In this document: positions 1 to 64,000 of the stretch, in pieces
How positions within the stretch are numbered: position 1 is the stretch's first letter
How the letters are laid out: each line of letters begins with the position of its first letter
IMG/VR virus record: IMGVR_UViG_3300049783_001607
Length of the DNA stretch: 64,000 nucleotides
Source of the DNA: a virus
Reading direction: 5' to 3' (one strand)
Program-made: the position numbers and the translations under genes
The notes under the pieces: model-generated
Database searches by the model: none
Told to the model about the DNA's origin: nothing
Seen by the model: the letters and a program-made list of their open reading frames with translations, nothing else

Positions 1-491
1 ATTATACTACCATTTTGTTCATACTCAATCTCATATTCTCCATCAGGATCATTAACAAATTTTTCTAGAAACGATTGATGTAGTCCCGGTATTTTTTTAC
101 TTATTATTTGTGAAGAAGTTGAACCTGCAGGCACTAATTTTTTAATAATAAGCGAAAGATCAGTAGTTGCTATTAACTTAAAAATATTATTTCTTAGTTT
201 TGTTTTACCTTTGCTGTAATACATATCAAGAGCTAAATTTATTTCGCAGTCTTTAGAAGCTATTTCTAATCTATTCATGTGCCGATTAAAAATATTATCG
301 CCTTTTTTAATAGGTTCTACATATTGTGATATTATTATGTGTAGATGTTGAATTTGAATTAGTGATTCTACAACTTTACCTATTAAAGTGTCGTTAATAG
401 TTAATAAAGCGCCCTCTTCAAAATGTTTGACTGTATGATTTTTTATTATTTCTTCTGTCGGTAACATTATTATCTTTATTAAGTGCTTCAT
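1..491 (-). CDS. Conserved-block/hypervariable paralog family protein (partial, runs off window start)
   Basis: Manual translation MKHLIKIIMLPTEE...SQYVEPIKKGD...KLIATTDL...LHQSFLEKFVNDPDGEYEIEY; same blocks as 495..1142. Confidence 0.85.
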   Translation of the reverse strand, partial: MKHLIKIIMLPTEEIIKNHTVKHFEEGALLTINDTLIGKVVESLIQIQHLHIIISQYVEPIKKGDNIFNRHMNRLEIASKDCEINLALDMYYSKGKTKLRNNIFKLIATTDLSLIIKKLVPAGSTSSQIISKKIPGLHQSFLEKFVNDPDGEYEIEYEQNGSI

Positions 492-494
492 ATT

Positions 495-1142
495 TTATAG
501 ATTTTCTTTAATCCAATCGTTTAGAAAAAATACTCCATCTGTTCCTATTGTAGCTTCATTATTAGCTCTTAACATATCATGCATTAATTGAGAAACTTCA
601 CTTATAGGTAGCATCTTTTCTTTTACAGAAGTAATATTCACAGTATTGTCTTGGTTTAGTTTGAGTTTACTAGACACTTTATGAATACCATTTTTCCCTT
701 TAAAAGATATTACACTACAGTTAGTATATTCAACCTCAAACTCTCCATTAGAGTTACTAGCAACAAACTCTTTTAAAAATGATTGTTGTAGTTCAGGTAT
801 TAAATCATAAGGAATATATTTATTTGATAAATTAAGCTTAGGATCAGTAGTCGCTATAATTTTAAACTCTGTATCTGATTTAAGTAAAGTTTTTTCTGAG
901 TCATTCTTAAATATGTTGTTTGATTTAATATTATAAAACCAATCATCTACTTTAATAGGCTCTACATCTTGTGATACTGTTATGTATACGTGTTGGTTAC
1001 TGCCGTAGTTTTTATTATCTTTAGAATAAATTCCTGATTCCAGGTACATTAAATATGGAGGGAAAAATTTCCTGTTAACTGTTCTATGTATATTAATGTT
1101 ATCGTCTGTCGGCAGCATTACTACCTCTATTTTGTGCATCAT
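495..1142 (-). CDS. Conserved-block/hypervariable paralog family protein
   Basis: Blocks VVMLPTD, SQDVEPIK.DDW, KIIATTDPKL, LQQSFLKEF, LKLNQDNTVNITS, WIKENL. Confidence 0.85.
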   Translation of the reverse strand: MMHKIEVVMLPTDDNINIHRTVNRKFFPPYLMYLESGIYSKDNKNYGSNQHVYITVSQDVEPIKVDDWFYNIKSNNIFKNDSEKTLLKSDTEFKIIATTDPKLNLSNKYIPYDLIPELQQSFLKEFVASNSNGEFEVEYTNCSVISFKGKNGIHKVSSKLKLNQDNTVNITSVKEKMLPISEVSQLMHDMLRANNEATIGTDGVFFLNDWIKENL

Positions 1143-1147
1143 AATTA

Positions 1148-1579
1148 TTAGTGTAATAATCTAAAAAGTCGTATACTTTGCCTCTTAAGTTCTATTAAAT
1201 GTATTGGTATTTCAACTTTGATTTTTTTAGATACTAAGTGTTTATTCTTAGCTTGGTCGTTTATGAGTTGTCTTACATAACAAGGTTTTAAAAGTGATAT
1301 CTGTAGTTTAGCATTTTTAGCATTCAATTCTACAATTCTTTTAGGGTGTCTAAGTATGTAATTTCTGGCAGCTTTTTTCACTGAGTCTTTAAAGCCTGGA
1401 GTATGTTTATATCGCTTATTAAATTTTTTTTTAGCGCATGTTTTACAGACTCCTTGTACAGGCCACAAAGTATCTGTTTTTTTTGAAAATTCTTTAAACG
1501 GTTTTTCTTCTTTACAACAGGTGCATACCCTTCTTTTTTTTAGTATGCATTCTTCCCTGTACTTTTTTTCTTTATTCAT
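1148..1579 (-). CDS. Basic Cys-rich (CxxC...CxxC) zinc-binding protein, resembles N-terminal module of phage HNH proteins
   Basis: CTCCKEEKPFKEF...CKTC; no clear HNH catalytic motif. Confidence 0.5.
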   Translation of the reverse strand: MNKEKKYREECILKKRRVCTCCKEEKPFKEFSKKTDTLWPVQGVCKTCAKKKFNKRYKHTPGFKDSVKKAARNYILRHPKRIVELNAKNAKLQISLLKPCYVRQLINDQAKNKHLVSKKIKVEIPIHLIELKRQSIRLFRLLH

Positions 1580-1838
1580 GGCTTTCTGTAGGTAAGATAG
1601 TAATTTGATTTCTTATAAAATGAGCGCTAATTATTGCTTTAGCTGCTGAATTATAAGTTTTATATAATGTCAAAGCTTGTTGTCTACTTATATCCCCTTT
1701 TAAAAAAGCGTCTCCTACTAATTCTAATTTTTTAGCTAATATAACAGATGCATTTGCACTATCGATAGAGTTTTCATCTAATTCTTGTCTAAATATTGTC
1801 ACTTCATTTAACTCGTTTGTAAAATCTTTTTTATTCAT
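1572..1838 (-). CDS. Hypothetical protein
   Basis: 88 aa ORF in tightly packed operon. Confidence 0.7.
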   Translation of the reverse strand: MNKKDFTNELNEVTIFRQELDENSIDSANASVILAKKLELVGDAFLKGDISRQQALTLYKTYNSAAKAIISAHFIRNQITILPTESHE

Positions 1839-1846
1839 GATATTAT

Positions 1847-2566
1847 TTATTTAAGGTTTAATTTTTTGTTAATCCATTTATTGTCACACAAACATGGCAA
1901 AGGATTTTCTGTTTCTATACCGGCCTCTGAATGAGACCCTCTAGTTATACTTATTTTCATTAAATGTGTGACTTCTTTTATAGTATACATCTTCTCTTTT
2001 AAACAAGTAATATTAACAGTATTGTCTTGGTTTAGTTTCAATGTTATTCTTCTGTCAGTAGTAGTTGCATCAGGAAATGGTTGTAATCCATTTTTTCCTT
2101 TGTTCTTCCACATGGTTTCATATTCAACTTCAAACTCTCCATCAGGATTATTAACAAATTCTTTTATAGATGATTGTTGTAGTTGAGGTACCCCATTAAC
2201 AATATCTCTTACATTTTTATATTCTTTTGAAGGAATAGATTTAAGTGTAAGCTTAGGGTCAGTAGTTGCTATGATTTTTCTACACTTAAGTATTTCCTCT
2301 TTAGTATAAACTGCCCCAAAATCATATCCAAACATTTCGGGGAACCCTTTAGGATTAATACACCAATCATCCTCTTTAATAGGTTCTACATCTTGTGATA
2401 TAGTTGCGTATGTGTGTTTATACACGTAATTACCTCCCATTAATAGTCTATTCTTATGTACATTATCTCTAGGAATAACCAATAAAGTCTGTTTGTTATT
2501 ATTTTTAGCTACAAATAATGTTGTATCTTCTGTTGGTAGCATGACTACTTTTATTCTATGTTTCAT
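1847..2566 (-). CDS. Conserved-block/hypervariable paralog family protein
   Basis: MKHRIKVVMLPTED...SQDVEPIK...IIATTDPKL...NPDGEFEVEY...LKLNQDNTVNIT. Confidence 0.85.
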   Translation of the reverse strand: MKHRIKVVMLPTEDTTLFVAKNNNKQTLLVIPRDNVHKNRLLMGGNYVYKHTYATISQDVEPIKEDDWCINPKGFPEMFGYDFGAVYTKEEILKCRKIIATTDPKLTLKSIPSKEYKNVRDIVNGVPQLQQSSIKEFVNNPDGEFEVEYETMWKNKGKNGLQPFPDATTTDRRITLKLNQDNTVNITCLKEKMYTIKEVTHLMKISITRGSHSEAGIETENPLPCLCDNKWINKKLNLK

Positions 2567-2568
2567 AA

Positions 2569-3303
2569 TTAACTGTTAAATTTTTGTTCAATACATAATT
2601 TACTTAAAGCAGACCAAGTAGTTGTAGGTTTATTTAACAATTTACATCCTTCTCCGTTATAAAAACATTTACTACTTAGATATAAAGGTATTTTATTAAT
2701 AGTATACTCTTTTGGAATAATATTATAAGTAACAATACCTTTACTCATTATCGAACCAAATTGAACATTTTGATTTTCATCATACAAGGTCAATACTAAT
2801 TCCTCTGGAAATTTTTTTAAGTTGTCTTTTAAGCACCATTTATTTAGATTATTTTTAGCTAGAGCTTGCAAATGTTTTTTTTCTTGCAAATGTTTTAAAG
2901 ATTCTTGTTCTTCAATAGTCAATGAAGTAAGAGCTTTAATATTTATTTGAGCCCACACTTTACACCAGTCTTTTTCAGTATGATTAGAACTAATTAAAGC
3001 AATAGTAACATCCGTATTTTCAGGATGAGTTATTGTTTCAAGAATAGTATATTCATAAGATTTATGAGTTTGTTCTCTACTAACTTCAATAGTATCTCCA
3101 TTTTTAAATGGTAATCCTTTTTGAGTTAATTTAGGAGTATATACAACTGTATCGTTAGATTCGTTAATATATTTAGGTAACTTTGTTTTCCAAGCAAATA
3201 TATTTTCTCTAGTATTAGTTATATAGTTCCATTTTTTAAAATTAGAATATATTTGCATCCAATTAGATACATATACTTTATCATTTGTTGACGCCATAAT
3301 CAT
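2569..3303 (-). CDS. Hypothetical protein
   Basis: 244 aa ORF, operon-packed. Confidence 0.75.
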   Translation of the reverse strand: MIMASTNDKVYVSNWMQIYSNFKKWNYITNTRENIFAWKTKLPKYINESNDTVVYTPKLTQKGLPFKNGDTIEVSREQTHKSYEYTILETITHPENTDVTIALISSNHTEKDWCKVWAQINIKALTSLTIEEQESLKHLQEKKHLQALAKNNLNKWCLKDNLKKFPEELVLTLYDENQNVQFGSIMSKGIVTYNIIPKEYTINKIPLYLSSKCFYNGEGCKLLNKPTTTWSALSKLCIEQKFNS

Positions 3304-3309
3304 TTTATT

Positions 3310-3759
3310 TTATGTTTCATTAGTTATAACTTTTTTATTACTCGGTCTATTATATAATTTCTTTAACAAATCATACGTTTCAATAAATTTTTCTCTTACA
3401 AAAGTTTTATCATTTGAAAATCTAACATTTATATGTGCTTCAAGTTGATTAACTAAAATAGATTCTATAGCTTTTAAATCATCTATATAACACATTCTTC
3501 CTTTCATTCTATTCATATCTTCACAACATGAAAATACTAAACATGTTTTATTGTTTCTAGAACATTTTGCTAAATAAATTCCTTCGCATAATAAATAAGA
3601 AAGCAATTTTCCTGATACATTACAGCAATCGTAACCTGAATCATCTTCAAGTTTTCCATGCATATAATAATAAGATGCTCTGAATCCTTGATCTTTGCTT
3701 AATTCGTTCATTCCGTAGCCTTCCCAATTATCAGGATATATAATATTTTCTGCTTTCAT
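3310..3759 (-). CDS. Hypothetical protein
   Basis: 149 aa ORF, operon-packed. Confidence 0.7.
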   Translation of the reverse strand: MKAENIIYPDNWEGYGMNELSKDQGFRASYYYMHGKLEDDSGYDCCNVSGKLLSYLLCEGIYLAKCSRNNKTCLVFSCCEDMNRMKGRMCYIDDLKAIESILVNQLEAHINVRFSNDKTFVREKFIETYDLLKKLYNRPSNKKVITNET

Positions 3760-3761
3760 AC

Positions 3762-4442
3762 TTATTCAATTTTTAATATATTTCCATTGCTACTTAATTT
3801 ACCGAATTTACCGTCAGTTAATACACTTCCATTACTAAATATAGTTTTATATTCGGATAATTTAGTTGTACCAGCATTAATAATATCTACATTATTATGA
3901 ACGTGTCCAAATAAACACAGATCAGGTTGTATTTTAAGCATTCTCTTTTTAAGAGCGCTACAACCACACATTTCTACAGAATGATTAGTATTATAAGATA
4001 AATCTAATACTCCTTTAGGTGGTCCATGGACGATTACTATTCTAGTATTTTCTGGTATTTGTTGCCAAACTTTATCTAACTTAGATCTATTTTTCATGAA
4101 ATACCAATTGCCGAATTGAGGTGTATGAGGACTCCCCCATATTTTAATACCTTCAATAATAACAGATTCATTTTCTAAATAATCGATTGAATATTCTTTA
4201 CATAACTTTTTAAATTCTCTACTTCTATGAAATGGCACAGCATCGTGATTACCTGCAATTAATACTTTATGTTTTATAGGTAAGCAAGCGTACCAGTTTA
4301 AAAAATCTCTAGTTTCAATCTCGTTTGTATATAGTTCATAATAATTACTAAAATCTCCCGAATGTATTACTAAATCTATATTTTCAGGAATTTCTAATAA
4401 ATTATGATAACTGTGAGTATCTCCTATATGCCAAATGTTCAT
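3762..4442 (-). CDS. Calcineurin-like metallophosphoesterase
   Basis: Motifs GDTH, HSGD, AGNHD, HGPP, FGHVH in canonical order. Confidence 0.92.
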   Translation of the reverse strand: MNIWHIGDTHSYHNLLEIPENIDLVIHSGDFSNYYELYTNEIETRDFLNWYACLPIKHKVLIAGNHDAVPFHRSREFKKLCKEYSIDYLENESVIIEGIKIWGSPHTPQFGNWYFMKNRSKLDKVWQQIPENTRIVIVHGPPKGVLDLSYNTNHSVEMCGCSALKKRMLKIQPDLCLFGHVHNNVDIINAGTTKLSEYKTIFSNGSVLTDGKFGKLSSNGNILKIE

Positions 4443-4471
4443 ATTTTCAGTTTTATATTGTTAATATTAAT

Positions 4472-4771
4472 TTAATAGATGTCTTTTCTATGACTTGAAG
4501 TTATTTTTTGCATCCTACATTTAGGAAATAAATGAATATTATTTTTTAATTGTTGCTCCGTATCAAATCTAGCAAGTATTTCTCCTATATCTCCAATTCT
4601 TGCTACAAATCTACCTATTTTAGCGTGTTTTCTGCAAAATGAATGGGCTCCGTTACTATGTGTAGCTATTTTTTGACATCTAGATGTACTTACAATACCA
4701 ACACCTTGCATAGTATGTTTCATAGATTTGTTACAAATAATATTTTCTGGATTATCAAAATTTTTATACAT
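4472..4771 (-). CDS. Hypothetical protein (Cys/His motif)
   Basis: 99 aa ORF; RCQK...FCRKH. Confidence 0.65.
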   Translation of the reverse strand: MYKNFDNPENIICNKSMKHTMQGVGIVSTSRCQKIATHSNGAHSFCRKHAKIGRFVARIGDIGEILARFDTEQQLKNNIHLFPKCRMQKITSSHRKDIY

Positions 4772-4792
4772 AATATTTAATTTATAATTGTT

Positions 4793-4882
4793 ATAATCTT
4801 ATTTCTTATTAGCTGAAAGGTTTTCCTTACATTTAATTTACATCCCTCTAATAGGGTGCAACACTAATAAGAATAAGGTTAT
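4793..4882 (-). ncRNA. Stem-closed element related to the 3' terminal hairpin of ncRNA motif A
   Basis: ataatcttatttcttattag...ctaataagaataaggttat; arms resemble ccctctttcttatta/taataagagtaggg at 5866 and 6424. Confidence 0.4.
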
Positions 4883-4900
4883 TTAATCAATTTATAATTT

Positions 4901-5074
4901 TTATACACGCAGCTTTTTTGCTTTATCATAATACGCTTCATCTATTTGTAAAACTTTTCCTTTAGGATCTGTGAGCCAGCGTTTAAAATTATTGTGGGTA
5001 GAATGTAATTTTCTCCCGTCTTTAAGTTCTATAGGTTTATCCACACTTGAACTAGGTAAATTGTATTTTTTCAT
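4901..5074 (-). CDS. Small hypothetical protein (57 aa)
   Basis: Manual translation MKKYNLPSSSVDKPIELKDGRK...AKKLRV*. Confidence 0.55.
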   Translation of the reverse strand: MKKYNLPSSSVDKPIELKDGRKLHSTHNNFKRWLTDPKGKVLQIDEAYYDKAKKLRV

Positions 5075-5083
5075 ATCTATTAT

Positions 5084-5449
5084 TTATTTAATTGTTTTTA
5101 ATGCGTCTTGTAAACCTTTTTCTAAAGATTTTTCGTAAGATTTATATATTAAAACTTCTTTTGTAATAACATAACTGTTTACTAATCTTTTAATTACAGG
5201 AAAAAAACTCATTCCTGAATCACTTAAATTAGAACTTACTACTAAATCGTGTTTTTCTCTCAACCATCTTTTAAGTTCCGATTGAGTTATATTAAAATAC
5301 CAAAATGAATTTGTATTTAATTGTTTTCTATGCCAATTATGAGGTTGTTTCAATTCACCTAATTTTATAAAATCAGCTATACATAATCCTTTTTCGTTAG
5401 CTAATTGGACTGTTTTAAATTCAATTAATTTATCTTTAATATCTATCAT
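5084..5449 (-). CDS. Hypothetical phage protein, paralog of 5446..5835
   Basis: Shared TQS.L..WLRE.H and E..LEKGLQ motifs. Confidence 0.75.
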   Translation of the reverse strand: MIDIKDKLIEFKTVQLANEKGLCIADFIKLGELKQPHNWHRKQLNTNSFWYFNITQSELKRWLREKHDLVVSSNLSDSGMSFFPVIKRLVNSYVITKEVLIYKSYEKSLEKGLQDALKTIK

Positions 5450-5835
5450 TTAATGGCTTTTAAAATTTCTTGTAAACCTTTTTCTAAAGCATCTTCGAAA
5501 GTAGAAAAATCTTCGCCGCTAACATTTTTATAAGGCGGTACTTCCATAGTATCTTTTTTTAGAATATTAAGTATTTTAAATGTCCAATTTGATGTTATTG
5601 TAGGAATAATAATAACGTAATATCCGTGTATTTCTCGTAACCACTTATTAAGTAATGATTGTGTTGGAGCTGTGATTAAATAATTATCGCCATCTATAAA
5701 AAATTTATGGTTATAATTAGTAAGTATCTCTCTATTTTGAAAACTCCCATCAGAATGATATGCTTTACCTACCCAATCAAATCTTTTCTTTTTTGCTAAT
5801 TCAGATGTTTCAAATGTTGTTATTTCATCTTTCAT
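5446..5835 (-). CDS. Hypothetical phage protein, paralog of 5084..5449
   Basis: APTQSLLNKWLREIH...FEDALEKGLQE. Confidence 0.75.
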   Translation of the reverse strand: MKDEITTFETSELAKKKRFDWVGKAYHSDGSFQNREILTNYNHKFFIDGDNYLITAPTQSLLNKWLREIHGYYVIIIPTITSNWTFKILNILKKDTMEVPPYKNVSGEDFSTFEDALEKGLQEILKAIK

Positions 5836-5865
5836 TTTTTACTGATTTTAATTTGATTAATAATT

Positions 5866-6416
5866 ATAACCCTCTTTCTTATTACCAGGGAACTATAAGG
5901 CACCTGCTATAAATAGTTTACTGCTTATATTCGTAATAAGAGTAGGGTTATGTAGTTAATGATACTTTAGCAAGGTCGGATGCATAACTGCCATTACCTG
6001 CTTTTCTTAGTCCGGTCCATAGAATCAATGGAATTTATAACTACTTATTGAGAATTCATTTGTGTTGTAGCCGTCATAATACACTAGGCTCACTAAGATT
6101 TCCTTCTCAAAGGAACAACACAAGAAAATATTACTATTTTCATCCAATTTTTAAAGAGGTTTTCGATGTTCAGTCCTCTATTTACTAGGATTACTCCATT
6201 AATTTTTAGGTCTAACCTATTACAGCGATTTCCATCAAAGCTTACGCTCAAGTTTTCTGCTTAATATCCTGTCAATTTAGGATTAGTATATTTATGTGTA
6301 TAATAAAAGGTACGGTTTCAAACCTCAGTTATAGTTTCATCTACTTATAGTTAAATAAGTGACCATTTGGTGCCTTCTTTTTATTATTATTCACAAAGGA
6401 TCAATGTTTAGCCTTT
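5866..6416 (-). ncRNA. Large structured ncRNA candidate, motif A copy 1
   Basis: No credible ORF; about 10 colinear conserved blocks shared with 6424..6855, separated by variable hairpins. Confidence 0.65.
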
Positions 6417-6423
6417 TATTAGC

Positions 6424-6855
6424 ACCCTCTTTCTTATTAGCAGTGTTTCAAATTACGCACTTTAAATGGTTTCGAGCCATTCACTAATAAGAGTAGGGTC
6501 GCGTAGTTATTTGATGTGTTTAACTTATCAATGTTGATACTTTCACATAACTACTTGCTGAGAAACTATCCTTATCATTACTTTACAGATAGTTCAAGTC
6601 CTCACGGATACTCGCTCATTTGTGTTGTAGTAGCTTATATTCTACTCTATTTATTATACAACTTTCTCAAGGTTGCAACACATCCAGGATCACTCCATCT
6701 ACAGCCTCTTCTTACGTCAATTACTTGATGTCTAGCGTCTTGATCAGTATCCTGTCAATTCAGGATTAGTATCTTTATGTGAATGTTCACCAACCATAAA
6801 ACTAACGTTTAGTGGCAAATTACTTATATTCACAAAGCATCAATGTTTAGGCTTT
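6424..6855 (-). ncRNA. Large structured ncRNA candidate, motif A copy 2
   Basis: Blocks tcatttgtgttgtag, tatcctgtcaattYaggattagtat, tattcacaaagSatcaatgtttag shared with copy 1. Confidence 0.65.
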
Positions 6856-6954
6856 ATTTTTATATTTTAAATAGTTAGCACAGGATATTATAGTTTAAAA
6901 CTATAAAATAAGCCTAAACCTGTCTATTTCTCGGGCTATTCTGCTAACTATAAT

Positions 6955-7222
6955 AAACTCTTTGACCCAAAATTCAGTTATGGGATATTGTTTTTACACT
7001 AGTAACTTCGGTTTCGAACCGACTACTTCCCTTTGATGGACTAGCACAATACATCTACAATATTTAATACCCTTTCGGGAACACAACTGCTGATACAGTT
7101 TAATAACATAATAGCGTTACTGCCATCGCCTAATACCGTCTTTTCGCATTTAAAGTACGTGTAGCAATCATCAGATTTATTATATTTAACATGTTATTGT
7201 TTATCTTCAATTCAAAGAGTTT
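6955..7222 (-). ncRNA. Structured ncRNA candidate, motif B copy 1
   Basis: Closed by aaactctttg/caaagagttt; conserved acccaaaattcagttatggga hairpin and actgctgatacagttt block. Confidence 0.65.
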
Positions 7223-7225
7223 AAT

Positions 7226-7969
7226 TTATAAGTTTTCTTTAATCCAGTTAAGAATCTTAGATGAGCTTCCTTCTATTAAATGTTCTTCTAGAGCATACTT
7301 TTTTATTAATATTTTAACTTCTTTTGCATTATAAATTTTATTTTCTACAGAAGTAATATTAACAGTGTTGTCTTGATTTAGTTTAATAATAGCTATGGGG
7401 TAATGCTCACAGTTTTCTTGACATTCACTTTCGTAAATGTGAGATTTACCGCAACATGAAGTAGTCATATACTCAACTTCAAACTTTCCATCAGGATTAG
7501 CAATAAACTCTTTTAATAATGATTGTTGTAGTTGAGGTAGTAATACAGGGTTATAAATATTATTTATTTCATCTTTACCAATTACAGTCTTTTTCTGCAC
7601 AAGCTTAGTGTTAGTACTTGCTATTACTTTTTTAATATTTGGTATGTTTCTTTCCCAAGGTGTAGTTACGCTTCCATCTCCAATATTTCTAGGCAAAGTG
7701 ACAAAACATTCTTTACCGTACACATTTTTAATTATACCTAATCCAAATGTTTTATGTATTGCATAATCACCTTTTTTAATAGGTTCTACATCTTGAGATA
7801 CTGTTGCGTATAAGTATTGTGATACCCCACCTATATCTTTCACAGCTCTTAGATTATCAACCCTATCTTTAACGCTATTAGTATAAAAAGGGTCTAGACC
7901 TGTGCTATGTAATACAATACCTGTTATGTCTTCTGTTGGTAGCATGACTACTTTTATTCTATGTTTCAT
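7226..7969 (-). CDS. Conserved-block/hypervariable paralog family protein
   Basis: All six family blocks present. Confidence 0.85.
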   Translation of the reverse strand: MKHRIKVVMLPTEDITGIVLHSTGLDPFYTNSVKDRVDNLRAVKDIGGVSQYLYATVSQDVEPIKKGDYAIHKTFGLGIIKNVYGKECFVTLPRNIGDGSVTTPWERNIPNIKKVIASTNTKLVQKKTVIGKDEINNIYNPVLLPQLQQSLLKEFIANPDGKFEVEYMTTSCCGKSHIYESECQENCEHYPIAIIKLNQDNTVNITSVENKIYNAKEVKILIKKYALEEHLIEGSSSKILNWIKENL

Positions 7970-7989
7970 TTTATTTATTTTTTAAATTA

Positions 7990-8148
7990 AAACTCTTTGA
8001 CCCAAAATTCAGTTATGGGATGACAGATACTGAACTAAGAGTTATCTGAAATGTCACATATTCAATAAACACGACTGATAACTGATACAGTTTATAATAA
8101 GGTTCTTATGTGTTCTTCATTATTGTTTATCTCCAATTCAAAGAGTTT
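7990..8148 (-). ncRNA. Structured ncRNA candidate, motif B copy 2 (shortest)
   Basis: First 32 nt identical to copy 1; same closing stem. Confidence 0.65.
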
Positions 8149-8151
8149 ATT

Positions 8152-8925
8152 TTATAAGTTTTCTTTAATTAACCAAGGCTTCAATGCTTCTTCAATTCTA
8201 TCTGCTAGAGTTAAATCTAAATGATGTAGCTTAGCAGTTGTCATAGTAATATATGGTAACATATCTCTAGCTTCTACTGCTACTTTTGCTAATTTATTAG
8301 CTATAGTTTTCCAATCCTTGTCTTGTAAGGCAGAAGTGATACTAATAGTATTATCTTTATTTAGTTTAGGTCTTACGCTACTTCGATAGGGGACTGGATG
8401 TTCAAATATATTTAAATATTCTACTTCAAATTTATCATCAGGATTAGTAACATATTCTTTTAAAAATGATTGTGAAAGTTGTGGGAACATTGACTCACAG
8501 TCTAAAAATTTACCGTAACATTTATATGAGCAATTACCACAAATTCCTGATTTAATTTTAAGGTCATTAGTTGCTATGATTTTTTTTTGCTTTTCGTAAA
8601 TACATAATTTAGTTTTTATTTTAACTAAATAATTACCTTCGGGAATTTGAGGATGCAGATGAGCAGTCTCTGATTTATCTATTTCAACTTTTTCAATAAC
8701 CCAATCACCTACTTTAATAGGCTCTACATCTTGTGATACTGTTATGTATACGTGTTGAGGAGTACAAGTTTTTATAGCTATTTTATGATATTCTTCATGT
8801 GAATCATGATTATTTTCATTTAAAATTTTATCATCTGTAAACATTATTTCATTTAGTATGTTATGTTTATAAATATTAGATATATCTTTTGTTGGTAGCA
8901 TTACTACTTTGATTGGCTGTTTCAT
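8152..8925 (-). CDS. Conserved-block/hypervariable paralog family protein
   Basis: Family blocks with a different C-terminal helical module ending WLIKENL. Confidence 0.85.
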   Translation of the reverse strand: MKQPIKVVMLPTKDISNIYKHNILNEIMFTDDKILNENNHDSHEEYHKIAIKTCTPQHVYITVSQDVEPIKVGDWVIEKVEIDKSETAHLHPQIPEGNYLVKIKTKLCIYEKQKKIIATNDLKIKSGICGNCSYKCYGKFLDCESMFPQLSQSFLKEYVTNPDDKFEVEYLNIFEHPVPYRSSVRPKLNKDNTISITSALQDKDWKTIANKLAKVAVEARDMLPYITMTTAKLHHLDLTLADRIEEALKPWLIKENL

Positions 8926-8927
8926 AA

Positions 8928-9335
8928 TTATAAGTTTTTTTCAATCCAATTATCCACTATCATTTTTGGAGTAATTTTTATATACCACTCTGAATTACCT
9001 CTATTAGCAGCTATTTGAGTTACAACATTTGCAGCAGATAAATACATTTCTTCTAAAGTATACATCTTTTCTTTTACATCGATGTTTATATTTCTTAAAA
9101 GAGTTTTACCTGCAATACTAGGGTAATATCTCCTGTCATTACTTGTAAAACCTGTAAATTTGACATCTGTTAAAGTCGTCCACTTACTCTCCCATACTCT
9201 GCCATCTTTATCAGTAGATTTTAACCAATTAAATATTTCTATACATTCTTCAGCATCTTTCTTATATTCTGTGGCTAGTTGTTTTTCTAATCTTTCCATT
9301 AATTTTCCCATAATTATAAATTTTTTTTGATCCAA
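8928..9335 (-). CDS. Hypothetical protein carrying only the family C-terminal module
   Basis: Unrelated N-terminus fused to VKEKMYT...NWIEKNL. Confidence 0.75.
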   Translation of the reverse strand: MDQKKFIIMGKLMERLEKQLATEYKKDAEECIEIFNWLKSTDKDGRVWESKWTTLTDVKFTGFTSNDRRYYPSIAGKTLLRNINIDVKEKMYTLEEMYLSAANVVTQIAANRGNSEWYIKITPKMIVDNWIEKNL

Positions 9336-10045
9336 TTTTTTAAGGATTTATTGAAATTCTTTGTATCAGTACTATTTAATCCGATATTAAAACCTGTTAT
9401 AAAACTTCTTACCATTTCTTTATTACTATACATTTTTTCTTTTGCAGAAGTAATATTAACAGTATTGTCTTGGTTTAGTTTAAGTGTTTTTTGTAATGGT
9501 ATATATGATTTCCACACTCCGTTTATTCTATCTTCAAAGAAATTTTCTTTACGTTCTTCGTGAAACATTACTTCTTGATTATGAATATTATTTGTGTTAT
9601 ACTCAACCTCCCACTCTCCATCAGGATTAGTAATAAATTCTTTTATGAATGATTGTTGTAGTTGTGATATTTTATGAATAGAAGGAATAAAATCAAGATC
9701 TGTTGGATCTAATTTAGGTATAGCTCTTTCATGTATTTTAATAAAAGTAAGCTTAGGGTCATTACTCGCTATAATTTTAAAGGGTGTATTACTTATACTA
9801 GAATCAAATAATCTAATTGGGTTTTTATATTTAGGGTAGTAACACCAATCGCCGTCTTTAATAGGTTCTGCATATTGTGATACTGTAATGTATAAATATT
9901 GAGGATTATCTCTTCCATCAAATTTGTTGGTTTGATATGTAGGGTGATCACTCAATTCTCTATATCTATTCTGTCTGATAGTTATAAAAGGAGGTAGCGG
10001 TATGTCTTCTGTTGGTAGCATTACTGCTTTGATTGGCTGTTTCAT
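9314..10045 (-). CDS. Conserved-block/hypervariable paralog family protein
   Basis: All six family blocks present. Confidence 0.85.
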   Translation of the reverse strand: MKQPIKAVMLPTEDIPLPPFITIRQNRYRELSDHPTYQTNKFDGRDNPQYLYITVSQYAEPIKDGDWCYYPKYKNPIRLFDSSISNTPFKIIASNDPKLTFIKIHERAIPKLDPTDLDFIPSIHKISQLQQSFIKEFITNPDGEWEVEYNTNNIHNQEVMFHEERKENFFEDRINGVWKSYIPLQKTLKLNQDNTVNITSAKEKMYSNKEMVRSFITGFNIGLNSTDTKNFNKSLKNWIKKNL

Positions 10046-10308
10046 TTATGATATTTTTTTATTAAATTTTTTATTTGTAATATCAATGAAATTAAACTTA
10101 ATATAAATAATAAAAACATCATCCAATAATACCAATAATGTCTGGCTCCCCAACAATAATCTCTATCCATTCTAAATACACCGTTTTCTTTACAAGGTAT
10201 ATCACCAAAAAAACTTCTAAGTTCATTTGGTATAAAAGTAAATAAAATTGCACACGTAAATAATAATATTATTCTACCTGCTATATTAAAATATAGTTTA
10301 TAAGTCAT
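10042..10308 (-). CDS. Small two-TM membrane protein
   Basis: Two hydrophobic stretches flanking a WGARHYWY loop. Confidence 0.7.
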   Translation of the reverse strand: MTYKLYFNIAGRIILLFTCAILFTFIPNELRSFFGDIPCKENGVFRMDRDYCWGARHYWYYWMMFLLFILSLISLILQIKNLIKKYHK

Positions 10309-10459
10309 AGCTTTTTTTTATTTTAAATTAAACGATTTTTTTTAGTTAATAAGTGCAGTTACTTAAAAGTGTGCTTTACAGAGAGTGTTACTTTGGTCTT
10401 TTTCACACGCTAACTTTACCGGCACTTGTAACTCTTGATTTCACTGCAATTAATTTAAA

Positions 10460-10712
10460 AACTCTTTGGCCCAAAGTTCATTTATGGGATATTATACACA
10501 TCAGGAACAAGGTTTTGCAGACCTCTAGTGCATCTCTACACATCATCTAATTTTTGCTGATACATGTACGTCTACATTTACAATATTTAATACTTTTTCA
10601 AGGACACGCCTGTTGATACAAACTATAATTAACTTATACTCGTAAGTCTTTTAATCCAGCACTACACTTCCGATAGTAGGAATATTATTGTCTATCTTCA
10701 ATCCAAAGAGTT
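10460..10712 (-). ncRNA. Structured ncRNA candidate, motif B copy 3
   Basis: aactctttgg/ccaaagagtt closing stem; ccca..tggg hairpin; tattgtctatcttcaat block. Confidence 0.6.
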
Positions 10713-10970
10713 GAACTGTAAATTTTTTATTTCATCTATTTTAAGCGTTAAAAAATAATAATAAGGCTTTTGTTAACCGATTTTTGATATAAGTTATTAC
10801 ACTTATCCTGATACTATGCACAGCATTACAGGTATCTACGCCAAGAGGATATTTAGCTCTTCACAAGCTTAAATGCTCGAGCACTTGTGGTATCATATCC
10901 GCTTTTCATCTCCAAGTTAAGCGTGAGACTATGGGCAACCTTATTATTAAATTATATGATTATTTTAAAA

Positions 10971-11190
10971 CTTTTTGTCTTAAATTTCAGTTATAAGAAT
11001 TATATTTAATTCGATAAAGTACAATTTGTGGTTGTCTTTATAATCTAGGTGTTGCAACCTGATATAATCATTTAAATAAACTCGTTTTCAATAAACGCAA
11101 CTGCTGAAACAGTTTATAACTAGCACACTTCTCATCCTTTGTGTATATTATTTTGGATTCTTAGTTATAGTTTATATTAAATCCAAAAAG
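10971..11190 (-). ncRNA. Structured ncRNA candidate, motif B copy 4 (divergent, compensatory changes)
   Basis: ctttttg/caaaaag stem; hairpin ctta..taag replaces ccca..tggg around the same ttcagtta loop. Confidence 0.55.
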
Positions 11191-11281
11191 AATTAATATA
11201 TTTTATAAAAGTATAGAGCCTATAATAATCCCCCGATTATTTAGTTAATGACATATACTAACATCAACTCTATACTTTATA

Positions 11282-11803
11282 TTAAAATCCTAAATAAGCT
11301 AATTCAGAAGCAAAATCTTCATAAACAACTAAATTTTGTTTGTAATTATCGTTATCTAGTTCTACAAAATTAAAATTTTTACTGATGTCTGTAATAGTTT
11401 TCATACTTTCACTAACATCAATCCCAGTTTCTTTTTCAATTATTTTTAAACAGTATAAAAACTGATCTACATTACCCGTTCTTAAATAATCTATACCTTT
11501 TTCAAATGTAAATAAAGTACTATGACTTATACCAAAATTTATTTCTTTAGCTCTCCTACCTCTGTTATATATATTATCGAGAGTAAATGGTTTATCCATA
11601 AGCTCACATAAAGTATTAGTAGCAGCACAACCATAGCACACATCTTTTTTAATTAACCCAAAAAAATAAGATTTTTGTTCTATTTCTCCAAAAGTATTCA
11701 TGTTTATTTCAACCCACTTTTTTCTTATTCCTGCTACCATAGCAAATATAATACTAGAAACTGAGTCTATGTTTTCAAATATCCCTTTATTTTCACTTTT
11801 CAT
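11282..11803 (-). CDS. CxGCAATNTLC tandem-array paralog
   Basis: CYGCAATNTLCELM motif. Confidence 0.85.
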   Translation of the reverse strand: MKSENKGIFENIDSVSSIIFAMVAGIRKKWVEINMNTFGEIEQKSYFFGLIKKDVCYGCAATNTLCELMDKPFTLDNIYNRGRRAKEINFGISHSTLFTFEKGIDYLRTGNVDQFLYCLKIIEKETGIDVSESMKTITDISKNFNFVELDNDNYKQNLVVYEDFASELAYLGF

Positions 11804-11828
11804 TTTTTATACTATTTATAGTTATTGA

Positions 11829-12317
11829 TTAATGACCTGTTGATTTTAATAGTAAGGCAAGATTTTCATAATTAATTAAACCTGTTTTAAAATCATCATC
11901 TTGTAATATTGGTAAATAAAATCCCTGTGAAATTTTTAAAATAGCTCCTATATCAACAGAAATACCTATTTCTTTTTTTAATCCTGATAAAGAATGTACA
12001 AATTCATCTACATCCCCTTGTCTAAGCCTGTCTAAAGCACGTTCAAATCTCATTAAAGTATTTTTAGATATTCCAAAATTTATTTTATCAACCCTTTTAC
12101 TTAAACTTGATATATTACTTGCATTAAAAGGTTCTCCCATTAATTGACACAAAGTATTAGTAGCAGCACAACCATAGCATATTTTTTGTGAGCTTACGTC
12201 TCCATAGGTTTGCATTGCAACTCTTACCCACTCCTTTTTTAGTCCTTCTGTCATAGCTAATATTACGTCAGAAACTGAGTTTATATTTTCAAATAAACCT
12301 GTATATTTTTTAGTCAT
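11829..12317 (-). CDS. CxGCAATNTLC tandem-array paralog
   Basis: CYGCAATNTLCQLM motif. Confidence 0.85.
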   Translation of the reverse strand: MTKKYTGLFENINSVSDVILAMTEGLKKEWVRVAMQTYGDVSSQKICYGCAATNTLCQLMGEPFNASNISSLSKRVDKINFGISKNTLMRFERALDRLRQGDVDEFVHSLSGLKKEIGISVDIGAILKISQGFYLPILQDDDFKTGLINYENLALLLKSTGH

Positions 12318-12340
12318 GTTATAGTATTTTTAATGTTGAA

Positions 12341-12838
12341 TTAATAGCCTTCTTTTTTTAATTCCGTGCCAAATTTTTTATAGTAATGCAAATTTGCTTT
12401 AAAATTTTTATCATTTAAAGAAGGTAATTGAAATAAAGCGCTGAATAACATGATTTTTTCAAATTGAGTAACAAATCCCAATTCGTTTTCTAAAACGGTA
12501 GTATAAGATAAAAATTCAATTATAGATCCTTGTCTAAGCTTATCTACAGCACGTTCAAATCTCATTAAAGTTTCTTCAGATATTCCAAAATTTATTTCTA
12601 TAGCCCTGCCTTCTAAACTATTTATGTGGCTAGACTTAAAAGGTTTTCCCATCAATTCACATAAAGTATTAGTAGCAGCACAACCATAGCATGTTGTATT
12701 TTTATTACCCATTGTTGACGCACCAAAAGTGTACATTTTAACATTTACCCATTCTTTTTCCAACCCTGCTACCATGGCTAGTATTATGTCAGAGACTGAA
12801 TGTATGTTTTCAAATAAACCTGTATATTTTTTATTCAT
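12341..12838 (-). CDS. CxGCAATNTLC tandem-array paralog
   Basis: CYGCAATNTLCELM motif. Confidence 0.85.
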   Translation of the reverse strand: MNKKYTGLFENIHSVSDIILAMVAGLEKEWVNVKMYTFGASTMGNKNTTCYGCAATNTLCELMGKPFKSSHINSLEGRAIEINFGISEETLMRFERAVDKLRQGSIIEFLSYTTVLENELGFVTQFEKIMLFSALFQLPSLNDKNFKANLHYYKKFGTELKKEGY

Positions 12839-12856
12839 TTCGTAATATTTATAGTG

Positions 12857-13345
12857 TTAATAACCGTTTTGTTTTAATTCATTTGCGAATTGCTCATAAT
12901 AAATTAAATCCGTTTTATAATTTGAATTTTCTAGTCTAGGTAAATTAAAGTCTATATAAATAGATTTAATTTTTTTTAATTCTACAACGAAACCAATTTC
13001 TTCTTCAATCTCTGATAACGCCTCTAAAAATGTTATTATACATCCTTTTCTAAGGCTATCTATACACTCTTCAAACATTCTTAAATTTCCTGAAGATATC
13101 CCAAAATTTACTTGTTCTGCTCTCCGGTCTAAATTTATTATATTACTTGCATTAAATGGTTTATCCATTAATTGACACAAGGTATTAGTAGCCGCACAAC
13201 CGAAACATATTTTATCAGTAGTTACACCTCCATAAGTATTCATATCAACTTCAACCCATTCTTTTTTTAATCCTTTTATCATTGAAAATATAATATCTGA
13301 AACTGAATTTATTTTACTGAATATTCCTTTTTGTATTGCAGCCAT
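12857..13345 (-). CDS. CxGCAATNTLC tandem-array paralog
   Basis: CFGCAATNTLCQLM motif. Confidence 0.85.
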   Translation of the reverse strand: MAAIQKGIFSKINSVSDIIFSMIKGLKKEWVEVDMNTYGGVTTDKICFGCAATNTLCQLMDKPFNASNIINLDRRAEQVNFGISSGNLRMFEECIDSLRKGCIITFLEALSEIEEEIGFVVELKKIKSIYIDFNLPRLENSNYKTDLIYYEQFANELKQNGY

Positions 13346-13368
13346 TTTGTAATATTTTTAATGTTAGA

Positions 13369-13857
13369 TTAAAGTCCTTCTTTTTTTAATGCACTCGCTA
13401 ATTGCTCATAATAAATTAAATTCGTTTTATAATTTGAGTTTTCTAATTTTGGCAAATTAAATTCCATACAAATAGACTTGATTTTTTCTTCTTCTATAAC
13501 AAAACCAATTTCGTCTTCGAGGCTTGATAAGTAAAGTAAAAATGTTATTATACATCCTGTTCTCAAGTTATCTATAGATACTTCAAACCGTCTTAAAGTA
13601 TGTGTAGATATCCCAAAATTTACCTCTTTTGCTCTTTCGTGTAAACCTATTATATTATCTACAGTAAATGGTTTATCCATTAATTGACATAAAGTATTTG
13701 TAGCAGCGCAGCCAAAACATACTTCATCATCAGTTACACTTCCAAAAGTATCCATATCAACTTCTACCCATTCTTTTTTTAAACCGTGTATCATAGCAAA
13801 TATAATATCTGAAACGGAGTTTATGTTCTTAAATATCCCTGTTTGTATTTTATCCAT
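13369..13857 (-). CDS. CxGCAATNTLC tandem-array paralog
   Basis: CFGCAATNTLCQLM motif. Confidence 0.85.
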   Translation of the reverse strand: MDKIQTGIFKNINSVSDIIFAMIHGLKKEWVEVDMDTFGSVTDDEVCFGCAATNTLCQLMDKPFTVDNIIGLHERAKEVNFGISTHTLRRFEVSIDNLRTGCIITFLLYLSSLEDEIGFVIEEEKIKSICMEFNLPKLENSNYKTNLIYYEQLASALKKEGL

Positions 13858-13879
13858 TTGTAATATTTTTAATGTTAAA

Positions 13880-14365
13880 TTAAAGCCCTTCTTTTTTTAA
13901 TTCAGCAGCAATTTTTTCATAGAAATGCAGATTTTTTTTATAATCGTCAGTATCTAATTCTGGTAAATTAATTTTATTCATAATGCTGATAAGTCTGTCC
14001 GTTTCAATTTTTATACCGATTTCTTTTTCAATTTCTATTAAATGATGTATAAATTCCCTACTTCTTCCTAGTCTTAAATTATCTAAAGACATTTCAAATA
14101 CTTTTAAAGTGTACCAATCAATTCCAAAATTTACTTTTTCACGTCTACTTTTTAGGTTGTTTATATTACTTGCATTAAAAGGTTCTCCCATTAATTGACA
14201 CAAAGTATTAGTAGCAGCGCAACCGAAACATACTTTTTTATATACAGCTCCATAAGTTTGCATATCAATTTTTACCCACTCTTTTTTTAATCCCTCTGTC
14301 ATAGCTAGTATTATGTCTGAGACTGAATTTATTTTACTGAATATACCTGTTTGTATTGTATTCAT
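13880..14365 (-). CDS. CxGCAATNTLC tandem-array paralog
   Basis: CFGCAATNTLCQLM motif. Confidence 0.85.
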   Translation of the reverse strand: MNTIQTGIFSKINSVSDIILAMTEGLKKEWVKIDMQTYGAVYKKVCFGCAATNTLCQLMGEPFNASNINNLKSRREKVNFGIDWYTLKVFEMSLDNLRLGRSREFIHHLIEIEKEIGIKIETDRLISIMNKINLPELDTDDYKKNLHFYEKIAAELKKEGL

Positions 14366-14388
14366 ATTGTAATATTTTTAATGTTAGA

Positions 14389-14874
14389 TTAAAGCCCTTC
14401 TTTTTTTAATGCTTCTGCAAATACTTCGTAATGTCGTAAATTGATTTTATAATTTTCATTAGTTAATATTGGTAAATAAACTTTATCCGCAATAACCATA
14501 ATTTTTTCTTCTTCGATTTTTATACCAGTCTTTTTCTCAATTTGTTCTAAACAGTATAAAAAATCTTCAGTTCTTGCTTCTCTTAAATGATCTAAACCCA
14601 TTTCAAAGTTTCCTAAAGTATGGCTATCAATCCCAAAATTTACTTTTTTACGTCTGGATTGTAGGCTAATTATATTATTTTCATTAAAAGGCTCTCCCAT
14701 CAACTCACATAAAGTATTAGTAGCTGCACATCCAAAACATAGATTATTTTCTTCATATCCGTAACTTTGCATATCAACATTTACCCATTCTTTTTCTAAG
14801 CCTCGGATCATTGTAAATATTATGTCAGAAACTGAATTTATTTTACTGAATATGTTTTCTTGTATTGTATCCAT
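14389..14874 (-). CDS. CxGCAATNTLC tandem-array paralog
   Basis: CFGCAATNTLCELM motif. Confidence 0.85.
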   Translation of the reverse strand: MDTIQENIFSKINSVSDIIFTMIRGLEKEWVNVDMQSYGYEENNLCFGCAATNTLCELMGEPFNENNIISLQSRRKKVNFGIDSHTLGNFEMGLDHLREARTEDFLYCLEQIEKKTGIKIEEEKIMVIADKVYLPILTNENYKINLRHYEVFAEALKKEGL

Positions 14875-14902
14875 TCTGTAATTATTTTTTTTTAGTGTTA
14901 GA

Positions 14903-15412
14903 TTAATACCCTTCTTTTTTTAAGTCTAAAGCAAATTCTTTATAGATAGGCAGATATTCTTTAAAATCTTCATTGTATAATATTGGTAAATGATATGTGC
15001 TGCTAAAGCATAAGATTTCTTCAACTTTTACAGCAAACCCTAGTTCTTTTTCTAGTGCTTTTATATGCGATAAAAACCAGTCTATATCTCCCACTCTTAA
15101 CTTATCTACTCCTTGTTCAAATCTATATACAACATCTGAAGGGATACCAAAATTTACTAGAGAAGCTCTTTCTTCTACGCTGTGTATATTACTGGAATCA
15201 AAAGGTTTTCCCATCAATTGACATAGAGTATTAGTAGCTGCACATCCAAAACACATATTTTTTTCATTAGCTATTGTCTCACCAAACCTTGTTGTACCAT
15301 AGGTTTCCATATCAACATTTACCCATTCTTTTTCTAAGCCTGCTACCATAGCAAATATAATATCTGAAATTGAGTGCACATCTTCAAATAAACCTGTATA
15401 TTTTTTATTCAT
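14903..15412 (-). CDS. CxGCAATNTLC tandem-array paralog
   Basis: CFGCAATNTLCQLM motif. Confidence 0.85.
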   Translation of the reverse strand: MNKKYTGLFEDVHSISDIIFAMVAGLEKEWVNVDMETYGTTRFGETIANEKNMCFGCAATNTLCQLMGKPFDSSNIHSVEERASLVNFGIPSDVVYRFEQGVDKLRVGDIDWFLSHIKALEKELGFAVKVEEILCFSSTYHLPILYNEDFKEYLPIYKEFALDLKKEGY

Positions 15413-15574
15413 GTTATAGTATTTATAGTGTTAAAATTAAAAAACCCCACTTCTATAGAGAGGTGGGGAAATTGCTATGAATAAGTTTCTTATTTATGCA
15501 CCCCAGAAACTTGTTTGAAGGAGGGGCAAAGAACTTGGTACGTACTTAGTCGCTCGGCAGCGATGATTTCTACT

Positions 15575-16021
15575 TTATTTAATATGAACGATATCAAGTA
15601 TTCTTGTATCAATTCTTTTTGATAATTTTTCGGTTTCTTCTTCAAAAACTTTTTTACATTCTGTTTTTAGTGCTAATTCGTTTTTTAAAGCTGCCCTAGC
15701 ATTACTAATTCCTTTTAAATAAACAGAAATAATATTATTTTGAGCTTCGTTTGTAAGAATATCATCTGGATTAACATTCATGTACGCCTCTTTCAACGAC
15801 TCTTCAAAATCTTCAATTCGCTCATTAAAAGATTCAATAGCTTGTTCGTAATTAAACTTTAGAGTTTCTTTATTCTTCTCTAAAGCTTGCACATCCCTTT
15901 TTAATTTTTTAACTACTTTAGTAAAAAAACTATCTAATTTTCCGTTATTACCTAATTTAAGTAATTCAGCGATTTTTCTTGTAATAAGATACTTAGCTGT
16001 TTCTTGTTTTTCTGTACTCAT
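15575..16021 (-). CDS. Coiled-coil hypothetical protein
   Basis: 148 aa, charged helical composition. Confidence 0.7.
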   Translation of the reverse strand: MSTEKQETAKYLITRKIAELLKLGNNGKLDSFFTKVVKKLKRDVQALEKNKETLKFNYEQAIESFNERIEDFEESLKEAYMNVNPDDILTNEAQNNIISVYLKGISNARAALKNELALKTECKKVFEEETEKLSKRIDTRILDIVHIK

Positions 16022-16051
16022 AATAATTTAATTCTAGTATTTAAATAATAT

Positions 16052-17998
16052 TTAATAATCTATCACCTCGATTAAAGGTATTACAATAATCTCATCCCTT
16101 GTAATAATTTTTGGAGTATTTAATCTTTTTTCATTTATTGTACTAACAGTTTTTTTATTAGTTACCTCATTTTCTGCAAATTCTAAGCAATCTTCTACAT
16201 ATGTATATGAAAAATGACCTGCGGGTATAGAATTTACTCTGAAGTGGTTTTTTGAAATATACTTTGTTATTACACCTAGTTTACCAATTGTGTCGTCCAT
16301 GGAATCTATCCAATTAAAAGGAGGAGGAGAATTTATATTTTTGCGCTTTATTCTTACAATATCGTCTTTTTTAAATTTCATTTCCGGTCCAATTTCTAAA
16401 GAATCTTCAAAAAATTCTCCATTTTTAAGCATTTCGTCATAAGGATTCATAACTACTATGTCTCCGTGGGTATTTAGTTTTGTTGTCGGATCTAATATTA
16501 AAGATTCTACAGGAAAAGTAAACCTTTCATATGCTACATTTATTTCTTCCCCCCGGCCATTTAAAAATTTTAATTTAACACTATTAGAACTTTCTAATGT
16601 TTTACGTACTATTGCTTTAAGAGAAATAGCAGAATCCATTTGCTGAATCCATGAGCATAATTTATTATCACTGTATTTTTTTAAAACAATTACTACATCA
16701 TCTTTTTTAAAGCCATCATAGTTAACACTAGGCTTTTCAGCATTAAAAATATCAATATGTTCTTCTTCTTTAATTAAAGCCGCATTTCCAGGAATTAAAG
16801 ATTGTAAAGGATATGAATATACATGAAAAGAAGGGGAAATAAAATTATAATCAGAACTTAAAAATTTTAATTCTGCACTTTCATTTATAGTGTTAATTTT
16901 TGCTATAATAGCTTTATAACCAACAGCTTCTGTCATTTCAGGTTCCCAACTACATCCTTTATTTTCACGATATATTTTATTAACTCTTACTGAAGAACCT
17001 TCTATAAACTTATTTATATCTATTTTTTCAGGTGAGTCTTTAATATTAGATTCTAGTTTTAATGATTGTATGGGAGATCTGTTAGCTACCCATCCAATAT
17101 TAGATTCTAGTTTTAATGATTGTATGGGAAATCCTTTGCCTCCTCCCAACTCAGATATTTTTTTTTCTAGTGAAATATCTATAAATTTTAATTGTGCAAA
17201 TTTATATCTATAATTTACACTTTGTACTATTGCTGATCTTTTTAGAGTCATATCCATAGGCGAAATCCAAACACAATTTCTATTGTCTCTATATATATTA
17301 TCTACTATTACTTCAGATCCTTTTTGAATCTCTAGTAATTCTAATGATTCAACAGGAAACACCCAGTTAGAACTGCTAAATTCATTTTTTAAAATAGTGT
17401 TATGAAATTTTAACTTTGCTATATTTTTAAATACATTTACTACTGTAGCAGTTTTTCCTATAGTTTTATCCATCTTAGATACCCAACAAGCATCCATATT
17501 TTCAGAATGTTTTTTAGTTACTTTTATTTCTGATCCTTCTTTTATGTCCATGGTATTAGATTTAGTGTATTTTTTTAAGAATTCTTCCGATAGTGGGGGC
17601 AGTGGTATTGGTTCCTGGTTTAAAAAACATTCTGAGGGTGTAAGGGGTCTTTCCATTGCAGTATTGAGATAAAAAGGATTGGAAGCTGATTTATTAAATC
17701 CTCTAGCAGCCGTATCTAAATACATAGTACGCATACTTGAATATGTATTAGGCACAAAAAGAGAATCATTATTGGAATATACTAAAGATTCTATAGGGAA
17801 TGACATGTTTTTAAACTCGTTTTTTAAATGAGGTGAACTAAACATTAAATTTACTACACTATTAGACCATACATAACTCACTTCTGCAAAATGTCCTATA
17901 GCTTTATCCATTGTTGGAGTCCATCTACATGTTTTATTTTGTCTATATATTTTATCTACTTTTATTATATCTCCTATTTGTATTTTTTCTGTTTTCAT
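16052..17998 (-). CDS. Six-repeat protein (SH3/KOW-like beta repeats)
   Basis: Six copies of G..V.V....N..C.W...MD..IG..A.V...FP.ESL. Confidence 0.75.
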   Translation of the reverse strand: MKTEKIQIGDIIKVDKIYRQNKTCRWTPTMDKAIGHFAEVSYVWSNSVVNLMFSSPHLKNEFKNMSFPIESLVYSNNDSLFVPNTYSSMRTMYLDTAARGFNKSASNPFYLNTAMERPLTPSECFLNQEPIPLPPLSEEFLKKYTKSNTMDIKEGSEIKVTKKHSENMDACWVSKMDKTIGKTATVVNVFKNIAKLKFHNTILKNEFSSSNWVFPVESLELLEIQKGSEVIVDNIYRDNRNCVWISPMDMTLKRSAIVQSVNYRYKFAQLKFIDISLEKKISELGGGKGFPIQSLKLESNIGWVANRSPIQSLKLESNIKDSPEKIDINKFIEGSSVRVNKIYRENKGCSWEPEMTEAVGYKAIIAKINTINESAELKFLSSDYNFISPSFHVYSYPLQSLIPGNAALIKEEEHIDIFNAEKPSVNYDGFKKDDVVIVLKKYSDNKLCSWIQQMDSAISLKAIVRKTLESSNSVKLKFLNGRGEEINVAYERFTFPVESLILDPTTKLNTHGDIVVMNPYDEMLKNGEFFEDSLEIGPEMKFKKDDIVRIKRKNINSPPPFNWIDSMDDTIGKLGVITKYISKNHFRVNSIPAGHFSYTYVEDCLEFAENEVTNKKTVSTINEKRLNTPKIITRDEIIVIPLIEVIDY

Positions 17999-18103
17999 GG
18001 CTTAAATTTTAAAATGAAAATGTCTTTTAATATATCTTAACGTTATATTAATTGTTTTAAGATATGATAAAAGACATGGATTATATTTTGAAAATCTGGA
18101 ATT

Positions 18104-18138
18104 AAAAAAAGCGGGAGTATGATAAACCCACGCTTTTT
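18104..18138 (-). terminator. Intrinsic terminator downstream of tmRNA
   Basis: Imperfect GC stem (agcgggag/cccacgct) with A/T tracts on both sides. Confidence 0.6.
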
Positions 18139-18182
18139 TAATAATTTAATTAGTGGAGCATAAGGGATTCGCTTTAGTTTCA

Positions 18183-18214
18183 TTTGTTTTAACCACTAAT
18201 TTAATTTATATTTG
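18183..18214 (+). promoter_or_regulatory. Bacteroidota sigma-70 type promoter for the intron endonuclease
   Basis: TTTG (18183) - 20 nt - TATATTTG (18207), 4 nt before the ATG. Confidence 0.75.
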
Positions 18215-18218
18215 CAAT

Positions 18219-18725
18219 ATGAATTACAAAAATAATAGAAAATTAATAGAGTTAAAATGCGATGGTTGTAACACTATTTATAATAAACCTGAAAAAGATT
18301 ACAAAAGAAATCTTAGAGTAGGTAGAAAAAGCTATTGTACTAGAATTTGTGCTGGTAAACACAATAAAACTACACATTTAATTCCCGGTAACAGAAATGA
18401 TACTTTTACTCCTTACAAGTATTATATGAAAAATGTTAAACAACGTTTTAAAAATCACAATATAACATTAATAGATTTACAAAACCAATGGTTACAACAA
18501 AAAGGGATTTGTCCTTATTCTGGTGTAAAATTAATATTGTCTACTCATAGTAAAAGAGAATCTAACACTGTTTATGGAGCTTCTTTAGATAGAATAGATT
18601 CTACTTTAGGCTATATAAAAGGTAATATTCAATTTACTTCAAAAGCAATAAATTACATGAAAGGAGAAATGACTCATGAAGAGACTTTAAACTTATGTAA
18701 AATAATATCTATTAATTACAAATAA
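18219..18725 (+). CDS. Putative homing endonuclease (His-Me/HNH-like), antisense within the intron
   Basis: N-terminal CxxC..CxxxC, CPYSG, SLDRIDS.LGY.KGN...N..K; ATG 18219 preferred over GTG 18153, which lies in the tmRNA 3' end. Confidence 0.8.
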   Translation: MNYKNNRKLIELKCDGCNTIYNKPEKDYKRNLRVGRKSYCTRICAGKHNKTTHLIPGNRNDTFTPYKYYMKNVKQRFKNHNITLIDLQNQWLQQKGICPYSGVKLILSTHSKRESNTVYGASLDRIDSTLGYIKGNIQFTSKAINYMKGEMTHEETLNLCKIISINYK

Positions 18726-19231
18726 ACTTACATTTCTATAAGGATCGGACTATATCATCAACTGTTCTAGTTGTTGCTTCCTGTGGGCTATCCGTAGATT
18801 CCCTAGTCTCTGAACCTTCTCACTTCTTCCAGTGAGCTTGGCTGCTGATTAGCTTAGGTGCGTCTTTCAACCCTTAGCTTCCCAGTCAATTCAAGCAATG
18901 TTTTTTATTAAGTATCCCTACTTAACTGGTCCGAATTTCTTTAAACCCTTGTCTTCCGCTACTCAATAAATAATATTTTATAAAGCTTATGTGTAGTTTT
19001 AATTCTTCTCCAGAATAGGAACAACTGATTAAAGTTAGTTCACCACCACTTATTTTTTTAAGAAATAAGAAACTTTGTAATATATTATACAGCTTCACTA
19101 TTATAATAATAAAAGATTACTCCCATATTAAATACAATTTCGGGTCTTGCTCTAGTTTTTGTGTTATCCAAACTCAAGGTTCCTGTAATATATTGTGCAT
19201 AGCCCTCCTAAACCTTTTTTGGGTATTGACT

Positions 19232-19357
19232 CTATGCTGCCACTGCTAATTCCTTTTCTTGGACTGGTACTGTACTTCCCAATTCTTCTGATCCAGAGTT
19301 TAGAATGTTGTAAACAACTTTCATGTTAGCTTCCGATTGATTCTTAATTTCGTTTCC
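19232..19357 (-). other. tmRNA tag reading frame, 41 aa GNEIKNQSEANMKVVYNILNSGSEELGSTVPVQEKELAVAA
   Basis: Resume context aataaacGGA; C-terminal LAVAA degron-like; TAG stop. Confidence 0.75.
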
Positions 19358-19449
19358 GTTTATTAAAATTCACCTATGTTTAGAGTTTTCTCTCGCTTAA
19401 TATTATAAATCTTGTATGAAATCAACACCGAAAATGCCCCAGTTAATCA

Positions 19450-19457
19450 CAAATGTA
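19450..19457 (-). promoter_or_regulatory. Bacteroidota -7 promoter element for ssrA
   Basis: TACATTTG 9 nt upstream of tmRNA 5' end. Confidence 0.7.
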
Positions 19458-19485
19458 ATATTTTTTATTGGTTTTAGTTATTTAA

Positions 19486-19710
19486 TTACTCAATTTCATT
19501 CATTAAATAAGTTTTAGGCTTTTTTTCTACTATATAATGTGTATGAAGAAAGTTTATGTATGCTTTGTATCTACTTTTAGTTCTCAAAGCTCTAATTCTT
19601 TCTAATTCATGTTGTTGAACTAGTACTAATTTATAAGGCTGTGTTAAAAGTTCTCTAAGTTTATCTAATAATGATAATTCATTGTGTTCTTCATCAATCC
19701 AGTTAGACAT
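19486..19710 (-). CDS. Hypothetical protein
   Basis: 74 aa ORF. Confidence 0.6.
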   Translation of the reverse strand: MSNWIDEEHNELSLLDKLRELLTQPYKLVLVQQHELERIRALRTKSRYKAYINFLHTHYIVEKKPKTYLMNEIE

Positions 19711-20618
19711 AATATTATAGTTTAAAAGTTAAATAAAACCTCTTCAAAATATCACTATTAAGAAGAGGAAAATTGCTATGAAACAGAGTTACCTAATTAC
19801 TCCGAGGTTAATATTTTCTAGTAACTACATTTATTACGCTATCTTGCATTTTGCAATTAGTGCATTTAGTTACTTTTATCGTTCTGCTAAATTTTGTTAG
19901 TTTATTAATAAAACTGACTGAATCTTTTGTTCCACAGAAAGAACATTGTATTTTATTTGTAATGATACTCACAACACTATAGTTATACTAGCATAGCTGA
20001 TAGTTAAGTGACAAAATGCCCAGACCATAAAAATGGCTGTAATAACTCTTTTTATGTCGTAATTTTCTTTCCTGGATAATGGTTCCAATGTTTTAATCAC
20101 TGCTAATCCGAATACTATAATCATTAATGCGTCCATGGGTATATTTTTAAATTGGTTATTATTTTAAGGTTTAATATTTAAAATAACTGCCGCGTGTTTA
20201 CATTTGTACTATATCTACTCCCCTTTAGAATCGGCTTTAATAGAATATCAACAAAAACTCAGCAGTTATTTTAAGAGATAAATTAGTAAGAATCGTATAT
20301 TCCCTACTAAAGAAACAATTCTGTACGATTCATTCATCCCTTTTAAGAGTTCATTCGAAGTTTCTCAAATTTCAAATATAGCACACATCACAAAATACTG
20401 ACATAGTACTAGCCTCTATTCTTTACAATATATTCTTCGGCTTAAAGGAATATACTAAGAGTTTTTTATCTTTATCATATCCCATTTTAATTTCTTTCTT
20501 CAACATTTTATGTTGCACTTAGAAATAGGACAAGCGCTAACTTCTTTAATACGCTTTTATCTATCATCATTTATAAAGGCTTTAGACTTTTGGATTTTAT
20601 CATATTATTCCAGCTGAT

Positions 20619-20861
20619 TTAATATTCTAATGGTGGTTTAAAGTGTCTATTTAATACAATTAATCTGGGGTTTGTTGATTTTAGATTCCGGCATTTTCTA
20701 CATTTACACGGCTCATTTACAAATCTACCGCAACCCGGATGATATTTATAACCTAAATCAAGTTTTTTTTGTATTTTACCAGAATGTATCCATTTCTCTA
20801 AAGTATCAGGGTTTGTTATTATTAGTGTACCTCCCATAGGTTTTTCCCATTGATCGCTCAT
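20619..20861 (-). CDS. Small Cys-rich hypothetical protein
   Basis: HPGC...CKCRKC. Confidence 0.65.
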   Translation of the reverse strand: MSDQWEKPMGGTLIITNPDTLEKWIHSGKIQKKLDLGYKYHPGCGRFVNEPCKCRKCRNLKSTNPRLIVLNRHFKPPLEY

Positions 20862-20873
20862 AATAATATCTTT

Positions 20874-21164
20874 TTAATATTTTTCTAATGTGTACTTTCT
20901 ATTGTTCGTATAAACCAATGATTTTTCAAAAACAGGTTTAAACCAAGCTAATGGTTTGTGCTCATTTAACCATTTTAATCCTTCTTGATTCACGGTTAAT
21001 TTTATCAGATTTTCTATTTGTAAACTGTAACCGCTCATTTGAGAACTCCAGTTATTAAAAGTTGTATCCAGATTTTTTTTTACTGCTGTCATCACACTTT
21101 TAGATTGATCATCAGACATACCGTTGTTTATTAGGTATTTTAACATAGTTTCTTCTACTGTCAT
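20874..21164 (-). CDS. Hypothetical protein
   Basis: 96 aa ORF. Confidence 0.7.
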   Translation of the reverse strand: MTVEETMLKYLINNGMSDDQSKSVMTAVKKNLDTTFNNWSSQMSGYSLQIENLIKLTVNQEGLKWLNEHKPLAWFKPVFEKSLVYTNNRKYTLEKY

Positions 21165-21174
21165 TTTAAATGTT

Positions 21175-21402
21175 TTAATCGTGAAAAGGTCTTTTTTTGT
21201 TATGCTTTATTTTTTGAGGTAATTGTACTTTATTTGTATAGTTATTTAAATCTCTATAGATTGTGTTATCATCAACAGTAGGTATTTTAATATTTTTTTC
21301 AGATTGTTTTTCAAAAATTAAAAGCTCTTTTAAACGTTTTTTTTCGTTAAGTATTGATTTATTTCCATACCCATCAACTATTACAATTATTCTTTTTTTC
21401 AT
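21175..21402 (-). CDS. Hypothetical protein
   Basis: 75 aa ORF. Confidence 0.6.
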   Translation of the reverse strand: MKKRIIVIVDGYGNKSILNEKKRLKELLIFEKQSEKNIKIPTVDDNTIYRDLNNYTNKVQLPQKIKHNKKRPFHD

Positions 21403-21503
21403 CGTCTTACAAATTAATAATTATTGATAATAAAAAAACCTTCTCTAATTAAAGAAAAGGTTTTTAAAATGTTAAATCAAGCTTACTAGGCTTTTTTTGT
21501 TCT

Positions 21504-21986
21504 TTAAACTTTGGGTTTATAAATATTGGCAATGTATTTTCTGGATTTGCCGCAATCTTCTTTGACGTACATTATATAAGTACTTTCATAAAAAGATATT
21601 TTATTTGCCTTGCTTGCCATTGTCCTATTATAAATTATGTCCTGCTTGTATATGTCGTCATAATCAGTTAGGTATTTAGTCAAAGCGTTATTCAAATAAG
21701 TATAGTATTCTTTATTTAGACTATCTAGTACGGCTATATATTTATCAGCTGTAAAATTTAGAGTCTCTTTTTCAGAATCATACTTTAAATTATAGTTGTC
21801 TTGCAAACTATAATGAACTGTTTTTAAATCAACAGCTAAATCGATATTTAATTGTTCCAGCGTGACTGATTCTAATTGTTCAGTGTTTACTTGGTTATCC
21901 TGCGAACCGAATGTTTCTGCAATCGCGGACGTACTTAATAGCAGTACTAGTGCTAATAAAATAAATTTGATTTTTTTCATGATCAT
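21504..21986 (-). CDS. Exported protein with Sec signal peptide
   Basis: MKKIKFILLALVLLLSTSAIA/ET. Confidence 0.7.
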   Translation of the reverse strand: MIMKKIKFILLALVLLLSTSAIAETFGSQDNQVNTEQLESVTLEQLNIDLAVDLKTVHYSLQDNYNLKYDSEKETLNFTADKYIAVLDSLNKEYYTYLNNALTKYLTDYDDIYKQDIIYNRTMASKANKISFYESTYIMYVKEDCGKSRKYIANIYKPKV

Positions 21987-22958
21987 GAATTGCCTTATTA
22001 GAGGACTTTTTTTAAGGTTAATACTAATTATGGATTGTAAAGATACTGAATAGTAAGTAATTATTATAAAAAAACGTATAAATTACTCTAATATTATGTG
22101 TTTAGTAGTATAGATTCGGTTTACTTTATAATAATTACTATTACTATTTTACTATGTTATAGTTTATTTGCAGTTAAAGGCTTTTTTATCTCGGCTCTCC
22201 AATTACTTAAATTTAAGATAAACTATAATGAATTAAAATACCTGTCTTCATATTTAAATACCAACTCAAGTATGAATCTGAAACAATTAATAGTTGTCGA
22301 CAGGTATTAGTTTGTATTAAAATTCTCTGGCGGGAGCCACAACACACAACAGTACTAATAAATTACTATAATTCATTTATCATCTTCGTGTTTATATGTG
22401 TGAGTTCGAGCCACGCTCATTACATTCGTATTTAAAGGCAGTACCCACTATCAGCTAGAAAGCGTCTTTCGTACTGTTCAAGTAGAAGAGTCTCGCTTGT
22501 GAAAGAGAATAACAAACTTTATGTCGAAAGCGTTATTATGGGCACTACTTTTAAATTTGACTTTGAGTCTTGGTTTCTAATTTAGCCTTTTGACAGCTTG
22601 AATTAGTATATATGATGTATTTCTTTGTTAGGTTAACAGTTAATTAATAGCTACTATAGTTCACTTTAATCAATGGTCTAGCATTTAGTACATCGGTTTT
22701 ATTTGTTTTATATTGAATCATCTTTTTACAACTTCTTATCTCAATTTCTCTGTTACTCTGTTCATCTAGGCTCTATCACCTTGTTGATTTTTCTGCAGAT
22801 ACTGTTGAAAGTCTGTTGTTATTATTCTAAAAGTCTATCGATGATAGGTAGTATTGGTTATTAATTATAGTGGTTGGGTTGAAAAACGGTGGAAAAATAA
22901 CTCCCATACCAGATTATTAGTCTAGTATAGGAGTAAGAACTACAATAATTACAATATC

Positions 22959-23624
22959 TTATTCAGATAACGCAATTACTATAACTTTAGTTGGTTCCAC
23001 ATTCTCTCTTCCCGCATCAATATCAGTTCCAGGTAAACCCTGCATAAAAGAGATGTCAGCATAAATAGGTCTGATATCAGCTACTTCTTTTGCTTCTGCT
23101 GCTGCATCGTTAATTTCTTTAACTCTTACATTAAAGTCTTTGTAACAATAAGCAGGATAAACATCGTGTTTATCATCCGGTGCTGGCTTATCTCTTCTAG
23201 TAGTTACAGATACAACTGTAAAAGATTTAGGTAAAGCTATTGTATCTTTTCCTTCTTTTGTAGCAGCTAATAAGTGCTCTGATACTCTTGACGTTTTAGT
23301 TACTCCAGCTTCATACTCATCATTGTCAGTGCTAGTCTTAACAGTCTCAAGTCCTAGAAATGATCTGATTGGAATAGTAAAAGACTGATCCGTTTCAGAA
23401 TTGATGTACTTTGCTTTAACATAACTCAAGTCTTCATTGTTTTCATCTGTAAGAGATGTAGACTTTCCTACTTCGTTAGTAACCATAGAATGAAGATCAA
23501 ACTTGTAACCTTTTTTACTGGTTGCATTGATCAAATCATTTTTAGCAGCATTCATCATATTCTTTCTTGGAGATAATAAGTTTAATACTCCAACACTAAT
23601 AGTAATTTCTTGCATTTTGCCCAT
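22959..23624 (-). CDS. Hypothetical protein, distant paralog of 23891..24487
   Basis: ITIS..V.N and YPAYCY vs YPPFCF. Confidence 0.75.
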   Translation of the reverse strand: MGKMQEITISVGVLNLLSPRKNMMNAAKNDLINATSKKGYKFDLHSMVTNEVGKSTSLTDENNEDLSYVKAKYINSETDQSFTIPIRSFLGLETVKTSTDNDEYEAGVTKTSRVSEHLLAATKEGKDTIALPKSFTVVSVTTRRDKPAPDDKHDVYPAYCYKDFNVRVKEINDAAAEAKEVADIRPIYADISFMQGLPGTDIDAGRENVEPTKVIVIALSE

Positions 23625-23740
23625 AATAATTAATTGTTTTAATTAATAGATTTTTAGAAGCGTGTATTTACATTTGATAAAGAAAGAATTTTCCTGATCA
23701 TGTCACCCCTACACGCGGGAGCGACAAAAACATAAATGGA

Positions 23741-23754
23741 TAAGGCGAAGCTTA
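23741..23754 (-). promoter_or_regulatory. GCGAAGC mini-hairpin motif, candidate phage early promoter (copy 1)
   Basis: taaggcgaagctta on template strand upstream of leftward gene. Confidence 0.45.
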
Positions 23755-23890
23755 CGAATCAACCGTCAACCCCAGTCAACCAGTCAATCATCCAACCAGT
23801 TAGCCTCAATATATGCCAGTAAAAAAAAAGCCTGCCGTACTGTTATTCGGGCAAGCTTTTTCGCGAAGATGTTATTTATTTACTCGGTAA

Positions 23891-24487
23891 TTACTTTGTT
23901 TTAGGAGGATACGAGAACAAAGGAACGTCAAGAGTTAAGATTCGATAGAATTTGTCTTCGAATCCCTCTTTAATTGCTGACGCATACAATGTATCACGTT
24001 CAGATTGAGGCATTTTAAACTTGGTTTTATCCTTGGCATTTTTAGCTTTTAGCTCCTCTGCTAATCGCTCGTAAGTTTCCCAGTACTCGAAACAAAATGG
24101 AGGGTAGGATATTACCCTGTCCGCCTCGGGCAGCTCCTTACCTTTGCCTTTTACGTAAGTAGGTTCACAAGCTAACACTTTGAAATCCAGTGCTAGTACA
24201 GCAGTGACAGAATGTACTGGACGTATTGAGTCCAAGAATGATTTGCCTGCAAAGTGAAAACGACGTAAATCGTACATTGTAAATTTAAATCTGCCTCCTT
24301 CAGAGGAAGCAAATGTAAAAATAGGAGTTTTACCGTCTTCGCTCATATCGTAATGAGTAGGAGCGTCTTTCGGCATTACATGAGTGAAAGAAGTGTTCTT
24401 TACGTGGTCGTTCAATAAGAACGATGCAGGTTTAAGAACAGCATTAATAACATCTTCGCTGATGGTTATTATAATTGCTTTCGACAT
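23891..24487 (-). CDS. Hypothetical protein (start revised to ATG 24487, MSKAIII)
   Basis: Upstream extension overlaps the repeated promoter-like motif. Confidence 0.75.
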   Translation of the reverse strand: MSKAIIITISEDVINAVLKPASFLLNDHVKNTSFTHVMPKDAPTHYDMSEDGKTPIFTFASSEGGRFKFTMYDLRRFHFAGKSFLDSIRPVHSVTAVLALDFKVLACEPTYVKGKGKELPEADRVISYPPFCFEYWETYERLAEELKAKNAKDKTKFKMPQSERDTLYASAIKEGFEDKFYRILTLDVPLFSYPPKTK

Positions 24488-24517
24488 AATGTAGTAAAAA
24501 GACAATGCGAAGCTTAT
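24484..24517 (-). promoter_or_regulatory. GCGAAGC motif copy 2
   Basis: acataatgtagtaaaaagacaatgcgaagcttat, 1 mismatch to 25750..25783. Confidence 0.5.
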
Positions 24518-24570
24518 GAGTATAAATGTAAAAATATAAGAGAGGGTTGTTAGTCCTCTCCATATATTAT

Positions 24571-24915
24571 TTAATCTTCATGCTTGAATAGGTTATTCAT
24601 ATCAATACCTGCCCTTTTACCATATTCTCTCCATTCATATAGTTCCATATCATTTAAATTACCTGCTACACTGTTTACAGTTATAATATAATAATGGTTA
24701 GATAACCTAGCCAATGACTTTAGTTCCATACTAGATAATATTTCTTTTTTAGAAGTATATTCAAATCCAGTGGAAGATATATTTACTGTTCCTTCTTGAC
24801 TTAATATACTTACAGCTTGAGAGTTCGAATATACATCGACAGATATTGCTGATATTGCTATCGTAAACACTATCCCTGCTAGAATCCCTATTAATAATCC
24901 TTTTGATTTATTCAT
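24571..24915 (-). CDS. Membrane-anchored/exported hypothetical protein
   Basis: N-terminal hydrophobic segment. Confidence 0.7.
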   Translation of the reverse strand: MNKSKGLLIGILAGIVFTIAISAISVDVYSNSQAVSILSQEGTVNISSTGFEYTSKKEILSSMELKSLARLSNHYYIITVNSVAGNLNDMELYEWREYGKRAGIDMNNLFKHED

Positions 24916-24987
24916 AAGTTTTAAATTTAATTGGTTTAATTTATAATAGCACCTCTTCTGTCGTTGAAAAGGTGCTTTGATAGTATT

Positions 24988-25326
24988 CTATTGATTTGGA
25001 TTTTTGGCGTAGTAACCAGGCTCGTTGTCGTAGTTTTCAACAGTAGAATCTTCGGTGCAGCCGTAATATTTAGCCGCTATCGTTTGTACATCAGATTGTG
25101 AGTCTGTTGGACGTAGTGCTGCTTTAGCTATAGAAGATAGAATTTTCAATGCTGTGCGTACTGTTGGAGAAGGATCAGGATCACTTGTTGCGTATGCCAA
25201 ATCTATCAAAGACATGATAGCTCTAGCATCGTTTAGAGATACATAAACATGAGTTCCCCACGATACTTCAGTGTTAGCTGGTTCAATTACAGGAATTAAT
25301 ATTTTGTTTGCATTTGAATTGTTCAT
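24988..25326 (-). CDS. Hypothetical protein, tandem paralog of 25402..25722
   Basis: MNNS..K.LIP..E...TEV..G.HVY.S..DARA. Confidence 0.8.
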   Translation of the reverse strand: MNNSNANKILIPVIEPANTEVSWGTHVYVSLNDARAIMSLIDLAYATSDPDPSPTVRTALKILSSIAKAALRPTDSQSDVQTIAAKYYGCTEDSTVENYDNEPGYYAKNPNQ

Positions 25327-25401
25327 AATATTGGATTTAATTTAGTTTAATTTATAATAATAATAGCACCTCTTCTGTCGTTGAAGAAGTGCTTTGATAT
25401 T

Positions 25402-25722
25402 TTAGAATCGGGTTGGGTCTACGGTTAAGTTTTCAACAGTAGTATGTCCATCACAACTGTAATATTTAGACGCAATCTGTTCTATACCAGGGTGTGAACC
25501 CGTTTGAATTACTACTGCTTTAGCTAAAGAATTTAGAATTTGCAGTGCTATGAGTATTTCGTGAGGAACTTCACGCATTGCTGGTGAGTGTCCGTGTTCG
25601 GTCATAGTTATCATAGCTCTAGCATCTTCTACAGATATATAAACATGAGCTCCGATTAATACTTCAGTATGCTTTGATTCAGTTAAAGGAATCAATACTT
25701 TTTTTTCACTTGAATTGTTCAT
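25402..25722 (-). CDS. Hypothetical protein, tandem paralog of 24988..25326
   Basis: Same motifs; duplicated downstream hairpin gcacctcttctgtcgttgaaRaRgtgc. Confidence 0.8.
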   Translation of the reverse strand: MNNSSEKKVLIPLTESKHTEVLIGAHVYISVEDARAMITMTEHGHSPAMREVPHEILIALQILNSLAKAVVIQTGSHPGIEQIASKYYSCDGHTTVENLTVDPTRF

Positions 25723-25749
25723 AATATTAGATTTAAATTATTAATTGTT

Positions 25750-25783
25750 ACATAATGTAGTAAAAAGACAAGGCGAAGCTTAT
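25750..25783 (-). promoter_or_regulatory. GCGAAGC motif copy 3
   Basis: acataatgtagtaaaaagacaaggcgaagcttat. Confidence 0.5.
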
Positions 25784-26473
25784 CGGCATGAGAGTATAGG
25801 GTAAAGGTTATTATTTGGAAATGTTACCCCTACACCCCCCATCATCAATATACTACTCAATACTAGAGGCTTGGATACTGTCTAGTATTATATACCCTCC
25901 ACCCACCATGGTGCTAGATCTACAATAAATATTGTTGAGTAAAATATTTACTGCTATACCTACCCCCTCTACCTAATTAGTTTCTATATATAACATGTTG
26001 CCCTACCTTCCGTTTTTAAAAAAAGTCATTTCCCCTAGCTTTGGGGGCGGGGAGTTACTGGTATAGTGTGTAACAGCGCCCTTCCCTCAGAAAATTTTTT
26101 ATAATATTATTAACCACGTCGAAAAAAAGAGACCCTACCCAACTTTATAGTATATATACAACCTATACAAGAAAAGACCCGGGGGCCCTATTATTAAGAC
26201 AGTAAAGATTAGTAATTATACAGTGCGTACAGAAATTCTACCAGAAGTGTGGAGATTGTGAAAGTTATGTAAGTAGGATATTGAAGTATAAAACTAACCA
26301 AGGATTGCAAAACCTATTAAACCTATTACCTAATAAATTATATTCAGGTGAATCGCCGAAGGCGTCGTAATATATTGCGCTCTTTTCGGAGTGATTGCTA
26401 CAAGAAATTAAACTTACTAAGCATATATACAATCTTGGTTAGTAGTAATGTTTTAATACATAGTAAAGATACA

Positions 26474-26731
26474 TCATCTGGTTGATTTATCGCCTAACCA
26501 TGTAATAAATATAAGTATAAAATTGGTAGATATTATTTTTGCAGCTATTTTCCAGCTAAACCACGGCACTGATACCAATACCATAAATGTAAATACTATT
26601 AATAAACCTCCAAAAGTACATATCCAAGAGTTTAATGATCCATAATTAAAACCCAGATCTTTTGTAACCCATCTCTTTATTACGTATAGAATGTTTGCAA
26701 TAACTTTACCAATTCTTTTCAGGAAGTTCAT
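26474..26731 (-). CDS. Small two-TM membrane protein (holin-like topology possible)
   Basis: Basic amphipathic N-terminus, two hydrophobic segments. Confidence 0.6.
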   Translation of the reverse strand: MNFLKRIGKVIANILYVIKRWVTKDLGFNYGSLNSWICTFGGLLIVFTFMVLVSVPWFSWKIAAKIISTNFILIFITWLGDKSTR

Positions 26732-26736
26732 TTTAT

Positions 26737-27018
26737 TTACAGATTATTCATATAGTTAATATACTTCCACTTGTTCCAAAGGAGTTTGCGATATACATTA
26801 AATTTATATACTGAGCTTAGATCTTTGGCTATTCCTGCACATACATTACACTTGTTAGATTCTATATCGTCACATCCCGGACAAGAGGCGAATATTTCAA
26901 CTCGTTGCCAAGCTATAAAACGTTTAAATAATGCTAATGGGTATAAGTTTATAGGACCTCTTAATTTAACTCCGGAAATAGGGTTAAAAAAGGTTTGGTA
27001 TACTTTGAATAATGGCAT
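26737..27018 (-). CDS. Small zinc-finger hypothetical protein
   Basis: CPGC...CNVC. Confidence 0.6.
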   Translation of the reverse strand: MPLFKVYQTFFNPISGVKLRGPINLYPLALFKRFIAWQRVEIFASCPGCDDIESNKCNVCAGIAKDLSSVYKFNVYRKLLWNKWKYINYMNNL

Positions 27019-27020
27019 AG

Positions 27021-27887
27021 TTAGATAGTTATTTTACTTCGTGTTATTATATTTTTATATGTCTCTGTAGCTGAAACACCGGCCGGTTTAATTATACCTC
27101 CAAGTTGATATAAAGGAGTGCCGTCTATATTTTTGATCCTCTCATTCTCTGGTTGGTAAGGATACTCTTCTTCTCCTAGCATATAGTTATTATCCATATA
27201 CCAATGATCACTTTCCTCAGATTGACTAGTTTTTAATGGTCCTGGAATGTGGTTCTCCTTTACAGAAGGCGAAGCCGGCTGTAGTTCCGCATTAATACCA
27301 AAGTACTCGTAGTGATTTTTACCTTCACCTCTGATTATAGCGTTAGCCCAATTTGTTTTTATAGATTCGTCAGAGTGAGTTTTACCTCTAGTTACCCATT
27401 CTTTACCATATACATCATCAGCGCTCATCTTACCGTCTAAGTAGTTCCCTAAACTTGAGCTTTTCATTTTAAGGTTAACAAATGCTAGTACAGCTTGTTG
27501 TTCTTCTGTTAGATCGTCAGGAGTATTTGCTTTAAGTATTTTAGATAAAGGCACTAAAAGATTCTGAGCTTCTATGTTTTCAGAGTAAGCGTCAGAGTAT
27601 ATCATATTGCTTAATCTTTTTTGAGCGGTTTGAAATGAGGATGTTTTTCTATTTCCGTTAGCGTCGTACTTACCTTTAGAAATTTTTTGGCCGCGTTTAT
27701 TATATCCTCCACCGTTACCTACAAGAAAATGGAAGATGCCTGAAGCAGAAGATTCTTTATTGTACTTTTTAGTTCCTTTGAAAGATTCAGCTTCGGCCAT
27801 TATACCAAGTAAAGATACCAGTTTATCAAAAGTTCCTTTAGTTTCTGTAGATTTATATAGTTTTTCTAGTAAGGATATTTCTGACAT
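27021..27887 (-). CDS. Lysozyme-like/lytic transglycosylase domain protein, probable virion cargo
   Basis: AEAES.....YN..SSASGIFHF catalytic-type motif; C-terminal YQLGGII. Confidence 0.65.
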   Translation of the reverse strand: MSEISLLEKLYKSTETKGTFDKLVSLLGIMAEAESFKGTKKYNKESSASGIFHFLVGNGGGYNKRGQKISKGKYDANGNRKTSSFQTAQKRLSNMIYSDAYSENIEAQNLLVPLSKILKANTPDDLTEEQQAVLAFVNLKMKSSSLGNYLDGKMSADDVYGKEWVTRGKTHSDESIKTNWANAIIRGEGKNHYEYFGINAELQPASPSVKENHIPGPLKTSQSEESDHWYMDNNYMLGEEEYPYQPENERIKNIDGTPLYQLGGIIKPAGVSATETYKNIITRSKITI

Positions 27888-27891
27888 TGTA

Positions 27892-28392
27892 TTAGTAATT
27901 TTTAGGGTTGAATTCGTCTGATATATTTGTATAAGGATTCATTTTTCTTTTTAACTCTGCCGCGGCTTTAGCTTTATTTAGTATGTTATATACAGAACTT
28001 GATCCCAATCTTTTTTTTACAGCGGAGTATTCCGGCATTACAGGCATTGAAGGAGTAGATAAGGGTATACTAGTAGGTGGTTTTAAAGTCGTAGTCATTT
28101 GATTTACGGCTAAGTTGGGGTAGTCTATTTTTTTAATGGGTTGTGCAAAAGGGTTGTTAGCTACTGTAGATGTAACCATAGATCCTCCTGCTTGCATTTT
28201 ATTAGCTCCACAATTACAGTTACAGTTTTTCTTTCCGCAAGGTTTTTTAACTTTTCTTGCTATAGGTCTTTTTCTCAATGGTATTTTGGTACCTTCTTCC
28301 ATATCCATGTATTTAGTACCTTTTTTTGCCATGTATATATCGTTTAAAGCCGGCTTTTTACTTTTTACTATAGTTGATTTTATAAATGTCAT
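27892..28392 (-). CDS. Basic low-complexity protein, probable virion cargo (start revised to ATG 28392)
   Basis: MQAGGSM motif; GTATTATATTAGTAG motif just upstream of revised start. Confidence 0.6.
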   Translation of the reverse strand: MTFIKSTIVKSKKPALNDIYMAKKGTKYMDMEEGTKIPLRKRPIARKVKKPCGKKNCNCNCGANKMQAGGSMVTSTVANNPFAQPIKKIDYPNLAVNQMTTTLKPPTSIPLSTPSMPVMPEYSAVKKRLGSSSVYNILNKAKAAAELKRKMNPYTNISDEFNPKNY

Positions 28393-28627
28393 GATATTTA
28401 ATTTTTTGTTCGGCAGTTCGCCTACTAATATAATACTATAATATAAGAATATTAAATAGATAAGAGGTAAATTTCTTTTGGAGGAGGGAAATTTTTGGGA
28501 TACCAAGAATGGGAGGAGGTCACGGTAAGAGTTCGTCGTCTCCGCCCAGGAGCAACCACGTTTAGGCGAGGTCGTCCCTTGTTATTGTTAGAGGCTTGTG
28601 GGGCGCTCAGGTTCAGTAAGTTACAGA

Positions 28628-28677
28628 GGTTTGAGGGTCAAAATATGCAGGTTTGAGGGTCAAAAGTTGCAGGTTTT
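28628..28677. repeat. Iteron-like 22-bp tandem repeats GTTTGAGGGTCAAAA..GCAG
   Basis: Two and a half units; second cluster at 30296. Confidence 0.65.
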
Positions 28678-28683
28678 ACCACT

Positions 28684-30174
28684 TTATTTTTTATATATTA
28701 GTCCGCCTTTTATAGAATTTTTTATATTATCACTATCGAAGAACCCTTTTTTATTTACAAGGCTCTTGGTATACTTAGGCGCAGCAAACATAGTAAAATT
28801 TGAATCTAGCTGCTCAGTATTAAATTGAGGCTTATATATCCTAGCGGCATTTGCTTCAAGCGCTCTTTTACTTGCATCTTTAAATATGTTTAAATTTTCA
28901 TCTATATCATAATCAAGTTTTCCATGAGATAAAAAAGGCCTGCCATAAAAGTTCTCTACTTTTCTTCCATTAAGGTTTAGATCCCAAATATCGTTATATT
29001 CCATCTTACCTTTATAAAATCTTCTGTTATAATTTCCCATTATATTAGTGGTATTAAAATCAACGGAACTATCAATTCCTTTCTTCTTTATATCCTCTAA
29101 CTGTTTAATATCTTTTAGATAATGAGGCATAGTTCTATTTTGGTCTTTCATTATCATATCCATACCAGGTAGTCGTTTATCAGGCAATTCTTTAAGTAGT
29201 TGTTTTTCCCTATTTATAGAGAAAATTTCCCTATTATTTAATTCACCTTTATTGTATAAAGGATGGTTTTTAGGGGCTGATCCAGCTACTCTAAAAGTAT
29301 TGTTTTTTTGTGGTATACCAGAATATAAATTCCAGGCGTCTTGTCTAGGTTTTGATATAACATCCGCACCTCTGTGAAGGTCATCTGCTAATGTAGGATA
29401 CATATCAACTAATTTTTTAGAGTTTTTATCCCCTTTTATTATTCTTTTAGGTATATTTAATAATCTTTTTGTAGCATTCTCATAACCATAAGGGGTCATA
29501 TAATCTGTCATTACCTCGGAAACCCCTGGAAAATAGCCTTTTCTTTGCGCTGAGGTAATACCTATTTTGCTCATTTGCATATCTTTAATATCCTCTAAAC
29601 TATAACCAGCTTTAAGACCTTCTGACTGTATTTGTCTCAGCTCTTTACCTACAGGATGAAAAGTATCTACGGTTTTTCTTAATGGTACCCGAGATTTTTT
29701 TATAAATGCTTTTGAAGCGCTTGTTATTGCTTTTTTAGCTAGGGGTATTGGTATTACACCTGCAGCACCTTCTAGAATTTGCATCCCATCTAAAGTTGCA
29801 GTACCTTGAATAACGTTTTTAGTGTCATAAGCATATTGAGCAGGGTTGACCACATCTAGAGCATAGTCTAGCGTATTTCTTGGGCCTCTTGAAAAATTAT
29901 CAGGTAAGTCTTTATTTCTAGCAGCATAACCTGCGGCTGTTAGAGGATTGAGCGCTATCTCAATAATCTTACTAAAAAAACCTTGTTTAGGCTCTGAAGG
30001 TCTTATTGATTGACTATTAGCGCTATCAGTCATAGCCTGTATGTTTGACTCCTTTCTTGTATTAGCTATATAGTCTAAAACAGATTGCTCGTCTTGTTTA
30101 GATACTATCTCTCTTGTTTTAATTCCTACTTGAGCCTTAATCGCTTTACCTTTATTTTTATCGTAATATATCAT
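28684..30174 (-). CDS. Hypothetical protein, probable virion cargo
   Basis: N-terminal KAQVG and C-terminal KGGLIYKK motifs; GTATTATATA directly upstream. Confidence 0.7.
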   Translation of the reverse strand: MIYYDKNKGKAIKAQVGIKTREIVSKQDEQSVLDYIANTRKESNIQAMTDSANSQSIRPSEPKQGFFSKIIEIALNPLTAAGYAARNKDLPDNFSRGPRNTLDYALDVVNPAQYAYDTKNVIQGTATLDGMQILEGAAGVIPIPLAKKAITSASKAFIKKSRVPLRKTVDTFHPVGKELRQIQSEGLKAGYSLEDIKDMQMSKIGITSAQRKGYFPGVSEVMTDYMTPYGYENATKRLLNIPKRIIKGDKNSKKLVDMYPTLADDLHRGADVISKPRQDAWNLYSGIPQKNNTFRVAGSAPKNHPLYNKGELNNREIFSINREKQLLKELPDKRLPGMDMIMKDQNRTMPHYLKDIKQLEDIKKKGIDSSVDFNTTNIMGNYNRRFYKGKMEYNDIWDLNLNGRKVENFYGRPFLSHGKLDYDIDENLNIFKDASKRALEANAARIYKPQFNTEQLDSNFTMFAAPKYTKSLVNKKGFFDSDNIKNSIKGGLIYKK

Positions 30175-30295
30175 ACCTATATAATACTAAATATTATTGA
30201 TTACTAAAAGCTTAATGTTAACCTATTTAAGGTAGTATCTAAACACTTCCTTGTAGGGGCTCTATAAGTACACTGATAATCAACACGTTATAGAA

Positions 30296-30345
30296 GGTTG
30301 AGGGTCAAAAGTTACATGTTTGAGGGTCAATTACTGCAGGTTTTA
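30296..30345. repeat. Iteron-like repeats GAGGGTCAA, second cluster
   Basis: ggttgagggtcaaaagttacatgtttgagggtcaattactgcaggtttta. Confidence 0.65.
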
Positions 30346-30359
30346 TTTATAAAAATATA

Positions 30360-30725
30360 CTATCTAACAAATTTACTATTTACTTCGTGTATTCTATTAA
30401 CAAGCCAGCCTAGTAGATAGCATTCTGCCTCATCATTATGCCTGTCTAGCAGCTGATCAACGTCTATAAATATTTTATTTACTAAATGTTTAGCTTCGTG
30501 TGCAATTATACCTGGAGTAGGATATTGCTTACTAGACGCATAAAAACAGCAATAGTGATGGTTGTTTAAAGTATATACAAACCCATCATATTTTCGGTGG
30601 TTAAATTCTAAATAAATATCCTTTTTTTTAAAGAATTTATCTAGTTTTTTAGGAGAAGAGTAAACAATCACTGTGAAAGTAAGACCATACAAAGGAGTAC
30701 GAAAATTTTTTTTTAGTAGTTTCAT
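30360..30725 (-). CDS. Small HExxH metallopeptidase-like protein
   Basis: IIAHEAKH...EAECY; TACCTTTG promoter directly upstream. Confidence 0.7.
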   Translation of the reverse strand: MKLLKKNFRTPLYGLTFTVIVYSSPKKLDKFFKKKDIYLEFNHRKYDGFVYTLNNHHYCCFYASSKQYPTPGIIAHEAKHLVNKIFIDVDQLLDRHNDEAECYLLGWLVNRIHEVNSKFVR

Positions 30726-30854
30726 ACTTCAAAGGTAACAATTAAAAATTAAAGTAGTATCTTTATAGAAAGAAATACTTTGCGCCAACCGGGCATGTAT
30801 CGCTACCTTCTCGTTGGACACTATAGCCTCTATTTATTTAGAGGCTATTTTTTG

Positions 30855-30930
30855 TGGGATGAGTAAGAATCGAACTTACGCAATGTCGCTGGGCTTCAAC
30901 CAACCGCTCTACCAACTGAGCTATCACCCC
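30855..30930 (-). tRNA. tRNA-Phe(GAA)
   Basis: Cloverleaf; anticodon loop TTGAAGC. Confidence 0.92.
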
Positions 30931-30940
30931 ATTATTTTTG

Positions 30941-31014
30941 CGCGGCCGGAGAGACTCGAACTCCCGACACCTGGTTTTGGAGACCAGTGCTCTGGCCAAC
31001 TGAGCTACACCCGC
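30941..31014 (-). tRNA. tRNA-Trp(CCA)
   Basis: ctggt-CTCCAAA-accag. Confidence 0.93.
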
Positions 31015-31025
31015 ATTTATTATTG

Positions 31026-31099
31026 AACGTCTGATGGGACTCGAACCCATGATCTTTCAGATTTGCAGTCTTTTTCCTTAGCCGCTCGGACACAGACGT
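31026..31099 (-). tRNA. tRNA-Cys(GCA)
   Basis: Loop CTGCAAA, U73. Confidence 0.9.
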
Positions 31100-31111
31100 A
31101 TTTAATAATAG

Positions 31112-31186
31112 CTCCTTAGGTTGGACTCGAACCAACAACCCCCGCATTAACAGTGCGATGCTCTAACCAGTTATAGCTACTAAGGA
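31112..31186 (-). tRNA. tRNA-Asn(GTT)
   Basis: tcgca-CTGTTAA-tgcgg. Confidence 0.93.
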
Positions 31187-31325
31187 ATATTTATATATTT
31201 GTAAACATAAAGCCAGTTCATATGAGGCTACAGAAACATCATCTATATCTTTAGCCCAAGTAACTATACCGTTAGGTAACACCACTTTTAAAAACCCGTC
31301 TTCTTGTTTAGTTATAATCATATTG

Positions 31326-31410
31326 TAGAAAGAAGAGGACACGAACCCCAAGGTATTACCCTCCCACTCCTTAGCAAGGAGGCCCAGTACGCCTGCCTGG
31401 TTTACTTTCT
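31326..31410 (-). tRNA. tRNA-Ser(GCT)
   Basis: ctcc-TTGCTAA-ggag, long variable arm. Confidence 0.85.
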
Positions 31411-31416
31411 ATTTTG

Positions 31417-31499
31417 CAGAGAATAAAGGAATCGAACCCTCAAGTATAACCTTGGCACGGCGTTCAAAACCGCTTATGCACCGCTGCATGCTACTCTCT
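31417..31499 (-). tRNA. tRNA-Ser(TGA)
   Basis: gcggt-TTTGAAC-gccgt, long variable arm. Confidence 0.87.
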
Positions 31500-31504
31500 A
31501 ATTG

Positions 31505-31594
31505 TGGGAATGATAGGATTCGAACCTATAATGGGGTCTTTCAACACCTACAGATTTACAGTCTGCTCGCTTCAGCCAATTTGCATACACGCCC
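31505..31594 (-). tRNA. tRNA-Tyr(GTA)
   Basis: gcaga-CTGTAAA-tctgt, long variable arm. Confidence 0.92.
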
Positions 31595-31604
31595 GATTTA
31601 AAAC

Positions 31605-31636
31605 AAAAAAAAAGACCCATTAATTAAAATGAGCCT
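31605..31636 (-). terminator. Attenuator terminator of tRNA operon C
   Basis: AGGCUCAUU/AAUGGGUCU stem plus long U tract, about 10 nt before tRNA-Tyr. Confidence 0.85.
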
Positions 31637-31661
31637 CTAGTTTGGTTGTATATTTTCTTAA

Positions 31662-31736
31662 TTACCCAAATAGCTCATCTGATCCGTTATAAAACGAATT
31701 ACAGAAATTACTATATGACCAACTTGTTACTTTCAC
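31662..31736 (-). CDS. Leader peptide C, MKVTSWSYSNFCNSFYNGSDELFG (GTG start)
   Basis: 13 consecutive codons for Ser/Trp/Tyr/Asn/Phe/Cys, the tRNAs downstream. Confidence 0.88.
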   Translation of the reverse strand: MKVTSWSYSNFCNSFYNGSDELFG

Positions 31737-31758
31737 TGTATTATTATTATTTAAGATG

Positions 31759-31766
31759 CAAATGTA
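31759..31766 (-). promoter_or_regulatory. -7 promoter element of tRNA operon C
   Basis: TACATTTG matches Bacteroidota TAnnTTTG. Confidence 0.8.
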
Positions 31767-31830
31767 CTACTTTATTTGTAATTATAAAAGAAAAAAATAC
31801 TTTTAATGGTTATTATTGCCTTGGGCTCCC

Positions 31831-32025
31831 TTAGTGATAGGGATAATTGTCATAAGTATCTTGGAAATACGATTGCCAAATAACCTGTTCTGTAGTAGTA
31901 ATAAGCTTAAATTTTTTCCAGGCCCCTTTGGGAAAAAGCTCTTTTACTGTATTAACTACATCAGCTATATTTGTACTTTCGGTAACTTCGATAGTTTTTT
32001 TTGTGGTATCTATTGTTAATTTCAT
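31831..32025 (-). CDS. Hypothetical protein
   Basis: 64 aa ORF coupled to 32022..32348. Confidence 0.65.
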   Translation of the reverse strand: MKLTIDTTKKTIEVTESTNIADVVNTVKELFPKGAWKKFKLITTTEQVIWQSYFQDTYDNYPYH

Positions 32026-32348
32026 TTATTTAAAAGTTTGAATGCTTTTTCTAAATCTATAAAAAAAATTAAAGGTTTATCCCCTATCAAAGTAGAATGC
32101 ACTTCATCTGAAAGTCGATTTTTGCTAAATTCAACACTGCCAGAATGTATGTCCCATTTAATTGAATTAATTGATTCTTTTCTTTGAATATAAGTAGCAG
32201 ATCCAGAAGAGTCTACATATTCAATCTCATCTTCTCTTTCGTATATTCTAAGCGAGCCTATTGGCATTTTAGTGTTTTGATTTTTAAAACTATTATCAAA
32301 GACTATAGTAGATAATGTTTCCGTCTTTCTTATTTGTTTATTTTTCAT
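32022..32348 (-). CDS. Hypothetical protein
   Basis: 108 aa; TACCTTTG promoter 4 nt upstream. Confidence 0.7.
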   Translation of the reverse strand: MKNKQIRKTETLSTIVFDNSFKNQNTKMPIGSLRIYEREDEIEYVDSSGSATYIQRKESINSIKWDIHSGSVEFSKNRLSDEVHSTLIGDKPLIFFIDLEKAFKLLNK

Positions 32349-32427
32349 AAATCAAAGGTAGTAAAAATAATGTTAACATGCAATAAGACAGCATTGTAAC
32401 CTGTATTTTACTATTTTAAATACTAAG

Positions 32428-32505
32428 TGGTCCTGGAGTGAATCGAACACTCATGTGACCTAGTTACGATTTCAACTGATTATGAGTCAGAGCCGATACA
32501 GGACC
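32428..32505 (-). tRNA. Atypical tRNA(CAT), probable Ile2 (lysidine), lacking a D-arm
   Basis: Perfect GGTCCTG/CAGGACC acceptor, GAGTG-TTCGATT-CACTC T-arm, ctga-CTCATAA-tcag. Confidence 0.7.
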
Positions 32506-32513
32506 TTAATTAG

Positions 32514-32587
32514 AAGAGGTAGAGGGATTCAAACCCCCAATCGGCAGGATAGAAACCCGCTGCGTTATTCAGTTACGCCATACCTCC
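32514..32587 (-). tRNA. tRNA-Arg(TCT)
   Basis: gcggg-TTTCTAT-cctgc. Confidence 0.88.
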
Positions 32588-32631
32588 ATTACATAGTTTT
32601 AAGTAAATTTAGGTAACTACAGACCTAGTTG

Positions 32632-33108
32632 TTATCCATGTATTTCTTTTAGTTTGGCTGAAGATAAAAGTACCATAACTAGTATTTCAGCTAATAAAAA
32701 AGATATATAATCTGTAAAATAACCTATAACAAATACGCTTACTGCTGAAATAACTACTGCAATACCTACTTTTTTATCTAAAGATGTCTCCCTGTTCCAT
32801 AACAGTGTAAAACAAGCTAATAAAATTGTAACTACAGTAACTATATTATGTAAACTTGTATGTTTATACATATCAAAAGCTAAAATTAATCCCATACCTA
32901 AAGCTAATAGATATTCAGTAGCGTATTTTTTTACTCGTGCATTCAAAAGAAAAAACCAAGAAGCAGTCAAGTGCATTAAATTATAAAATACATTATTATC
33001 AGCCGTAGCGTAAGCACTTAAAGAAGTTAAATCTTCTCCTCTTGTAACCCATATAAGAGCTGAAAATAAAATAGATAATAAAAGCAATATTGTTTTTAAC
33101 AGTTTCAT
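32632..33108 (-). CDS. Multi-pass membrane protein inside tRNA operon B
   Basis: About 6 hydrophobic segments. Confidence 0.75.
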   Translation of the reverse strand: MKLLKTILLLLSILFSALIWVTRGEDLTSLSAYATADNNVFYNLMHLTASWFFLLNARVKKYATEYLLALGMGLILAFDMYKHTSLHNIVTVVTILLACFTLLWNRETSLDKKVGIAVVISAVSVFVIGYFTDYISFLLAEILVMVLLSSAKLKEIHG

Positions 33109-33194
33109 AGTAATATAAGTTTAGTTTGAGTAAAAATACAACAATTAGCTGTAAATTCAAAGTTACTTTGCAATGATTAAATTTATTATTTTTG

Positions 33195-33267
33195 TACAGT
33201 GGGTAGGAATCGAACCTACGACATCTTTCGTGTAAAAAAAGCGCTACTACCGCTGAGCTACCACTGC
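33195..33267 (-). tRNA. tRNA-Val(TAC)
   Basis: ctttt-TTTACAC-gaaag. Confidence 0.88.
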
Positions 33268-33359
33268 AAGTAGGACCAATTATTTTATTAATCGGTCCCG
33301 ATAAAAGACCTATTTTGGGACACTTCAAAACTTCACGAGAGGTGTAATAGGTACTGTTG

Positions 33360-33432
33360 ATCCCAAGGTCAGGTTCGAACTGACGACATGCTCCTTACAA
33401 AAAAGCCGCTCTACCAACTGAGCTACTCGGGA
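33360..33432 (-). tRNA. tRNA-Thr(TGT)
   Basis: gcttt-TTTGTAA-ggagc. Confidence 0.88.
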
Positions 33433-33525
33433 ATGTCAAAGCTAAGGTATTCTCACGTCGATCGTTACCTATAAGGATGATAGCCCCTTGCTTTGATAGT
33501 TGTCTAGGATATCGCCTAAACTCTG

Positions 33526-33600
33526 CAGTCTATACGGGATTCGAACCCGTGATCTCCGCCGTGACAGGGCAGCGTCCACTCCTGGCTGGACCGATAGACT
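33526..33600 (-). tRNA. tRNA-Asp(GTC)
   Basis: ctgcc-CTGTCAC-ggcgg, G73. Confidence 0.93.
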
Positions 33601-33659
33601 ATTTGTGCCCTATCTAAAACCCTTTCCGGGAAAAGCCGCTGAGCACGTCTTAATTCTTG

Positions 33660-33732
33660 TGGCGAGAGAGGGATTCGAACCCCCGACCTGATGGTTATGA
33701 GCCACCCGAGCTGGCCACTGCTCTATCTCGCT
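33660..33732 (-). tRNA. tRNA-Met(CAT), initiator-like
   Basis: 1:72 mismatch, GAGC/GCTC D-stem, loop CTCATAA. Confidence 0.88.
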
Positions 33733-33741
33733 ATATTTTTG

Positions 33742-33813
33742 TTGCGACGATGGGATTTGAACCCATGACCTAGTAGATATGAACCACTTGCTCTACCTCT
33801 GAGCTACATCGCG
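33742..33813 (-). tRNA. tRNA-Met(CAT)
   Basis: agtgg-TTCATAT-ctact; C1:A72 mismatch, so initiator vs elongator is ambiguous. Confidence 0.85.
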
Positions 33814-33950
33814 ATATGTTTATACAATAAATCTTCTTCGTTTTTTCCAGGTTGCACGTTTCGATTTGTTAAATAAAAAAGAGTTATCTCTTCTAACTTC
33901 TTCTCTAGTTTTTACTTGTTCACTCATTTTCTTACTTTATTAATTATTTG

Positions 33951-34024
33951 TGCAGGATGCGAGGATCGAACTCGCTCTGTTCTAGATTGGAAGTCTAGCG
34001 CACCACCACTTATGCGTATCCTGC
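33951..34024 (-). tRNA. tRNA-Gly(TCC)
   Basis: ctaga-CTTCCAA-tctag. Confidence 0.92.
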
Positions 34025-34270
34025 GTTTGTTGGAACAGATGGATTTGAACCGCCGACATTCGTAGTATCAGTACGATGCTCTACCCCTGAGCTATGCTCC
34101 ATTATTTCTTTTCTTACTTCTTCATCTAAAAATTTTTTGTTCTTATTTTTTCTAGCTTCAAGTCCTATACCTTGACAATACCAGCAGTTACATTCATACC
34201 TTCTTTCTAGCTCTCTTTTACTATCAGTATACTTTTTATTAAATTTATTTTTTCTATATGTTCTACTCAT
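34010..34270 (-). CDS. Small basic CxCxxC protein within tRNA operon, reading through tRNA-Ile
   Basis: MSRTYRK...CNCWYC. Confidence 0.6.
   Translation of the reverse strand: MSRTYRKNKFNKKYTDSKRELERRYECNCWYCQGIGLEARKNKNKKFLDEEVRKEIMEHSSGVEHRTDTTNVGGSNPSVPTNAGYA
34030..34101 (-). tRNA. tRNA-Ile(GAT)
   Basis: tcgta-CTGATAC-tacga. Confidence 0.92.
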
Positions 34271-34282
34271 AATTAAATTTTG

Positions 34283-34354
34283 TGCCTCTGGCCAGTACTG
34301 ATCTGGCGGTCCTCTGTTTAAAAGACAGATGCTTTACCATTAAGCTACAAAGGC
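34283..34354 (-). tRNA. tRNA-Lys(TTT) with atypical T-loop
   Basis: tctgt-CTTTTAA-acaga; T-loop ATCAGTA. Confidence 0.85.
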
Positions 34355-34514
34355 AATATCCCCTGCAACTAGTCAGGAGTAATTAACGTTTAAACTTCTT
34401 AATAAATTTTTTCATAATTTTTAACGGTGAAATGTTTGCTCCACTAAATCTCATACTATTAGCAGAAAATAAATATTCATGTTTGTTCATATCATTATAA
34501 TTTAGTTAATGTTG

Positions 34515-34587
34515 TGGAATCGGAGGGAATCGAACCCTCAGGACTGTCGTTGCAAACGAAAGTGTCTAGCCAATACAACACGACCCC
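34515..34587 (-). tRNA. tRNA-Ala(TGC)
   Basis: G3.U70, loop TTTGCAA. Confidence 0.88.
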
Positions 34588-34589
34588 AT

Positions 34590-34621
34590 AAAAAAAGCTC
34601 CTATCTTTCGAAAGGAGCTTT
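34590..34621 (-). terminator. Attenuator terminator of tRNA operon B
   Basis: AAAGCUCCU/AGGAGCUUU stem, GAAA loop, U tract, 2 nt before tRNA-Ala. Confidence 0.88.
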
Positions 34622-34643
34622 ATGTTGTTTGTAATGTTTTAAA

Positions 34644-34724
34644 TTATCCACATATAACGTCCTTCCAAAGAGCTTGATCTCTCCCTGTTTTAACCGTAAC
34701 CGCTATGTTCATAATTGTTTTCAT
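34644..34724 (-). CDS. Leader peptide B, MKTIMNIAVTVKTGRDQALWKDVICG
   Basis: 15 of first 16 codons read by the 11 downstream tRNAs. Confidence 0.88.
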   Translation of the reverse strand: MKTIMNIAVTVKTGRDQALWKDVICG

Positions 34725-34755
34725 TGAAAATTGTTCTTTTTTTTACTATTGGTTG

Positions 34756-34763
34756 CAAATGTA
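34756..34763 (-). promoter_or_regulatory. -7 promoter element of tRNA operon B
   Basis: TACATTTG. Confidence 0.8.
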
Positions 34764-34810
34764 CTTCATTATATTATACTTTCCTAACAAAAAATAAATT
34801 ATTTGTATAG

Positions 34811-34885
34811 AATCTCTCCAGGGACTCGAACCCCGAATCTCTTAGTTCGTAGCTAAGTGCTTTAATCCAATTAAGCTAGAGAGAT
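34811..34885 (-). tRNA. tRNA-Arg(ACG)
   Basis: cttag-CTACGAA-ctaag. Confidence 0.92.
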
Positions 34886-34904
34886 ATTTATAAAGGTAAT
34901 ATTG

Positions 34905-34990
34905 TGCCCAAAGCGAGAGTCGAACTCGCACGACCTTTACAGATCCACAGATTTTAAGTCTGCTATGTCTACCAATTCCATCATGAAGGC
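34905..34990 (-). tRNA. tRNA-Leu(TAA)
   Basis: gcaga-CTTAAAA-tctgt, long variable arm. Confidence 0.9.
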
Positions 34991-35082
34991 ATTATAACGT
35001 CGTCGGGAATCACCTAGCTGCACTCATCTTATCTAGGATTAAAGTTTCGACACCTATCTGCTTATTATTTTCCCAACTATTG

Positions 35083-35168
35083 TGTCTACGAAGGGATTCG
35101 AACCCATAAACTTTTTCAAGAACTGGTTCCTAAGACCAGCGCGTTTACCCAATTTTCGCCACATAGAC
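35083..35168 (-). tRNA. tRNA-Leu(TAG)
   Basis: ctggt-CTTAGGA-accag, long variable arm. Confidence 0.92.
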
Positions 35169-35228
35169 AAATTACGATTTCAAAAACTTCTTGTACAGAA
35201 GATAACCTAATCGTTTGGTTAATTTGTG

Positions 35229-35302
35229 GGTGAAAGCTGGGGCTCGAACCCAGGGCTCCAGGACCACAACCTAGCGCTTTAGCCGGTTAAGCGACAATCA
35301 CC
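35229..35302 (-). tRNA. tRNA-His(GTG)
   Basis: ctagg-TTGTGGT-cctgg; G-1:C73. Confidence 0.9.
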
Positions 35303-35336
35303 ATATAATCTATATATTGTATATATAAATTGATAG

Positions 35337-35407
35337 ATGAGGTAAAGAGGCTCGAACTCTTGATTCGGCCGTCAAAGGGCCGCGTGTTACCGCTACACCA
35401 TACCTCA
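35337..35407 (-). tRNA. tRNA-Gln(TTG)
   Basis: cggcc-CTTTGAC-ggccg; U1-A72. Confidence 0.92.
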
Positions 35408-35418
35408 TTATTACATTG

Positions 35419-35490
35419 TACTGCGACGGAGAATCGAACTCCGGTTACCAAGGTGAAAGCCTGGCGTCTTAGCCACTGGACGACCGCAGC
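35419..35490 (-). tRNA. tRNA-Glu(TTC)
   Basis: ccagg-CTTTCAC-cttgg. Confidence 0.92.
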
Positions 35491-35523
35491 ATATTTTATA
35501 TCCGCTCATGATATAAATTATTG

Positions 35524-35600
35524 TCTAAGAAGTGAGAATCGAACTCACGAATCTCTTGTTTCCAAAACAAGCGGGTTCTTCCGTCTGCCCTAGCCCCTAG
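35524..35600 (-). tRNA. tRNA-Pro(TGG)
   Basis: cttgt-TTTGGAA-acaag; C1-G72, A73. Confidence 0.88.
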
Positions 35601-35615
35601 AATTTATTATAAACT

Positions 35616-35645
35616 AAAAAAACCTTCTAAATTAATAGAAGGTTT
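35616..35645 (-). terminator. Attenuator terminator of tRNA operon A
   Basis: AAACCUUCUA/UAGAAGGUUU stem plus U tract, 15 nt before tRNA-Pro. Confidence 0.88.
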
Positions 35646-35674
35646 CTTTATGTGTTTAATTATGACAGTTAAAT

Positions 35675-35758
35675 TCAGCCAAGATCGAGTACAAGATTCC
35701 TTCCATTGATTAACAACGGTTGTTCCAGTAATTCGATATGACGTAATGATCTGTTCAT
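35675..35758 (-). CDS. Leader peptide A, MNRSLRHIELLEQPLLINGRNLVLDLG
   Basis: 11 of codons 5-16 read by the 7 downstream tRNAs. Confidence 0.88.
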   Translation of the reverse strand: MNRSLRHIELLEQPLLINGRNLVLDLG

Positions 35759-35762
35759 ATTG

Positions 35763-35770
35763 CAAATATA
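35763..35770 (-). promoter_or_regulatory. -7 promoter element of tRNA operon A
   Basis: TATATTTG 4 nt before leader ATG. Confidence 0.8.
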
Positions 35771-35838
35771 CAATTATAGTTTAATATATAACTAATAAAA
35801 GAAAAATATTTTGTATATTTATCGATTAAAGACTTATT

Positions 35839-36630
35839 ATGGCCGATAAACCTAACAGAATTAAAATTGATACTCATAGAGGGAAAGAAAATACTGCTTT
35901 CGGTAAGCATTCAAGAGTACCTTTTAATATAGAAGATCTTGATTCTAGAAGTCTTTTAATCCTAGCTTTTATAGACATCGATCAATTTTTAGACTCGAAA
36001 TTTAAAACTAAAAACATTAGACGAATTATAAGACTGGAGGATTTTTCTTTTACTTTAGGTGTAAGTAAAAACACGGTTAAAAAGTGTTTAAAAGAATTGG
36101 AGACTAAAGAGTTAATAACTTCTACATATAAACACAGTGTAGGTACTTCGTATATATCTAATATAGTCAAACTGCATGTAAAATATCAAATAATAACTTA
36201 CTCATTTATTTCTAGACAGGATTTATCTCATTCAGTAAAAGCTTTTATATTAAAGGTTATAATGCTTGGAGAAAATAGAATATCTAACATACGAAACGTT
36301 ACAGCTTTAGTAAAAGAAACTAGTACTCCAAGAAGAAAAGTAAATGAAGTTTTGGACTCTTTGTTATTGCAAGGATATATATTGGATCATCCTACAGAAA
36401 AGTCAATTCAAATATTGGATGTATCTGGTATAATGTTAGATTCGGAAGAAAAGTTAATGCTTGAACACAGACAATTAAGAGAAGCCATATCTTTTTATGA
36501 AACTAATCTTCCTACTTTTAGTGAAGATGATACAGAAGAGATTTCTAGATTAAAGTCTGAAGTAGGGAGACTACTTAAAAAAATAGAAATGATCCAAAAT
36601 GGCAAAAGTAAAAATCATAAAAAGACATAG
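35839..36630 (+). CDS. Winged helix-turn-helix DNA-binding protein (replication initiator/regulator-like)
   Basis: LGVSKNTVKKCLKELETKELI HTH; second HTH-like segment; C-terminal coiled coil. Confidence 0.65.
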   Translation: MADKPNRIKIDTHRGKENTAFGKHSRVPFNIEDLDSRSLLILAFIDIDQFLDSKFKTKNIRRIIRLEDFSFTLGVSKNTVKKCLKELETKELITSTYKHSVGTSYISNIVKLHVKYQIITYSFISRQDLSHSVKAFILKVIMLGENRISNIRNVTALVKETSTPRRKVNEVLDSLLLQGYILDHPTEKSIQILDVSGIMLDSEEKLMLEHRQLREAISFYETNLPTFSEDDTEEISRLKSEVGRLLKKIEMIQNGKSKNHKKT

Positions 36631-37423
36631 TCTAAAAAAATTTAAAAGAAAAAAATCAAGGCTTAATAAAAAACCAGTTTTTAAAAATGAAGTATTAGTA
36701 GGAATAATATCTAAAAGAAAAAAGAAGGTATATCCATCCCATAAAAATAAGCTCGTGTATACTTATGTACTAAAAGACATAAAAAAGAATATTTATAAGA
36801 TAGGTAAAACAGCCGATCCTCACGCAAGATTTAAATCGTTGTGTAAAAAAGGACGAGTAATGCCAATAGCACTAGTTAACAAAGATATAGAAGGAGTATT
36901 ACATAAAGAATACGCGGATAATAGAATATTTAATGAAGAGTATAAAATGAACGGAGCTACTGAGTGGTTTAAACCAGGAGGAAAGTTTGACAAGTTTATT
37001 GAGACGGTAGATAAAGGAAAGTTTTTACCTTATATAACTCTTCATTCCATGACTAAAGATTTAATTGAAGACAATGTTATAAGAATAAATGATTCTACAG
37101 TTGAATGGGAATTATCTCAAAGTACCTTTGGGTATTATTTAATAGGTTTAGAATTATTAGTGATGTTGGGCTATATTAAAAAAGCTGGGAAAGTAGTTAT
37201 AGCGGGAGATAGAGATAATATTTTATTGATAGGTAGACGAATATCTGTATCTGATCATATATATAACGAGATTAAAAGTAAATATTTTGTATATTTAGCC
37301 CACAAAGTAACTAAAAGTATTATATCTGAAAATAAAGTCAAAACTTCTAGACTTAGAAAAGTTGTAATTGAAGATACCGACTTTGATTCAGAGTTATTTT
37401 TACTATTAAATAGTGTATTATAA
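36599..37423 (+). CDS. GIY-YIG superfamily (T5orf172/MUG113-like) nuclease domain protein
   Basis: YTYV..YKIGKT..P..R...IE..LH......R....EWF. Confidence 0.75.
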   Translation: MAKVKIIKRHSLKKFKRKKSRLNKKPVFKNEVLVGIISKRKKKVYPSHKNKLVYTYVLKDIKKNIYKIGKTADPHARFKSLCKKGRVMPIALVNKDIEGVLHKEYADNRIFNEEYKMNGATEWFKPGGKFDKFIETVDKGKFLPYITLHSMTKDLIEDNVIRINDSTVEWELSQSTFGYYLIGLELLVMLGYIKKAGKVVIAGDRDNILLIGRRISVSDHIYNEIKSKYFVYLAHKVTKSIISENKVKTSRLRKVVIEDTDFDSELFLLLNSVL

Positions 37424-37446
37424 TAATAAGATATAAATCATACAAA

Positions 37447-38235
37447 ATGAACTTTTATACAAACCACAAAAAATCTAAGCTAAAGTTTCAAGCAGGTAGC
37501 GTATTACCTAATTCTGGATTTCAAGAGGATAGTTACTACAAAAATTTTTTCCCTGATGTTATGAGTCGTAAAGAAACATCTGCATTACCTCTTTCTGATG
37601 ACCCTGTAAAAACAGCTTCTATGGGAGAATATCTAGCTGTATCAGGATCTCCTGGAAACGTTAAACCTATTATTTCTGACGCTAATTTATTACAGATTTT
37701 AGATGATAAACTAGAAAACGCTAAACAAGGAAAAGGAATCGAAGAGTTACAAAGAGAATTAAAAGTAGTAGACGATGACATTTGGGGTCCAAAATCTCAA
37801 AAGGCTTTCGATAATCTAAGAAGAGAGCTGTATCTTAATACTGTAGAAGGTAGAGAAGAAGATAGTAAGATTAAATATATACAAGAACATCTAGGAGTTA
37901 GATCTGACGGAATTTGGGGAAGAAAAACTCAAGACGCTTATAAAATAGTTACTAACAGACAAAATACATTAGGTGTATCTGAAGACGGGATTTGGGGAAA
38001 AGAATCCCAAGCAGCTCAAGATGAGTTAACAAATTCTTTATCTAGGCCTATTAAAGCATTATATGATGAGGATATGACTTCTGGATTACTGGCAAAAAGA
38101 GCACAGCCTCTTGAAGGAGCTGAATCTAGAAAAGCTAGAAGAGATTATAAAAGAAAAATAAGAAAAGCTAAAAGAGTTTCTAGAAAAGAGGCTAGAGAAA
38201 ATAAAAAATTAGAGGGAGGTGGTCTTTTCTACTAG
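37447..38235 (+). CDS. Peptidoglycan-binding repeat protein, probable virion cargo
   Basis: Three Q..LGV..DGIWG..(S/T)Q.A repeats; KFQAG and EGGGLFY termini. Confidence 0.75.
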   Translation: MNFYTNHKKSKLKFQAGSVLPNSGFQEDSYYKNFFPDVMSRKETSALPLSDDPVKTASMGEYLAVSGSPGNVKPIISDANLLQILDDKLENAKQGKGIEELQRELKVVDDDIWGPKSQKAFDNLRRELYLNTVEGREEDSKIKYIQEHLGVRSDGIWGRKTQDAYKIVTNRQNTLGVSEDGIWGKESQAAQDELTNSLSRPIKALYDEDMTSGLLAKRAQPLEGAESRKARRDYKRKIRKAKRVSRKEARENKKLEGGGLFY

Positions 38236-38291
38236 CTCAATAAAAAGTGCGAAAATAGCATTTAATAAGAACAATATGAAAACAACTAAAT

Positions 38292-39185
38292 ATGTTAATA
38301 GAAGATTGGAGACCTAAATTATATTGCAAAAATGTAGAGTGTCAAAACCTTTCACCAAATAAAAAAGTATTTTTTATAGAGGAAGGGCATAAATATTACC
38401 ATGAAAATGATATAGTAAACGGAAAAATAACGCCGTTTGAAAACTCTGAATTTAAATTTAAATCTCCTACAGGAATAATAGGAGATCTTTACGAACATTT
38501 TGACGTCATACCCCAAGCAAAAAAATATGTCAAAAAACATGAGCTACCTATTACATGGGAGCAGTTAGTATATGCTTGGGAGCAGTTAGGTTTAATAGCC
38601 TCTGAAGAAGGTACGATACTTCACGGTTATGGAGAAGCTTTATTCAATAACTGGCCTATGGAAGCTCCTACTTTAATCAAACAGCCTTTTGTACATACTC
38701 TATACAAAGAACTTTTATCTAAATATACGTTAGCTAAAACAGAGCTTCTTGTATATTCTACTAGATTACGATTAGCTGGCCAAGTTGATCTATTAATGAA
38801 AAATAAAGACGGCTCAGAATATTACATTTTAGATTATAAATTTTTAAATAAGCCTATAGAGAAAAAAAGCTTTTTTAATTGGGGAACAAAAAAATTTAAA
38901 ATGATGAAAGGCCCTTTCAAGCATTTAATGGATTGTAATTTTATACACTATAGTATTCAAATGGAGCTATACAGATATCTTATGGGATCTATAGGTAATA
39001 AGGTTAAAAATAAAACTTTAATGGTTGTAACAACTAAAAACTATGAATTAGTTGAAGGGCATCCTATTAAAATATGGTTTTCAGCAGACGGTGTAATGCA
39101 TGCAAAATATCGACATTACAAAAATAAATTATATGATAGCTCTAAAGATAACAGCTATTTAAAAAACACTTACAAAATACTTTAA
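38292..39185 (+). CDS. PD-(D/E)XK exonuclease (Cas4/RecB-like)
   Basis: GTILH, E..V, LAGQVDLL, ILDYK, QMELY. Confidence 0.85.
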   Translation: MLIEDWRPKLYCKNVECQNLSPNKKVFFIEEGHKYYHENDIVNGKITPFENSEFKFKSPTGIIGDLYEHFDVIPQAKKYVKKHELPITWEQLVYAWEQLGLIASEEGTILHGYGEALFNNWPMEAPTLIKQPFVHTLYKELLSKYTLAKTELLVYSTRLRLAGQVDLLMKNKDGSEYYILDYKFLNKPIEKKSFFNWGTKKFKMMKGPFKHLMDCNFIHYSIQMELYRYLMGSIGNKVKNKTLMVVTTKNYELVEGHPIKIWFSADGVMHAKYRHYKNKLYDSSKDNSYLKNTYKIL

Positions 39186-39186
39186 T

Positions 39187-39444
39187 ATGGAAAATAATTT
39201 AAGACCTAGAACAGACAGAATATTTTTTGCTTCAGGTGATTTAGTACAGCTAAAACATAAACTTCGTAATAAACCAGAAATGCTTGTACAATCAGTTGAT
39301 AAAACAATAATTAAATCATTCACTGAAGAAAATAATAAAGGTACATTATTAGGAATTACCTGTATATGGTTCACAGATACTGGAGCACTTCAAAAGCATC
39401 GATTTAATACTAAGGACATAGAAAAGATAGATAGCGATGATTAA
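39187..39444 (+). CDS. YodC/DUF2158-like small protein
   Basis: F..GDLVQLK...PEM.V...C.WF...G.LQ...F. Confidence 0.7.
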   Translation: MENNLRPRTDRIFFASGDLVQLKHKLRNKPEMLVQSVDKTIIKSFTEENNKGTLLGITCIWFTDTGALQKHRFNTKDIEKIDSDD

Positions 39445-40006
39445 ATTTACTTTAGTAGGTGGGAAAGTAGTGCTTGATCCTAATATAGTACTATTTGAGC
39501 CGTTACATAAATTGTATAAAAGTAAAAACGGGCCTAAATATTTACAAGTTATTTATTATATGAATTCTACGGATCCTGATAATCCGTTTAGAGATTTTGA
39601 TCCCTTTGTATTAGAAGAAAATGTTTTAATGACCATTTTTAAAAAGAATAGTTTTGAATCTTTGAAAATGTCTGGCGAGTTAAAACTTTTATTCCAGGAG
39701 GCAGAAGATATTTTTATAAAGCATAACAGCACCCCTGAAAAAAGATTACTTAAAGCAGTAGATAAAAAACTTGATGAAATATCTACTATGCTTAATGAAA
39801 ACATACCTAAAATAGAAGAATCTGTTAGTGAAATACATGGAACAAAGTTTAGTACTAACTTAAATATAATGCTTAATGCTTTTACTAAAATAGAAGTTAT
39901 TATGAAAAGTAAAACTTTATTGCAAAACGCGGTTCTTAAAGCTGACGGTGCAGGTAAAGTAAGAGGCGGAGGTTCAACTAGTTTTAGAGAAAGGGGACTT
40001 AAATAA
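39437..40006 (+). CDS. Conserved protein upstream of terminase (possible small terminase subunit)
   Basis: Position and translational coupling to TerL; helical. Confidence 0.5.
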   Translation: MIKFTLVGGKVVLDPNIVLFEPLHKLYKSKNGPKYLQVIYYMNSTDPDNPFRDFDPFVLEENVLMTIFKKNSFESLKMSGELKLLFQEAEDIFIKHNSTPEKRLLKAVDKKLDEISTMLNENIPKIEESVSEIHGTKFSTNLNIMLNAFTKIEVIMKSKTLLQNAVLKADGAGKVRGGGSTSFRERGLK

Positions 40007-42177
40007 TGAGAATAAGTGCAAAAACAAAGTACGATCGGTACAACAAAAATAAACTTCCTTTTCTAAATAGGTCGGATGACAAAATAATGAATGGTCATTG
40101 GGATGTTACAGAAACAGTTGAATTTTTAACAGGTATACGTACAGGCGAGGAGGAAATAAGACTAAAAGATTACTTAGTCTATAGACCTTTGCCTAAAGCT
40201 ATTACTGCTTTAACCGTAAAACCTGATGTACATCCGCAGAGCTATGACATGCAGATGTACTATAAGAAAATAAACAAGGCCATGGAAGAAGGAATCTATA
40301 TAGGTTCTGAGTACTATAACCCTATGTTTTGTTTTTGGCTTATTATGTTTATGTTTGAAATCCCATTATATGATGACAAAGGTAACCCTCTAGACGGTTT
40401 TGAAGTAGGTAGACCTTTGTATTCTAATATTGATAGATACGTTTTTGATCTTTTATGGAAAGGGTACAAAACTAGAAAGTACGGAGCCATAATGGGAGGA
40501 AGAGGTATAGGTAAATCTTTTATTACTGATTCTGTAATGGCTTGGTACTATATGATTTTTGATAGCCAAGAGTTAATTGTATCTGCAACTTCTGATCCAA
40601 TTGTAGAAGAAGCTTGGGATAAAGTTACAGACACTATTAAAGCCATAGAAAAAGAATACCCGGGATACAGACAAAAGCAAAAAACCAGCTCAACTAAAAA
40701 AATTGTAGCTGGAGAAGAGTATTTTGATAGTAATCACGATGAACAGACAAGAGGGTCTGGTAACGAAATTAGAAGAATAACTTACGCAGATAATCCTAAC
40801 GTTACAAGGGGTAGAAGACCTCATTTTCAACACATAGAAGAATTTGCATCATTCCCGTCACACCCGTCAAAAGGATCTCTTAAAAATTGTTTGGGACAAT
40901 CCAAAGGTTCTTGGAAAATAATGGGTTCTATTATGAAAGCTTTTGTAATGTTGACTGGTACAGGGGGATCTGTAAATAATAAAGACGCTGAAGACGTGTT
41001 TACTAATCCACGAGGTTTTAATTTGCTTCTTGTAAACGAGTGGGGAAGAGAGACAGGTATATTTATTCCGGCTTATTTAAAGTATGGAGGAACATGGGAG
41101 CATTCTGGAGTACCTAATATTGAACTAGCTATGAGACAGCTGATTCAATCTAGAAAAGATTTAGAGTCAGATCCTGTAGCATTTATGCAAGAATTACAAG
41201 AATTCCCTATAACATTAGAAGAAGTTTTTACTGTAACAGGTACAAATATATTTAATCAAGACAAGATTGCTGAGCAGCTTACTAAATTAAAAGTGGCGAC
41301 AGTTAAACCTTGGAAAGAAGGAAGACTTGACTATATAATGGATAAAGAAGGTAACCCTACCGGAGTAGAGTTTATAGAAGTTAGAGGAGGTAAAATTATA
41401 ATTGTAGAGCCGCCAGATATAGAATCGAATGGCCAAATAATGAATAATTTATATGTGGGCGGAGTGGATAGTATTGATCAAGGTAAAAAAGATTCTTTAG
41501 TAGACGGGTCTAAGCTAGCTGTAGCAATTAAAAAGCGTATATCTAATAACATGTTTAGCAGGACTAGTCAAGTATACGTTGCATTTTATAATGAAAGATC
41601 TGACGATGTTAGATGGGATTATGAAAATGTACTTAAGCTGTCGATGTATTACAACGCTAAGTTAAATATTGAGTATACCAAAATAAATATTATATCTTTT
41701 TTTAGGGATAAAGGTCAGTTATGGAGAATATTAAAAAGACCTTCTATTGCTATAGGGTCTAATGTCAGCGGCGCTAAAGCCAGTACTCTTTTAGGTACTC
41801 CTGCAACAGGTGCTGTAATCGATCACCAGGATCAAAAATTTGCGGATTATATTGACGATTATTACTATCTAATTATGTATATTCCAGTTTTGGAACAATC
41901 TAGAGATTACTCTAGAGAAAAAAGGACTGCGTTTGATTTTGTTGTAGCCTGCGGATTAGCGGAACTAGCTGATGAAGATTTTTTAGGTAAGCCTGCTTCC
42001 ACTACTGGTACAGCCTCAAGCGACCTTGCTATGATAGGTGTCTATAGAGATAGAAATGGTAAAAAAAGATGGGGGCCAATACCTAAAAAAGAAACCGAAA
42101 TTACTTCTATTGCAGAAGAAGAATTACAGAGTGATAATAGCTCTGACGCATATAAATGGGTAGTTGATAGTCCATAG
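40006..42177 (+). CDS. terL: Terminase large subunit
   Basis: Walker A GGRGIGKS, Walker B HIEE, TGTGG motif III, RNase H-like YVGGVDSID. Confidence 0.93.
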   Translation: MRISAKTKYDRYNKNKLPFLNRSDDKIMNGHWDVTETVEFLTGIRTGEEEIRLKDYLVYRPLPKAITALTVKPDVHPQSYDMQMYYKKINKAMEEGIYIGSEYYNPMFCFWLIMFMFEIPLYDDKGNPLDGFEVGRPLYSNIDRYVFDLLWKGYKTRKYGAIMGGRGIGKSFITDSVMAWYYMIFDSQELIVSATSDPIVEEAWDKVTDTIKAIEKEYPGYRQKQKTSSTKKIVAGEEYFDSNHDEQTRGSGNEIRRITYADNPNVTRGRRPHFQHIEEFASFPSHPSKGSLKNCLGQSKGSWKIMGSIMKAFVMLTGTGGSVNNKDAEDVFTNPRGFNLLLVNEWGRETGIFIPAYLKYGGTWEHSGVPNIELAMRQLIQSRKDLESDPVAFMQELQEFPITLEEVFTVTGTNIFNQDKIAEQLTKLKVATVKPWKEGRLDYIMDKEGNPTGVEFIEVRGGKIIIVEPPDIESNGQIMNNLYVGGVDSIDQGKKDSLVDGSKLAVAIKKRISNNMFSRTSQVYVAFYNERSDDVRWDYENVLKLSMYYNAKLNIEYTKINIISFFRDKGQLWRILKRPSIAIGSNVSGAKASTLLGTPATGAVIDHQDQKFADYIDDYYYLIMYIPVLEQSRDYSREKRTAFDFVVACGLAELADEDFLGKPASTTGTASSDLAMIGVYRDRNGKKRWGPIPKKETEITSIAEEELQSDNSSDAYKWVVDSP

Positions 42178-42243
42178 TAGAATAATATAAAAATTAAATA
42201 GTATTATATAATCATGAGTAAATAACATAATAATAAGAACAAT

Positions 42244-42981
42244 ATGAAAACACAAAGTAAAGGCATCACTAAAGCCGATGTTGTAAATGGTACGAATGGA
42301 CCTAATGTAGTTAGAAGTATGGCGAGAGCTAAAAATTTAACTGCTAAAAATGATTTAAGTGAAATTAGAGCGGTAGGTGATAGAATAGTGGTAACACTAA
42401 AATCATGGCCTGCACAAAGTATGAACGGAGTATTTATGCCTGAAAGTTATACTGTAATTAGAGGTAATATGTATGTTACAGAAGTTGTATCTATAGGATC
42501 AGATGTAACTTTAGTAAAAGCTGGAGATGTGATAGTTGTATCCATTTATTCAGGATTTCATATAACAACAAAAACAGGGCATGCTAAAATAATATCAGAA
42601 TCAGACGTACTAATTTTTAAATCAAAAAAAGAGATGGACACAAATAAATCATTTAACCCAAAAACATTCAAACCTGGGATTAATAATATACTAGTTGAAA
42701 TGATCGAAAGAAAGCAAGTTGTAACCGCATCTGGAATTATTTCAGAAGTAGGTGAAGATGACGTTTTTAATGACAATGATGTTGTAACTAAGTCAGCTAA
42801 AATTCTAGCAGTGGGGCCTACTAACGACTATGGAAAAGATTATAAAGACGTAGGTATAGGATCTGTAATTATTATAGACTCTTTTGTAGGAAATAATTTA
42901 AACACTTCCGATATATCAGACGATTCAAAATACAGAGTTTTATTAAGTACTGATATATTAGGATATATTGTAAAAAAATAA
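42244..42981 (+). CDS. groES: Co-chaperonin with two tandem GroES-like domains
   Basis: IRAVGDRIVV..VVSIG..VKAGDVI and FKPG.NNILVE..TASGII..ILAVG. Confidence 0.72.
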   Translation: MKTQSKGITKADVVNGTNGPNVVRSMARAKNLTAKNDLSEIRAVGDRIVVTLKSWPAQSMNGVFMPESYTVIRGNMYVTEVVSIGSDVTLVKAGDVIVVSIYSGFHITTKTGHAKIISESDVLIFKSKKEMDTNKSFNPKTFKPGINNILVEMIERKQVVTASGIISEVGEDDVFNDNDVVTKSAKILAVGPTNDYGKDYKDVGIGSVIIIDSFVGNNLNTSDISDDSKYRVLLSTDILGYIVKK

Positions 42982-42993
42982 CAGACAAATTAT

Positions 42994-45285
42994 ATGTATA
43001 CCAATAACTATTCATCTATAAAAGACGAAGTGTATTTGTCAGAAGCTGAAAAGCTTAAGCCTCAACATTTCAAAGATAAAGCTGATTTCTATATAGAAAG
43101 TCTAGTTGGTGTTAAAATAGGCGTTGAAACAGCGCGTAACTATTACTCCAGTGTTAGAGATCAATTAGATTTTGAGTATTTAGAAGATATTTATGGTATG
43201 CAAAATCCTATTGATTTAGGGTTTACAAACATTATAAAACCAAGAGTAGATGCACTTGTCGGGCTTAGTTTATTATCTGAGCCCGTCTTTAGTGTAGCGT
43301 ATACAGATAGTGAAACAGTTAATTTAGTAGACCAAGAAAAAATGGACGGTTTATTAAAAGAGCTGGATGCCGATTTTCAATCAAGAGTAAAAAGCAATAA
43401 AAGAACTGCGGATAAAACCCCGGATCAAAAGCCTGACATTTCTGAAAATCCTTCTGAAGGACTTAAAGATTGGCTATCTAAAGTAACGAATAAATACGGC
43501 GACTCTTATAAATCATCTTTTGAAATAGCTGCAGAAAATATACTTAGACATATAGAAACTGACGCGGATATAGACATGTCTAACATTAAAAAAGAAGTAT
43601 CTAAAGATTATTTTACAACTGGTGAAGGGTATACTAGATCTGTATATAAAGGAAAAGGTAAAGATCCTATTATTGAATGTGTTAAACCAGAAAATATATT
43701 TACTAATAGACCTAGACATGAAAGAGATCTAAAGAAAGCAGATGTTGTAGTAACTAAACAAAGAGTTACAGTTCACAATATATTAAAAGAATTAGGCGAT
43801 GTAATTAGTAAAAAAGATGCAGAGCTATTATTTACTTCTTACAGTACTTTAGGGAATGATATTAATATAAAAGAAGGTGCTCCAGATGTAATGATTTCTC
43901 AAAATGGGAAACATGAAATGGACCGCGAGGATATAAAAACAGGGTATGCAAATTCTCATCACGGTCTTGTAGGAGATTTAGTTGATTTTTATCACGTTGA
44001 GTGGTTAGCTTCTACTAGAATATCTGATGGAAAAGGTGGCCATGTGTATAGAGAAGATAGGTATGAATCTTATAGAGTAGGTACTGAAATACATATTGGA
44101 GGAAGACGTTGTGAAGAAGCTCCTAGAAGTGAAGATTCTTTATGGAAAACTACATTATCTTACTCAGGTTTAATTAATGTATCACCTAAAGGTGTTATTG
44201 AATCTATGATTAATAATATGAGAGAAATTCAAGATCTCTATGATATAATGATGTTTTTTAGAAATAATACAGTAGCTAATTCTGGAGTGTCTGGTTCCCG
44301 AGTTAACGTTGCTGCTATCCCTAAATCACTAGGTAACAATCTAGTAGAAAGACTGTCAAAATGGATAGTATTTCGTAAACAAGGGCTTGAACTTGTAGAT
44401 CCTACAGAAGACGGCGCGCAACAATTTAATCATTACGGTGATTTTGATTCTTCTGTAAATCATAATTCTATTCAAGCTATTAACGCTATTTTAGAATCTT
44501 TAGCAGCTCAAGCAGATATTATATCAGGTGTACCTAGACAAATGTTAGGTATTATTGAACAAAGAGATGCAGTGGAAAACGTTAAAGTAGGTATTAATCA
44601 AGTATCTGTATTATCTTTAGAACTATTTAAAGATATAGATCGATGTTTAAATAGAACAGTCCAAGAAACGTTAGACGCGTTTAAATTTTCTTACAAAGAA
44701 CAACCTAAAAGAGGGGTTAGAAAACATGGTACTACTGTTATACCTTTTGTAGTACATCCAAGTAAATTTGCAATGACAGATTATAAAGTATCTGTTATTT
44801 CAGCAGGTATAGAAAATCCTAAGCTTCTTAAAATAATCAACTTATCTAAAGAACTAGTAGCAGCGGGAGCACTGCCTGCAACAGTCATGATTAAAATTTT
44901 AAACAAAAAATCAGTTCATGAAATAGAAAATCTAGTTGAAGAAGCCTTAGAAAAACAAAAAGAAGAGAACATTAGTATTCAAAAAATGCAGCAAGCTCTA
45001 GAAGAGTCTCAAACAAGTATAAAGCAGCTAGAGGCTGAAATTGCTAGGTTAACTAACAATGCTCAAGCACAGCAAAAAGATAAATTAAAATTAGAGACTG
45101 TTATAGCAGAACAAAAAAACATTCACAAGCTAAAAGAATTAGATCTCATAGAAAAAAAGAATATTAAAGAAGGGCAAATTAAAGATAAAGAAATACTGCT
45201 TAAAGCGGAAACAGTGGAGCTTGAAAAAGAAGAGTTACTATTCGCTACTGGAAATGCTAAAGAAGTTAACAACAATTTAAATTAA
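42994..45285 (+). CDS. Portal protein
   Basis: 763 aa after TerL; NIIKPRVD.LVG, ISGVPRQMLG, C-terminal coiled-coil barrel. Confidence 0.88.
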   Translation: MYTNNYSSIKDEVYLSEAEKLKPQHFKDKADFYIESLVGVKIGVETARNYYSSVRDQLDFEYLEDIYGMQNPIDLGFTNIIKPRVDALVGLSLLSEPVFSVAYTDSETVNLVDQEKMDGLLKELDADFQSRVKSNKRTADKTPDQKPDISENPSEGLKDWLSKVTNKYGDSYKSSFEIAAENILRHIETDADIDMSNIKKEVSKDYFTTGEGYTRSVYKGKGKDPIIECVKPENIFTNRPRHERDLKKADVVVTKQRVTVHNILKELGDVISKKDAELLFTSYSTLGNDINIKEGAPDVMISQNGKHEMDREDIKTGYANSHHGLVGDLVDFYHVEWLASTRISDGKGGHVYREDRYESYRVGTEIHIGGRRCEEAPRSEDSLWKTTLSYSGLINVSPKGVIESMINNMREIQDLYDIMMFFRNNTVANSGVSGSRVNVAAIPKSLGNNLVERLSKWIVFRKQGLELVDPTEDGAQQFNHYGDFDSSVNHNSIQAINAILESLAAQADIISGVPRQMLGIIEQRDAVENVKVGINQVSVLSLELFKDIDRCLNRTVQETLDAFKFSYKEQPKRGVRKHGTTVIPFVVHPSKFAMTDYKVSVISAGIENPKLLKIINLSKELVAAGALPATVMIKILNKKSVHEIENLVEEALEKQKEENISIQKMQQALEESQTSIKQLEAEIARLTNNAQAQQKDKLKLETVIAEQKNIHKLKELDLIEKKNIKEGQIKDKEILLKAETVELEKEELLFATGNAKEVNNNLN

Positions 45286-45291
45286 AATATA

Positions 45292-46326
45292 ATGGACAAT
45301 ATCAAAAGTGTATCTGTAGTAGATACTAATGGAAATTTAGCTGACGATATTATTAAAATATACGCTGATAAACCTGCTGTAACAGCATCACTGACTGATG
45401 GATCAACTGGGAAAAGAAATCTAAAAGTTTCCCCTTCCAATGTAAGATTTGACTCTATACCTAATATATCAGGATCTACTTATAAAACATTTCTTGCGTA
45501 TAATGGTACTTTAGGGTATTCAAACAAAGTTTTTTCTTCTGTAGTAGCCCAAAATTCTGGGTTATTTATATCAAGCGCTCCCCCATCATTGGAGTACAGC
45601 CCTTCAGATATTGTACAACCTGAGCAGGCAGAATTATCTACGGATGTTATAGATATTAAAATGTATAATGGACAAATTGACGTGTTAAAATATTCTGAAG
45701 GAGTTTTATCTAACGGTGAAAAATCTTACTTTGTAACATCTCGAAGAGCTTACCCTACAACTGTAACTTCATTACCTAACGCTAGCGGGAAAAAATTATA
45801 CATGGATGGCTGGTATTCTTATACTACTATAATATTTAGAAATATAGAACTTGGAGGAGCTGTATCTAAAGGCAACTTTTACGGTTTTAAAGGGTTTATT
45901 TTTAAAGCTACTGATAACGGTACTTTATTTCAAAATGAAGGATCCAGCATTTTAGCTATATTAAAAGAGGGAGATACTGCTTCAATTAACAGCGTTGAGC
46001 AAAATAAAAATGAGAATTATGAAGAGCTTTTATTTAGTTTGAATGAAACTACGGGATTAGCTTCTCAAGGTAATAATGTTTATGTCCATTCTCAAATTTT
46101 AGTTATGGATGAAATAAGAGACGCTATAACTAGTGAAGCAGTTAAATCTGCTTTTGCAATAGATACAGACTACGTAGATTTTCAAAATTGGCAAAAACTT
46201 TCCTTAAAAAGACTAGGGGCCAATGTAATGTTTCAAAACGAATTATTTGAAAACGCGCAAATTATTATAGAATCAGCTAGAAATTTATGTAGTAAAGAAA
46301 GGTATAATTTTAATTCGAGTAATTAA
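45292..46326 (+). CDS. Putative structural protein
   Basis: Position in head module. Confidence 0.6.
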   Translation: MDNIKSVSVVDTNGNLADDIIKIYADKPAVTASLTDGSTGKRNLKVSPSNVRFDSIPNISGSTYKTFLAYNGTLGYSNKVFSSVVAQNSGLFISSAPPSLEYSPSDIVQPEQAELSTDVIDIKMYNGQIDVLKYSEGVLSNGEKSYFVTSRRAYPTTVTSLPNASGKKLYMDGWYSYTTIIFRNIELGGAVSKGNFYGFKGFIFKATDNGTLFQNEGSSILAILKEGDTASINSVEQNKNENYEELLFSLNETTGLASQGNNVYVHSQILVMDEIRDAITSEAVKSAFAIDTDYVDFQNWQKLSLKRLGANVMFQNELFENAQIIIESARNLCSKERYNFNSSN

Positions 46327-46328
46327 TT

Positions 46329-46595
46329 ATGATAGTATTAAATGATATTTGGACTGCCTCTAATATGGCTTATGAAGAAATAGCAATGTTACAACTTGAC
46401 ATAGCTAAAAGATCGCGTATATCCGGGGATGTAAATATTTTCAATAAAAAACAAATGCAATCTACAGAATTATACGCTTATTTAGATGCTGTTGGAAACA
46501 TTGATTTTAATCATTCAATTGAAAATAATAAAATAATAGAAAGAGTGTATCATAAAATAAAATTAATTACAAAAGACTTAAGACAATGGGACTAA
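46329..46595 (+). CDS. Hypothetical protein
   Basis: Operon-packed. Confidence 0.65.
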   Translation: MIVLNDIWTASNMAYEEIAMLQLDIAKRSRISGDVNIFNKKQMQSTELYAYLDAVGNIDFNHSIENNKIIERVYHKIKLITKDLRQWD

Positions 46596-46990
46596 ATAAA
46601 TACCGTAAATATAGTAATCAGTTTGAAGATAATGGAGAAGAGATCTTTAGAACAGTAGAGGATAATTTTATACCCGATTTTAAAAATAGACATACTATTC
46701 AGATTTGGGATATATCTAATGTTGTCAATCCCGTAGTCAATAAATGGGTAGGTACTACTTTAACTAACAGTACATTACATGAGATTACAATAGTAAATAA
46801 TAGCAATGCTACTAACAGAATTAAGTTTACTTCTAACTACGATTTAATAGACGAACAGTTTATAGTTGATACAGATATTTTAATCGGTCCTAATGGCACC
46901 GCTCATTTTTATTGTACTGCGATTTTAGTAGATAATAATCTGGTTTTAGCTATGCGTACAGGATCTCAAAATAAAAGAAAATTAGATTAA
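46586..46990 (+). CDS. Hypothetical protein
   Basis: Operon-packed. Confidence 0.65.
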   Translation: MGLNKYRKYSNQFEDNGEEIFRTVEDNFIPDFKNRHTIQIWDISNVVNPVVNKWVGTTLTNSTLHEITIVNNSNATNRIKFTSNYDLIDEQFIVDTDILIGPNGTAHFYCTAILVDNNLVLAMRTGSQNKRKLD

Positions 46991-47069
46991 TTTAGATTTG
47001 AGAGTAATGGTTTTAAATTAAAAGTGTATAATAATAATAAGTACATAAATAATAATAAGAAATAATAAG

Positions 47070-48284
47070 ATGACTAAAATTAGAAACAAACCTACACAAG
47101 TACTCCAAGAAGGAGGCCTTATAGACGAAGAAACTTTATTTGATGATGAAGATGTTTCCGCGATTACGGATCCATTAATAAATGAAGAGTTAACAGAAGA
47201 AGAAGAAACAGCACGAGCAGAAGCAATACAGCTACAAGCTGATGAAGATGCTCAAGCAGAATTAGACGCAGAAGCCATTAAAGAAAAAGAACAGGGTGGG
47301 AATGGAGATGACGGAAATGACGGAGATGACGGAGATGACGTAGAATTAACTGGCGTAGAAGAATTTTTAACTTCTTACGGAGTTAATGGAGGTATTATAA
47401 CGTTTGAAGACGGAACTACTTCAAGATTTTCTGAATTAGATTCAAAAGAGCAGAATAATATTTTAAGTTCTTTAGTAAAAGAAAGTGTTCCTAGCATTGA
47501 AGAGAAATTTAATTTAGATGAAGATGAAATAAATCTTTTAAACGCTGTAAGAGAAAGTGATATGAACTCTGAAGAGTTTATCAATGATTTAGTTAATCAT
47601 AGATTGCAAACAGTACTTGCAACTAAAGAATCTAATAGCACGGATTATAAAAGTTTATCTCAGGACGCGATTTTTGTAAAAAACCTTAGAGATAGTGATA
47701 AAGATTTAACAGATGAAGATGTTGCAGAAGAATTAGTAAAAGCTAAAGGTCTTTCAAGTTATAAATCTACAGTAGAGTCGATGAGAAGACTTTATATTAA
47801 TGATCAAGAGACTGCTAACAAAGCATCTCAAACTGAGAGCGATAAAGTGTTTAATCAAGAGTTAGAAGCTCAAAGACATGATATTGTAGCAGCAATAGAA
47901 AATATCAATGATATAGCTGGAGCAGCTGTAACACCTGAAATGAAAGAATTTTTACTTCATGATATAATGGAGTTAAACGATTCAAAGGATCCAATTTTAA
48001 TGGAGAAAATTTTCTCTAATCCTGAGTCAATGTTTAAAGCTAATTGGTGGGTAAATTATGGTGAAGACTATATAGGTCAATTAAATACTTTTTGGAAGAA
48101 AGAAGTTTCAAAAGCTCAAAAAAGCGGTTATGATAAAGCTGCAGGCAAGTTAACCAGAAATCCTACAATAATAGGTAGTGACGGTAAGCGAGTACCAAAC
48201 AAGGATAAAACAAAAGTAGGGGATGATTTACCACAAAGCTTTGGCACAGTGTTAACAGAAGACCAACTTTTTGAACACGAATAA
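47070..48284 (+). CDS. Acidic scaffold-like head assembly protein
   Basis: Very acidic, immediately upstream of MCP as in crAss-like phages. Confidence 0.65.
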   Translation: MTKIRNKPTQVLQEGGLIDEETLFDDEDVSAITDPLINEELTEEEETARAEAIQLQADEDAQAELDAEAIKEKEQGGNGDDGNDGDDGDDVELTGVEEFLTSYGVNGGIITFEDGTTSRFSELDSKEQNNILSSLVKESVPSIEEKFNLDEDEINLLNAVRESDMNSEEFINDLVNHRLQTVLATKESNSTDYKSLSQDAIFVKNLRDSDKDLTDEDVAEELVKAKGLSSYKSTVESMRRLYINDQETANKASQTESDKVFNQELEAQRHDIVAAIENINDIAGAAVTPEMKEFLLHDIMELNDSKDPILMEKIFSNPESMFKANWWVNYGEDYIGQLNTFWKKEVSKAQKSGYDKAAGKLTRNPTIIGSDGKRVPNKDKTKVGDDLPQSFGTVLTEDQLFEHE

Positions 48285-48330
48285 TAAAAATAGTAAACAA
48301 TAATTAATAATTAATAACAATTTCTAGAAA

Positions 48331-49755
48331 ATGAGAATAGTAGATCGTAAATTTATCGACAAAAACATTCATACTACTAGAACTCGCCAACATTTCGGTA
48401 CTCTTTTAGGAGAGAAGCCACACGTAATGGGGCAAGTGGTACGTATGTATCCACGTTTAACAATCAGTAATTTAACTGAAGGGTTAAGAAACGTGTACAC
48501 AAATAAGAAAGCTCAGGGTGGTTTTACCCCGATCAATTCTTACGCAATTGAATGGAAGATTGATGTTAACTTTATCAAAAAAGTTAGGATCACTGCCGAC
48601 GCAACACCTACTGCAGGAGTATTTGTAGTATCGTTAGAAGAAAAGTATTACAATAAAAATGAGACTTTTGCATTAGACAATGGTACTCAGTTATTTGTAG
48701 TAGCACCTCCACGTTATGTTTCAGCTAAAAGGTTTGAATATAAAGTAATAATGGTGTCAAACAATGGAGGTATCCCAGATATCAACATGTTAAAAGCGGG
48801 ACGTACTACACGTTTTCGTTCTAATTATCACCCGGAGTTATCTAAAAGAGGTTACGTTAAGTACCAATTTAATACAGAAAAGCACCGTAACTATTTATCT
48901 AAGCACAGATCCAGTGATGTTCAGTCTTCTGAATATTCAGCTTCTCAAGAGTATTTAGTTGAGAAAGGAAAAAGAAATGCTAAAGACGGTAAATTAGAGT
49001 ACGAATACTTTAGATTACAGAAACTTGAGAAAGACGTATTAGAGTCTTACTTATGGGCAAGAGAAAACCATTTATTATTTGGAGAAACTAACTTCGATGC
49101 TAATGGTAAGTGTACTATGCAAGATGAAAAAGGGCAAGACATCCCGATTGGTGATGGTGTAATCAAGCAGATCGAAAGATATTGTGAGAAGTTTGTTTAT
49201 TCTGTGTTTACTACACGTTGGATGGAAGATATTATGGCTTCTATGAGATCAAAGTCTGCTAATTCAATTGGAAATACTTATGCGTTTGTAGTGAACGAAA
49301 AAATGTACGACCAAGTAGGTAGAATATTAAAAGATGATCTAAGATTCCATGGTAACTCTAATGGAGATCATTATTGGACTAACAGTTCTGGTAATAAAAT
49401 TAAAGTTGGAGCTCAGTACGATAGCTATACCTTCCAAGGTAACACTATTGTATTTATGGTAGATAAAATTTTATCTGATGAATATCCTTATTCAGGTTAT
49501 GGTTTTTGTATCAATGTAGGTATTGATCAAACTAATGCTAACTCTGGTATTTCAATGTTTACTTTAGAGGGTCGTGAGATGCTTTCTGGTAAGTTAAAAG
49601 GTATGGGAGGATTCACTGGAAAAGAAAATAACGTAGATCTTGCAACATCTGTAGATGGTAGTGAGTATCACTTATTAGGGTATTCTGCTGCAATTGTATT
49701 TAATCCATATAATGCTGCAATTGTAAAAGAGTCTTATACTATGGTTACACCGTAG
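48331..49755 (+). CDS. Major capsid protein (crAss-like)
   Basis: 474 aa; position; strong terminator after; IPIGDGVIKQIE motif; highly-expressed codon bias. Confidence 0.85.
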   Translation: MRIVDRKFIDKNIHTTRTRQHFGTLLGEKPHVMGQVVRMYPRLTISNLTEGLRNVYTNKKAQGGFTPINSYAIEWKIDVNFIKKVRITADATPTAGVFVVSLEEKYYNKNETFALDNGTQLFVVAPPRYVSAKRFEYKVIMVSNNGGIPDINMLKAGRTTRFRSNYHPELSKRGYVKYQFNTEKHRNYLSKHRSSDVQSSEYSASQEYLVEKGKRNAKDGKLEYEYFRLQKLEKDVLESYLWARENHLLFGETNFDANGKCTMQDEKGQDIPIGDGVIKQIERYCEKFVYSVFTTRWMEDIMASMRSKSANSIGNTYAFVVNEKMYDQVGRILKDDLRFHGNSNGDHYWTNSSGNKIKVGAQYDSYTFQGNTIVFMVDKILSDEYPYSGYGFCINVGIDQTNANSGISMFTLEGREMLSGKLKGMGGFTGKENNVDLATSVDGSEYHLLGYSAAIVFNPYNAAIVKESYTMVTP

Positions 49756-49776
49756 TAAATAAAGTAGTATCTTTAC

Positions 49777-49806
49777 AAAAAGGGAGGAATTAAACTCCTC
49801 CCTTTT
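49777..49806 (+). terminator. Intrinsic terminator after MCP
   Basis: aaaagggagga/tcctccctttt. Confidence 0.85.
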
Positions 49807-49849
49807 ATTATTATAAATAAGTTTAATAAGAACAATAAAATAAAATAAA

Positions 49850-50815
49850 ATGAACACAGTAAAAAACACTGTTGGCCTAAGTGCAGGTCAATTAGCAAAC
49901 GGAACACCTAGTGATAGACGATTAATTTTACATTCTTTTTTTAAGGGGGATAAAGTTACCATTTCTCCAGTAAAAGATATAAATGGAAGGTATCTAGGAA
50001 TACAAGAAAATCTTCCTGAGATTAAAAAGTTAGAAATGGGATATGTTCCATCAATTGAAAGCAGCATTAAATTATATGACGGAATAGAAATTGACCTGAA
50101 TAAAAAAGAATGGGCCGCTGATTGGGAGTGGATGCAACACTGTAATGAAATCGCAGCAGATTTTGCAACAGGACAAAGTTCACCCGCCGCGTATTTCTAT
50201 ATTTTTAGACCTGGTCACGAATCAGCTAAAAAGATAGCAGAAACAGAAGAAAGAGTAAGTTTAATGAATTATATTCTTCAGGATTCTAATGAAAATCTTT
50301 ACAATAGAGCAAGTATTTTAGGAATAGATATGTCAGACTCTGTAATTTCAGATGTCAAAGAATATTTATTAAACATGGTTAACACAGAGCCTGCTAAAAT
50401 TAAACAAGTTTATGAAAGTAAAACATTCTCATTAGAACTTTTATTATTACACGCTCTTAAAAAAGGTATTATTACTAAAAGAAACGGCGTGTTTACTTTT
50501 GGAGAAATTTTATTAGGTGTAGAAGAAAGAGCTGTAGTAGCTTATTTTGCAAACCCTTCAAATCACATTACAACAAGAGCGATAGAATCTGTTACGTATT
50601 CTCAAAGTAAACCAGTAAGTAGCAAAAACCCACTAGAACATGAAGCTGTTCAAGGTCAAGATATCCATGATGATTTTGAAGAAGGTAATAATAGCCTATC
50701 AGAAGATGTAACAGGCGACCAAGGTAAAGAAGTTAGAAACATTAAAGCAGATGTTTTAACCCCTCAGCAAAAAGCAACTATTACCAGAAAAAAGAACGCT
50801 GCTAATAAAAAATAA
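49850..50815 (+). CDS. Conserved crAss-like protein downstream of MCP
   Basis: Position; 321 aa. Confidence 0.6.
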   Translation: MNTVKNTVGLSAGQLANGTPSDRRLILHSFFKGDKVTISPVKDINGRYLGIQENLPEIKKLEMGYVPSIESSIKLYDGIEIDLNKKEWAADWEWMQHCNEIAADFATGQSSPAAYFYIFRPGHESAKKIAETEERVSLMNYILQDSNENLYNRASILGIDMSDSVISDVKEYLLNMVNTEPAKIKQVYESKTFSLELLLLHALKKGIITKRNGVFTFGEILLGVEERAVVAYFANPSNHITTRAIESVTYSQSKPVSSKNPLEHEAVQGQDIHDDFEEGNNSLSEDVTGDQGKEVRNIKADVLTPQQKATITRKKNAANKK

Positions 50816-50826
50816 ATAAATAAATT

Positions 50827-51567
50827 ATGTATAGTACAGCTAGGACAGTTTATATAGACATATTAATTGAGCTTGTTAAAGAAGAAGCACCTTCTCTATA
50901 TATGGAAGACTATCTGTACTATTATAATAAAGCTATTAGCGAGTATATGAAAACTCGTTATGAGTTATTCGAAGTCACACAACAACTTACTGATGATCTA
51001 AGAGCTTGGAAAAAAGATTTCAAGACTACTAGCCTAGATACACCTATAGACAATATATTTACTCTTTCTGATAATAAAAAAATTAATAAATACCGACATT
51101 TACTTGGATGTACTATCGATATAAAACTACTTAGACCTATAAGTAGATGCGATCAAAGAGTAAATACGACTAAACAGTACAAAGTTACTAGGATGTCTTC
51201 TAATATTAAAAACGGAATATTAAATAATGTTTATTTAGAACCTAAGTTTTATAGGCCTTATTTTGAAATAATTAATAACCTTATTAAGATAAATATTGGC
51301 GACAGCAGCATTACTAACTTAGAAATTAGTAATATAGGTATAGAGTATTTAATGCAGCCTACTGAAGTGTTTTTAACAGCAGATCAAGTAGCAAGTGATG
51401 AAGATACTAGTCAAGTATTAGAATTTTCAAAAGATGTTGGAGAAGAGATTACTAAAATAGCTCTTAAACTTATATTAGAAAGAGGTTCTAGTCCAAGAAC
51501 ACAGTCCCACGTAGCAGTTAATACTTCAATAAGTGATGTATCTACAGGATTAAAAGGAGGAAAATAA
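50827..51567 (+). CDS. Putative head-tail ring/adaptor protein
   Basis: YYNKAI...FE.TQQ.TDDL motif typical of crAss-like ring proteins. Confidence 0.6.
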   Translation: MYSTARTVYIDILIELVKEEAPSLYMEDYLYYYNKAISEYMKTRYELFEVTQQLTDDLRAWKKDFKTTSLDTPIDNIFTLSDNKKINKYRHLLGCTIDIKLLRPISRCDQRVNTTKQYKVTRMSSNIKNGILNNVYLEPKFYRPYFEIINNLIKINIGDSSITNLEISNIGIEYLMQPTEVFLTADQVASDEDTSQVLEFSKDVGEEITKIALKLILERGSSPRTQSHVAVNTSISDVSTGLKGGK

Positions 51568-51645
51568 TTGGGGATACCAGCTCCAAGTTTATATAAACAC
51601 GAGAAGTCTATACTGGTATAAGACGGATCAAAAAATTTAAAAATT

Positions 51646-52485
51646 ATGTTCGATTTAGGAATGAAACAAATTGTAATCAATGGAAATGCATTGGTTACCG
51701 AAGTAGGTACTACAACAGGAGTATCAGGTGTTATTAGTATTAAAGGGTTTGGTAAATTTACTATTCCTGAAGTAGCCCCGGCTGCCGCTAGAAACGGAGC
51801 TGTAACTGCTGCAAGTAACGCTGCTTTAGGCGTCTACACTGTAGTTGTTGGAGGATATAGTAGTACTAAAAAGTACAATGTAATAGTAACTGTTGAAGCG
51901 GTTAGAGCTACTTCAGAACTTACTCAAAGCCATGGCGGGGATCAGTTTGTTTTTCAAACAGGTGCTGGTGCTAATTTTGGTGTAGCTGCTGCTGCAGGTC
52001 AAATTGCCGGTTTTAATGACACTAAGATTAAATTCAGTGGTACTACAGACATTATCATGACTTTTCAACCTGGTTATGAAGGAGTAAAAATAAAAACTGT
52101 AACTATTCTTGAAGCAGCTACTGAAACAGCTGTTCCTGTGACATCAATTACTGCTAATACTACACCTTCTTATGGTGTTGGGTTAGGTAAAATAATTGAA
52201 GAAGAGGTTCAAAATGCTACTGGTGGTAACACTGATCCTTACGGTTTAGGTGGTAAAGACATAGTAGATATAAGAGGAAAGTATACTGAAATCTTATGGG
52301 AAGCTGTTGCTGAGGATGATGATTCTCCAGGATGGGAACCACATGCTTCTTCAGGTGCTGGAGATGTAAATACAACTGCTGCGTACGCGCCTAGACAGTT
52401 TGTAGCTTACGTTAATGAAGCGTCTGCTGCTGCAACTGTTACTCTTTTAACTAAATTAGTTAATGGAGAAGCTCAAGCTAGCTAG
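51646..52485 (+). CDS. Putative auxiliary capsid/decoration protein
   Basis: Ala/Gly/Thr-rich beta protein followed by terminator. Confidence 0.55.
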   Translation: MFDLGMKQIVINGNALVTEVGTTTGVSGVISIKGFGKFTIPEVAPAAARNGAVTAASNAALGVYTVVVGGYSSTKKYNVIVTVEAVRATSELTQSHGGDQFVFQTGAGANFGVAAAAGQIAGFNDTKIKFSGTTDIIMTFQPGYEGVKIKTVTILEAATETAVPVTSITANTTPSYGVGLGKIIEEEVQNATGGNTDPYGLGGKDIVDIRGKYTEILWEAVAEDDDSPGWEPHASSGAGDVNTTAAYAPRQFVAYVNEASAAATVTLLTKLVNGEAQAS

Positions 52486-52511
52486 TAGGTAGTACTATCA
52501 AAGTAAAAATA

Positions 52512-52543
52512 AAAAAGCATTCATTAATTTGGGTGCTTTTTTT
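52512..52543 (+). terminator. Intrinsic terminator
   Basis: aagcattca/tgggtgctt plus T tract. Confidence 0.75.
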
Positions 52544-52590
52544 ATTTGTATATAAAATGTATTATATTAGTAGTAATTTATAACAAAAAT

Positions 52591-53265
52591 ATGACACTAA
52601 CACAATTAGCCTCGGCAATAAGAAATAACGTAGTAGATGGTTTAGATGGAATATCGTCTACATCTTTTTCTACAGAGCAGCTTAAAGATGAAATACTACT
52701 TACTGCTGCCAGTACTTTAGTATCTTTAACATCTAAAGGGTTGATAGATCTTAATAAATTTTCTCAACGTATTGACGGAATACGGATTGAACGTAAAGAT
52801 GTATCAGGAAATTGTGATGTTGAATCTAATATCGAAGTCCCTCATTTTACAATACCAGATGTAAATAGACTTATAAGTACTCCTATAACTTATTTAGGAT
52901 CTATGGATGGAGCCATGACTTTTAAAGTATATTTTGATAGGGATTATAGATTTCATAAATACAGATTAGCGTCGGCACGATTTCCTTTTGCGTGGGTAAG
53001 TACTGTAGCAAATTCAGACGGTATGCACGATGTATTTTTATTTAACGTACCTACATATAACAACATGCAATTTGTAACTATAGAAGCTGTATTTGATAAT
53101 CCTTACGATATTCAAAAAACTCCTTATTATGAGCAGTTCTCAGATGCAGAGTTTTATGCTCCTTTATTTGTGCAAAAAGAAATTATAGATAAACTAACTC
53201 AGCAATATGTAAATTACTACAGACAGCTTCATTTAACTCCAAAACCTAATACTCAACAAGCCTAA
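52591..53265 (+). CDS. Putative tail ring protein (start revised to ATG 52591)
   Basis: Position; late-promoter-like motif overlaps the longer ORF start. Confidence 0.6.
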   Translation: MTLTQLASAIRNNVVDGLDGISSTSFSTEQLKDEILLTAASTLVSLTSKGLIDLNKFSQRIDGIRIERKDVSGNCDVESNIEVPHFTIPDVNRLISTPITYLGSMDGAMTFKVYFDRDYRFHKYRLASARFPFAWVSTVANSDGMHDVFLFNVPTYNNMQFVTIEAVFDNPYDIQKTPYYEQFSDAEFYAPLFVQKEIIDKLTQQYVNYYRQLHLTPKPNTQQA

Positions 53266-54014
53266 TGGAACAAAGAGAAATATCAAAAAACGAGCATACT
53301 CAAAATATACGATCCGGCCTGCCCTTAATTAAAACTTTGTATGGTTTAAATATAGACGAGTTCGATTATTTAGATATAGCGGTAGATACTTTAAGAGATA
53401 TAAGATATTTTGGTACTACGGAACATATAGCGTATATTACAGTAAATAGAGATTTTAAAGCTGTATTACCTTGTAACATGGGAACTATTGACGCTGTTAC
53501 TACTGAGCATATGGGAAGGAAAGTTTTTAGCACTAGGAAAGTAATTGAAGTTGACGGTATACTAGACACAGATTCCTATTATTCATCTATAGAAACTAGA
53601 GATAATTTAGGTATTGAATGGAATCCTGGTTTAGGAGGTATTACAGGAAAAGGGTATATATCGTATAGATTAAGTGGAAAAAGTCTGATTGTTTCAGAAG
53701 ATCTTGTAGGGAAACGTATAGCTGTAGCATATACAGGCATTATAGTAGACGCTGAAGGATTTCCTATTATAACTAGAAAACAAGCTAATGCTATAGCTGC
53801 AATATGCGCTAAATTTATAATGCTCAAAGGAGCTAATAGAGGAGAGAAAGGCGCTGCTTCAATGATTGAATATTATTCAGGGCTTGCAGGTAGATTAAAG
53901 CAGGCAGCTTCTATACCGGAAGAGATTACAGATAACGAAATGGACGAAATATTAAATGTTAAAACATCTTTTAATAGAAAAACACACAATCGTCCTACTA
54001 AATATTCTAGATAA
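53265..54014 (+). CDS. Putative tail tubular/ring protein
   Basis: LPC...Y.G...D.EG.P.I motif seen in crAss-like tail tube proteins. Confidence 0.6.
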   Translation: MEQREISKNEHTQNIRSGLPLIKTLYGLNIDEFDYLDIAVDTLRDIRYFGTTEHIAYITVNRDFKAVLPCNMGTIDAVTTEHMGRKVFSTRKVIEVDGILDTDSYYSSIETRDNLGIEWNPGLGGITGKGYISYRLSGKSLIVSEDLVGKRIAVAYTGIIVDAEGFPIITRKQANAIAAICAKFIMLKGANRGEKGAASMIEYYSGLAGRLKQAASIPEEITDNEMDEILNVKTSFNRKTHNRPTKYSR

Positions 54015-54017
54015 ATT

Positions 54018-54506
54018 ATGGGAGTAAAAAAATTTAAAACTCCTTCTAATGTTGTTATTCCTATGTCAGATTTATTAGCGGGTGAATTAAAAAAAATTAA
54101 ATACAAAAATAAATTCAATAATAAAGATATAGTATCGGACGGGGGAACATCAAGAGTTTACAACGCGGTTTTATTTAGACTAATGGAATTAATAATAATG
54201 GATGTTATTGAAGGTCATATAGTATATTTTAATAAAAGAGCAGGCTCTAAATTTTATGTTGATTATCAACCCGCGGGTCAAGAATTAATAAAAGGCAAAG
54301 GAATTAAGGATAATAGAGGTTTTCCTTTGGTGGATTTAAGAGTTACTAGATATAGAATGCCTATTATTGCATTTGACCCTGGATACAAGTCTTCTACACC
54401 GTGCGTATGTATAATACCTAAATATTTATATGCTCTTTTAATAGAAGCTGTTAACAAAGGAAAAAAATATCCTAAAGGAGTTAAAAATTTTTGGTATAAT
54501 AAGTAA
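54018..54506 (+). CDS. Hypothetical protein (position of IHF-like genes in crAss-like phages)
   Basis: Position only. Confidence 0.55.
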   Translation: MGVKKFKTPSNVVIPMSDLLAGELKKIKYKNKFNNKDIVSDGGTSRVYNAVLFRLMELIIMDVIEGHIVYFNKRAGSKFYVDYQPAGQELIKGKGIKDNRGFPLVDLRVTRYRMPIIAFDPGYKSSTPCVCIIPKYLYALLIEAVNKGKKYPKGVKNFWYNK

Positions 54507-54507
54507 T

Positions 54508-54789
54508 ATGGTTGATAAATATACAGATGATTATATAAAAGAATTAGAGTTTTATTTTCCTCAGATAGAGAAAAAAGAACTTACTAGAATGGTAAATAGT
54601 ATGACATCTTTATTAACATATTATATGAAAGTATGGTACAGAGGTTTTACAGTAAAGTCAAAAAGCTCGTTACTAGAAGACGGAAAATTAAATAGATTTA
54701 GAATAGAAAGAATTTTTGGTAAGGCTCATCTAGTTAATATGAGAAAGGTATCTAAAAAATATAATATAAAAAATGGCACAGGGAAATAA
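54508..54789 (+). CDS. Hypothetical basic protein
   Basis: Operon-packed. Confidence 0.6.
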   Translation: MVDKYTDDYIKELEFYFPQIEKKELTRMVNSMTSLLTYYMKVWYRGFTVKSKSSLLEDGKLNRFRIERIFGKAHLVNMRKVSKKYNIKNGTGK

Positions 54790-57700
54790 TATTTCATCGG
54801 TAAACTCTTTTGAAGGAGGCTTAGTTACAGATTTACATAATTTAACAAGTCCTAGCAATACAGTTGTAGACTCTCTTAATATGGAGCTTGTTACAATAGG
54901 TAACGATCAATACATATATCAAAATATAAGAGCCAACAAAAAAATTGCTGTAGATTTTCCTATGTATACAGAAAATGGTGTTGAATATCAGTTTATTCCT
55001 TTAGGTTTAAAGGTTCACAATAATATAGCTTACATATTGGCAGGAGCTTTTAAAAAAGACGGCACATTTTTAACAGGTACTATAGGTACATTTCCTAGTC
55101 CTAATTGGGCCTATCTTAACGACTCTTCAAAGGGTTCTTCTAGATTATATGACGTATTCAGCCCTCTTTATAATTATAAAAAAGATGGGGAGTCTAGTCA
55201 CACTGGGCCTTTTATATCTAAGAAATTTGAGTTTGAACGTAACAGACACATAGATATTGAGATTCAAGGAGACTTTGATAACTCTGTAAATATTTTATTC
55301 ACCGATAATAAAAATAATTTATCTATTATTAATTCTAGATTTAAACGTTTAGAGTCTAATGATGTAGTTAAATTAGCTGATAGATTAGGTCTTAACGATA
55401 GCAACACTTATAGTAAATCAGATTGGGATAGAATAACTTTGATTCAGAACACTAATTTTCCTGTTACAGTTGTAGATGATGAAGACAAACCTGGTTTTAC
55501 AGTAGCTGAAGGAGGGTATCTTAGAGGAGGAGGTTATAGATATTATTTTAAATACTCTACTCAAGAAGGAAACACTACTGAAATATTATATGAGTCCCCT
55601 TTAATTCCTATAGCAAATGGTAATTTAGGTTTAAATAAAAGTCAGTTATCTGACAAATTAGTTAGATTTACTTTGAAAAATCTTGATACGTCTTACACAG
55701 GTATTAAAGTATATTTTGCACACTTTGACGGTGAAGATCAAGCTGAGATGGAGTTATTTACTATTGATTACATTTATACTTACGATAATGAAAGTACTAC
55801 TGTAATAGTACATTCGGGTTTAGAAGAAGTATCTCCTGTAGATATTTCAGAAATAAATGTAGGTTTTACTCCTATAGATACTGTAAGATCTGCGGTAATA
55901 ATCAATGATAGGCTAGCTTTAGCGGGAGCATCTTCTACTATAAGCGAATCAGATTTAGATATATTAAGTAGTGCTGCTAAAGATGTAACCTTGTGGGAAA
56001 AAACTATACCGTTAGAAGATTCTTATGCTAACGCTAACGCTTCTGCAAATAAATTGGGTTACTGGAAAGGTGAAGTATATGAATTTGCTACAGTCTTTAT
56101 GCTTAAAAATAAAGGTCTTTCCCCAGCTTTTCCTGTAACCGGTATGGATAATTTTTTAGGTCTTCAAAGCGATTTTTTAAATAATAGTTATCCTGAATAT
56201 GACAGTCTATTAGATAGTGATGGTTTTGCTCACGGATATTTAATAAATAATAAAGGTATATTTAGAACATCTAATCAAGGTAAAATATATACTCCTACTG
56301 TGGACGGAAAAGGAGTAAGACATGTTACATATATTGAAGCAAATGTCAGTTCTTTTAAAAATAATTTGGCTCTAGATAGTATAGCGGCTGGATTTTTTAT
56401 AGTTAGAAGGAAAAGAATTAAAAATGTTTTGTTACAAGGTATGGCTGTTCCTACGCTAAAAGTACCTGCTAAATACCCTTCTTTATATGACGGGGTTTTA
56501 GAAAAACAAGCAGGACTATCTGCTAGTAGAAGATATTTATTAAAGCATTTTGGTAATCCTGAAGACGCTAATGAAGGAGATAATGCTACAATAGGTTTTA
56601 ACGGGCCCTATTCAGCTATAACAGTTGGAGATAAAGCTTCTTTTAACGCGGATTTTGATACTGTGTTTACACCTCAACCTACTCAAATATTAAATGTACT
56701 TACAGCTGAAAAGTCATGGGTAGTATCTGGCGCTTTAGGGCAAAATATATCTTACCCATTTCCGGGTTGGAGTCCTATAGCCTCTGATCCTATTGGTGAA
56801 ACGATAGATAGGGAAGGAAATTTAACAGGTAAAATGCACATAGCTTTTTATTCTTGTGAGCTTGAGATGAACTTGAAAAATGTTAAAGGATATCTTAACG
56901 GAATAGATCCTGAAATTGAAATTCAAAACGCTGCAAAAAGATGTTCTCCTTTAGGTTATACATACACTGGATTTTCTTATAAATCTACAGCTAATATTAT
57001 AGTATATTTAGGAGAGGAGGTTAGTATGAATAAAGCTCCTTGGACAACAATACCATCTAAAGCTGTAAAAGCTACTATATTAGACAGTGGTAGAGCTGTA
57101 TATTCTAATGGAGGGTTTTCATCTAAGATAGATAGATCTTTTGGATTAATATCTGAAAACACATTATCTACTGATACTGATGATCTAGATAATAATTCAC
57201 TTAATTCAGTAGTGTCTATAAGTTATGGATTACCTTATAGAGTATATGCTTCAAGGTATAGTCAAGACGCAGAAAAAATAAATAGGTTGTCGTCTAACTC
57301 TTTATATTACCCTAACTCTAATACCAAAAAATCTTTTTTTCCTTACTCTCTTGTTAGTCAATCTTACTCTACTTATGTAGGTATTAGGGTAGAAGCTTCG
57401 AAAGCAGGGTCTTTACCTATATTTCATTACTCTAGTAACATTCATAAATCTACAGATAATTATACTAATACTTCTGAAGTAATAGTCAATGAAAATAATC
57501 CATTAAATGACGATTTATATTATGTGAATACAGGACATCTTGCTAATATATTTAGATCAGCTACAGGTAGATGGCAGTCAGCAGATATCAGATCGATATA
57601 TAAGTTTGATAGTAACAAAGCTTACTATGCTGTAACAGATCGAAATAAAATAACTGGTTTAAACACAGTGGATATTTTTAGAGGTGATGGTTTCATATCT

Positions 57701-59368
57701 AAGATTTTTAAAAAAGTAACCTATAAAAACGGAGTCCCATCTTCTAAATCAGCTACAGCTTCTGATATAAAAGATTACGGAACTGGGTTGATATCTGCAA
57801 AAAGCAATTCAGTAGATTCTGCAGATGTGTTTGAGGCTGAAAGAGAAGATCTAGGTAGAAATCTTTTAGATGTTGGACAAGTTATCGAAGTTGTAACTTT
57901 ATCTAATATAAATGCAGATATAAGATCTACTGAGAAATTTTCAGATGAAGAGTCATTGTTGTTTGGTCAAGACAGGGATTTTTTCCCTAATAAAGAAAAT
58001 ATATTTGGTGAGGCTAGACCTGACTCCTCAGCATATAATCACGGTTACTCAGGAGAAGATAATCCTATAGCATACTTTAGAATAGAAGCTAATTCCCCTT
58101 CTTTTAATACTGAATTTCCAAATAGAGTTTTATTGTCAGAAAGAAATAAAACTCAAAGTTTCTTCAATTCTTTCAGAGATTTAAAAGGATTTAATTTCAG
58201 AGATTACGGTGTAGAATTAGGCCCTATTATAAAATTGGCCTCTATAAAAAATATTTTACTTACTATTCATCCTACAGGAGTTTTAGCTATTGGAGTAGAT
58301 GATAAAACATTAGTAGCTGAAGGAAGTGATGTATATGTTAATACAGCTCAATCTCTTAGCCCCACGTCTAAAACTATTTCAGAAATATACGGAAGTGTAC
58401 ATCCTGAATCAGTTGTTAAAACAGACTTATCTATTGCAGGTGTAGACTACAATGCTAGTGCTGTTTGGATATTTCAAGGAGATAAATTATCTATAATAAG
58501 TGAATTTGCAATTAGAACATTATTAGATAAATATAAAAATAATATTGATACAGGTTCTTTTGAAGGTGGTGTTGAAGGAGTATCTTATAATTCTAGAGTG
58601 TATTCTACATTTAATTACTCTAAACATACTTTATACATATCTTATGTAGCTGAAGACGTTACTACTAAAAAGCAGTATCATGTAGGTACTGTAAGTTACA
58701 GTACTGTACTTAGTAAATGGATGTCTAGAATATCTGAAGGTAATAAGTTTTCTATGTTTATTGGAGCTAACACTTATACTTCTGGTTTTAAAGCCCTTAA
58801 AAACGGCGTTGAAGTTTCGGATTACACTATATGGAAAGAAGACTCATTGTTAAACACTAATGGTAATAATGTTAGAGCTAGACTTAGAGATATAAATTAC
58901 AATTATGAATTTGAAATAATAATAAACAAAGAGCCTGCACTAGAAAAAATTTTAAATAATATTAGATTAATAACTAATAAAAGCATTCCTATTAAAGTGG
59001 TATATACTACATCAGGAGATGAGAACGATGCTGCTAGAAATATATGGGAAAAGAGAGATAGCACAGATTTAGAAGAAGAAAATGGGCTTTTTACGAGCTC
59101 TTTTGGTAATAAGAAAATAGAGCAAAAAATAATAACTAGAAATAAAAGTGCAAGAAATCATCTTCGTCTTGGTATTCTAGATGAAAACGCGTATTATAAA
59201 AATAGCGGTTTATATATAGAAGTTGGTAAAGTTAGTGCATTGTCAAGAAAAAGTATAGGAACTAAAAGAATTAGAGATAAAAGTATTAAAGTAAGGTTTA
59301 TTTATTCAGGTAATGATGAGACCTTTTTACAAGGAATAATTTCAATGTTAAGCATAAGTCACAGCTAA
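54773..59368 (+). CDS. Tail stabilization/muzzle protein (P22 gp10-like)
   Basis: 1531 aa; N-terminal NSFEGGLVTDL..D.LN and C-terminal RIRDKSIKVRF.YSG as in crAss-like phages. Confidence 0.75.
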   Translation: MAQGNNISSVNSFEGGLVTDLHNLTSPSNTVVDSLNMELVTIGNDQYIYQNIRANKKIAVDFPMYTENGVEYQFIPLGLKVHNNIAYILAGAFKKDGTFLTGTIGTFPSPNWAYLNDSSKGSSRLYDVFSPLYNYKKDGESSHTGPFISKKFEFERNRHIDIEIQGDFDNSVNILFTDNKNNLSIINSRFKRLESNDVVKLADRLGLNDSNTYSKSDWDRITLIQNTNFPVTVVDDEDKPGFTVAEGGYLRGGGYRYYFKYSTQEGNTTEILYESPLIPIANGNLGLNKSQLSDKLVRFTLKNLDTSYTGIKVYFAHFDGEDQAEMELFTIDYIYTYDNESTTVIVHSGLEEVSPVDISEINVGFTPIDTVRSAVIINDRLALAGASSTISESDLDILSSAAKDVTLWEKTIPLEDSYANANASANKLGYWKGEVYEFATVFMLKNKGLSPAFPVTGMDNFLGLQSDFLNNSYPEYDSLLDSDGFAHGYLINNKGIFRTSNQGKIYTPTVDGKGVRHVTYIEANVSSFKNNLALDSIAAGFFIVRRKRIKNVLLQGMAVPTLKVPAKYPSLYDGVLEKQAGLSASRRYLLKHFGNPEDANEGDNATIGFNGPYSAITVGDKASFNADFDTVFTPQPTQILNVLTAEKSWVVSGALGQNISYPFPGWSPIASDPIGETIDREGNLTGKMHIAFYSCELEMNLKNVKGYLNGIDPEIEIQNAAKRCSPLGYTYTGFSYKSTANIIVYLGEEVSMNKAPWTTIPSKAVKATILDSGRAVYSNGGFSSKIDRSFGLISENTLSTDTDDLDNNSLNSVVSISYGLPYRVYASRYSQDAEKINRLSSNSLYYPNSNTKKSFFPYSLVSQSYSTYVGIRVEASKAGSLPIFHYSSNIHKSTDNYTNTSEVIVNENNPLNDDLYYVNTGHLANIFRSATGRWQSADIRSIYKFDSNKAYYAVTDRNKITGLNTVDIFRGDGFISKIFKKVTYKNGVPSSKSATASDIKDYGTGLISAKSNSVDSADVFEAEREDLGRNLLDVGQVIEVVTLSNINADIRSTEKFSDEESLLFGQDRDFFPNKENIFGEARPDSSAYNHGYSGEDNPIAYFRIEANSPSFNTEFPNRVLLSERNKTQSFFNSFRDLKGFNFRDYGVELGPIIKLASIKNILLTIHPTGVLAIGVDDKTLVAEGSDVYVNTAQSLSPTSKTISEIYGSVHPESVVKTDLSIAGVDYNASAVWIFQGDKLSIISEFAIRTLLDKYKNNIDTGSFEGGVEGVSYNSRVYSTFNYSKHTLYISYVAEDVTTKKQYHVGTVSYSTVLSKWMSRISEGNKFSMFIGANTYTSGFKALKNGVEVSDYTIWKEDSLLNTNGNNVRARLRDINYNYEFEIIINKEPALEKILNNIRLITNKSIPIKVVYTTSGDENDAARNIWEKRDSTDLEEENGLFTSSFGNKKIEQKIITRNKSARNHLRLGILDENAYYKNSGLYIEVGKVSALSRKSIGTKRIRDKSIKVRFIYSGNDETFLQGIISMLSISHS

Positions 59369-60810
59369 TGAAAAAAATACAAAACATAATCAGCAGCGAG
59401 GTAATCGTTAGAGCTAATAATTTTAAATTCAAACAAGAATTTGGTACTGTAGGATTTACTGATAATTTATCGGAGGAAGGAAACTCTACTATATTTATCA
59501 CTGACTTCACTATAGATAAAATTATATATGTTACTTTAAATGGTATTAATTTAATTGAAGGTAAACATTATTTTCAAGATACACCTAACACTATTAAAAT
59601 AAGTAACGAAGGATCTCCAATAAAGTCAATGGCTGGGAATACTAACAATATATTAGTTGGTTATCATTATTTAAATAATAGATCAGTAGGAGTTAACGAT
59701 ATCAAAACAGCTCCTAGCATTAGTACTTTTTATATGAATAAGTATTCAGGTAAAAACGAATCACTTACATTTGATTTTGTTATTACTCCTAGAGACGGTA
59801 AAAATATTTACTGGACTATTTTAAAAGATGGAAATGAAACCCCTTTATTTACTGGAAATTCGTTAAAGTCTATAAACGGAGAAGTGAGAGACACTGATAA
59901 TGAGATAGTAAGTCTTACTCATCATATATCTAATACAGAGTATTTAGCAAGACAAGGCGATAAGATACCTTTTACATTTATAGTTATATATGATTTATCA
60001 GAAGATGGGTCTAAACTCAATGAAAAATTAATAGAATCTATACAATTCAATGTAGATGTACCTGAAGTGCTGGCAGGTACTTTAAATGTTACTCCAGAAT
60101 TAGTTGATGTAATAGGCCAAACAGAGATTACAGGTTCTTATAATATTAACGGAATACCTGTAGATAGTCCTACATTATTTAGTTGGAAAATTACTGAAAT
60201 AATTAATGAAGGGGCTGAAACTATTGTCAAAGAAGGGAATCAATCTTCAGATTTATTCGGCACTTTTTCAGCGTCAACTAATCCTGTTGTAGGTCAAAAT
60301 AGCAATATTAGATATTTTTTAAGTGTGCTTTATGCAGGAAGTACTAGCTACTTAGTTATTGCAAATGATAAAGTAGTTATTTCTGTACCTTCTTTACAAG
60401 GCAATGCCAGAGCAGGTTATGTAGACGCTTCTATAGTAAGCTATGTGGATCCGTCAGACGGAGTAAGAAAAAAAATAGGTTCTTTAGGAACTACACAAGA
60501 TGTTTTAGAATATAACAATAGAATTCCAGAAGCTGCATTTACAAAATCAGTGGATATCTCGTACTTAGAAGATTCAATTTTTATATCAGCTCCGGTTTAC
60601 TTAGATCCAGTAAACCCTCCTAATGTAGTTTATTTTGTGATAGAACTACCGGATTCTTGGGGACCAGTTGTATTTAATCAAACGTTAGGTCCTATAGATA
60701 TATCGGCATTTAATGTTATAGCTTTAGGTAACGGGTACACAGCATATGTATATGTTACAGGTACTTCTAGTTCAGCCAACCCATCAGATTACTTTATAAC
60801 TAAAAAATAA
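59368..60810 (+). CDS. Putative tail/structural protein
   Basis: Beta-rich; V.LNG.L.EG..Y module. Confidence 0.6.
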   Translation: MKKIQNIISSEVIVRANNFKFKQEFGTVGFTDNLSEEGNSTIFITDFTIDKIIYVTLNGINLIEGKHYFQDTPNTIKISNEGSPIKSMAGNTNNILVGYHYLNNRSVGVNDIKTAPSISTFYMNKYSGKNESLTFDFVITPRDGKNIYWTILKDGNETPLFTGNSLKSINGEVRDTDNEIVSLTHHISNTEYLARQGDKIPFTFIVIYDLSEDGSKLNEKLIESIQFNVDVPEVLAGTLNVTPELVDVIGQTEITGSYNINGIPVDSPTLFSWKITEIINEGAETIVKEGNQSSDLFGTFSASTNPVVGQNSNIRYFLSVLYAGSTSYLVIANDKVVISVPSLQGNARAGYVDASIVSYVDPSDGVRKKIGSLGTTQDVLEYNNRIPEAAFTKSVDISYLEDSIFISAPVYLDPVNPPNVVYFVIELPDSWGPVVFNQTLGPIDISAFNVIALGNGYTAYVYVTGTSSSANPSDYFITKK

Positions 60811-60821
60811 ACTAATAAAGA

Positions 60822-61370
60822 ATGGAACCAAAATTTTCAAATAAAACTAATGCTTCTGGAATACATGTTACAGACGCTTCTCCTATAGATGATAGAGTGT
60901 ACGTTACTACAATGGCTTTATTAGAATCTCTTTCAAACGAGGAGCCTTTTTCAGGTATAATGTACGATGGGCTAGTTATTCAAGTGGGAGAAAATAGAAA
61001 AGAATTTATTTGGGTAGAATCTAATAGTGGTATTATGGCCAATGGGTACACTTATCCTGAATATATGGATGACATACAAGGTCAGAACTATGCCAATAAA
61101 ACTTTTAATCTAGTTTTGTATGATAAAGTAGCTAAAGTAGATATTACATATAGCGACATTGCTAGCGATGGTCTTTTTATAGCTGATAAATATCTGCCTT
61201 ATCATGTATTAAAAAACAAAGCTTTTGCACAAGTAATGATGAAATCAAGTACTACTGCTTTTAGTGAAATGGAATTTCCTGACACAGTAAGGGTTGAAAA
61301 TAACGGAATAACAATTATACTAGATCCTAAGCCTGAAATAGCCGAGGAATTTAAAATAACAATATTATAA
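60822..61370 (+). CDS. Putative structural protein
   Basis: PIDDR...YDGLVIQV module. Confidence 0.6.
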   Translation: MEPKFSNKTNASGIHVTDASPIDDRVYVTTMALLESLSNEEPFSGIMYDGLVIQVGENRKEFIWVESNSGIMANGYTYPEYMDDIQGQNYANKTFNLVLYDKVAKVDITYSDIASDGLFIADKYLPYHVLKNKAFAQVMMKSSTTAFSEMEFPDTVRVENNGITIILDPKPEIAEEFKITIL

Positions 61371-61382
61371 TAAGTCTTATAT

Positions 61383-63146
61383 ATGAAAGTAAGAGGATCA
61401 TTAAAAATAGCAAAAGACCTTATTCTTAAAGGGTTAAGCGGCGTACTCCCTAAACGTGGGGCTATGTTGACGTCAGATAATTTAGGCAAACTTGAATGGA
61501 GTAATTTATTTTTATCTGAAATTGCTTCTACTGAAATATATAAAGACTTGGGGTCAATGGTAAGACTTAATAACAGAGTTTTTTATTCTATTATAGCTAA
61601 TGCTTCTGGAGCTGATATTAATAATACAGCTATTTGGTCAGAAATAGGGAGTAATTTTTTAGCTGAAATGATAAAAAACAGCTTTGTTCCTGGCACTTTA
61701 TTAGTGGTTAATGATCAAGGTAACGGCCTAGAAAAATTATATTTAAGCAGTGATTTTTTAGTTTCTATAGTTGAAGGTAAAAAAACTATTTATTTATCTT
61801 CTTCTGAAACAACGGCTGATATTTCTTTTTCAGCACCTATATCATTCCTTGCTACACCGTCTCCTAGTGGAGCAGTAGCTTTTGCATGGACACCAGCTGC
61901 AGATGATACTGCTGTAAGTGGGTATTTATTACAAGGTACTTTGATATCTAATTCTAACTGGGAAGCTGACGATATAATTCAAAAACAAGTAAGTAATGTT
62001 GTAAGTAACGTGTATACAGGTATACCAGATGGATCTTACAAATTCAGAGTTAGAGCTATTGATGTTTTTAATAATGTAAGTGCTGTTAACGGGATCGAAG
62101 AATCTGTAGAAATTTCTGATCAAATAGCTCCCACTATTCCTCAATTATTACGAGTTATTTCTAAAGACGGCTTTGAATTAGGGCTAGATTGGAATTTATC
62201 TATAGATAATAGTTTAACAATACTATATGAATTACAGTATAAAATGTCTGTTGATATAGCTGATTGGGACGATAGTGCGATTACAACTACTGTATCTACA
62301 GCATCAATTGAGCAAGTACTTACGTTATCTCAAGACGGTACGTATACATTCAGAGTTAGAGCAATAGATCTGTCAGGCAATTCAAGTCTGTATTCTAGCA
62401 CACTTACTTTGGATATAGATGAATTGAACGATAATATGATTTTAGTGCCTACTATACCTTTAAATATACAGTCAGCCGCAATTTTTGATGAAGTTACTGT
62501 AACTTGGGACGCGTCGACAGATGACGTAGAAGTAGTAAATTATGATATATCTTACACAACTATTAATGATTTAGATTGGAGTGAAGAAACTATAATTGTT
62601 GAAGCCGCTTTATTTCACGTTATTACACTGCCTTTAGGAAGTTATAAATTCAGAGTAAGAGCTAGAGATAACTTTTCTAACCTTAGTGATTGGTCTAGTA
62701 TCTCACCTGTCACAGTAGAAAATACTTCGTCTTATGACACTGTTATTTATTATGGACAATCAGTTGCATTACCTACAGAAAATATATTATTACCTCTTAA
62801 TGCCGGAAATAAAACAATAGAAACCAGTGATTACTTAATTAATATTATAGGTATATCTGATGATATAAGTTTTGAAAGCCCTTATAGAGGCGGAGCTTTT
62901 GAAGAAACTGCTTACAATCATCAAGTAACGCATTTTTTCGCACTACCTGATAACGTACAACTATTAAGTTCTTATAATAGCGCTTTTAGCAGTGATGTGT
63001 TTTATAATCAAAGCTCAAATAGATATACTTTATCAAATATAAGTATCAACAATGAAAATTATGTTCTATATTCATATGTTTCTGATGGTATTCCTGTAGG
63101 ACAACCAATTACAGTAAGCGTTAATTTTATAGAAGGATTAGTTTAA
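61383..63146 (+). CDS. Fibronectin type III repeat virion protein
   Basis: Three W.....D..V..Y...Y.FRVRA.D...N.S repeats. Confidence 0.8.
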   Translation: MKVRGSLKIAKDLILKGLSGVLPKRGAMLTSDNLGKLEWSNLFLSEIASTEIYKDLGSMVRLNNRVFYSIIANASGADINNTAIWSEIGSNFLAEMIKNSFVPGTLLVVNDQGNGLEKLYLSSDFLVSIVEGKKTIYLSSSETTADISFSAPISFLATPSPSGAVAFAWTPAADDTAVSGYLLQGTLISNSNWEADDIIQKQVSNVVSNVYTGIPDGSYKFRVRAIDVFNNVSAVNGIEESVEISDQIAPTIPQLLRVISKDGFELGLDWNLSIDNSLTILYELQYKMSVDIADWDDSAITTTVSTASIEQVLTLSQDGTYTFRVRAIDLSGNSSLYSSTLTLDIDELNDNMILVPTIPLNIQSAAIFDEVTVTWDASTDDVEVVNYDISYTTINDLDWSEETIIVEAALFHVITLPLGSYKFRVRARDNFSNLSDWSSISPVTVENTSSYDTVIYYGQSVALPTENILLPLNAGNKTIETSDYLINIIGISDDISFESPYRGGAFEETAYNHQVTHFFALPDNVQLLSSYNSAFSSDVFYNQSSNRYTLSNISINNENYVLYSYVSDGIPVGQPITVSVNFIEGLV

Positions 63147-63164
63147 AATAAAAGGGAAAAAGTT

Positions 63165-64000
63165 ATGAGTTCAGTACCAATTGGAGTAAGTAGACCTTTA
63201 TATCTTGTATCAAAATCAATGCATTTTGATGCTTTAGCAGGTCCTTATAATTCTATAGCAGAAGCTAATTCTGTAGTAATAAGCGCTATTAGAGAAAAAG
63301 GACGAGAAGTTTATATTTTAAATTTATCTGGAGATCCTGTAGCCCATACCTGGAGAGGTGGGATTGAAGACGATGATCTTTCTCCTGTAGTGGATGTACA
63401 CGATTTTGCAACAAATGAAAATCTGGATAATTATCAACCGCTTTCAGAAAAAAATGTTGCGGACGGATATGCGGGATTAAATAGTTTAGGTAAAATTAAT
63501 TCTAGTCAATTACCTCTTATTGCAATAACAGATACATTTGTAGTAACTTCAGAGTCTGCCATGTTAGCGTTAACTGTTGAAATAGGGGATGTTGCAGTAA
63601 GAACTGATATAGAGTCAACTTTTATACTTAGAGAATCTGGTGCAACAGTATTATCGAATTGGACTCAATTACAGACACCTACAGATTCTGTAACCAGTGT
63701 ATTCGGTAGAACTGGCGTTGTTACAGCACAATCAAATGACTACACCTGGGATCAAATTGATAAATCATCATCAAGTCTTGCAGATCTTGCAATAAGAAAT
63801 TTTTCTGATTTACAGAATAAGCCGACAACAGTAGCTGGTTATGGAATTACAGATGCTTACAATAAAACAGAATCGGATGCAAAATATCTTTTAAATACGA
63901 CATCTACTTTTACAGGTAATCTAACAGTCACAGGAAATGTAGAAGCCGATTCTATTAAACTTATAACAGGAGCTTCAAACGGTTACTTTTTACAGTCTGA
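63165..64000 (+). CDS. Tail fibre protein (partial, runs off window end)
   Basis: Open to end; GYAGLNS.GKI..SQLP, VTSVFGRTG.V, NKPTT.AGYGITDAY fibre motifs. Confidence 0.75.
   Translation, partial: MSSVPIGVSRPLYLVSKSMHFDALAGPYNSIAEANSVVISAIREKGREVYILNLSGDPVAHTWRGGIEDDDLSPVVDVHDFATNENLDNYQPLSEKNVADGYAGLNSLGKINSSQLPLIAITDTFVVTSESAMLALTVEIGDVAVRTDIESTFILRESGATVLSNWTQLQTPTDSVTSVFGRTGVVTAQSNDYTWDQIDKSSSSLADLAIRNFSDLQNKPTTVAGYGITDAYNKTESDAKYLLNTTSTFTGNLTVTGNVEADSIKLITGASNGYFLQS

Follow-up and report, generated by a model that had tools for sequence, protein, structure and literature searches.

A probable phage tmRNA gene split in the T-loop by a group I intron that carries a putative antisense nuclease gene

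A tmRNA catalogue published in 2025 lists 883 unique sequences of the intron form, in all of which the intron lies in the T-loop, at one of four subsites (PMC11915505). Position 3 introns are limited to Bacteroidia, where they occur in 9 genomes, and the homing endonuclease genes in the catalogue's intron forms encode LAGLIDADG proteins (PMC11915505). The longest tmRNA gene catalogued has 1152 bp; the survey covered RefSeq viruses, and an intron form from a virus is unmentioned (PMC11915505). A second group of described systems concerns collaborative homing, represented by cyanophage S-PM2, in which the free-standing F-CphI adjoins a psbA gene with an intron, and by T4 mobE with the nrdB intron (PMC6083498, PMC3984707, PMC2790892).

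The locus analyzed here is located in a viral stretch of 64,000 nucleotides from IMG/VR (record IMGVR_UViG_3300049783_001607; the whole stretch is referred to as the window). It is very probably a phage-borne tmRNA gene in intron form. Its features are as follows.

19450..19457, minus strand: weak match to a -7 promoter box, TACATTTG, 10 nt upstream of the mature 5' end.
18944..19440, minus strand: tmRNA exon 1, 497 nt, which begins with GGGGCAU, the 5' strand of the acceptor stem, continues through the body and closes with the 5' part of the T arm (...AAGGGUU).
19232..19357, minus strand: tag reading frame, 41 codons, from GGA AAC to ...LAVAA, followed by TAG.
18172..18943, minus strand: group I intron of 772 nt with a unique junction, beginning at U 18943 and ending at the terminal G 18172.
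18726..18952, minus strand: ribozyme core from P1 to P9, matching RF00028 (82.3 bits, E 5e-21).
18219..18725, plus strand: antisense gene for a putative nuclease of 168 aa, placed after P9 and before the 3' splice site.
18154..18171, minus strand: tmRNA exon 2, 18 nt, comprising CGAAU of the T-loop, the 3' strand of the T stem, AUGCUCC and the discriminator A.
18106..18138, minus strand: terminator-like hairpin followed by a U run, 16 nt past the discriminator.

Among the genes of the window are those for a large terminase subunit, for a portal protein and for a crAss-like major head protein; thus, the carrier of the gene is a phage. The nearest matches of the head protein are found in uncultured gut phages and crAss-like phages. 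A blastn search with the 8-kb structural-gene region identified no close phage. The window also contains an array of 22 tRNA genes, and its GC content is ~30%.

Between the 5' G and the discriminator, both included, the gene measures 1,287 nt, and the spliced RNA would contain 515 nt. On the minus strand, the 5' splice site reads ...GACAAGGGTT / TAAAGAAATTCGGACC... at 18944/18943 and the 3' splice site ...AAACTAAAG / CGAATCCCTTATGCTCCA at 18172/18171. Excision of 18943-18172 links ...AAGGGTT to CGAATCCCTT... and yields a perfect T arm, AAGGG-TTCGAAT-CCCTT. Since GGGTT is followed by T and CGAAT is preceded by G, the junction is unique: it alone rebuilds GGGTT/CGAATCCC, and no shifted junction restores the loop. 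The CCA end is not encoded at the 3' end of the tmRNA, where CUA comes after the discriminator A.

The two exons together provide the expected ends of a tmRNA. GGGGCAU (19440-19434) and AUGCUCC form an acceptor stem of seven pairs, including G3.U70, and the T stem has five pairs, the T arm being AAGGG-UUCGAAU-CCCUU in the RNA once the intron is removed. In a BLAST search of 2.3 Gb of phage records, exon 1 matches the tmRNA of Cellulophaga phage phi14:2 (Crassvirales) with 70% identity over 221 nt (E 3e-16). ARAGORN predicts a 470-nt tmRNA at the phi14:2 locus, which scores 46 bits with Rfam. The GenBank record of phi14:2 shows only small hypothetical ORFs at this tmRNA, on both strands. Pattern scans of IMG/VR, the first of which identified phi14:2 alone, provided five further uninterrupted relatives (L004, L007, L008, L011 and L017); four loci from the second pattern (L018-L021) were dropped, as they have no BLAST match to exon 1. 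The spliced window sequence is colinear from end to end with six phage tmRNAs in a MAFFT alignment, in which G3.U70 is constant and covariation is seen in the T stem. Compensatory changes occur across the alignment in the last three acceptor pairs (CAU/AUG, GCG/CGC, UCG/CGA, ACG/CGU and CUG/CAG) and in an inner helix, which is CAGC/GCUG in the relatives and AAGC/GCUU in the window. The acceptor stem of L022, a relative with an intron described below, contains one A-G mismatch.

These relatives were used for the identification because neither ARAGORN nor Rfam detects the tmRNA of the window. ARAGORN finds no tmRNA in the window, in the unspliced gene or in the spliced sequence, and it also rejects the long uninterrupted relative L008. 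The Rfam tmRNA model (RF00023), for which the relatives score 24-58 bits relative to a gathering score of 47, has no match on the unspliced gene in a scan of 1.6 kb. Scans of the whole window at gathering and E-value thresholds detected neither the tmRNA nor the intron; only the 1.6-kb scan revealed the intron. The sequence-only reading of this DNA had anticipated that standard tmRNA finders would miss the gene, which is what occurred. Of the covariance-model checks that it proposed for the unspliced sequence, the group I model thus gave a match above its gathering score, while the tmRNA model gave none.

Other assignments of the exon elements were considered and rejected. The T-arm half is unlikely to belong to a tRNA, as there is no acceptor partner within tRNA distance upstream and exon 1 aligns with tmRNAs over its whole length. 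A chance acceptor match of seven nucleotides is expected ~0.6 times per 1.3 kb by our estimate and, taken alone, would be plausible, but it is ruled out by the homology and the covariation. An integrated element that duplicates the 3' end of a tmRNA is rejected by the presence of the ribozyme core, P1, P10 and the terminal G.

The intron matches the full RF00028 model, well above its gathering score of 50. In this alignment, P, Q, R and S have the canonical form, as do the strands of P4 and P7. P1 is formed by exon GGUU and intron GACC (18931-18928), with a U.G pair at the splice site; P10 is formed by intron AUUCG (18936-18932) and CGAAU of exon 2, with five of five pairs; and the terminal base of the intron is G 18172. 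P1, P10 and the terminal G can be read directly from the sequence; P, Q, R and S, P1 with its U.G pair, and P10 had been described in the sequence-only reading. Its central claim, a tmRNA at 18154-19440 split in the T-loop by a group I intron, is confirmed by the homology of the exons and the 82.3-bit match to RF00028, and the coordinates and junction that it gave for excision are exact.

Three phage tmRNAs of the same type (L022, L024 and L159) have an intron at the identical junction. L022 has the same layout and an intron of 772 nt; by eye from the alignment, its core is ~90% identical to that of the window, and its exons and nuclease gene are ~70-75% identical. L159, on a Tara Oceans scaffold, also has a 772-nt intron, with a core 98% and a nuclease 90% identical to those of the window. 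The phage tmRNA of L024, with an intron of 798 nt, is far more divergent and richer in GC. Among the cores of the window, L022 and L024, RNAalifold predicts 15 pairs that are retained through changes on both sides, in P2, P5, P6, P8 and P9. P3 is UUGCUU/AAGCAA in the window and CUGGAU/GUCCAG in L024, with three double changes identified by eye in the alignment. The outer pairs of the T stem, whose strands lie on opposite sides of the intron, differ among the four genes as AAGGG/CCCUU, GAGGG/CCCUC, GUGGG/CCCAC and CUGGG/CCCAG. This covariation across the intron argues for selection on the ligated product, and the intron is predicted to be self-splicing.

The same data bear on whether the gene could be in decay, with accurate splicing prevented by the intron or by its extended 3' tail, which holds the antisense gene, and with the tmRNA being a pseudogene. 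About 550 nt separate P9 from the terminal G, the segment between the start of the nuclease gene and the 3' splice site has no assigned pairing, and ARAGORN and Rfam fail on the gene, all of which speak for decay. However, the ribozyme core is strongly conserved, with compensatory changes, and the T-stem strands on the two sides of the intron covary in four genes. Exon 2 is still perfectly complementary to exon 1, and the layout persists in contigs that differ by ~25%. We therefore consider decay highly improbable, and favor an intact gene whose exons are joined by splicing.

The tmRNA contains an unusually long tag reading frame, which in the window is four times the usual length. The frame is open for 38-44 codons in all seven relatives, starting with GGA AAY, whereas the other two frames contain 2-7 stops each. 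Indels within the tag frame are multiples of three. Across the relatives, the frame ends in LA(V/M)AA or LIAA followed by a stop, and it includes a conserved ANMxVVHNILN block. In these relatives, ARAGORN reports the last 9-11 codons of the tag only. Pairwise differences at the three codon positions number 266, 271 and 309; because this third-position bias is weak, we infer the exact resume point, with the resume codon of phi14:2, as aligned by Rfam, for reference. The context of the resume point is similar to that in tmRNAs of Bacteroidota.

A tag frame of this length with a conserved internal block could suggest that the spliced RNA does not perform ordinary trans-translation, but acts as a decoy for the SmpB or alanyl-tRNA synthetase of the host, or carries a functional peptide of 41 residues. 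A tmRNA-like RNA of phage DS6A is reported to inhibit host tmRNA (cited in PMC11915505). Such a role is very unlikely, given that the frame ends with the usual LA(V/M)AA and a stop, that the resume context is Bacteroidota-like, and that G3.U70 is kept. We continue to regard the RNA as a probable tmRNA that would act in trans-translation.

Candidate signals for expression lie on both strands. The hairpin at 18138-18106 has a predicted energy of -13.1 kcal/mol (z -4.1), and none of 200 shuffled sequences folds as well; a simple terminator scan of the window listed nothing, this hairpin included. A sigma-70 promoter scan remained at the background level. Upstream of the tmRNA gene, TACATTTG matches the Bacteroidota -7 box TAnnTTTG, and a second match, TATATTTG, is located at 18207-18214 on the plus strand, directly before the ATG of the nuclease gene. 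With 0.68 occurrences per kb on each strand of the window, the motif is common in this AT-rich DNA, and the boxes are not conserved in the relatives; they are, therefore, weak evidence for promoters.

From these features, we infer the following course of transcription, splicing, charging, tmRNA function and nuclease cleavage. The gene of ~1.29 kb, with a leader and a trailer, would be transcribed as one precursor up to the hairpin. The intron would then excise itself with guanosine, joining GGGUU to CGAAUCCC and restoring the T-loop, such that the ligated-exon junction would read GGGUUCGAAUCCC. The 515-nt RNA would be matured by RNase P, 3' trimming and addition of CCA, and could be charged by alanyl-tRNA synthetase via G3.U70. 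Together with the SmpB of the host, the tmRNA would rescue stalled ribosomes and add a tag of ~41 residues ending in LAVAA. The antisense nuclease gene may be expressed from a promoter of its own, and its product would cut the intronless tmRNA alleles of co-infecting phages, into which repair would copy both the intron and the nuclease gene (homing).

The antisense gene is an intact plus-strand ORF of 168 codons. Its product matches PHROG families annotated as endonuclease, among them phrog_3322 (E 2e-21); searches of Pfam, NCBIfam and PDB sequences revealed no significant match. With 19 homologues as input, AlphaFold2 produced a model with a mean pLDDT of 83. The top Foldseek matches of this model are all HNH nucleases, with PacI the best (E 2e-3), and include Gme HNH, McrA and the HNH domains of Cas9, although the fold match is weak (TM 0.48-0.55). 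The N terminus of the family resembles a zinc ribbon, the block ASLDRIDS.KGYIKGNIQF is invariant, and the window protein retains all invariant residues of the family. No invariant histidine is present among the 19 family members. Because of this and the weak fold match, we describe the protein as an HNH-fold nuclease and not as a canonical HNH enzyme.

The genomic distribution of the family is closely tied to tmRNA genes. In IMG/VR, 29 relatives of the nuclease were identified, at least 20 of which adjoin a tmRNA gene. About 17 of the 29 follow an uninterrupted tmRNA gene of the same orientation at a distance of 50-310 nt, 2 are convergent with the tmRNA gene, and 2 (L022 and L024) lie antisense behind a group I core, as in the window. 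The nuclease gene was not found beside the tmRNAs of phi14:2, L004, L008, L011 and L017, and some crAss phages carry it apart from any tmRNA. A patchy distribution tied to a single target gene is the pattern of a homing endonuclease, and the antisense gene product is likely to be one.

Alternatively, the protein could be a conserved partner of phage tmRNA, such as a processing nuclease or a nuclease directed at the host. The frequent adjacency to tmRNA genes would fit such a partner, as would the missing canonical catalytic histidine. We regard this as unlikely, since the gene is absent beside the tmRNAs of the five relatives named above, and since some crAss phages carry it away from any tmRNA. 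In addition, it lies antisense within introns, where LAGLIDADG genes can occupy its place, and it has been deleted in one of the phage introns (L175). The homing endonuclease remains the preferred assignment. The nuclease family probably began as a free-standing gene beside phage tmRNA genes and subsequently entered the intron, the route of collaborative homing.

A pattern common to the phage introns was applied to representative genomes. It recovered introns at the same junction, GGGUU/CGAAUCCC, in three species of Marinoscillum, in Ekhidna and in one Bacteroidota MAG. The bacterial cores are 66-69% identical to that of the window, including an insert after P7, and their introns carry a LAGLIDADG ORF on the sense strand that ends at the terminal G. 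In Marinoscillum and Ekhidna, both parts are recognized by Rfam, with 86-88 bits for the tmRNA and 89-93 bits for the intron. The homologous core and the same junction assign the window intron to the position 3 lineage of Bacteroidia.

Intron-form tmRNA genes are also not rare among uncultivated phages. In metagenome contigs, this one narrow sequence pattern detected ~13 cases judged real, and IMG/VR yielded 7; at least 10 distinct further phage-like examples remain after dereplication, a count that leaves out L022, L024, duplicates between collections and contigs with bacterial-type exons. The sequence-only reading had called a phage copy unusual. This holds for the searchable literature, in which we found no published phage case of an intron-split tmRNA, but not for the frequency of such genes.

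The nuclease cargo of these introns varies. The antisense HNH-fold gene is found in the window, L022, L024, L118, L159 and L166, and an antisense LAGLIDADG gene in L176, L179, L174 and L143. A sense LAGLIDADG gene is carried by the bacterial copies and by the viral contig L177, and L175 has no nuclease cargo. The intron of L175 has only 278 nt, is 99% identical to the L024 type over ~253 nt and contains only a stub of the nuclease gene, which indicates that it arose by deletion. A split with 100/100 support in a tree of 21 cores has both nuclease types on either side; thus, cargo has been exchanged more than once. Tentatively, the tmRNA T-loop could be a landing site common to phages and their Bacteroidota hosts, with one intron lineage moving between them and repeatedly swapping its nuclease cargo (sense or antisense LAGLIDADG, antisense HNH-fold, or none), and with the HNH-fold family caught in the process of becoming intron-borne. 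We consider this scenario possible rather than probable. If true, the collaborative-homing model would gain a natural series, located in an RNA gene.

The locus has several implications. Neither ARAGORN nor a routine Rfam scan reveals phage tmRNA genes of the intron form, so phage annotations undercount both tmRNAs and introns, and small ORFs called across such tmRNA genes, as in the phi14:2 record, are spurious. The locus connects an intron site that is rare in bacteria with phages whose hosts probably belong to the same phylum. The free-standing nuclease, the two nuclease families in either orientation, and the intron with a deleted nuclease are natural states in which the assembly and loss of mobile introns can be tested. 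The conserved tag of ~40 residues also poses the question of what effect phage tmRNAs have on stalled proteins of the host or the phage.

The gene form itself is already known in bacteria. The closest described systems are the position 3 tmRNAs of Bacteroidia (Marinoscillum pacificum, M. luteum and Ekhidna sp.), which share with the window the junction, a homologous ribozyme and a nuclease gene behind P9. The window intron lies between the second and third nucleotides of the loop (UU/CGAAU), which corresponds to position 3 as we read the text of PMC11915505. The two differ in their carriers, a phage in the window and bacteria of the class Bacteroidia for the described position 3 introns; in the nuclease, which is antisense and HNH-fold in the window and sense LAGLIDADG in the Bacteroidia copies; and in the length of the intron, 772 nt compared to ~640. 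At 1287 bp, the window gene is longer than the longest in the catalogue, 1152 bp (PMC11915505). The precedent named in the sequence-only reading was a clostridial tmRNA. The intron of the Clostridium botulinum type (cited in PMC11915505) is also of group I and also interrupts the T-loop, which splicing restores, but it is located at position 7 and not at position 3. The precedent is thus valid for the kind of intron and the loop, while the closest relatives are those of Bacteroidia. New here are a phage intron in the same lineage, and at the same T-loop subsite, as the rare Bacteroidia position 3 introns; an antisense HNH-fold nuclease gene in place of a sense LAGLIDADG gene; a nuclease family that is mostly free-standing beside intronless phage tmRNA genes; and a tag frame of ~41 codons.

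Among phages, the tmRNAs of phi14:2, L004, L008, L011 and L017 belong to the same family as that of the window (70% identity), with the long tag frame and the same helices, but they are intronless and lack an adjacent nuclease gene. The tmRNA case resembles F-CphI/psbA and mobE/nrdB in that a free-standing nuclease lies beside a conserved phage gene, in which a group I intron is found. It differs from both in that the target is an RNA gene and the nuclease gene lies antisense inside the intron, with a cleavage specificity that is putative. Both the free-standing and the intron-borne states of the nuclease are seen in the tmRNA case, and their occurrence appears to fit the collaborative-homing route.

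The HNH-fold nuclease encoded in the intron belongs to a family whose members are mostly free-standing, with genes located 50–310 nt 3' of intronless phage tmRNA genes. The free-standing loci are in IMG/VR (L027–L036 and L038–L042), with L030 as an example; in two further loci, L025 and L026, the nuclease gene and the tmRNA gene are convergent.

L030, 2447–2857: tmRNA gene
L030, 3001–3465: free-standing nuclease gene

An intron in the tmRNA T-loop that lacks an ORF is found in L175, an IMG/VR contig of 87 kb.

L175, 5655–5940: ORF-less intron, 278 nt

This intron is 99% identical to the 798-nt intron of the L024 type outside a deletion, which removes nearly the entire nuclease gene.

Other structured RNAs are observed near these genes. 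Several phage contigs that pair a tmRNA gene with the nuclease gene also contain a GOLLD RNA (315–330 bits) within 0.3–1.5 kb of the two, and L026 contains a weaker match.

L027, 4891–5305: GOLLD RNA
L028, 1657–2066: GOLLD RNA
L030, 4412–4825: GOLLD RNA
L032, 2429–2836: GOLLD RNA
L026, 1039–1468: GOLLD RNA, weaker match

In crAss phage cr56_1 (L002), RAGATH-9 and RAGATH-20 RNAs (1287–1444 and 2091–2188) adjoin the nuclease homologue, which is annotated as an 'endonuclease' and has no adjoining tmRNA. The tmRNA gene of the window is preceded, at a distance of ∼1.1 kb, by a match resembling the type-P1 twister ribozyme (20557–20625, minus strand; 44.3 bits against a gathering score of 67.2, E 1.6e-6). 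L011 has a similar match (5415–5466), also sub-threshold, ∼2.6 kb upstream of its uninterrupted tmRNA.

The RF00028 match at window 18726–18952 (minus strand, 82 bits) was detected in a 1.6-kb scan only, and was absent from the scan of the whole 64-kb window at both thresholds. Other introns in such windows may be open to the same loss in long scans. In the GenBank record of Cellulophaga phage phi14:2 (KC821624), four small hypothetical proteins, gp011–gp014, are annotated on both strands in place of the tmRNA gene (2336–2950).

Other window genes include a tRNA array and, just 3' of the terminator-like hairpin of the tmRNA gene, a long ORF.

30854–35600, minus strand: array of 22 tRNA genes
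16052–17998, minus strand: 648-aa ORF

None of the 22 tRNAs is a suppressor, and the standard code leaves the long ORFs of the window intact. The 648-aa ORF consists of ∼6 repeats of a ∼30-residue module (V.V.K.Y..N..C.W...MD..IG) and has no match in PHROG.

The tag reading frame of this phage tmRNA family (38–44 codons) is conserved among the window, phi14:2, L004, L008, L011, L017 and the intron-containing L022.

19232–19357, minus strand: tag frame of the window

These frames share the block ANMxVVHNILN. ARAGORN reports only the final 9–11 codons of a tag that is ∼4 times the usual length.

Follow-up and report, generated by a model that had tools for sequence, protein, structure and literature searches.

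Codon-matched leader-peptide attenuators predicted upstream of three tRNA gene blocks in a Bacteroidetes phage

Each of three blocks of tRNA genes in a Bacteroidetes phage (IMG/VR record IMGVR_UViG_3300049783_001607) is likely gated by ribosome-mediated (leader-peptide) attenuation, with the regulatory codons being those that the block's own tRNAs read. Sequence and folding models point to this arrangement, in which a tRNA set would probably be made only when ribosomes run short of that set. A short ORF after a promoter, cognate codons, a terminator, an antiterminator that excludes it, the matching register and default termination were all found in silico. Attenuation had been proposed in an initial annotation of the same DNA, and is supported here by the folding register, by shuffle and own-terminator pairing controls, and by recurrence in relatives. 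No publication describing such trp-operon-style control of tRNA genes was found. The analysis covered a stretch of 64,000 nucleotides (64 kb), referred to below as the window.

The minus strand carries all tRNA genes of the window, grouped in three blocks. ARAGORN with default settings called 22 tRNAs at 30854-35600, all on the minus strand, and Rfam likewise gave 22. Relaxed ARAGORN added Ser-GCT (31325-31410) and Ser-TGA (31416-31499). A 25th gene (32428-32505, anticodon CAT) was called by neither ARAGORN nor Rfam; it has lost the D-arm and contains a 17-nt insert, and it aligns with the CAT tRNA of Cellulophaga phage phi17:2 and the TAT tRNA of phage Calle at the equivalent position after Arg-TCT. 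The tally is 24 tRNAs and one aberrant CAT gene. The initial annotation had listed 25 tRNAs in three operons; the three blocks stand, whereas the number of full tRNAs does not. Small ORFs of unassigned function are interspersed among the tRNA genes of operon B. The source habitat of the phage is polar ice. The blocks are as follows.

34810..35600, minus strand: operon A, 7 tRNAs (Pro-TGG, Glu-TTC, Gln-TTG, His-GTG, Leu-TAG, Leu-TAA, Arg-ACG), from ARAGORN and Rfam
32428..34587, minus strand: operon B, 10 tRNAs (Ala-TGC, Lys-TTT, Ile-GAT, Gly-TCC, CAT twice, Asp-GTC, Thr-TGT, Val-TAC, Arg-TCT) plus the CAT tRNA-like gene without a D-arm
30854..31594, minus strand: operon C, 7 tRNAs (Tyr-GTA, Ser-TGA, Ser-GCT, Asn-GTT, Cys-GCA, Trp-CCA, Phe-GAA), from ARAGORN including relaxed settings and Rfam

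The cassette that had been described as common to the operons, namely a promoter, an ORF of 24-27 aa, a terminator and the first tRNA 2-15 nt further on, was seen at all three blocks. Promoters were located by motif scan and leader ORFs from the sequence.

35762..35771, minus strand: promoter A, a ten-base motif that includes the Bacteroidetes -7 box
34755..34764, minus strand: promoter B, the same ten-base motif
31758..31767, minus strand: promoter C, the same ten-base motif as in B
35675..35758, minus strand: leader ORF A, 27 codons and TGA
34644..34724, minus strand: leader ORF B, 26 codons and TAA
31662..31736, minus strand: leader ORF C, GTG start, 24 codons and TAA

The ten-base motif occurs five times in 64 kb, and three of these occurrences are just upstream of the leader ORFs on the correct strand. 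The -7 box of the Bacteroidetes housekeeping sigma factor (TA, two free bases, TTTG) is present at all three leaders. The ATG of leader A is 4 nt past this box, so its mRNA is probably leaderless; the same promoter-plus-ATG layout recurs in Calle, in Maribacter phage Panino and in IMG/VR contigs. Shine-Dalgarno sequences are absent from the leaders, which is normal for Bacteroidetes. Given this absence and the GTG starts of leader C and of leader B in phi17:2, the leader start sites are unproven predictions.

Codons read by the operon's own tRNAs make up 11/12 of the central run in leader A (codons 5-16), 15/16 in leader B (codons 1-16) and 13/13 in leader C (codons 5-17). The run of A contains five Leu codons (both classes), two Glu and one each of Arg (CGT), His, Gln and Pro, with one foreign Ile. 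That of B contains Met (two), Lys (two), Thr (three), Val (two), Ile as ATT and as ATA, Ala, Gly, Arg (AGA) and Asp, with one foreign Asn. The run of C is composed of four Ser (both classes), three Asn, two Tyr, two Phe, Trp and Cys, with no foreign codon. Every anticodon class is covered (A 7/7, B 10/10, C 7/7), as had been claimed earlier for every tRNA, provided that Val-TAC decodes GTT (U34 serving its whole family box) and that the reader of ATA is a CAT tRNA modified with lysidine. The reported match at the level of isoacceptors was reproduced: Arg is encoded by CGT in A and by AGA in B, and both classes are used for Leu in A, for Ile in B and for Ser in C. For comparison, every stop-free segment of the 64 kb was scanned, in each frame of either strand. 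Runs of equal purity were found in 12 of 56,257 segments for A (one unrelated, repeat-like region around 47.3 kb accounts for 10), in 7 of 45,606 for B and in 1 of 53,237 for C, the last being the leader itself; the match to the operon's own tRNAs thus holds and is rare elsewhere. The Gly-stop ending noted initially is present in all three leaders of the window and in two of three in phi17:2. It occurs in none of six leaders in Calle, Panino and metagenome contig L017, and is therefore not a conserved feature.

Terminators and antiterminator strands were predicted by folding.

35615..35650, minus strand: intrinsic terminator A, hairpin of -14 to -16 kcal/mol followed by a T-tract
34594..34621, minus strand: intrinsic terminator B, hairpin of -14.3 kcal/mol and T-tract
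31611..31638, minus strand: intrinsic terminator C, hairpin followed by a long T-tract
35699..35707, minus strand: antiterminator strand A (region 2), codons 18-20, pairing with the 5' arm of terminator A
34650..34666, minus strand: antiterminator strand B, codons 20-25, pairing with the 5' arm of terminator B
31666..31680, minus strand: antiterminator strand C, codons 19-24, pairing with the 5' arm of terminator C

Over the three leaders the terminator hairpins range from -10 to -16 kcal/mol, and the distance from terminator end to first tRNA is 14 nt in A, 2 nt in B (tRNA-Ala) and about 5 nt in C. The minimum-energy folds of all three full-length leaders include the terminator, which is the modelled default fold of the untranslated RNA. 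Ribosome positions were scanned blind to codon identity, with RNA behind the ribosome assumed not to pair across it. The antiterminator occupied 60-100% of the terminator 5' arm (dG -12 to -19 kcal/mol). It was permitted with the A site on codons 3-15 (A), 1-16 (B) and 1-16 (C), and was lost further on. The end of this permissive zone (codons 15-17) coincides with the end of the own-codon run in the three leaders of the window and in 14 relatives. Dinucleotide shuffles matched the observed sequestration and energy jointly in 5/300 (A), 0/300 (B) and 2/300 (C) cases. Leader 3' segments paired with their own terminator arms at a mean of -10.8 kcal/mol and with the arms of other leaders at -8.1 kcal/mol (permutation p=0.0003). 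A segment complementary to the terminator 5' arm, as initially described, is thus predicted in A, B and C and outperforms shuffled sequence. In leader A the terminator remained the thermodynamic optimum even with a stalled ribosome, so antitermination would hinge on co-transcriptional kinetics; a ribosome parked at the stop codon of this leader has the antiterminator strand behind it.

A comparison of leaders with tRNA content in related phages, suggested by the initial annotation, was positive, with the cassettes present again in no fewer than five Flavobacteriia phage lineages, cultured or uncultured. Carriers are Cellulophaga phages phi17:2, phi4:1 and Calle, Maribacter phage Panino and eight uncultured contigs.

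L001 7035-7103, 6060-6143 and 4486-4584: three leaders of phi17:2, preceding the same three tRNA sets
L018 7176-7253, 5584-5673 and 4344-4433: leaders of Calle, in operon order B, C, A, each codon-matched
L019 7147-7227 and 6132-6206: leaders A and B of Panino

The layout of phi4:1 is that of phi17:2. Contig L017 has a C leader with 14/14 own codons, and at its B position a 41-codon ORF of mixed composition in place of a pure leader. An IMG/VR search using the promoter-plus-start motif alone yielded 10 short ORFs followed by tRNAs, all of which match those tRNAs. Pooling of 17 leaders gave 191 own and 41 foreign codons at positions that permit the antiterminator, against 80 and 126 at other positions (odds ratio 7.3, Fisher p=3e-21; p=2e-15 for an earlier set of 12 leaders). 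In all 12 leaders of the initial collection, the choice of Arg codon (CGN in A, AGA in B) tracks the isoacceptors present, as do both classes of Leu, of Ile and of Ser. Lineages differ in the order of residues within the peptides and in the order of the operons, and the codon set still fits the downstream tRNAs; C-type leaders retain set membership alone. Beyond the matched run the leader tails show no conservation, and homology is recognisable among the A-type leaders of the various phages. Within the natural population, which is nearly clonal, the leaders do not vary informatively. No RNA run contained the locus.

The probability that short ORFs and hairpins in AT-rich intergenic DNA resemble attenuators by chance is negligible. 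Such a resemblance draws on the general abundance of short ORFs and nothing more, and is effectively refuted by statistics and conservation (the segment scan, the shuffles, the pooled Fisher test, the own-terminator pairing and the recurrence in many independent phages). It is also very unlikely that the hairpins are constitutive terminators, insulators or signals for tRNA-precursor processing or stability, with uncoupled ORFs and a codon match carried as baggage of a mobile cassette. Part of the similarity is common descent, given the homology of A-type leaders, and no terminator is visible between operon A and promoter B, where insulating hairpins would be unneeded. An operon whose own promoter was followed directly by a constitutive terminator, 2-15 nt short of the first tRNA, would, however, simply be silent. 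This explanation also leaves unaccounted for the three-way codon split that mirrors the tRNA split, the substitutions that stay in the set despite reshuffled order, and the end of the run at the antiterminator boundary.

In a second phage family, 11 IMG/VR loci carry a single 31-codon ORF and a terminator ahead of an array of 21-23 tRNAs. All 20 amino acids are present in nine of 10 distinct variants of this leader (chance 5e-4), and this content is maintained via compensating substitutions. The peptide is well conserved and varies synonymously, which points to coding constraint. Three of these loci have a sigma-70-like promoter between the terminator and the first tRNA, and several arrays lack a Leu tRNA despite a Leu codon in the leader. 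Conservation of this kind, and the annotation of some leader ORFs as hypothetical proteins in GenBank, would suit micro-proteins with a function in trans that shapes their composition, their target being, for example, tRNA processing or a host factor. Such a role is extremely unlikely, as C-type leaders are shuffled in order and kept only as a set, unlike a folded or binding peptide, tails beyond the matched run are unconserved, and the terminator/antiterminator geometry would be left unexplained.

The leader-peptide attenuators proposed here share with trpL, hisL, pheL and leuL the four-part layout and the register, with regulatory codons upstream of the antiterminator and default termination when untranslated. 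The his, phe and leu leaders contain codon runs of 4-7; the phage leaders lack single-codon runs, their output is RNA genes, and their stop codons are 22-24 nt before the terminator arm. The ilvGMEDA (Ile, Val, Leu) and thr (Thr, Ile) leaders likewise combine codons for several amino acids with a choice between terminator and antiterminator and OR-logic read-through. Those leaders control enzymes, whereas the phage leaders control tRNAs, sample up to 10-11 tRNAs mostly once or twice, with the set being the operon's own products, and have leaderless or Shine-Dalgarno-less starts in a Bacteroidetes phage. Synthetase genes are controlled by the pheM leader of pheST and by his-type leaders before hisS paralogues, which sense one amino acid (PMC2965389). 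The common trait is attenuation applied to the translation apparatus and not to biosynthesis, but the phage cassettes control the tRNAs themselves. In T-box riboswitches, too, tRNA status selects terminator or antiterminator upstream of translation-related genes. Their contact with uncharged tRNA is direct and involves neither a ribosome nor an ORF. A permissive Rfam scan of 30000-36500 returned the tRNAs and two weak chance matches, with no T-box or other Rfam family, and T-box identity was rejected. Leaderless polycysteine short ORFs of mycobacteria are described as Cys-responsive attenuators (bioRxiv 10.1101/834739); these are likewise located at operon 5' ends, with translation speed setting downstream expression, but as described there they sense one amino acid, act on protein-coding targets and belong to another phylum.

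In the proposed mechanism, host RNA polymerase would start at the Bacteroidetes-type promoter with a ribosome translating the 24-27-codon leader close behind. Fast decoding of all sampled codons would bring the ribosome past about codon 17, where the antiterminator strand is occupied or unwound; with the antiterminator blocked, the terminator hairpin would form and transcription would halt shortly ahead of the first tRNA. Slow decoding of any sampled codon, its tRNA being scarce or uncharged, would stall the ribosome upstream; the antiterminator strand would then pair with the terminator 5' arm, and polymerase would read on into the tRNA genes. Only 1-5 codons of a leader sample any one tRNA, in place of runs of 4-7, so sensitivity to mild shortage may be low. 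Foreign codons at permissive positions, namely codons 2-4 of A and C, the Ile in A and the Asn in B, are expected to cause cross-talk. Translation of the leaders has indirect support in the codon-set membership retained between lineages and in the synonymous variation of the second family. We infer leader translation, transcription-translation coupling, response size, the natural trigger and a link to anticodon nucleases or starvation.

The same switch could possibly, if doubtfully, take as its natural signal host amino-acid supply or general translation speed (charged versus uncharged tRNA) and not tRNA loss, giving more tRNA in starved or slow cells, or merely steady output, with no response to defence nucleases. 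Classical attenuators (trp, his) respond to charged tRNA, and on that model reduced charging of any kind would have the same stalling effect on the ribosome; a general translation read-out also suits the breadth of the leaders, with nearly every amino acid over the three operons and all 20 in the second family. Extra tRNA, however, does not cure amino-acid starvation, so the loop would not close, and sampling each tRNA once or twice fits all-or-none loss better than graded shortage. The sequence holds nothing that separates the two signals.

Phage tRNA arrays replace host tRNAs lost to tRNA-targeting immunity, as with T5 against PARIS and with PrrC-type anticodon nucleases (PMC10264068, PMC11464382). 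Regulation of the arrays is not described in either paper, and the terms 'attenuat', 'leader' and 'terminator' are absent from PMC10264068. No clear equivalent of the cassette was found in the T5 tRNA region. The arrays considered here would likewise replace lost tRNAs, which gives a plausible reason to sense tRNA shortage. Under leader-peptide attenuation each leader would be an OR gate over 7-11 tRNAs, and since the operon's product is the molecule sensed, the loop would provide negative feedback on tRNA supply.

The three tRNA blocks of the window (operons A, B and C) all opened in the same way on the minus strand, with a promoter motif followed by a short ORF, a hairpin with a T-tract and the first tRNA gene. 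The ten-base motif carrying the Bacteroidetes -7 promoter box occurred five times in the 64 kb when both strands were searched, and three of these occurrences were at the leaders.

Elements of the three leader cassettes, and the 25th tRNA-like gene
35762-35771, minus strand: promoter motif of A (ten-base motif search)
35758-35675, minus strand: leader ORF A
35650-35615, minus strand: terminator hairpin and T-tract of A
34755-34764, minus strand: promoter motif of B (ten-base motif search)
34724-34644, minus strand: leader ORF B
34621-34594, minus strand: terminator hairpin and T-tract of B
31758-31767, minus strand: promoter motif of C (ten-base motif search)
31736-31662, minus strand: leader ORF C, with a GTG start
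31638-31611, minus strand: terminator hairpin and T-tract of C
32428-32505, minus strand: CAT tRNA-like gene (25th), with a perfect acceptor stem, T-arm and CAT anticodon loop

Leader ORF and hairpin were separated by 22-24 nt, and the first tRNA followed the hairpin and T-tract after 14 nt (A), 2 nt (B) or about 5 nt (C). The mRNA of A is probably leaderless, since its ATG lies four bases past the -7 box; that of B has an A-rich 5' leader of about 25 nt before the ORF. No terminator was seen in the sequence that separates promoter B from operon A, nor in that separating promoter C from the ORFs at the end of operon B, so the gates may also act in series on read-through transcripts. Natural variation was assessed on contigs of four ice or sediment runs, which were nearly clonal and had no substitution within the leader ORFs; the sole substitution noted near leader B was at 34732, in the 5' untranslated region.

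The window (G+C 31%) was assigned to a tailed phage from its large terminase (40006-42177), which matches phrog_6681, and its DNA was almost completely present in several ice metagenomes; no RNA run was listed as containing this stretch. All tRNA genes are on the minus strand within 30854-35600. ARAGORN identified 22 tRNAs, as did Rfam, and relaxed ARAGORN settings added two more, both Ser; jointly the tRNA genes span all 20 amino acids. The 25th gene was called by none of the tRNA tools used. Alignment to its positional counterparts after Arg-TCT, which are a CAT tRNA in Cellulophaga phage phi17:2 and in the metagenome contig L017 and a TAT tRNA in Cellulophaga phage Calle, revealed that about 13 nt of the D-arm are missing and that 17 nt are extra in the variable region. 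By this positional homology it is a candidate reader of ATA, and it is either a pseudogene or an unusual functional tRNA. The Rfam scan matched no family other than tRNA, Pfam and PHROGs gave no function for the ORFs inside the array, and no tRNA repair or modification enzyme was found among the 20 larger ORFs scanned. A small basic Cys-containing protein of 56 aa is encoded between tRNA-Lys and tRNA-Ile (34103-34270, minus) and is 35% identical (pairwise E=8e-9) to a 52-aa ORF at the equivalent place in L017 (1771-1926, minus). Its frame has no stop before entering the tRNA-Ile gene, so that excision of this tRNA would yield a stop-less message. The array closes with a hairpin at 30823-30848, possibly a terminator that works in both directions: its T-run, on the plus strand, overlaps the 3' end of tRNA-Phe, and the minus strand has an A-run.

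Each sense codon of the leaders was assigned to the operon holding its tRNA, with Arg codons split between A (CGN) and B (AGR). Codons 5-16 of leader A comprise five Leu (both classes), two Glu, Arg (CGT), His, Gln and Pro, with one Ile as the only codon read by a tRNA of another block (a foreign codon). Codons 1-16 of leader B comprise three Thr, two each of Met, Lys and Val, both Ile ATT and Ile ATA, and single Ala, Gly, Arg (AGA) and Asp codons, with one foreign Asn. Codons 5-17 of leader C contain no foreign codon: four are Ser (both classes), three Asn, two Tyr, two Phe, one Trp and one Cys. Under ordinary wobble, the operon's own anticodons read 11/12 (A), 13/16 (B) and 13/13 (C) of these codons. 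The figure for B rises to 15/16 if U34 reads a whole family box, as GTT needs Val-TAC, and with such reading every anticodon class of each operon is sampled by its leader. Purity was compared with that of all stop-free windows of equal length in the entire 64 kb, taking both strands and every frame. Runs of the same purity numbered 12 of 56,257 windows for A (a single unrelated repeat-like stretch near 47.3 kb accounts for ten), 7 of 45,606 for B, and 1 of 53,237 for C, this being leader C itself. The placement of the pure runs between promoter and terminator, ahead of exactly the matching tRNAs, excludes a chance origin. The initial annotation had described three operons behind like cassettes, each leader built from codons of its own tRNAs and ending in Gly-stop; nearly every detail was confirmed, with reservations for the aberrant 25th tRNA and for the Gly-stop ending, which is not conserved among relatives and was rejected as part of the mechanism.

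In the proposed mechanism, fast decoding would let the ribosome cover the antiterminator strand, which pairs with the 5' arm of the terminator, and the terminator would halt transcription shortly ahead of the tRNAs. If the ribosome stalled on any of the sampled codons, the antiterminator would be freed and the tRNA block transcribed. Full-length leaders folded with the terminator formed, and untranslated RNA is thus predicted to terminate. Stalling was modelled by placing the ribosomal A site on each codon in turn and masking the RNA to 12 nt past that codon; the RNA folded was the transcript just before emergence of the terminator 3' arm, and codon identity was ignored. In leader A, 35699-35707 paired with the 5' arm when the A site was on codons 3-15, tying up 10/15 arm bases at about -16 kcal/mol and weakening to -12 at codon 15. 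A helix from 34650-34666 occupied 11/12 arm bases in leader B for codons 1-16 (-14 to -19 kcal/mol), and one from 31666-31680 occupied the arm in leader C, also for codons 1-16 (-10 to -19 kcal/mol). In all three leaders the antiterminator was lost once the ribosome was beyond codons 16-18, and the runs of own codons end at codons 16 (A), 16 (B) and 17 (C), the point where a stall turns unproductive. When the upstream RNA was dinucleotide-shuffled, the observed sequestration and energy were matched together by 5 (A), 0 (B) and 2 (C) of 300 shuffles. The terminator of leader A stayed the thermodynamic optimum even with the ribosome stalled, and the antiterminator would therefore have to be favoured by kinetics.

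Relatives of the cassettes were found in otherwise unrelated phages. Resemblance of the array to those of Cellulophaga phages phi17:2 and phi4:1 (Lightbulbvirus, 145 kb) is confined to some of the tRNAs, and the flanking proteins are at most 22% identical to their counterparts there (22% for the 496-aa protein against the phi17:2 helicase); a search of IMG/VR with the 496-aa protein gave no close relatives. The three tRNA sets of phi17:2 and phi4:1 have the same membership as those of the window, in unchanged order. The phi17:2 leaders and terminators (L001: 7035-7103, 6060-6143 and 4486-4584) have pure central runs, and one of these leaders is annotated as a hypothetical protein whose start would fall within the promoter. 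Cellulophaga phage Calle (Pervagoviridae, 73 kb; L018) has the block order B, C, A instead of the A, B, C seen elsewhere, and the matching leader stays with each block. Maribacter phage Panino (77 kb; L019) has blocks A and B with their leaders and lacks block C. In L017 (3.6 kb) the C leader has 14/14 own codons; the B position holds a 41-codon ORF of mixed composition, the only exception met. Since the sets are kept as units in otherwise unrelated carriers, the cassettes act like mobile modules. The division of tRNAs among the sets is largely by the first codon base. In the Panino array, a tmRNA annotated in GenBank (4659-4991) overlaps tRNA-Thr and tRNA-Asp and looks like an annotation artefact.

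IMG/VR was also searched using only the promoter-plus-start motif of the leaderless leaders. A short ORF begins at 18 of the 82 hits, and ten of these ORFs have tRNAs within 400 nt downstream; all ten spell the downstream tRNA set. Across lineages, C-type leaders vary in residue order while the set used is constant, and homology is more recognisable in A-type leaders. The class of Arg codon, and the two classes each of Leu, Ile and Ser, tracked the isoacceptors in 12/12 leaders first collected. In 17 pooled leaders, own and foreign codons numbered 191 and 41 at positions permitting the antiterminator and 80 and 126 at other positions (odds ratio 7.3, p=3e-21). Leader 3' segments paired better with their own terminator arm (-10.8 kcal/mol) than with the arms of other leaders (-8.1 kcal/mol; permutation p=0.0003), which argues that the switch co-evolves as a unit. 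The check proposed in the initial annotation, that related phages be searched for an ORF and terminator upstream of tRNA arrays, thus had a positive outcome, with codon sets following tRNA sets.

A hairpin of about 45 nt lies between tRNA-Thr and tRNA-Val of the window (33308-33352, minus). Its apical 24-27 nt, the longest exact match between arrays, do not differ between the window, phi17:2/phi4:1 and L017 and are almost unchanged in Calle. The lower stem covaries, with compensating changes in 5/13 pairs (4 sequences), and a T-run follows in 3/4 sequences; in L017 the hairpin is placed after tRNA-Ile instead. Rfam had no match for it. Among viral contigs, searches with the element returned only phi4:1 and Calle; metagenomes added one contig, and prokaryote genomes gave no hit. 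Its role may be that of an internal conditional terminator, a processing site or a protein-binding site.

A second family was reached through a tRNA-Asp core common to the window and IMG/VR contigs (17-172 kb), which have sigma-70-like promoters and a tRNA order differing from that of the window. In 11 loci of uncultured phages (L003, L005, L006, L009-L016) a single 31-codon ORF lies directly behind the upstream gene and is followed by a strong terminator and an array of 21-23 tRNAs. The array is headed by tRNA-Pro, 68-73 nt past the leader stop, except in L012 (150 nt) and in L003, where the first tRNA is Glu at 258 nt. All 20 amino acids were present in 9/10 distinct leader variants, against a chance of 5e-4 for a random peptide of equal length and background composition. 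Codons 1-23 form the antiterminator-permissive zone and hold 17-19 different amino acids. Loss of Leu at codon 4 is accompanied by Leu further on, and third-position variation indicates that the frame is under coding constraint. The family looks like the same idea with one gate for the entire array. It is less clean than that of the window: some arrays have no Leu tRNA, and in L003 (about 1660-1720), L007 and L012 a good sigma-70-type promoter between leader terminator and first tRNA would bypass the gate. No relative among cultured phages was found by tblastn with the leader or with the neighbouring 494-aa protein. The tRNA region of phage T5 (L021) has promoters and small ORFs and no recognisable leader-terminator-tRNA unit. 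One part of the 91-aa T5.072 protein (15618-15893) is unusually enriched in Trp, Glu, Tyr and Phe. The gene immediately precedes promoter P14a and the tRNAs for these four amino acids, which may be coincidence.

The reading of the leaders as attenuators, first put forward in the initial annotation, was upheld by structural and comparative tests, and that the cassettes are codon-matched attenuators is strongly supported by these independent lines. Cassette parts, their register and their conservation were seen directly in sequence, folds and comparisons. Translation of the leaders and transcription-translation coupling in the hosts are presumed, as is the size of the attenuation effect. Every feature of a leader-peptide attenuator that can be read from sequence was found in the window cassettes. 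The arrangement of parts follows classical ribosome-mediated attenuation, except that codons sampling the operon's own tRNAs would take the place of the regulatory codons. Closest among known systems are the multivalent attenuators of the ilv and thr operons, the trp, his, phe and leu leaders, and leaders in front of synthetase genes, namely pheM and the his-type leaders of hisS paralogues (PMC2965389); T-boxes are near by logic only. Full-text searches, with most subscription journals outside their coverage, returned no publication describing tRNA genes, of phages or of other origin, under leader-peptide control. What is new here is the target class (tRNA genes) and the sensing design, on a known kind of switch.

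Leaders that sample exactly the tRNAs of their own operon imply a phage that gauges decoding capacity and provides tRNAs as needed. As most tRNAs are sampled 1-3 times, we think that the device suits drastic loss of one tRNA over a mild shortage. Such a preference would fit tRNA-cleaving defences or phage-induced tRNA decay as the trigger; starvation or a plain homeostatic signal may be the trigger instead.

Fifty years of debate on the role of phage tRNA genes have put forward codon compensation, host tRNA decay and, latest, escape from tRNA-cleaving immunity. To our knowledge, how phage tRNA arrays are regulated has hardly been asked. Defences that cleave tRNAs are now known (PMC10264068, PMC11464382). 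Attenuators, leaders and terminators go unmentioned in the eLife paper that deals with phage tRNAs and anticodon nucleases (PMC10264068). The reach of leader-peptide attenuation would widen to RNA genes and Bacteroidetes-infecting phages, and its design to many inputs. The cassettes are compact natural parts of about 150 nt each and could serve as individual tRNA-pool sensors. The idea is open to testing at once, as cultured host-phage pairs with the device are available (Cellulophaga with phi17:2, phi4:1 or Calle; Maribacter with Panino), and read-through of the gates should report which tRNAs become limiting in infection. We suggest, tentatively and at rather less than even chances, that self-sensing cassettes are a general, horizontally exchanged phage device and an inducible counter-defence, each an OR gate that opens when any of its own tRNAs is destroyed. 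The destroyers would be host anticodon nucleases, other tRNA-targeting immunity or phage-induced tRNA decay, and the device would come in a split form, with three codon-partitioned gates, and an all-amino-acid form, with one 31-codon leader holding 20. If this is true, the cassettes would be the first natural sensor known to couple tRNA abundance back to tRNA synthesis via the ribosome.

Follow-up and report, generated by a model that had tools for sequence, protein, structure and literature searches.

Phage segment and tRNA gene array

The window, meaning the whole 64 kb stretch of DNA that was analysed, is a phage segment with a GC content of 30% that carries genes for a large terminase and a portal protein as well as divergent gene blocks. 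Its source is a crAss-like phage from sea-ice samples. The large terminase (TerL) is 24-27% identical to those of crAss-like phages of Bacteroides, Flavobacterium and Cellulophaga, and homologues of window proteins adjoin crAss ring and muzzle genes on other contigs. The same phage has also been assembled as contigs of about 163 kb and is present in ice metagenomes, and a search for RNA runs that contain the tRNA region returned none; a search of the phage collection by DNA or by TerL returned no close cultured relative. Elsewhere in the window, positions 11282-15412 (-) hold eight tandem paralogous ORFs of 161-173 aa with a mutual identity of 42-70%.

The minus strand between 30854 and 35600 is occupied by 24 tRNA genes and one odd CAT tRNA-like gene, which jointly represent all 20 amino acids. 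These genes follow three upstream units, A, B and C, each composed of a promoter box, a short leader ORF and a terminator (Table 1). Unit A stands before the genes for Pro, Glu, Gln, His, Leu, Leu and Arg(acg), and unit B before those for Ala, Lys, Ile, Gly, Met, Met, Asp, Thr, Val and Arg(tct) and the CAT tRNA-like gene. Units A and B together cover 14 amino acids, and the set is completed by the seven genes of unit C. A scan of the whole window for a box, a short ORF and a T run recovered only A, B and C with a hairpin of -10 kcal/mol or stronger. The units also sort roughly by the first base of the codons read: unit C corresponds to U-first codons plus AAY/AGY, unit A to C-first codons plus GAR and UUR, and unit B to A- and G-first codons.

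Table 1. Coordinates of unit C, its sister units and its counterparts in two related phages
Feature	Coordinates	Strand	Details
-7 promoter box of unit C	31759..31766	-	TACATTTG; Bacteroidota type; assigned by conservation and position
Leader ORF C	31662..31736	-	24 codons, GTG start, TAA stop
Regulatory run	31686..31724	-	codons 5-17; 13 consecutive Ser/Trp/Tyr/Asn/Phe/Cys codons
Segment 1, leader hairpin 5' arm	31710..31724	-	pairs with 31674-31660 (MFE, free transcript)
Segment 2, antiterminator 5' strand	31666..31680	-	ends 2 nt before stop codon
Segment 3, antiterminator 3' strand = terminator 5' arm	31627..31640	-	92% paired in three sequences
Intrinsic terminator C	31605..31638	-	hairpin 31638-31611, -10.8 kcal/mol; T9 31613-31605
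tRNA-Tyr(gta)	31504..31594	-	first gene after terminator C, start 10 nt past T run
tRNA-Ser(tga)	31499-31416	-	relaxed ARAGORN
tRNA-Ser(gct)	31410-31325	-	relaxed ARAGORN
tRNA-Asn(gtt), Cys(gca), Trp(cca), Phe(gaa)	30854..31186	-	last genes of the tRNA block
Unit A	35615..35770	-	box 35770-35763, leader ORF 35758-35675, terminator 35650-35615
Unit B	34594..34763	-	box 34763-34756, leader ORF 34724-34644, terminator about 34621-34594
L002 leader C	4031..3957		24 codons, ATG-AAA start; run CSYSNYNFWS (10 codons); hairpin + T8
L012 leader C	7271..7200		23 codons, ATG-AAA start; run CSYNNFSSWSF (11 codons); hairpin as in L002

Leader ORF and codon run

Codons 5-17 of leader ORF C read SWSYSNFCNSFYN, and the amino acids that they specify are exactly the six carried by the seven downstream tRNAs. 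No codon of the run lies outside the decoding range of these tRNAs. Both Ser codon boxes (AGY and UCN) are used, while Trp and Cys are represented by one codon each, from which a weak response to these two amino acids is predicted. The first-pass annotation had pointed to 13 consecutive codons restricted to the tRNA-matched set, and this was confirmed at 31724-31686, where the run proved to be the longest for the six-amino-acid set in all six frames of the window (the next longest have 12 and 10 codons). The set makes up about 30% of all-frame codons in the window. A run of 13 is indeed improbable: the probability of at least 13 such codons in a 23-codon ORF ranges from 1e-7 to 2e-4 for p = 0.25-0.45, depending on the assumed background. 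Based on the empirical rate in the window, the chance of a long run falling on the right strand within the 240 nt upstream of the tRNA block is about 0.002-0.01.

The correspondence extends to all three leaders. When leader codons were cross-tabulated against the three tRNA sets, the 3x3 table contained 14/8/4, 2/20/3 and 2/6/15 (chi2 = 38, p = 1e-7).

Promoter box

The -7 element of Bacteroidota promoters has the consensus TAnnTTTG. A TAYATTT(G/A) box that fits this consensus lies upstream of all leaders in the window and its relatives (12/12), and these boxes resemble those found before tRNA-Val genes on Flavobacteriia-like contigs. The support for the box comes from its conservation and position, because the general motif TANNTTTG by itself is not enriched in the window. 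Such a host-type box implies that the leaders would be transcribed by the host polymerase, an enzyme that recognises intrinsic terminators. The gap between the T run of unit C and tRNA-Tyr is too short for a separate promoter.

The spacing between box and leader differs among the units. Unit A leaders start 4-5 nt after the -7 box (window 35758-35770 (-); also L001, L002, L010, L012, L081 and L083), and in units B and C the spacing is 16-41 nt. The short spacing suggests that unit A mRNAs may be leaderless or near-leaderless.

Conservation in related phages

Variants of unit C were found in two related phages: L002, an IMG/VR contig, and L012, a 162.9 kb JGI contig. The neighbouring DnaD-like proteins of these two share 82% and 60% identity, respectively, with that of the window. 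The seven tRNAs of unit C occur in identical order in all three phages. The start position of the leader is aligned, with GTG in the window or ATG in the relatives followed by AAA, and each ORF is closed by a stop codon. The order of the codons within the run differs across the three phages and the amino-acid set is kept, including the single Trp and Cys, although a naive count overstates the improbability of this retention because the set-C codons (UNY, UGG, AAY, AGY) are mutational neighbours. The two Ser tRNA genes of the window were detected only when the ARAGORN threshold was relaxed; their L012 orthologues were both found at the default threshold.

In one relative, L012, leader codon content tracks tRNA gene content. 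This phage is without Leu(taa), Arg(acg) and Lys(ttt). In its leader A, all Leu codons are CUN, CGN codons are absent and there are two Pro codons beside two Pro genes; the core of its leader B is without Lys or Arg codons. The absence of Arg(tct) from L012 unit B is uncertain, since the syntenic place of this gene is taken by a 187-nt tRNA-like gene (7411-7597 (-)) with an acceptor and a T arm and an insertion of about 110 nt, possibly an intron.

In L012, the unit C terminator lies directly 5' of tRNA-Tyr. HNH endonuclease genes are inserted inside the tRNA units of both relatives (L002 3357-3806 (-); L012 8527-8988 (-)), and the L002 insertion is located between the unit C terminator and tRNA-Tyr. 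The terminator hairpin of L002 and L012 is nearly identical to tRNA-gene terminators on dozens of Flavobacteriia-like marine contigs (L017-L077), and one of these, L024, has three copies of it within 166-nt tandem repeats. A metagenome scan for this terminator returned 61 loci, nearly all situated after tRNA genes, mostly tRNA-Val, on Flavobacteriia-like contigs; the only phage among them were L046 and L049, both of which match L002.

Contigs with DnaD-like homologues mostly end at the tRNA block and gave no further unit C variants; homologues of the 496/814-aa downstream protein belong to the structural module of other crAss-like phages, where the surroundings contain no tRNAs. A gapped leader plus T-run pattern run against viral contigs gave two matches, both due to chance, and a tRNA-Tyr pattern search matched an unrelated phage without the leader-attenuator design.

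Terminator, antiterminator and folding

The free unit C transcript folds into a leader hairpin, formed by segments 1 and 2, and the terminator. Across four DNA runs, strain variation consists of identical copies and one variant with a terminator T run shorter by 2. In equilibrium folding, the terminator has a probability of about 1 at every ribosome position, which rules out a purely thermodynamic switch; because the terminator always wins at equilibrium, a switch in unit C must be kinetic.

Antiterminator folding was carried out on transcripts cut before the terminator 3' arm, with the ribosome footprint placed on the leader. With the ribosomal A site at codons 4-16, positions 31680-31666 are freed and pair with 31640-31627, so that a ribosome stalled in the run leaves 9-12 bases of the terminator 5' arm paired with segment 2. 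From codon 17 through the stop codon this pairing is lost, and at the stop codon the ribosome covers segment 2. The zone of permissive stalls therefore coincides with the codon run. The same stall-dependent pairing holds in L002 and L012.

The gain in pairing energy is -9.0 kcal/mol in the window, -8.3 in L002 and -10.1 in L012, values reached by a fraction of 0.017, 0.033 and 0.003 of shuffled sequences, respectively; the terminators of the two relatives have -14.8 (L002) and -13.6 kcal/mol (L012). For the window, 300 dinucleotide shuffles gave a mean of -2.9 +/- 2.0, and shuffle means were about -3 kcal/mol overall. The antiterminators of units A and B are stronger than that of unit C, at -6.5 to -18 kcal/mol, and are reached by 0-1 of 200 shuffles; that of unit A in the window has a gain of -11.9 kcal/mol (0/200).

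In a sequence-only MAFFT alignment of the three unit C variants, the antiterminator helix has nine pairs, is 92% paired and includes three compensatory pairs, compared with 0-1 in slid controls; this covariation is thin, since three variants represent in effect two lineages. The terminator and segment 2 of the window both diverge from those of the relatives, with GAUGAGC in segment 2 versus GCGGGAY. The pairing of GAUGAGC and its flank with the terminator 5' arm that had been drawn from the sequence was recovered by folding, in a slightly different register: the folded antiterminator is a continuous helix with one bulge, and it overlaps the main part of the original drawing.

Probable ribosome-mediated attenuation and its alternatives

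Taken together, the anatomy, the conservation, the codon-to-anticodon match and the covariation of unit C form the observed basis for reading it as a transcription attenuator of the ribosome-mediated (leader-peptide) type that controls seven phage tRNA genes, a reading to which we assign a probability of about 0.8. In silico, the promoter box, the conserved start, the codon/anticodon match, the terminator and the antiterminator covariation all uphold the initial proposal of a leader-peptide attenuator. We infer that leader ORF C is translated, that ribosome and polymerase are coupled, and that slow decoding of the run codons probably turns the matching tRNA block on.

According to this model, the host RNA polymerase would initiate at the host-type promoter and transcribe the 24-codon leader, with a ribosome translating the leader behind the advancing polymerase. 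Quick reading of the Ser, Trp, Tyr, Asn, Phe and Cys codons would bring the ribosome to the stop codon, where it would cover segment 2; the terminator hairpin would then form, and transcription would end 10 nt before tRNA-Tyr. If a charged tRNA were scarce, the corresponding codon would be read slowly and the ribosome would stall on segment 1, leaving segment 2 available to capture the terminator 5' arm ahead of synthesis of the 3' arm. The resulting antiterminator would permit read-through, and the seven tRNAs would be made and then released by RNase P and other host enzymes. The net effect would be negative feedback on decoding capacity for the codon group of unit C, and units A and B would exert equivalent feedback for the other 14 amino acids. 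Points that speak against attenuation include the dominance of the terminator at equilibrium, the weak response predicted for Trp and Cys, the GTG start of leader C in the window, and the prospect that amino-acid starvation would also trigger read-through, which would then be futile.

The alternative that survives best, although it is improbable, is that the hairpin is a constitutive leaky terminator that only damps transcription into the tRNA block or insulates the block from it, next to an unrelated small ORF that encodes a small protein or is untranslated and whose composition is a by-product of RNA structure and AT-richness. The dominance of the terminator at equilibrium is in keeping with this explanation, as are the frequent occurrence of the L002/L012 hairpin as a terminator of tRNA-Val genes on Flavobacteriia-like contigs and the U/A-rich, mutationally adjacent nature of the set-C codons. 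However, it does not account for the way in which each of the three leaders fits the tRNA set behind it, nor for the shift in leader codons that accompanies the altered tRNA gene content of L012. It likewise leaves unexplained why segment 2 covaries with the terminator arm, and why the run ends exactly at the limit of the stalls that permit antitermination.

Slightly less probable still is that translation of the leader matters by another route, through exposure of a Rho or RNase site or through 5' processing of the tRNA precursor. The codon match argues for sensing by the ribosome and says nothing of the output step, and the unit C antiterminators are only moderately stable, both of which would fit such a route. 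It is harder to reconcile with a canonical hairpin and T9 placed exactly between leader and tRNA, and with an alternative pairing that is conserved with compensatory changes.

A ribosome-free RNA sensor, in which the codon run binds the anticodons of uncharged tRNAs in the manner of a multi-specifier T-box, would likewise link tRNA status to a choice between terminator and antiterminator, but it is very unlikely given that no T-box or other riboswitch was matched in Rfam at E up to 1-10, that the start codon, stop codon and ORF length are conserved, and that the stop codon adjoins segment 2. Chance, in the form of an AT-rich spacer that happens to read as Ser/Tyr/Asn/Phe-rich in one frame, can be dismissed almost entirely: runs of 8-12 such codons are also present at other places in the window, most of them antisense to genes, but the feature has the low expected rate upstream of the tRNA block given above, is found again in two relatives, and has counterparts in two sister units, each with a set of its own.

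Relation to known regulatory systems

Leader-peptide attenuation is a textbook mechanism, and multivalent leader-peptide attenuators operate in enterobacterial amino-acid operons, as exemplified by ilvL of ilvGMEDA and by thrL. Like these, unit C combines a short ORF, in which a codon run specifies several amino acids, with three mutually exclusive structures (leader hairpin, antiterminator and intrinsic terminator), and its stop codon adjoins segment 2. Unlike these, it would gate tRNA genes and not biosynthetic enzymes, with one run sensing six amino acids; its carrier is a phage, its promoter is of the Bacteroidota type, and it lacks a Shine-Dalgarno sequence. The classical targets of attenuators, namely genes for amino-acid biosynthesis, transport or aminoacyl-tRNA synthetases, are thus replaced by seven tRNA genes.

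Attenuation of pheST is a precedent for control of a translation component, in which a synthetase is gated through Phe codons only. The closest Rfam model to unit C is Phe_leader (RF01859; pheA/pheST), which aligns over its full length with 26.9 bits for L012 unit C and 14.9 for the window; neither comes near the gathering score of 55, and unit C is therefore not a Phe_leader member. Among Phe_leader, Trp_leader, His_leader, Leu_leader and Thr_leader, none was matched at its gathering threshold.

T-boxes bind uncharged tRNA directly and need neither a ribosome nor an ORF. What they have in common with unit C is that, ahead of genes related to translation, the status of tRNA decides between terminator and antiterminator. 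The T-box covariance model gave no match in the unit C region at E up to 10.

In mycobacteria, leaderless polycysteine short ORFs are reported to act as Cys-responsive attenuators (bioRxiv 10.1101/834739). They share with the unit A leaders a short regulatory ORF at or near the 5' end of the transcript, and they differ in having operonic protein genes as targets, in responding to a single amino acid and in belonging to another phylum. In a full-text literature search, leader-peptide attenuation of tRNA genes, or in phages, was not found described. What is new in the system is that the target is tRNA genes, that the carrier is a phage, and that three sensors divide the code between them.

Possible role during infection

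The three attenuators might jointly act as a phage-borne tRNA homeostat, in which slow decoding of a given codon group would be the sole condition for switching on the corresponding block; this extension is tentative and rather less likely than not. Candidate triggers are a host tRNA pool that is unfit for the codon use of the phage, or the cutting or depletion of host tRNAs during infection, for example by anticodon nucleases. If the homeostat were true, the tRNA set for 20 amino acids would be an inducible replacement kit and thus a form of counter-defence.

If the attenuators are real, phages would regulate tRNA genes via direct ribosome feedback, with one codon group assigned to each sensor. 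This would explain in functional terms why the tRNA genes of phage clusters are ordered and grouped as they are, and would supply a simple rule by which tRNA content may be predicted from the leader, and vice versa. It would also bear on why large phages carry tRNAs, whether for codon supply or for defence evasion. Leaders of this type could further serve as compact, naturally occurring sensors that report how fast defined codon sets are decoded.

Additional features of the tRNA block

The CAT tRNA-like gene at 32428-32512 (-) was missed by ARAGORN and Rfam. Its anticodon loop carries CAT, its acceptor stem has 7 bp and its T arm is normal, but its D arm is odd and its extra region long. It is syntenic with tRNA-Met(cat) of L002 (4993-4921).

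Between tRNA-Ser(gct) and tRNA-Asn, the window contains about 140 nt (31187-31324 (-)) with a small ORF; this stretch is absent from L002 and L012, as the Ser(gct) and Asn genes are adjacent there. Directly after tRNA-Phe lies a hairpin (30823-30848) with a T run on the plus strand only, which would therefore stop antisense and not sense transcription.

Follow-up and report, generated by a model that had tools for sequence, protein, structure and literature searches.

The phage and its tRNA array

The window, by which we mean the whole stretch of DNA analysed (64 000 nucleotides of IMG/VR record IMGVR_UViG_3300049783_001607), encodes a terminase large subunit (40006–42177), a portal protein and a major head protein and is thus derived from a phage. 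The terminase is a distant relative of the terminases of crAss-like phages, and the phage is a marine member of that group. The sequencing runs that contain the window sequence are ice metagenomes (DNA), with no RNA run among them. A search for relatives via a neighbouring 496-aa gene found none, and a metagenome search with the terminases added only a duplicate (L015) of the related contig L005 and some relatives without tRNA arrays.

The minus strand carries a tRNA array that extends from 35600 to 30854, in which ARAGORN identified 22 tRNAs, with Rfam in agreement. Three further tRNAs were recognized by eye, namely tRNA-Ser(TGA), tRNA-Ser(GCT) and an atypical tRNA with a CAT anticodon. Both tRNA-Ser genes (minus strand) have long variable arms and were missed by ARAGORN. 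The first (31499–31418) has the anticodon loop UUUGAAC, as judged by eye, and gives only a weak tRNA-Sec match in Rfam (24.6 bits); the second (∼ 31395–31325) has the loop UUGCUAA, likewise by eye. Once both are counted, no amino acid is left without a tRNA in the array (20 of 20). Between tRNA-Lys and tRNA-Ile there is a small ORF that encodes a basic product with a CxCxxC motif (34010–34270, minus strand, in the window; 8825–8977 in L001). Its frame continues into the tRNA-Ile gene with no stop before it, and a comparable mini-ORF with a Cys motif is found 3' of the tRNA array of phage phi17:2.

Within the array, the sequence TAYATTTG occurs on the minus strand only at 35770–35763, 34763–34756 and 31766–31759, and each of these sites heads one leader cassette (hereafter A, B and C). 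The more general motif TAnnTTTG is not over-represented in the window (87 found versus 98.7 expected).

Organization of cassette B and tRNA block B

Cassette B lies in the interval from the end of tRNA-Arg(ACG) at 34810 to the start of tRNA-Ala at 34587 (minus strand). It opens with a Bacteroidota-type −7 promoter box, TACATTTG (TAnnTTTG; 34756–34763, minus strand), recognized by its motif; a box of this type also stands at the head of each homologous cassette in five other phages. A TTTG at 34791–34788, 24 nt 5' of the box, would be the candidate −33 element. Spacing of 24 nt between these two elements is longer than usual, and we do not claim the TTTG as part of cassette B. The box is followed by an A-rich 5' UTR of ∼ 27 nt and by a leader ORF of 26 codons plus TAA (34644–34724, minus strand; MKTIMNIAVTVKTGRDQALWKDVICG), which has homologues at the equivalent place in the contigs L005 and L013 and in the phages phi17:2/phi4:1, Panino and phi38:1. 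Codons 1–16 of this ORF (34677–34724) form the putative sensing stretch. Also within the ORF, a hairpin that we refer to as 1:2 (CAGGGAG/CUCUUUG, 34666–34687) is predicted by folding and may possibly serve as a pause or anti-antiterminator element. Codons 20–25 contain the 5' strand of a predicted antiterminator (GGAAGGACGUUAUAUGU, 34650–34666), whose 3' strand (ACAUAAAGCUCCUUUC, 34610–34625) overlaps the 5' arm of an intrinsic terminator. The terminator (34590–34621) begins after a spacer of 22 nt and has a 9-bp stem (AAAGCUCCU/AGGAGCUUU) followed by a U7 run, with 2 nt between the end of this run and tRNA-Ala. The stem, which pairs 34621–34613 with 34602–34594, has a predicted energy of −14.8 kcal/mol (z −6.69); it was missed by a hairpin pattern scan because the loop is 10 nt long. 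The whole order of box, ORF, antiterminator, terminator and tRNA is packed into 177 nt and leaves no room for a promoter 3' of the terminator. The contigs of four runs show no variation inside the leader ORF or the switch, the only variants of cassette B, in the ice-metagenome runs X9 and X10, being a T>C change at 34732 and a 1-nt deletion at 34737, both in the A-rich 5' UTR.

The tRNA genes behind this leader (block B, 32428–34587, minus strand) are, in order, Ala, Lys, Ile(GAT), Gly, two genes with CAT anticodons, Asp, Thr, Val, Arg(TCT) and the atypical CAT tRNA. According to ARAGORN and Rfam, the block runs from Ala(TGC) (34587–34514) to Arg(TCT) (32587–32513), the other anticodons being TTT (Lys), TCC (Gly), GTC (Asp), TGT (Thr) and TAC (Val); four small ORFs lie among the genes. 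The CAT tRNA at 32505–32428 (minus strand) was called by neither program. Its alignment with the canonical third CAT tRNA that occupies the same array position in L005 extends over the acceptor stem and the T arm. Both of these elements and the anticodon loop are intact, most of the D arm is absent and the variable region carries an insert of ∼ 17 nt.

A search of the minus strand from 34587 to the terminator of cassette C (31638–31611) found no strong hairpin followed by a U run, which fits a single transcript that includes both Arg(TCT) and the atypical CAT tRNA. Weak TAnnTTTG boxes inside or after the block (33444–33437, 33165–33158 and 32360–32353) could be internal promoters, judged by motif only, and the extension of the transcript to 32428, which had been part of the original prediction, is an inference.

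Codon content of leader B

The starting point of this work was the proposal that the first codons of the leader match the tRNAs encoded behind it, so that one short peptide would gate their transcription as an attenuator. The 16 codons on which that proposal rested are exactly those of the ORF at 34724–34644 (minus strand). Counted by hand against the anticodons, 15 of the 16 fall into the amino-acid families of block-B tRNAs, with AAC (Asn) as the sole exception, and all ten specificities are sampled. Under strict wobble rules the match drops to 13 of 16: the two GTT codons fit only if the U34 tRNA-Val reads four ways, and the ATA codon fits only if one of the CAT tRNAs is an Ile2 tRNA. The AAC, at codon 6, is conserved although tRNA-Asn belongs to block C. 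Each regulatory codon is present only once or twice, with no tandem runs such as those of the his and trp leaders, so the sensitivity of the leader to any single tRNA is uncertain.

Hand calculations put the share of block B at ∼ 42% of sense codons, given the base composition of the window; in a typical proteome we estimate it at about half, a figure that was not measured on phage genes. By the same kind of calculation, 15 block-B codons out of 16 have a probability of ∼ 3e-4, with the caveat that the 16-codon window was chosen post hoc, and 20 block-B codons among the 25 that follow the start one of ∼ 3e-3; finding all ten specificities within 16 codons contributes a further factor of ∼ 0.07. 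With about half of ordinary codon usage falling within block B, cassette B taken alone is no more than moderately improbable. Of the three cassettes in the window, B is the weakest, and on its own we would call it suggestive; to be convincing, the codon match has to be taken together with the parallel cassettes and the homologues.

These numbers leave an opening for a simpler account, namely that the hairpin and U run are a terminator or insulator of block A, or else an RNA-processing or stability hairpin, while the ORF is fortuitous or unrelated and its codon match reflects chance and purine-rich composition. The region does contain many short ORFs, and the hairpin would also stop read-through from block A. 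Against this account, the promoter box is located upstream of the terminator, the U run is placed only 2 nt from tRNA-Ala, and each of the two further cassettes matches its own block. For these reasons and those given below for the homologues, we consider this account very unlikely.

Parallel cassettes A and C

Cassette A has its box at 35770–35763 (minus strand), and the ATG of its leader follows 4 nt after the box, so that the mRNA is probably leaderless. A leader A ATG located 4–5 nt after TAnnTTTG is seen in five phages (the window, 35757, minus strand; L005, 5336; L013, 5400; L001, 4716; L035, 4863), all of which probably make leaderless leader A mRNAs; the B leaders have a 5' UTR of ∼ 20–30 nt. 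In the window the run of leader A reads TTA CGT CAT [ATC] GAA TTA CTG GAA CAA CCG TTG TTA, and it precedes block A, which comprises tRNAs for Pro, Glu, Gln, His, Leu(TAG), Leu(TAA) and Arg(ACG). Cassette C (box 31766–31759, terminator 31638–31611, minus strand) has a leader with 13 consecutive codons that all specify Ser, Trp, Tyr, Asn, Phe or Cys and lies in front of tRNAs for Tyr, Ser, Ser, Asn, Cys, Trp and Phe. In a 3 × 3 table of leaders against blocks (14/8/4, 2/20/3 and 2/6/15), the association gives a chi-square of ∼ 38 with 4 degrees of freedom (p ∼ 1e-7, calculated by hand). Antiterminators that compete with the terminator are predicted in cassettes A and C as well (z −3.35 and −2.45, respectively).

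Most leaders end in Gly-stop (A, B and C of the window, at 35675, 34644 and 31662, minus strand; the B leaders of L005 and L013; the B and C leaders of phi17:2), and the B leaders of Panino and phi38:1 end in Val-Leu-stop.

Homologues of cassette B in other phages

Cassette B, followed at tRNA-Ala by the same block-B gene order, is present in five other phages from four lineages, which makes six with the window; the gene order is common to L005, L013, phi17:2, phi4:1, Panino and phi38:1. In the leader peptides given below, hyphens set off the run, i.e. the stretch of block-B codons. Two of them are marine crAss-like contigs: L005 (identical to L015), with 81% identity in the terminase, encodes MNS-VMDIATIVRVGGIDKI-SSGGTVAG, with 16 of 16 run codons in block B, and L013, with 77% identity, encodes MN-TAINIAVVIMTGADMA-LEGSTWYG (15 of 16). 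The Cellulophaga phages phi17:2 and phi4:1 (Lightbulbvirus), which are identical here, encode MQL-TKTGITVIDKTKGARA-YLGDTVIG (16 of 16), the Maribacter phage Panino encodes MRAATGIAIIGRTKDK-PLGRISVL (16 of 16) and the Cellulophaga phage phi38:1 (Callevirus) encodes MKTIMNIATDIRTKGVK-LLGRSRVL (16 of 17). The first eight leader codons of phi38:1 are the same as those of the window at the DNA level, and the L005 leader differs from that of the window by an in-frame insertion of 3 nt.

The leader B peptides diverge, and the run of 16–17 codons stays within block B. The residues that replace each other in the run are chemically unlike (K/R/M, R/G/A, T/I/V) and never leave block B, whereas the residues after the run are drawn from all blocks. 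Thus, the first two thirds of the ORF appear to be constrained by the decoding tRNA and the last third by RNA pairing. The homologues share a common ancestry and therefore are not independent samples. The ORF, its run confined to block B, the in-frame indel and the position of its stop are retained in six diverged phages, which argues against a fortuitous ORF.

The same divergence bears on the idea that the product acts in trans, either as a small RNA (the terminated leader transcript of ∼ 160 nt) or as a functional 26-aa peptide, with the attenuator-like fold being secondary. A precedent exists in rnTrpL and peTrpL of Sinorhizobium, where terminated attenuator RNAs and leader peptides are reported to have trans functions (PMC6614838, PMC7298713), and most leaders share a Gly-stop ending for which we have no explanation. 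The peptide is, however, poorly conserved beyond its block composition and nothing in the window points to a target, and we give this possibility very little weight.

Several features of the related arrays deserve to be recorded. In phi38:1, an atypical tRNA-Ala(TGC) that ARAGORN missed and the RefSeq annotation lacks lies directly after the leader terminator (L053, 2540–2615, plus strand), and the leader itself is annotated as gp066, with a TTG inside the promoter box as its start. Panino has a permuted tmRNA between tRNA-Asp and tRNA-Thr (L035, 7132–7340, plus strand; Rfam RF04321, 62 bits). ORFs with HNH endonuclease-like motifs are found within the arrays of L013 (3985–4462, minus strand) and L005 (∼ 800–1010, minus strand); the latter lies directly 5' of tRNA-Tyr, at the place where leader C would be expected, which suggests that homing endonucleases remodel these arrays. 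A search of IMG/VR with the pattern TTTTTTNNGGGGTCGTGT returned 16 loci, which we dismissed as chance matches because ARAGORN found no tRNA-Ala in the 14 that were scanned.

Leader codons change together with tRNA content

Block B of L013 consists of Ala, Ile, Gly, CAT, Asp, Thr, Val and CAT tRNAs. Neither tRNA-Lys nor tRNA-Arg(TCT) was found in it by ARAGORN or Rfam, and its spacers are too short to hide one. Its leader B has no Lys codons and no Arg codons, whereas in the runs of the other five B leaders Lys is encoded one to three times and AGA occurs once or twice. The same phage lacks tRNA-Leu(TAA), and the Leu codons of its leader A are CTA and CTT only; the other four A leaders mix TTA with CTN codons. 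More generally, whenever Arg appears in a run, a B leader encodes it with AGA and an A leader with CGN, in accordance with the tRNA-Arg of the respective block. Apart from the conserved AAC, the mismatches between leaders and blocks are a single CGA codon in leader A of L013, for which no tRNA-Arg(ACG) was detected, and the ATA codons of phi38:1 and Panino, which have only one CAT tRNA each. The AGA codons of Panino seemed unmatched at first, until a weak tRNA-like gene was found between Val and Met that has UCU in its anticodon loop and a variable arm that is long (L035, 7608–7687, plus strand; sub-threshold, 25 bits in Rfam). Block-B tRNA content and leader codons thus differ jointly in one relative, L013, as inferred from gene calls and codon counts.

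This observation helps to distinguish the proposed tRNA-matched switch from an attenuator of the same anatomy that senses amino-acid starvation or general translation capacity, so that tRNA output simply follows host physiology (growth state, shut-off). A ribosome stalls for want of an aminoacyl-tRNA whatever the cause, and ten specificities sampled once or twice each would suit a measure of how fast elongation proceeds overall better than a sensor of one species. A general gauge, however, would have no need for three leaders whose codons each match their own block, and its Lys and Arg codons would not be expected to vanish together with the tRNA genes, as they do in L013. As for starvation, extra tRNA would do nothing to relieve it. 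We regard such a sensor as unlikely.

Alternative folds of the switch

It had been proposed that GGAAGGA(C)GUU in the leader pairs with the terminator arm. Folding confirms this pairing (GGAAGGA:UCCUUUC) and predicts a longer helix than the one suggested, in which GGAAGGA-C-GUU-A-UAUGU (34666–34650) pairs with ACAUA-A-AGC-UCCUUUC (34625–34610; −13.3 kcal/mol, z −4.46, with none of 200 shuffled sequences as good). This helix is the minimum-energy fold computed with the 3' arm of the terminator withheld. The 3' strand of the helix overlaps the 5' arm of the terminator, hence the two folds are mutually exclusive.

Under the same conditions, a segment in codons ∼ 18–23 is predicted to pair with the 5' arm of the terminator in all homologues: GGAAGGAUCU:AGAUCCUUCU in L013 (−22.8 kcal/mol, z −7.3), GGAGGA:UCCUUC in L005 (−18.8 kcal/mol, z −1.8), CUAGGGG:CCCUCCUAG in phi17:2 (−18.0 kcal/mol, z −2.65), GGGAGG:CCUCCC in Panino (−21.8 kcal/mol, z −3.8) and GGGGAGG:CCUCCCC in phi38:1 (−21.6 kcal/mol, z −3.5). 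In these predicted folds, the complementarity between antiterminator and terminator is kept in six phages while the bases differ, which speaks against a simple terminator. RNAalifold recovers the antiterminator helix, with compensatory changes at three of its six pairs, and 96.6% of the cells in the alignment pair, a level reached by 3 of 500 shuffles. The covariation count is weak, as it comes from only five sequences that we trimmed at the predicted helix ourselves. The two strands are, moreover, purine-rich and pyrimidine-rich, respectively, and remain 83% paired when slid by one position.

The distance from the stop codon to the terminator arm is 20–25 nt in all six phages (counted by hand), and a hairpin just 5' of the antiterminator strand, abutting or overlapping it, is predicted in the window, L013, L005, phi17:2, Panino and phi38:1 alike. 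The overlap is 1 nt in the window and ∼ 6 nt in phi17:2. As hairpin 1:2 of the window overlaps the antiterminator by one base only, the classical state in which the absence of a ribosome leads to termination is not enforced there.

Proposed mechanism

Cassette B shows the four features expected of a leader-peptide attenuator at the level of sequence. The 5' leader, from the box to tRNA-Ala as the first controlled gene, contains a short ORF; its regulatory codons correspond to what the operon supplies, in the window and in the homologues; an intrinsic terminator is placed directly 5' of that first gene; and a mutually exclusive antiterminator is available, with the position of the ribosome deciding the fold, although this last point relies on an inferred ribosome geometry. 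Everything that could be checked in the sequence agreed with the original prediction: a host-type box, an ORF enriched in block-B codons, a terminator at tRNA-Ala and a competing helix are all present, and the reading gains further support from the conservation of the design in six phages and from the joint change of tRNA content and leader codons in L013. We therefore think it likely, from comparative sequence evidence and without any expression or ribosome data, that cassette B is a multivalent leader-peptide transcription attenuator that is matched to, and gates, block B. If so, the phage probably makes block-B tRNAs only when ribosomes decode the corresponding codons slowly, which no experiment has shown. 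Translation of the ORF, the direction of the switch, the step from stalling to read-through and the sensitivity to single tRNAs are all inferred.

In the proposed scheme, the host RNA polymerase would start a few bases past the TACATTTG box and a ribosome would translate the 26-codon leader. With fast decoding of all block-B codons, the ribosome would arrive at the TAA (34646–34644) and cover the 5' strand of the antiterminator (34666–34650); the terminator (34621–34590) would then form and transcription would end two bases before tRNA-Ala. If any aminoacyl-tRNA among Met, Lys, Thr, Ile, Ala, Val, Gly, Arg(AGA) and Asp were scarce, the ribosome would lag within codons 1–16, 34666–34650 would pair with 34625–34610, no terminator would form and the whole of block B would be transcribed. 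RNase P would remove the leader from read-through transcripts. The net effect would be a negative feedback that matches the tRNA output of the phage to decoding demand.

The geometry of this scheme, which resembles that of the trp, thr and ilv leaders, relies on our estimates from standard ribosome footprints and was not computed. A ribosome with its A site at the TAA would cover ∼ 34661–34631, i.e. most of the 5' strand of the antiterminator, whereas one held at any of codons 1–15 would reach ∼ 34668 at most and leave 34666–34650 free. Codon 16, the last of the codon-matched run, is just the point from which a stalled ribosome would start to mask the antiterminator, and this would explain why the match is confined to codons 1–16. 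The original prediction described the leader as an OR gate; it may equally sum the decoding delays, and the sequence cannot tell the two apart.

The promoter of cassette B is of the host type. Phage phi38:1 lacks an RNA polymerase and depends on that of the host (PMC5335546). Infection RNA-seq data exist for this phage, and the paper that describes them makes no mention of the leader (PMC5335546).

Relation to known systems

In enterobacteria, attenuation by leader peptides senses Thr and Ile codons in the thr leader and Ile, Leu and Val codons in the ilvGMEDA leader, whereas trpL, hisL and pheL are single-amino-acid cases. What these leaders have in common with cassette B is a promoter, a short ORF with many regulatory codons that is translated (in cassette B, by inference), a terminator immediately ahead of the first gene and an antiterminator whose 5' strand would be covered by a ribosome at the stop; sensing of more than one amino acid per leader is likewise common to both. 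They differ in that the enterobacterial leaders (for pheL, see PMC3082878) control biosynthetic enzymes and contain runs of codons for one to three amino acids, whereas cassette B would control tRNAs, the sensed molecule itself; it samples about ten specificities once or twice each, is phage-borne and has a Bacteroidota-type promoter context.

The T-box riboswitches of Firmicutes (RF00230) resemble cassette B in that the state of tRNA decides, through an antiterminator and a terminator, the read-through of genes of the translation apparatus. In contrast to cassette B, which has an ORF, a T-box binds uncharged tRNA directly and without translation, with one tRNA per element. Searching 30000–36500 with cmscan at E values of up to 1 gave no match to the Rfam models of the Thr, His, Leu, Trp and Phe leaders or of the T-box; the matches obtained were to tRNA genes, along with a few weak chance matches to unrelated families. 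With no model matched and an ORF present, we rejected direct tRNA binding for cassette B. A match of the Phe leader model to the Panino terminator (E 0.9) was set aside as noise.

In Escherichia coli, the pheST genes for phenylalanyl-tRNA synthetase are subject to attenuation through the pheM leader. Here, as in cassette B, a leader-peptide attenuator acts on a component of the decoding machinery and not on a biosynthetic pathway; the pheST leader, however, senses one amino acid, precedes protein-coding genes and is not a phage element. Short ORFs among the tRNA genes of phage T5 were reportedly noted in papers from the 1980s. We found no account in the literature of leader-peptide control of tRNA genes. 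What is new in cassette B is that the target consists of tRNA genes, that about ten specificities are read by one leader and that the tRNA set is split into blocks with matched leaders. With tRNA genes as the target, the leader would sense what its own operon makes.

A related setting is provided by phage T5, whose tRNAs are reported to counter the PARIS defence, an example of phage tRNA sets acting against tRNA-targeting defence (PMC11464382). The replacement of depleted or cleaved host tRNAs by phage tRNAs is a plausible role for the genes behind cassette B too, although the T5 case concerns the tRNAs themselves, with no regulatory leader described. Along these lines, the three leaders might together constitute a phage-borne alarm for tRNA depletion, with the cassette moving along with its tRNA block between unrelated phages of Flavobacteriia. 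Cleavage or depletion of any of ∼ 25 host tRNA species, whether by an anticodon nuclease or by phage-driven codon demand, would then stall the matching leader, and the stalled leader would switch on the block that holds the replacement tRNA; the module would be exchanged among crAss-like phages, Callevirus, Lightbulbvirus and Panino. This extension is untested, and we offer it only tentatively, as a possibility that may well turn out to be wrong.

It is an open question what phages need their tRNA genes for and how these genes are controlled. If the attenuator reading is correct, cassette B would let decoding capacity regulate itself by direct feedback, since an operon would be shut off by the very molecules it yields. 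Classical attenuation, in which a leader senses one to three amino acids, would be broadened to about ten specificities in a single leader. Cassette B would also supply a reason for the splitting of phage tRNA arrays into blocks and link these arrays to the contest of defence and counter-defence over tRNA cleavage. As the same cassette is found in cultured phages of Cellulophaga and Maribacter, the idea can be tested now.
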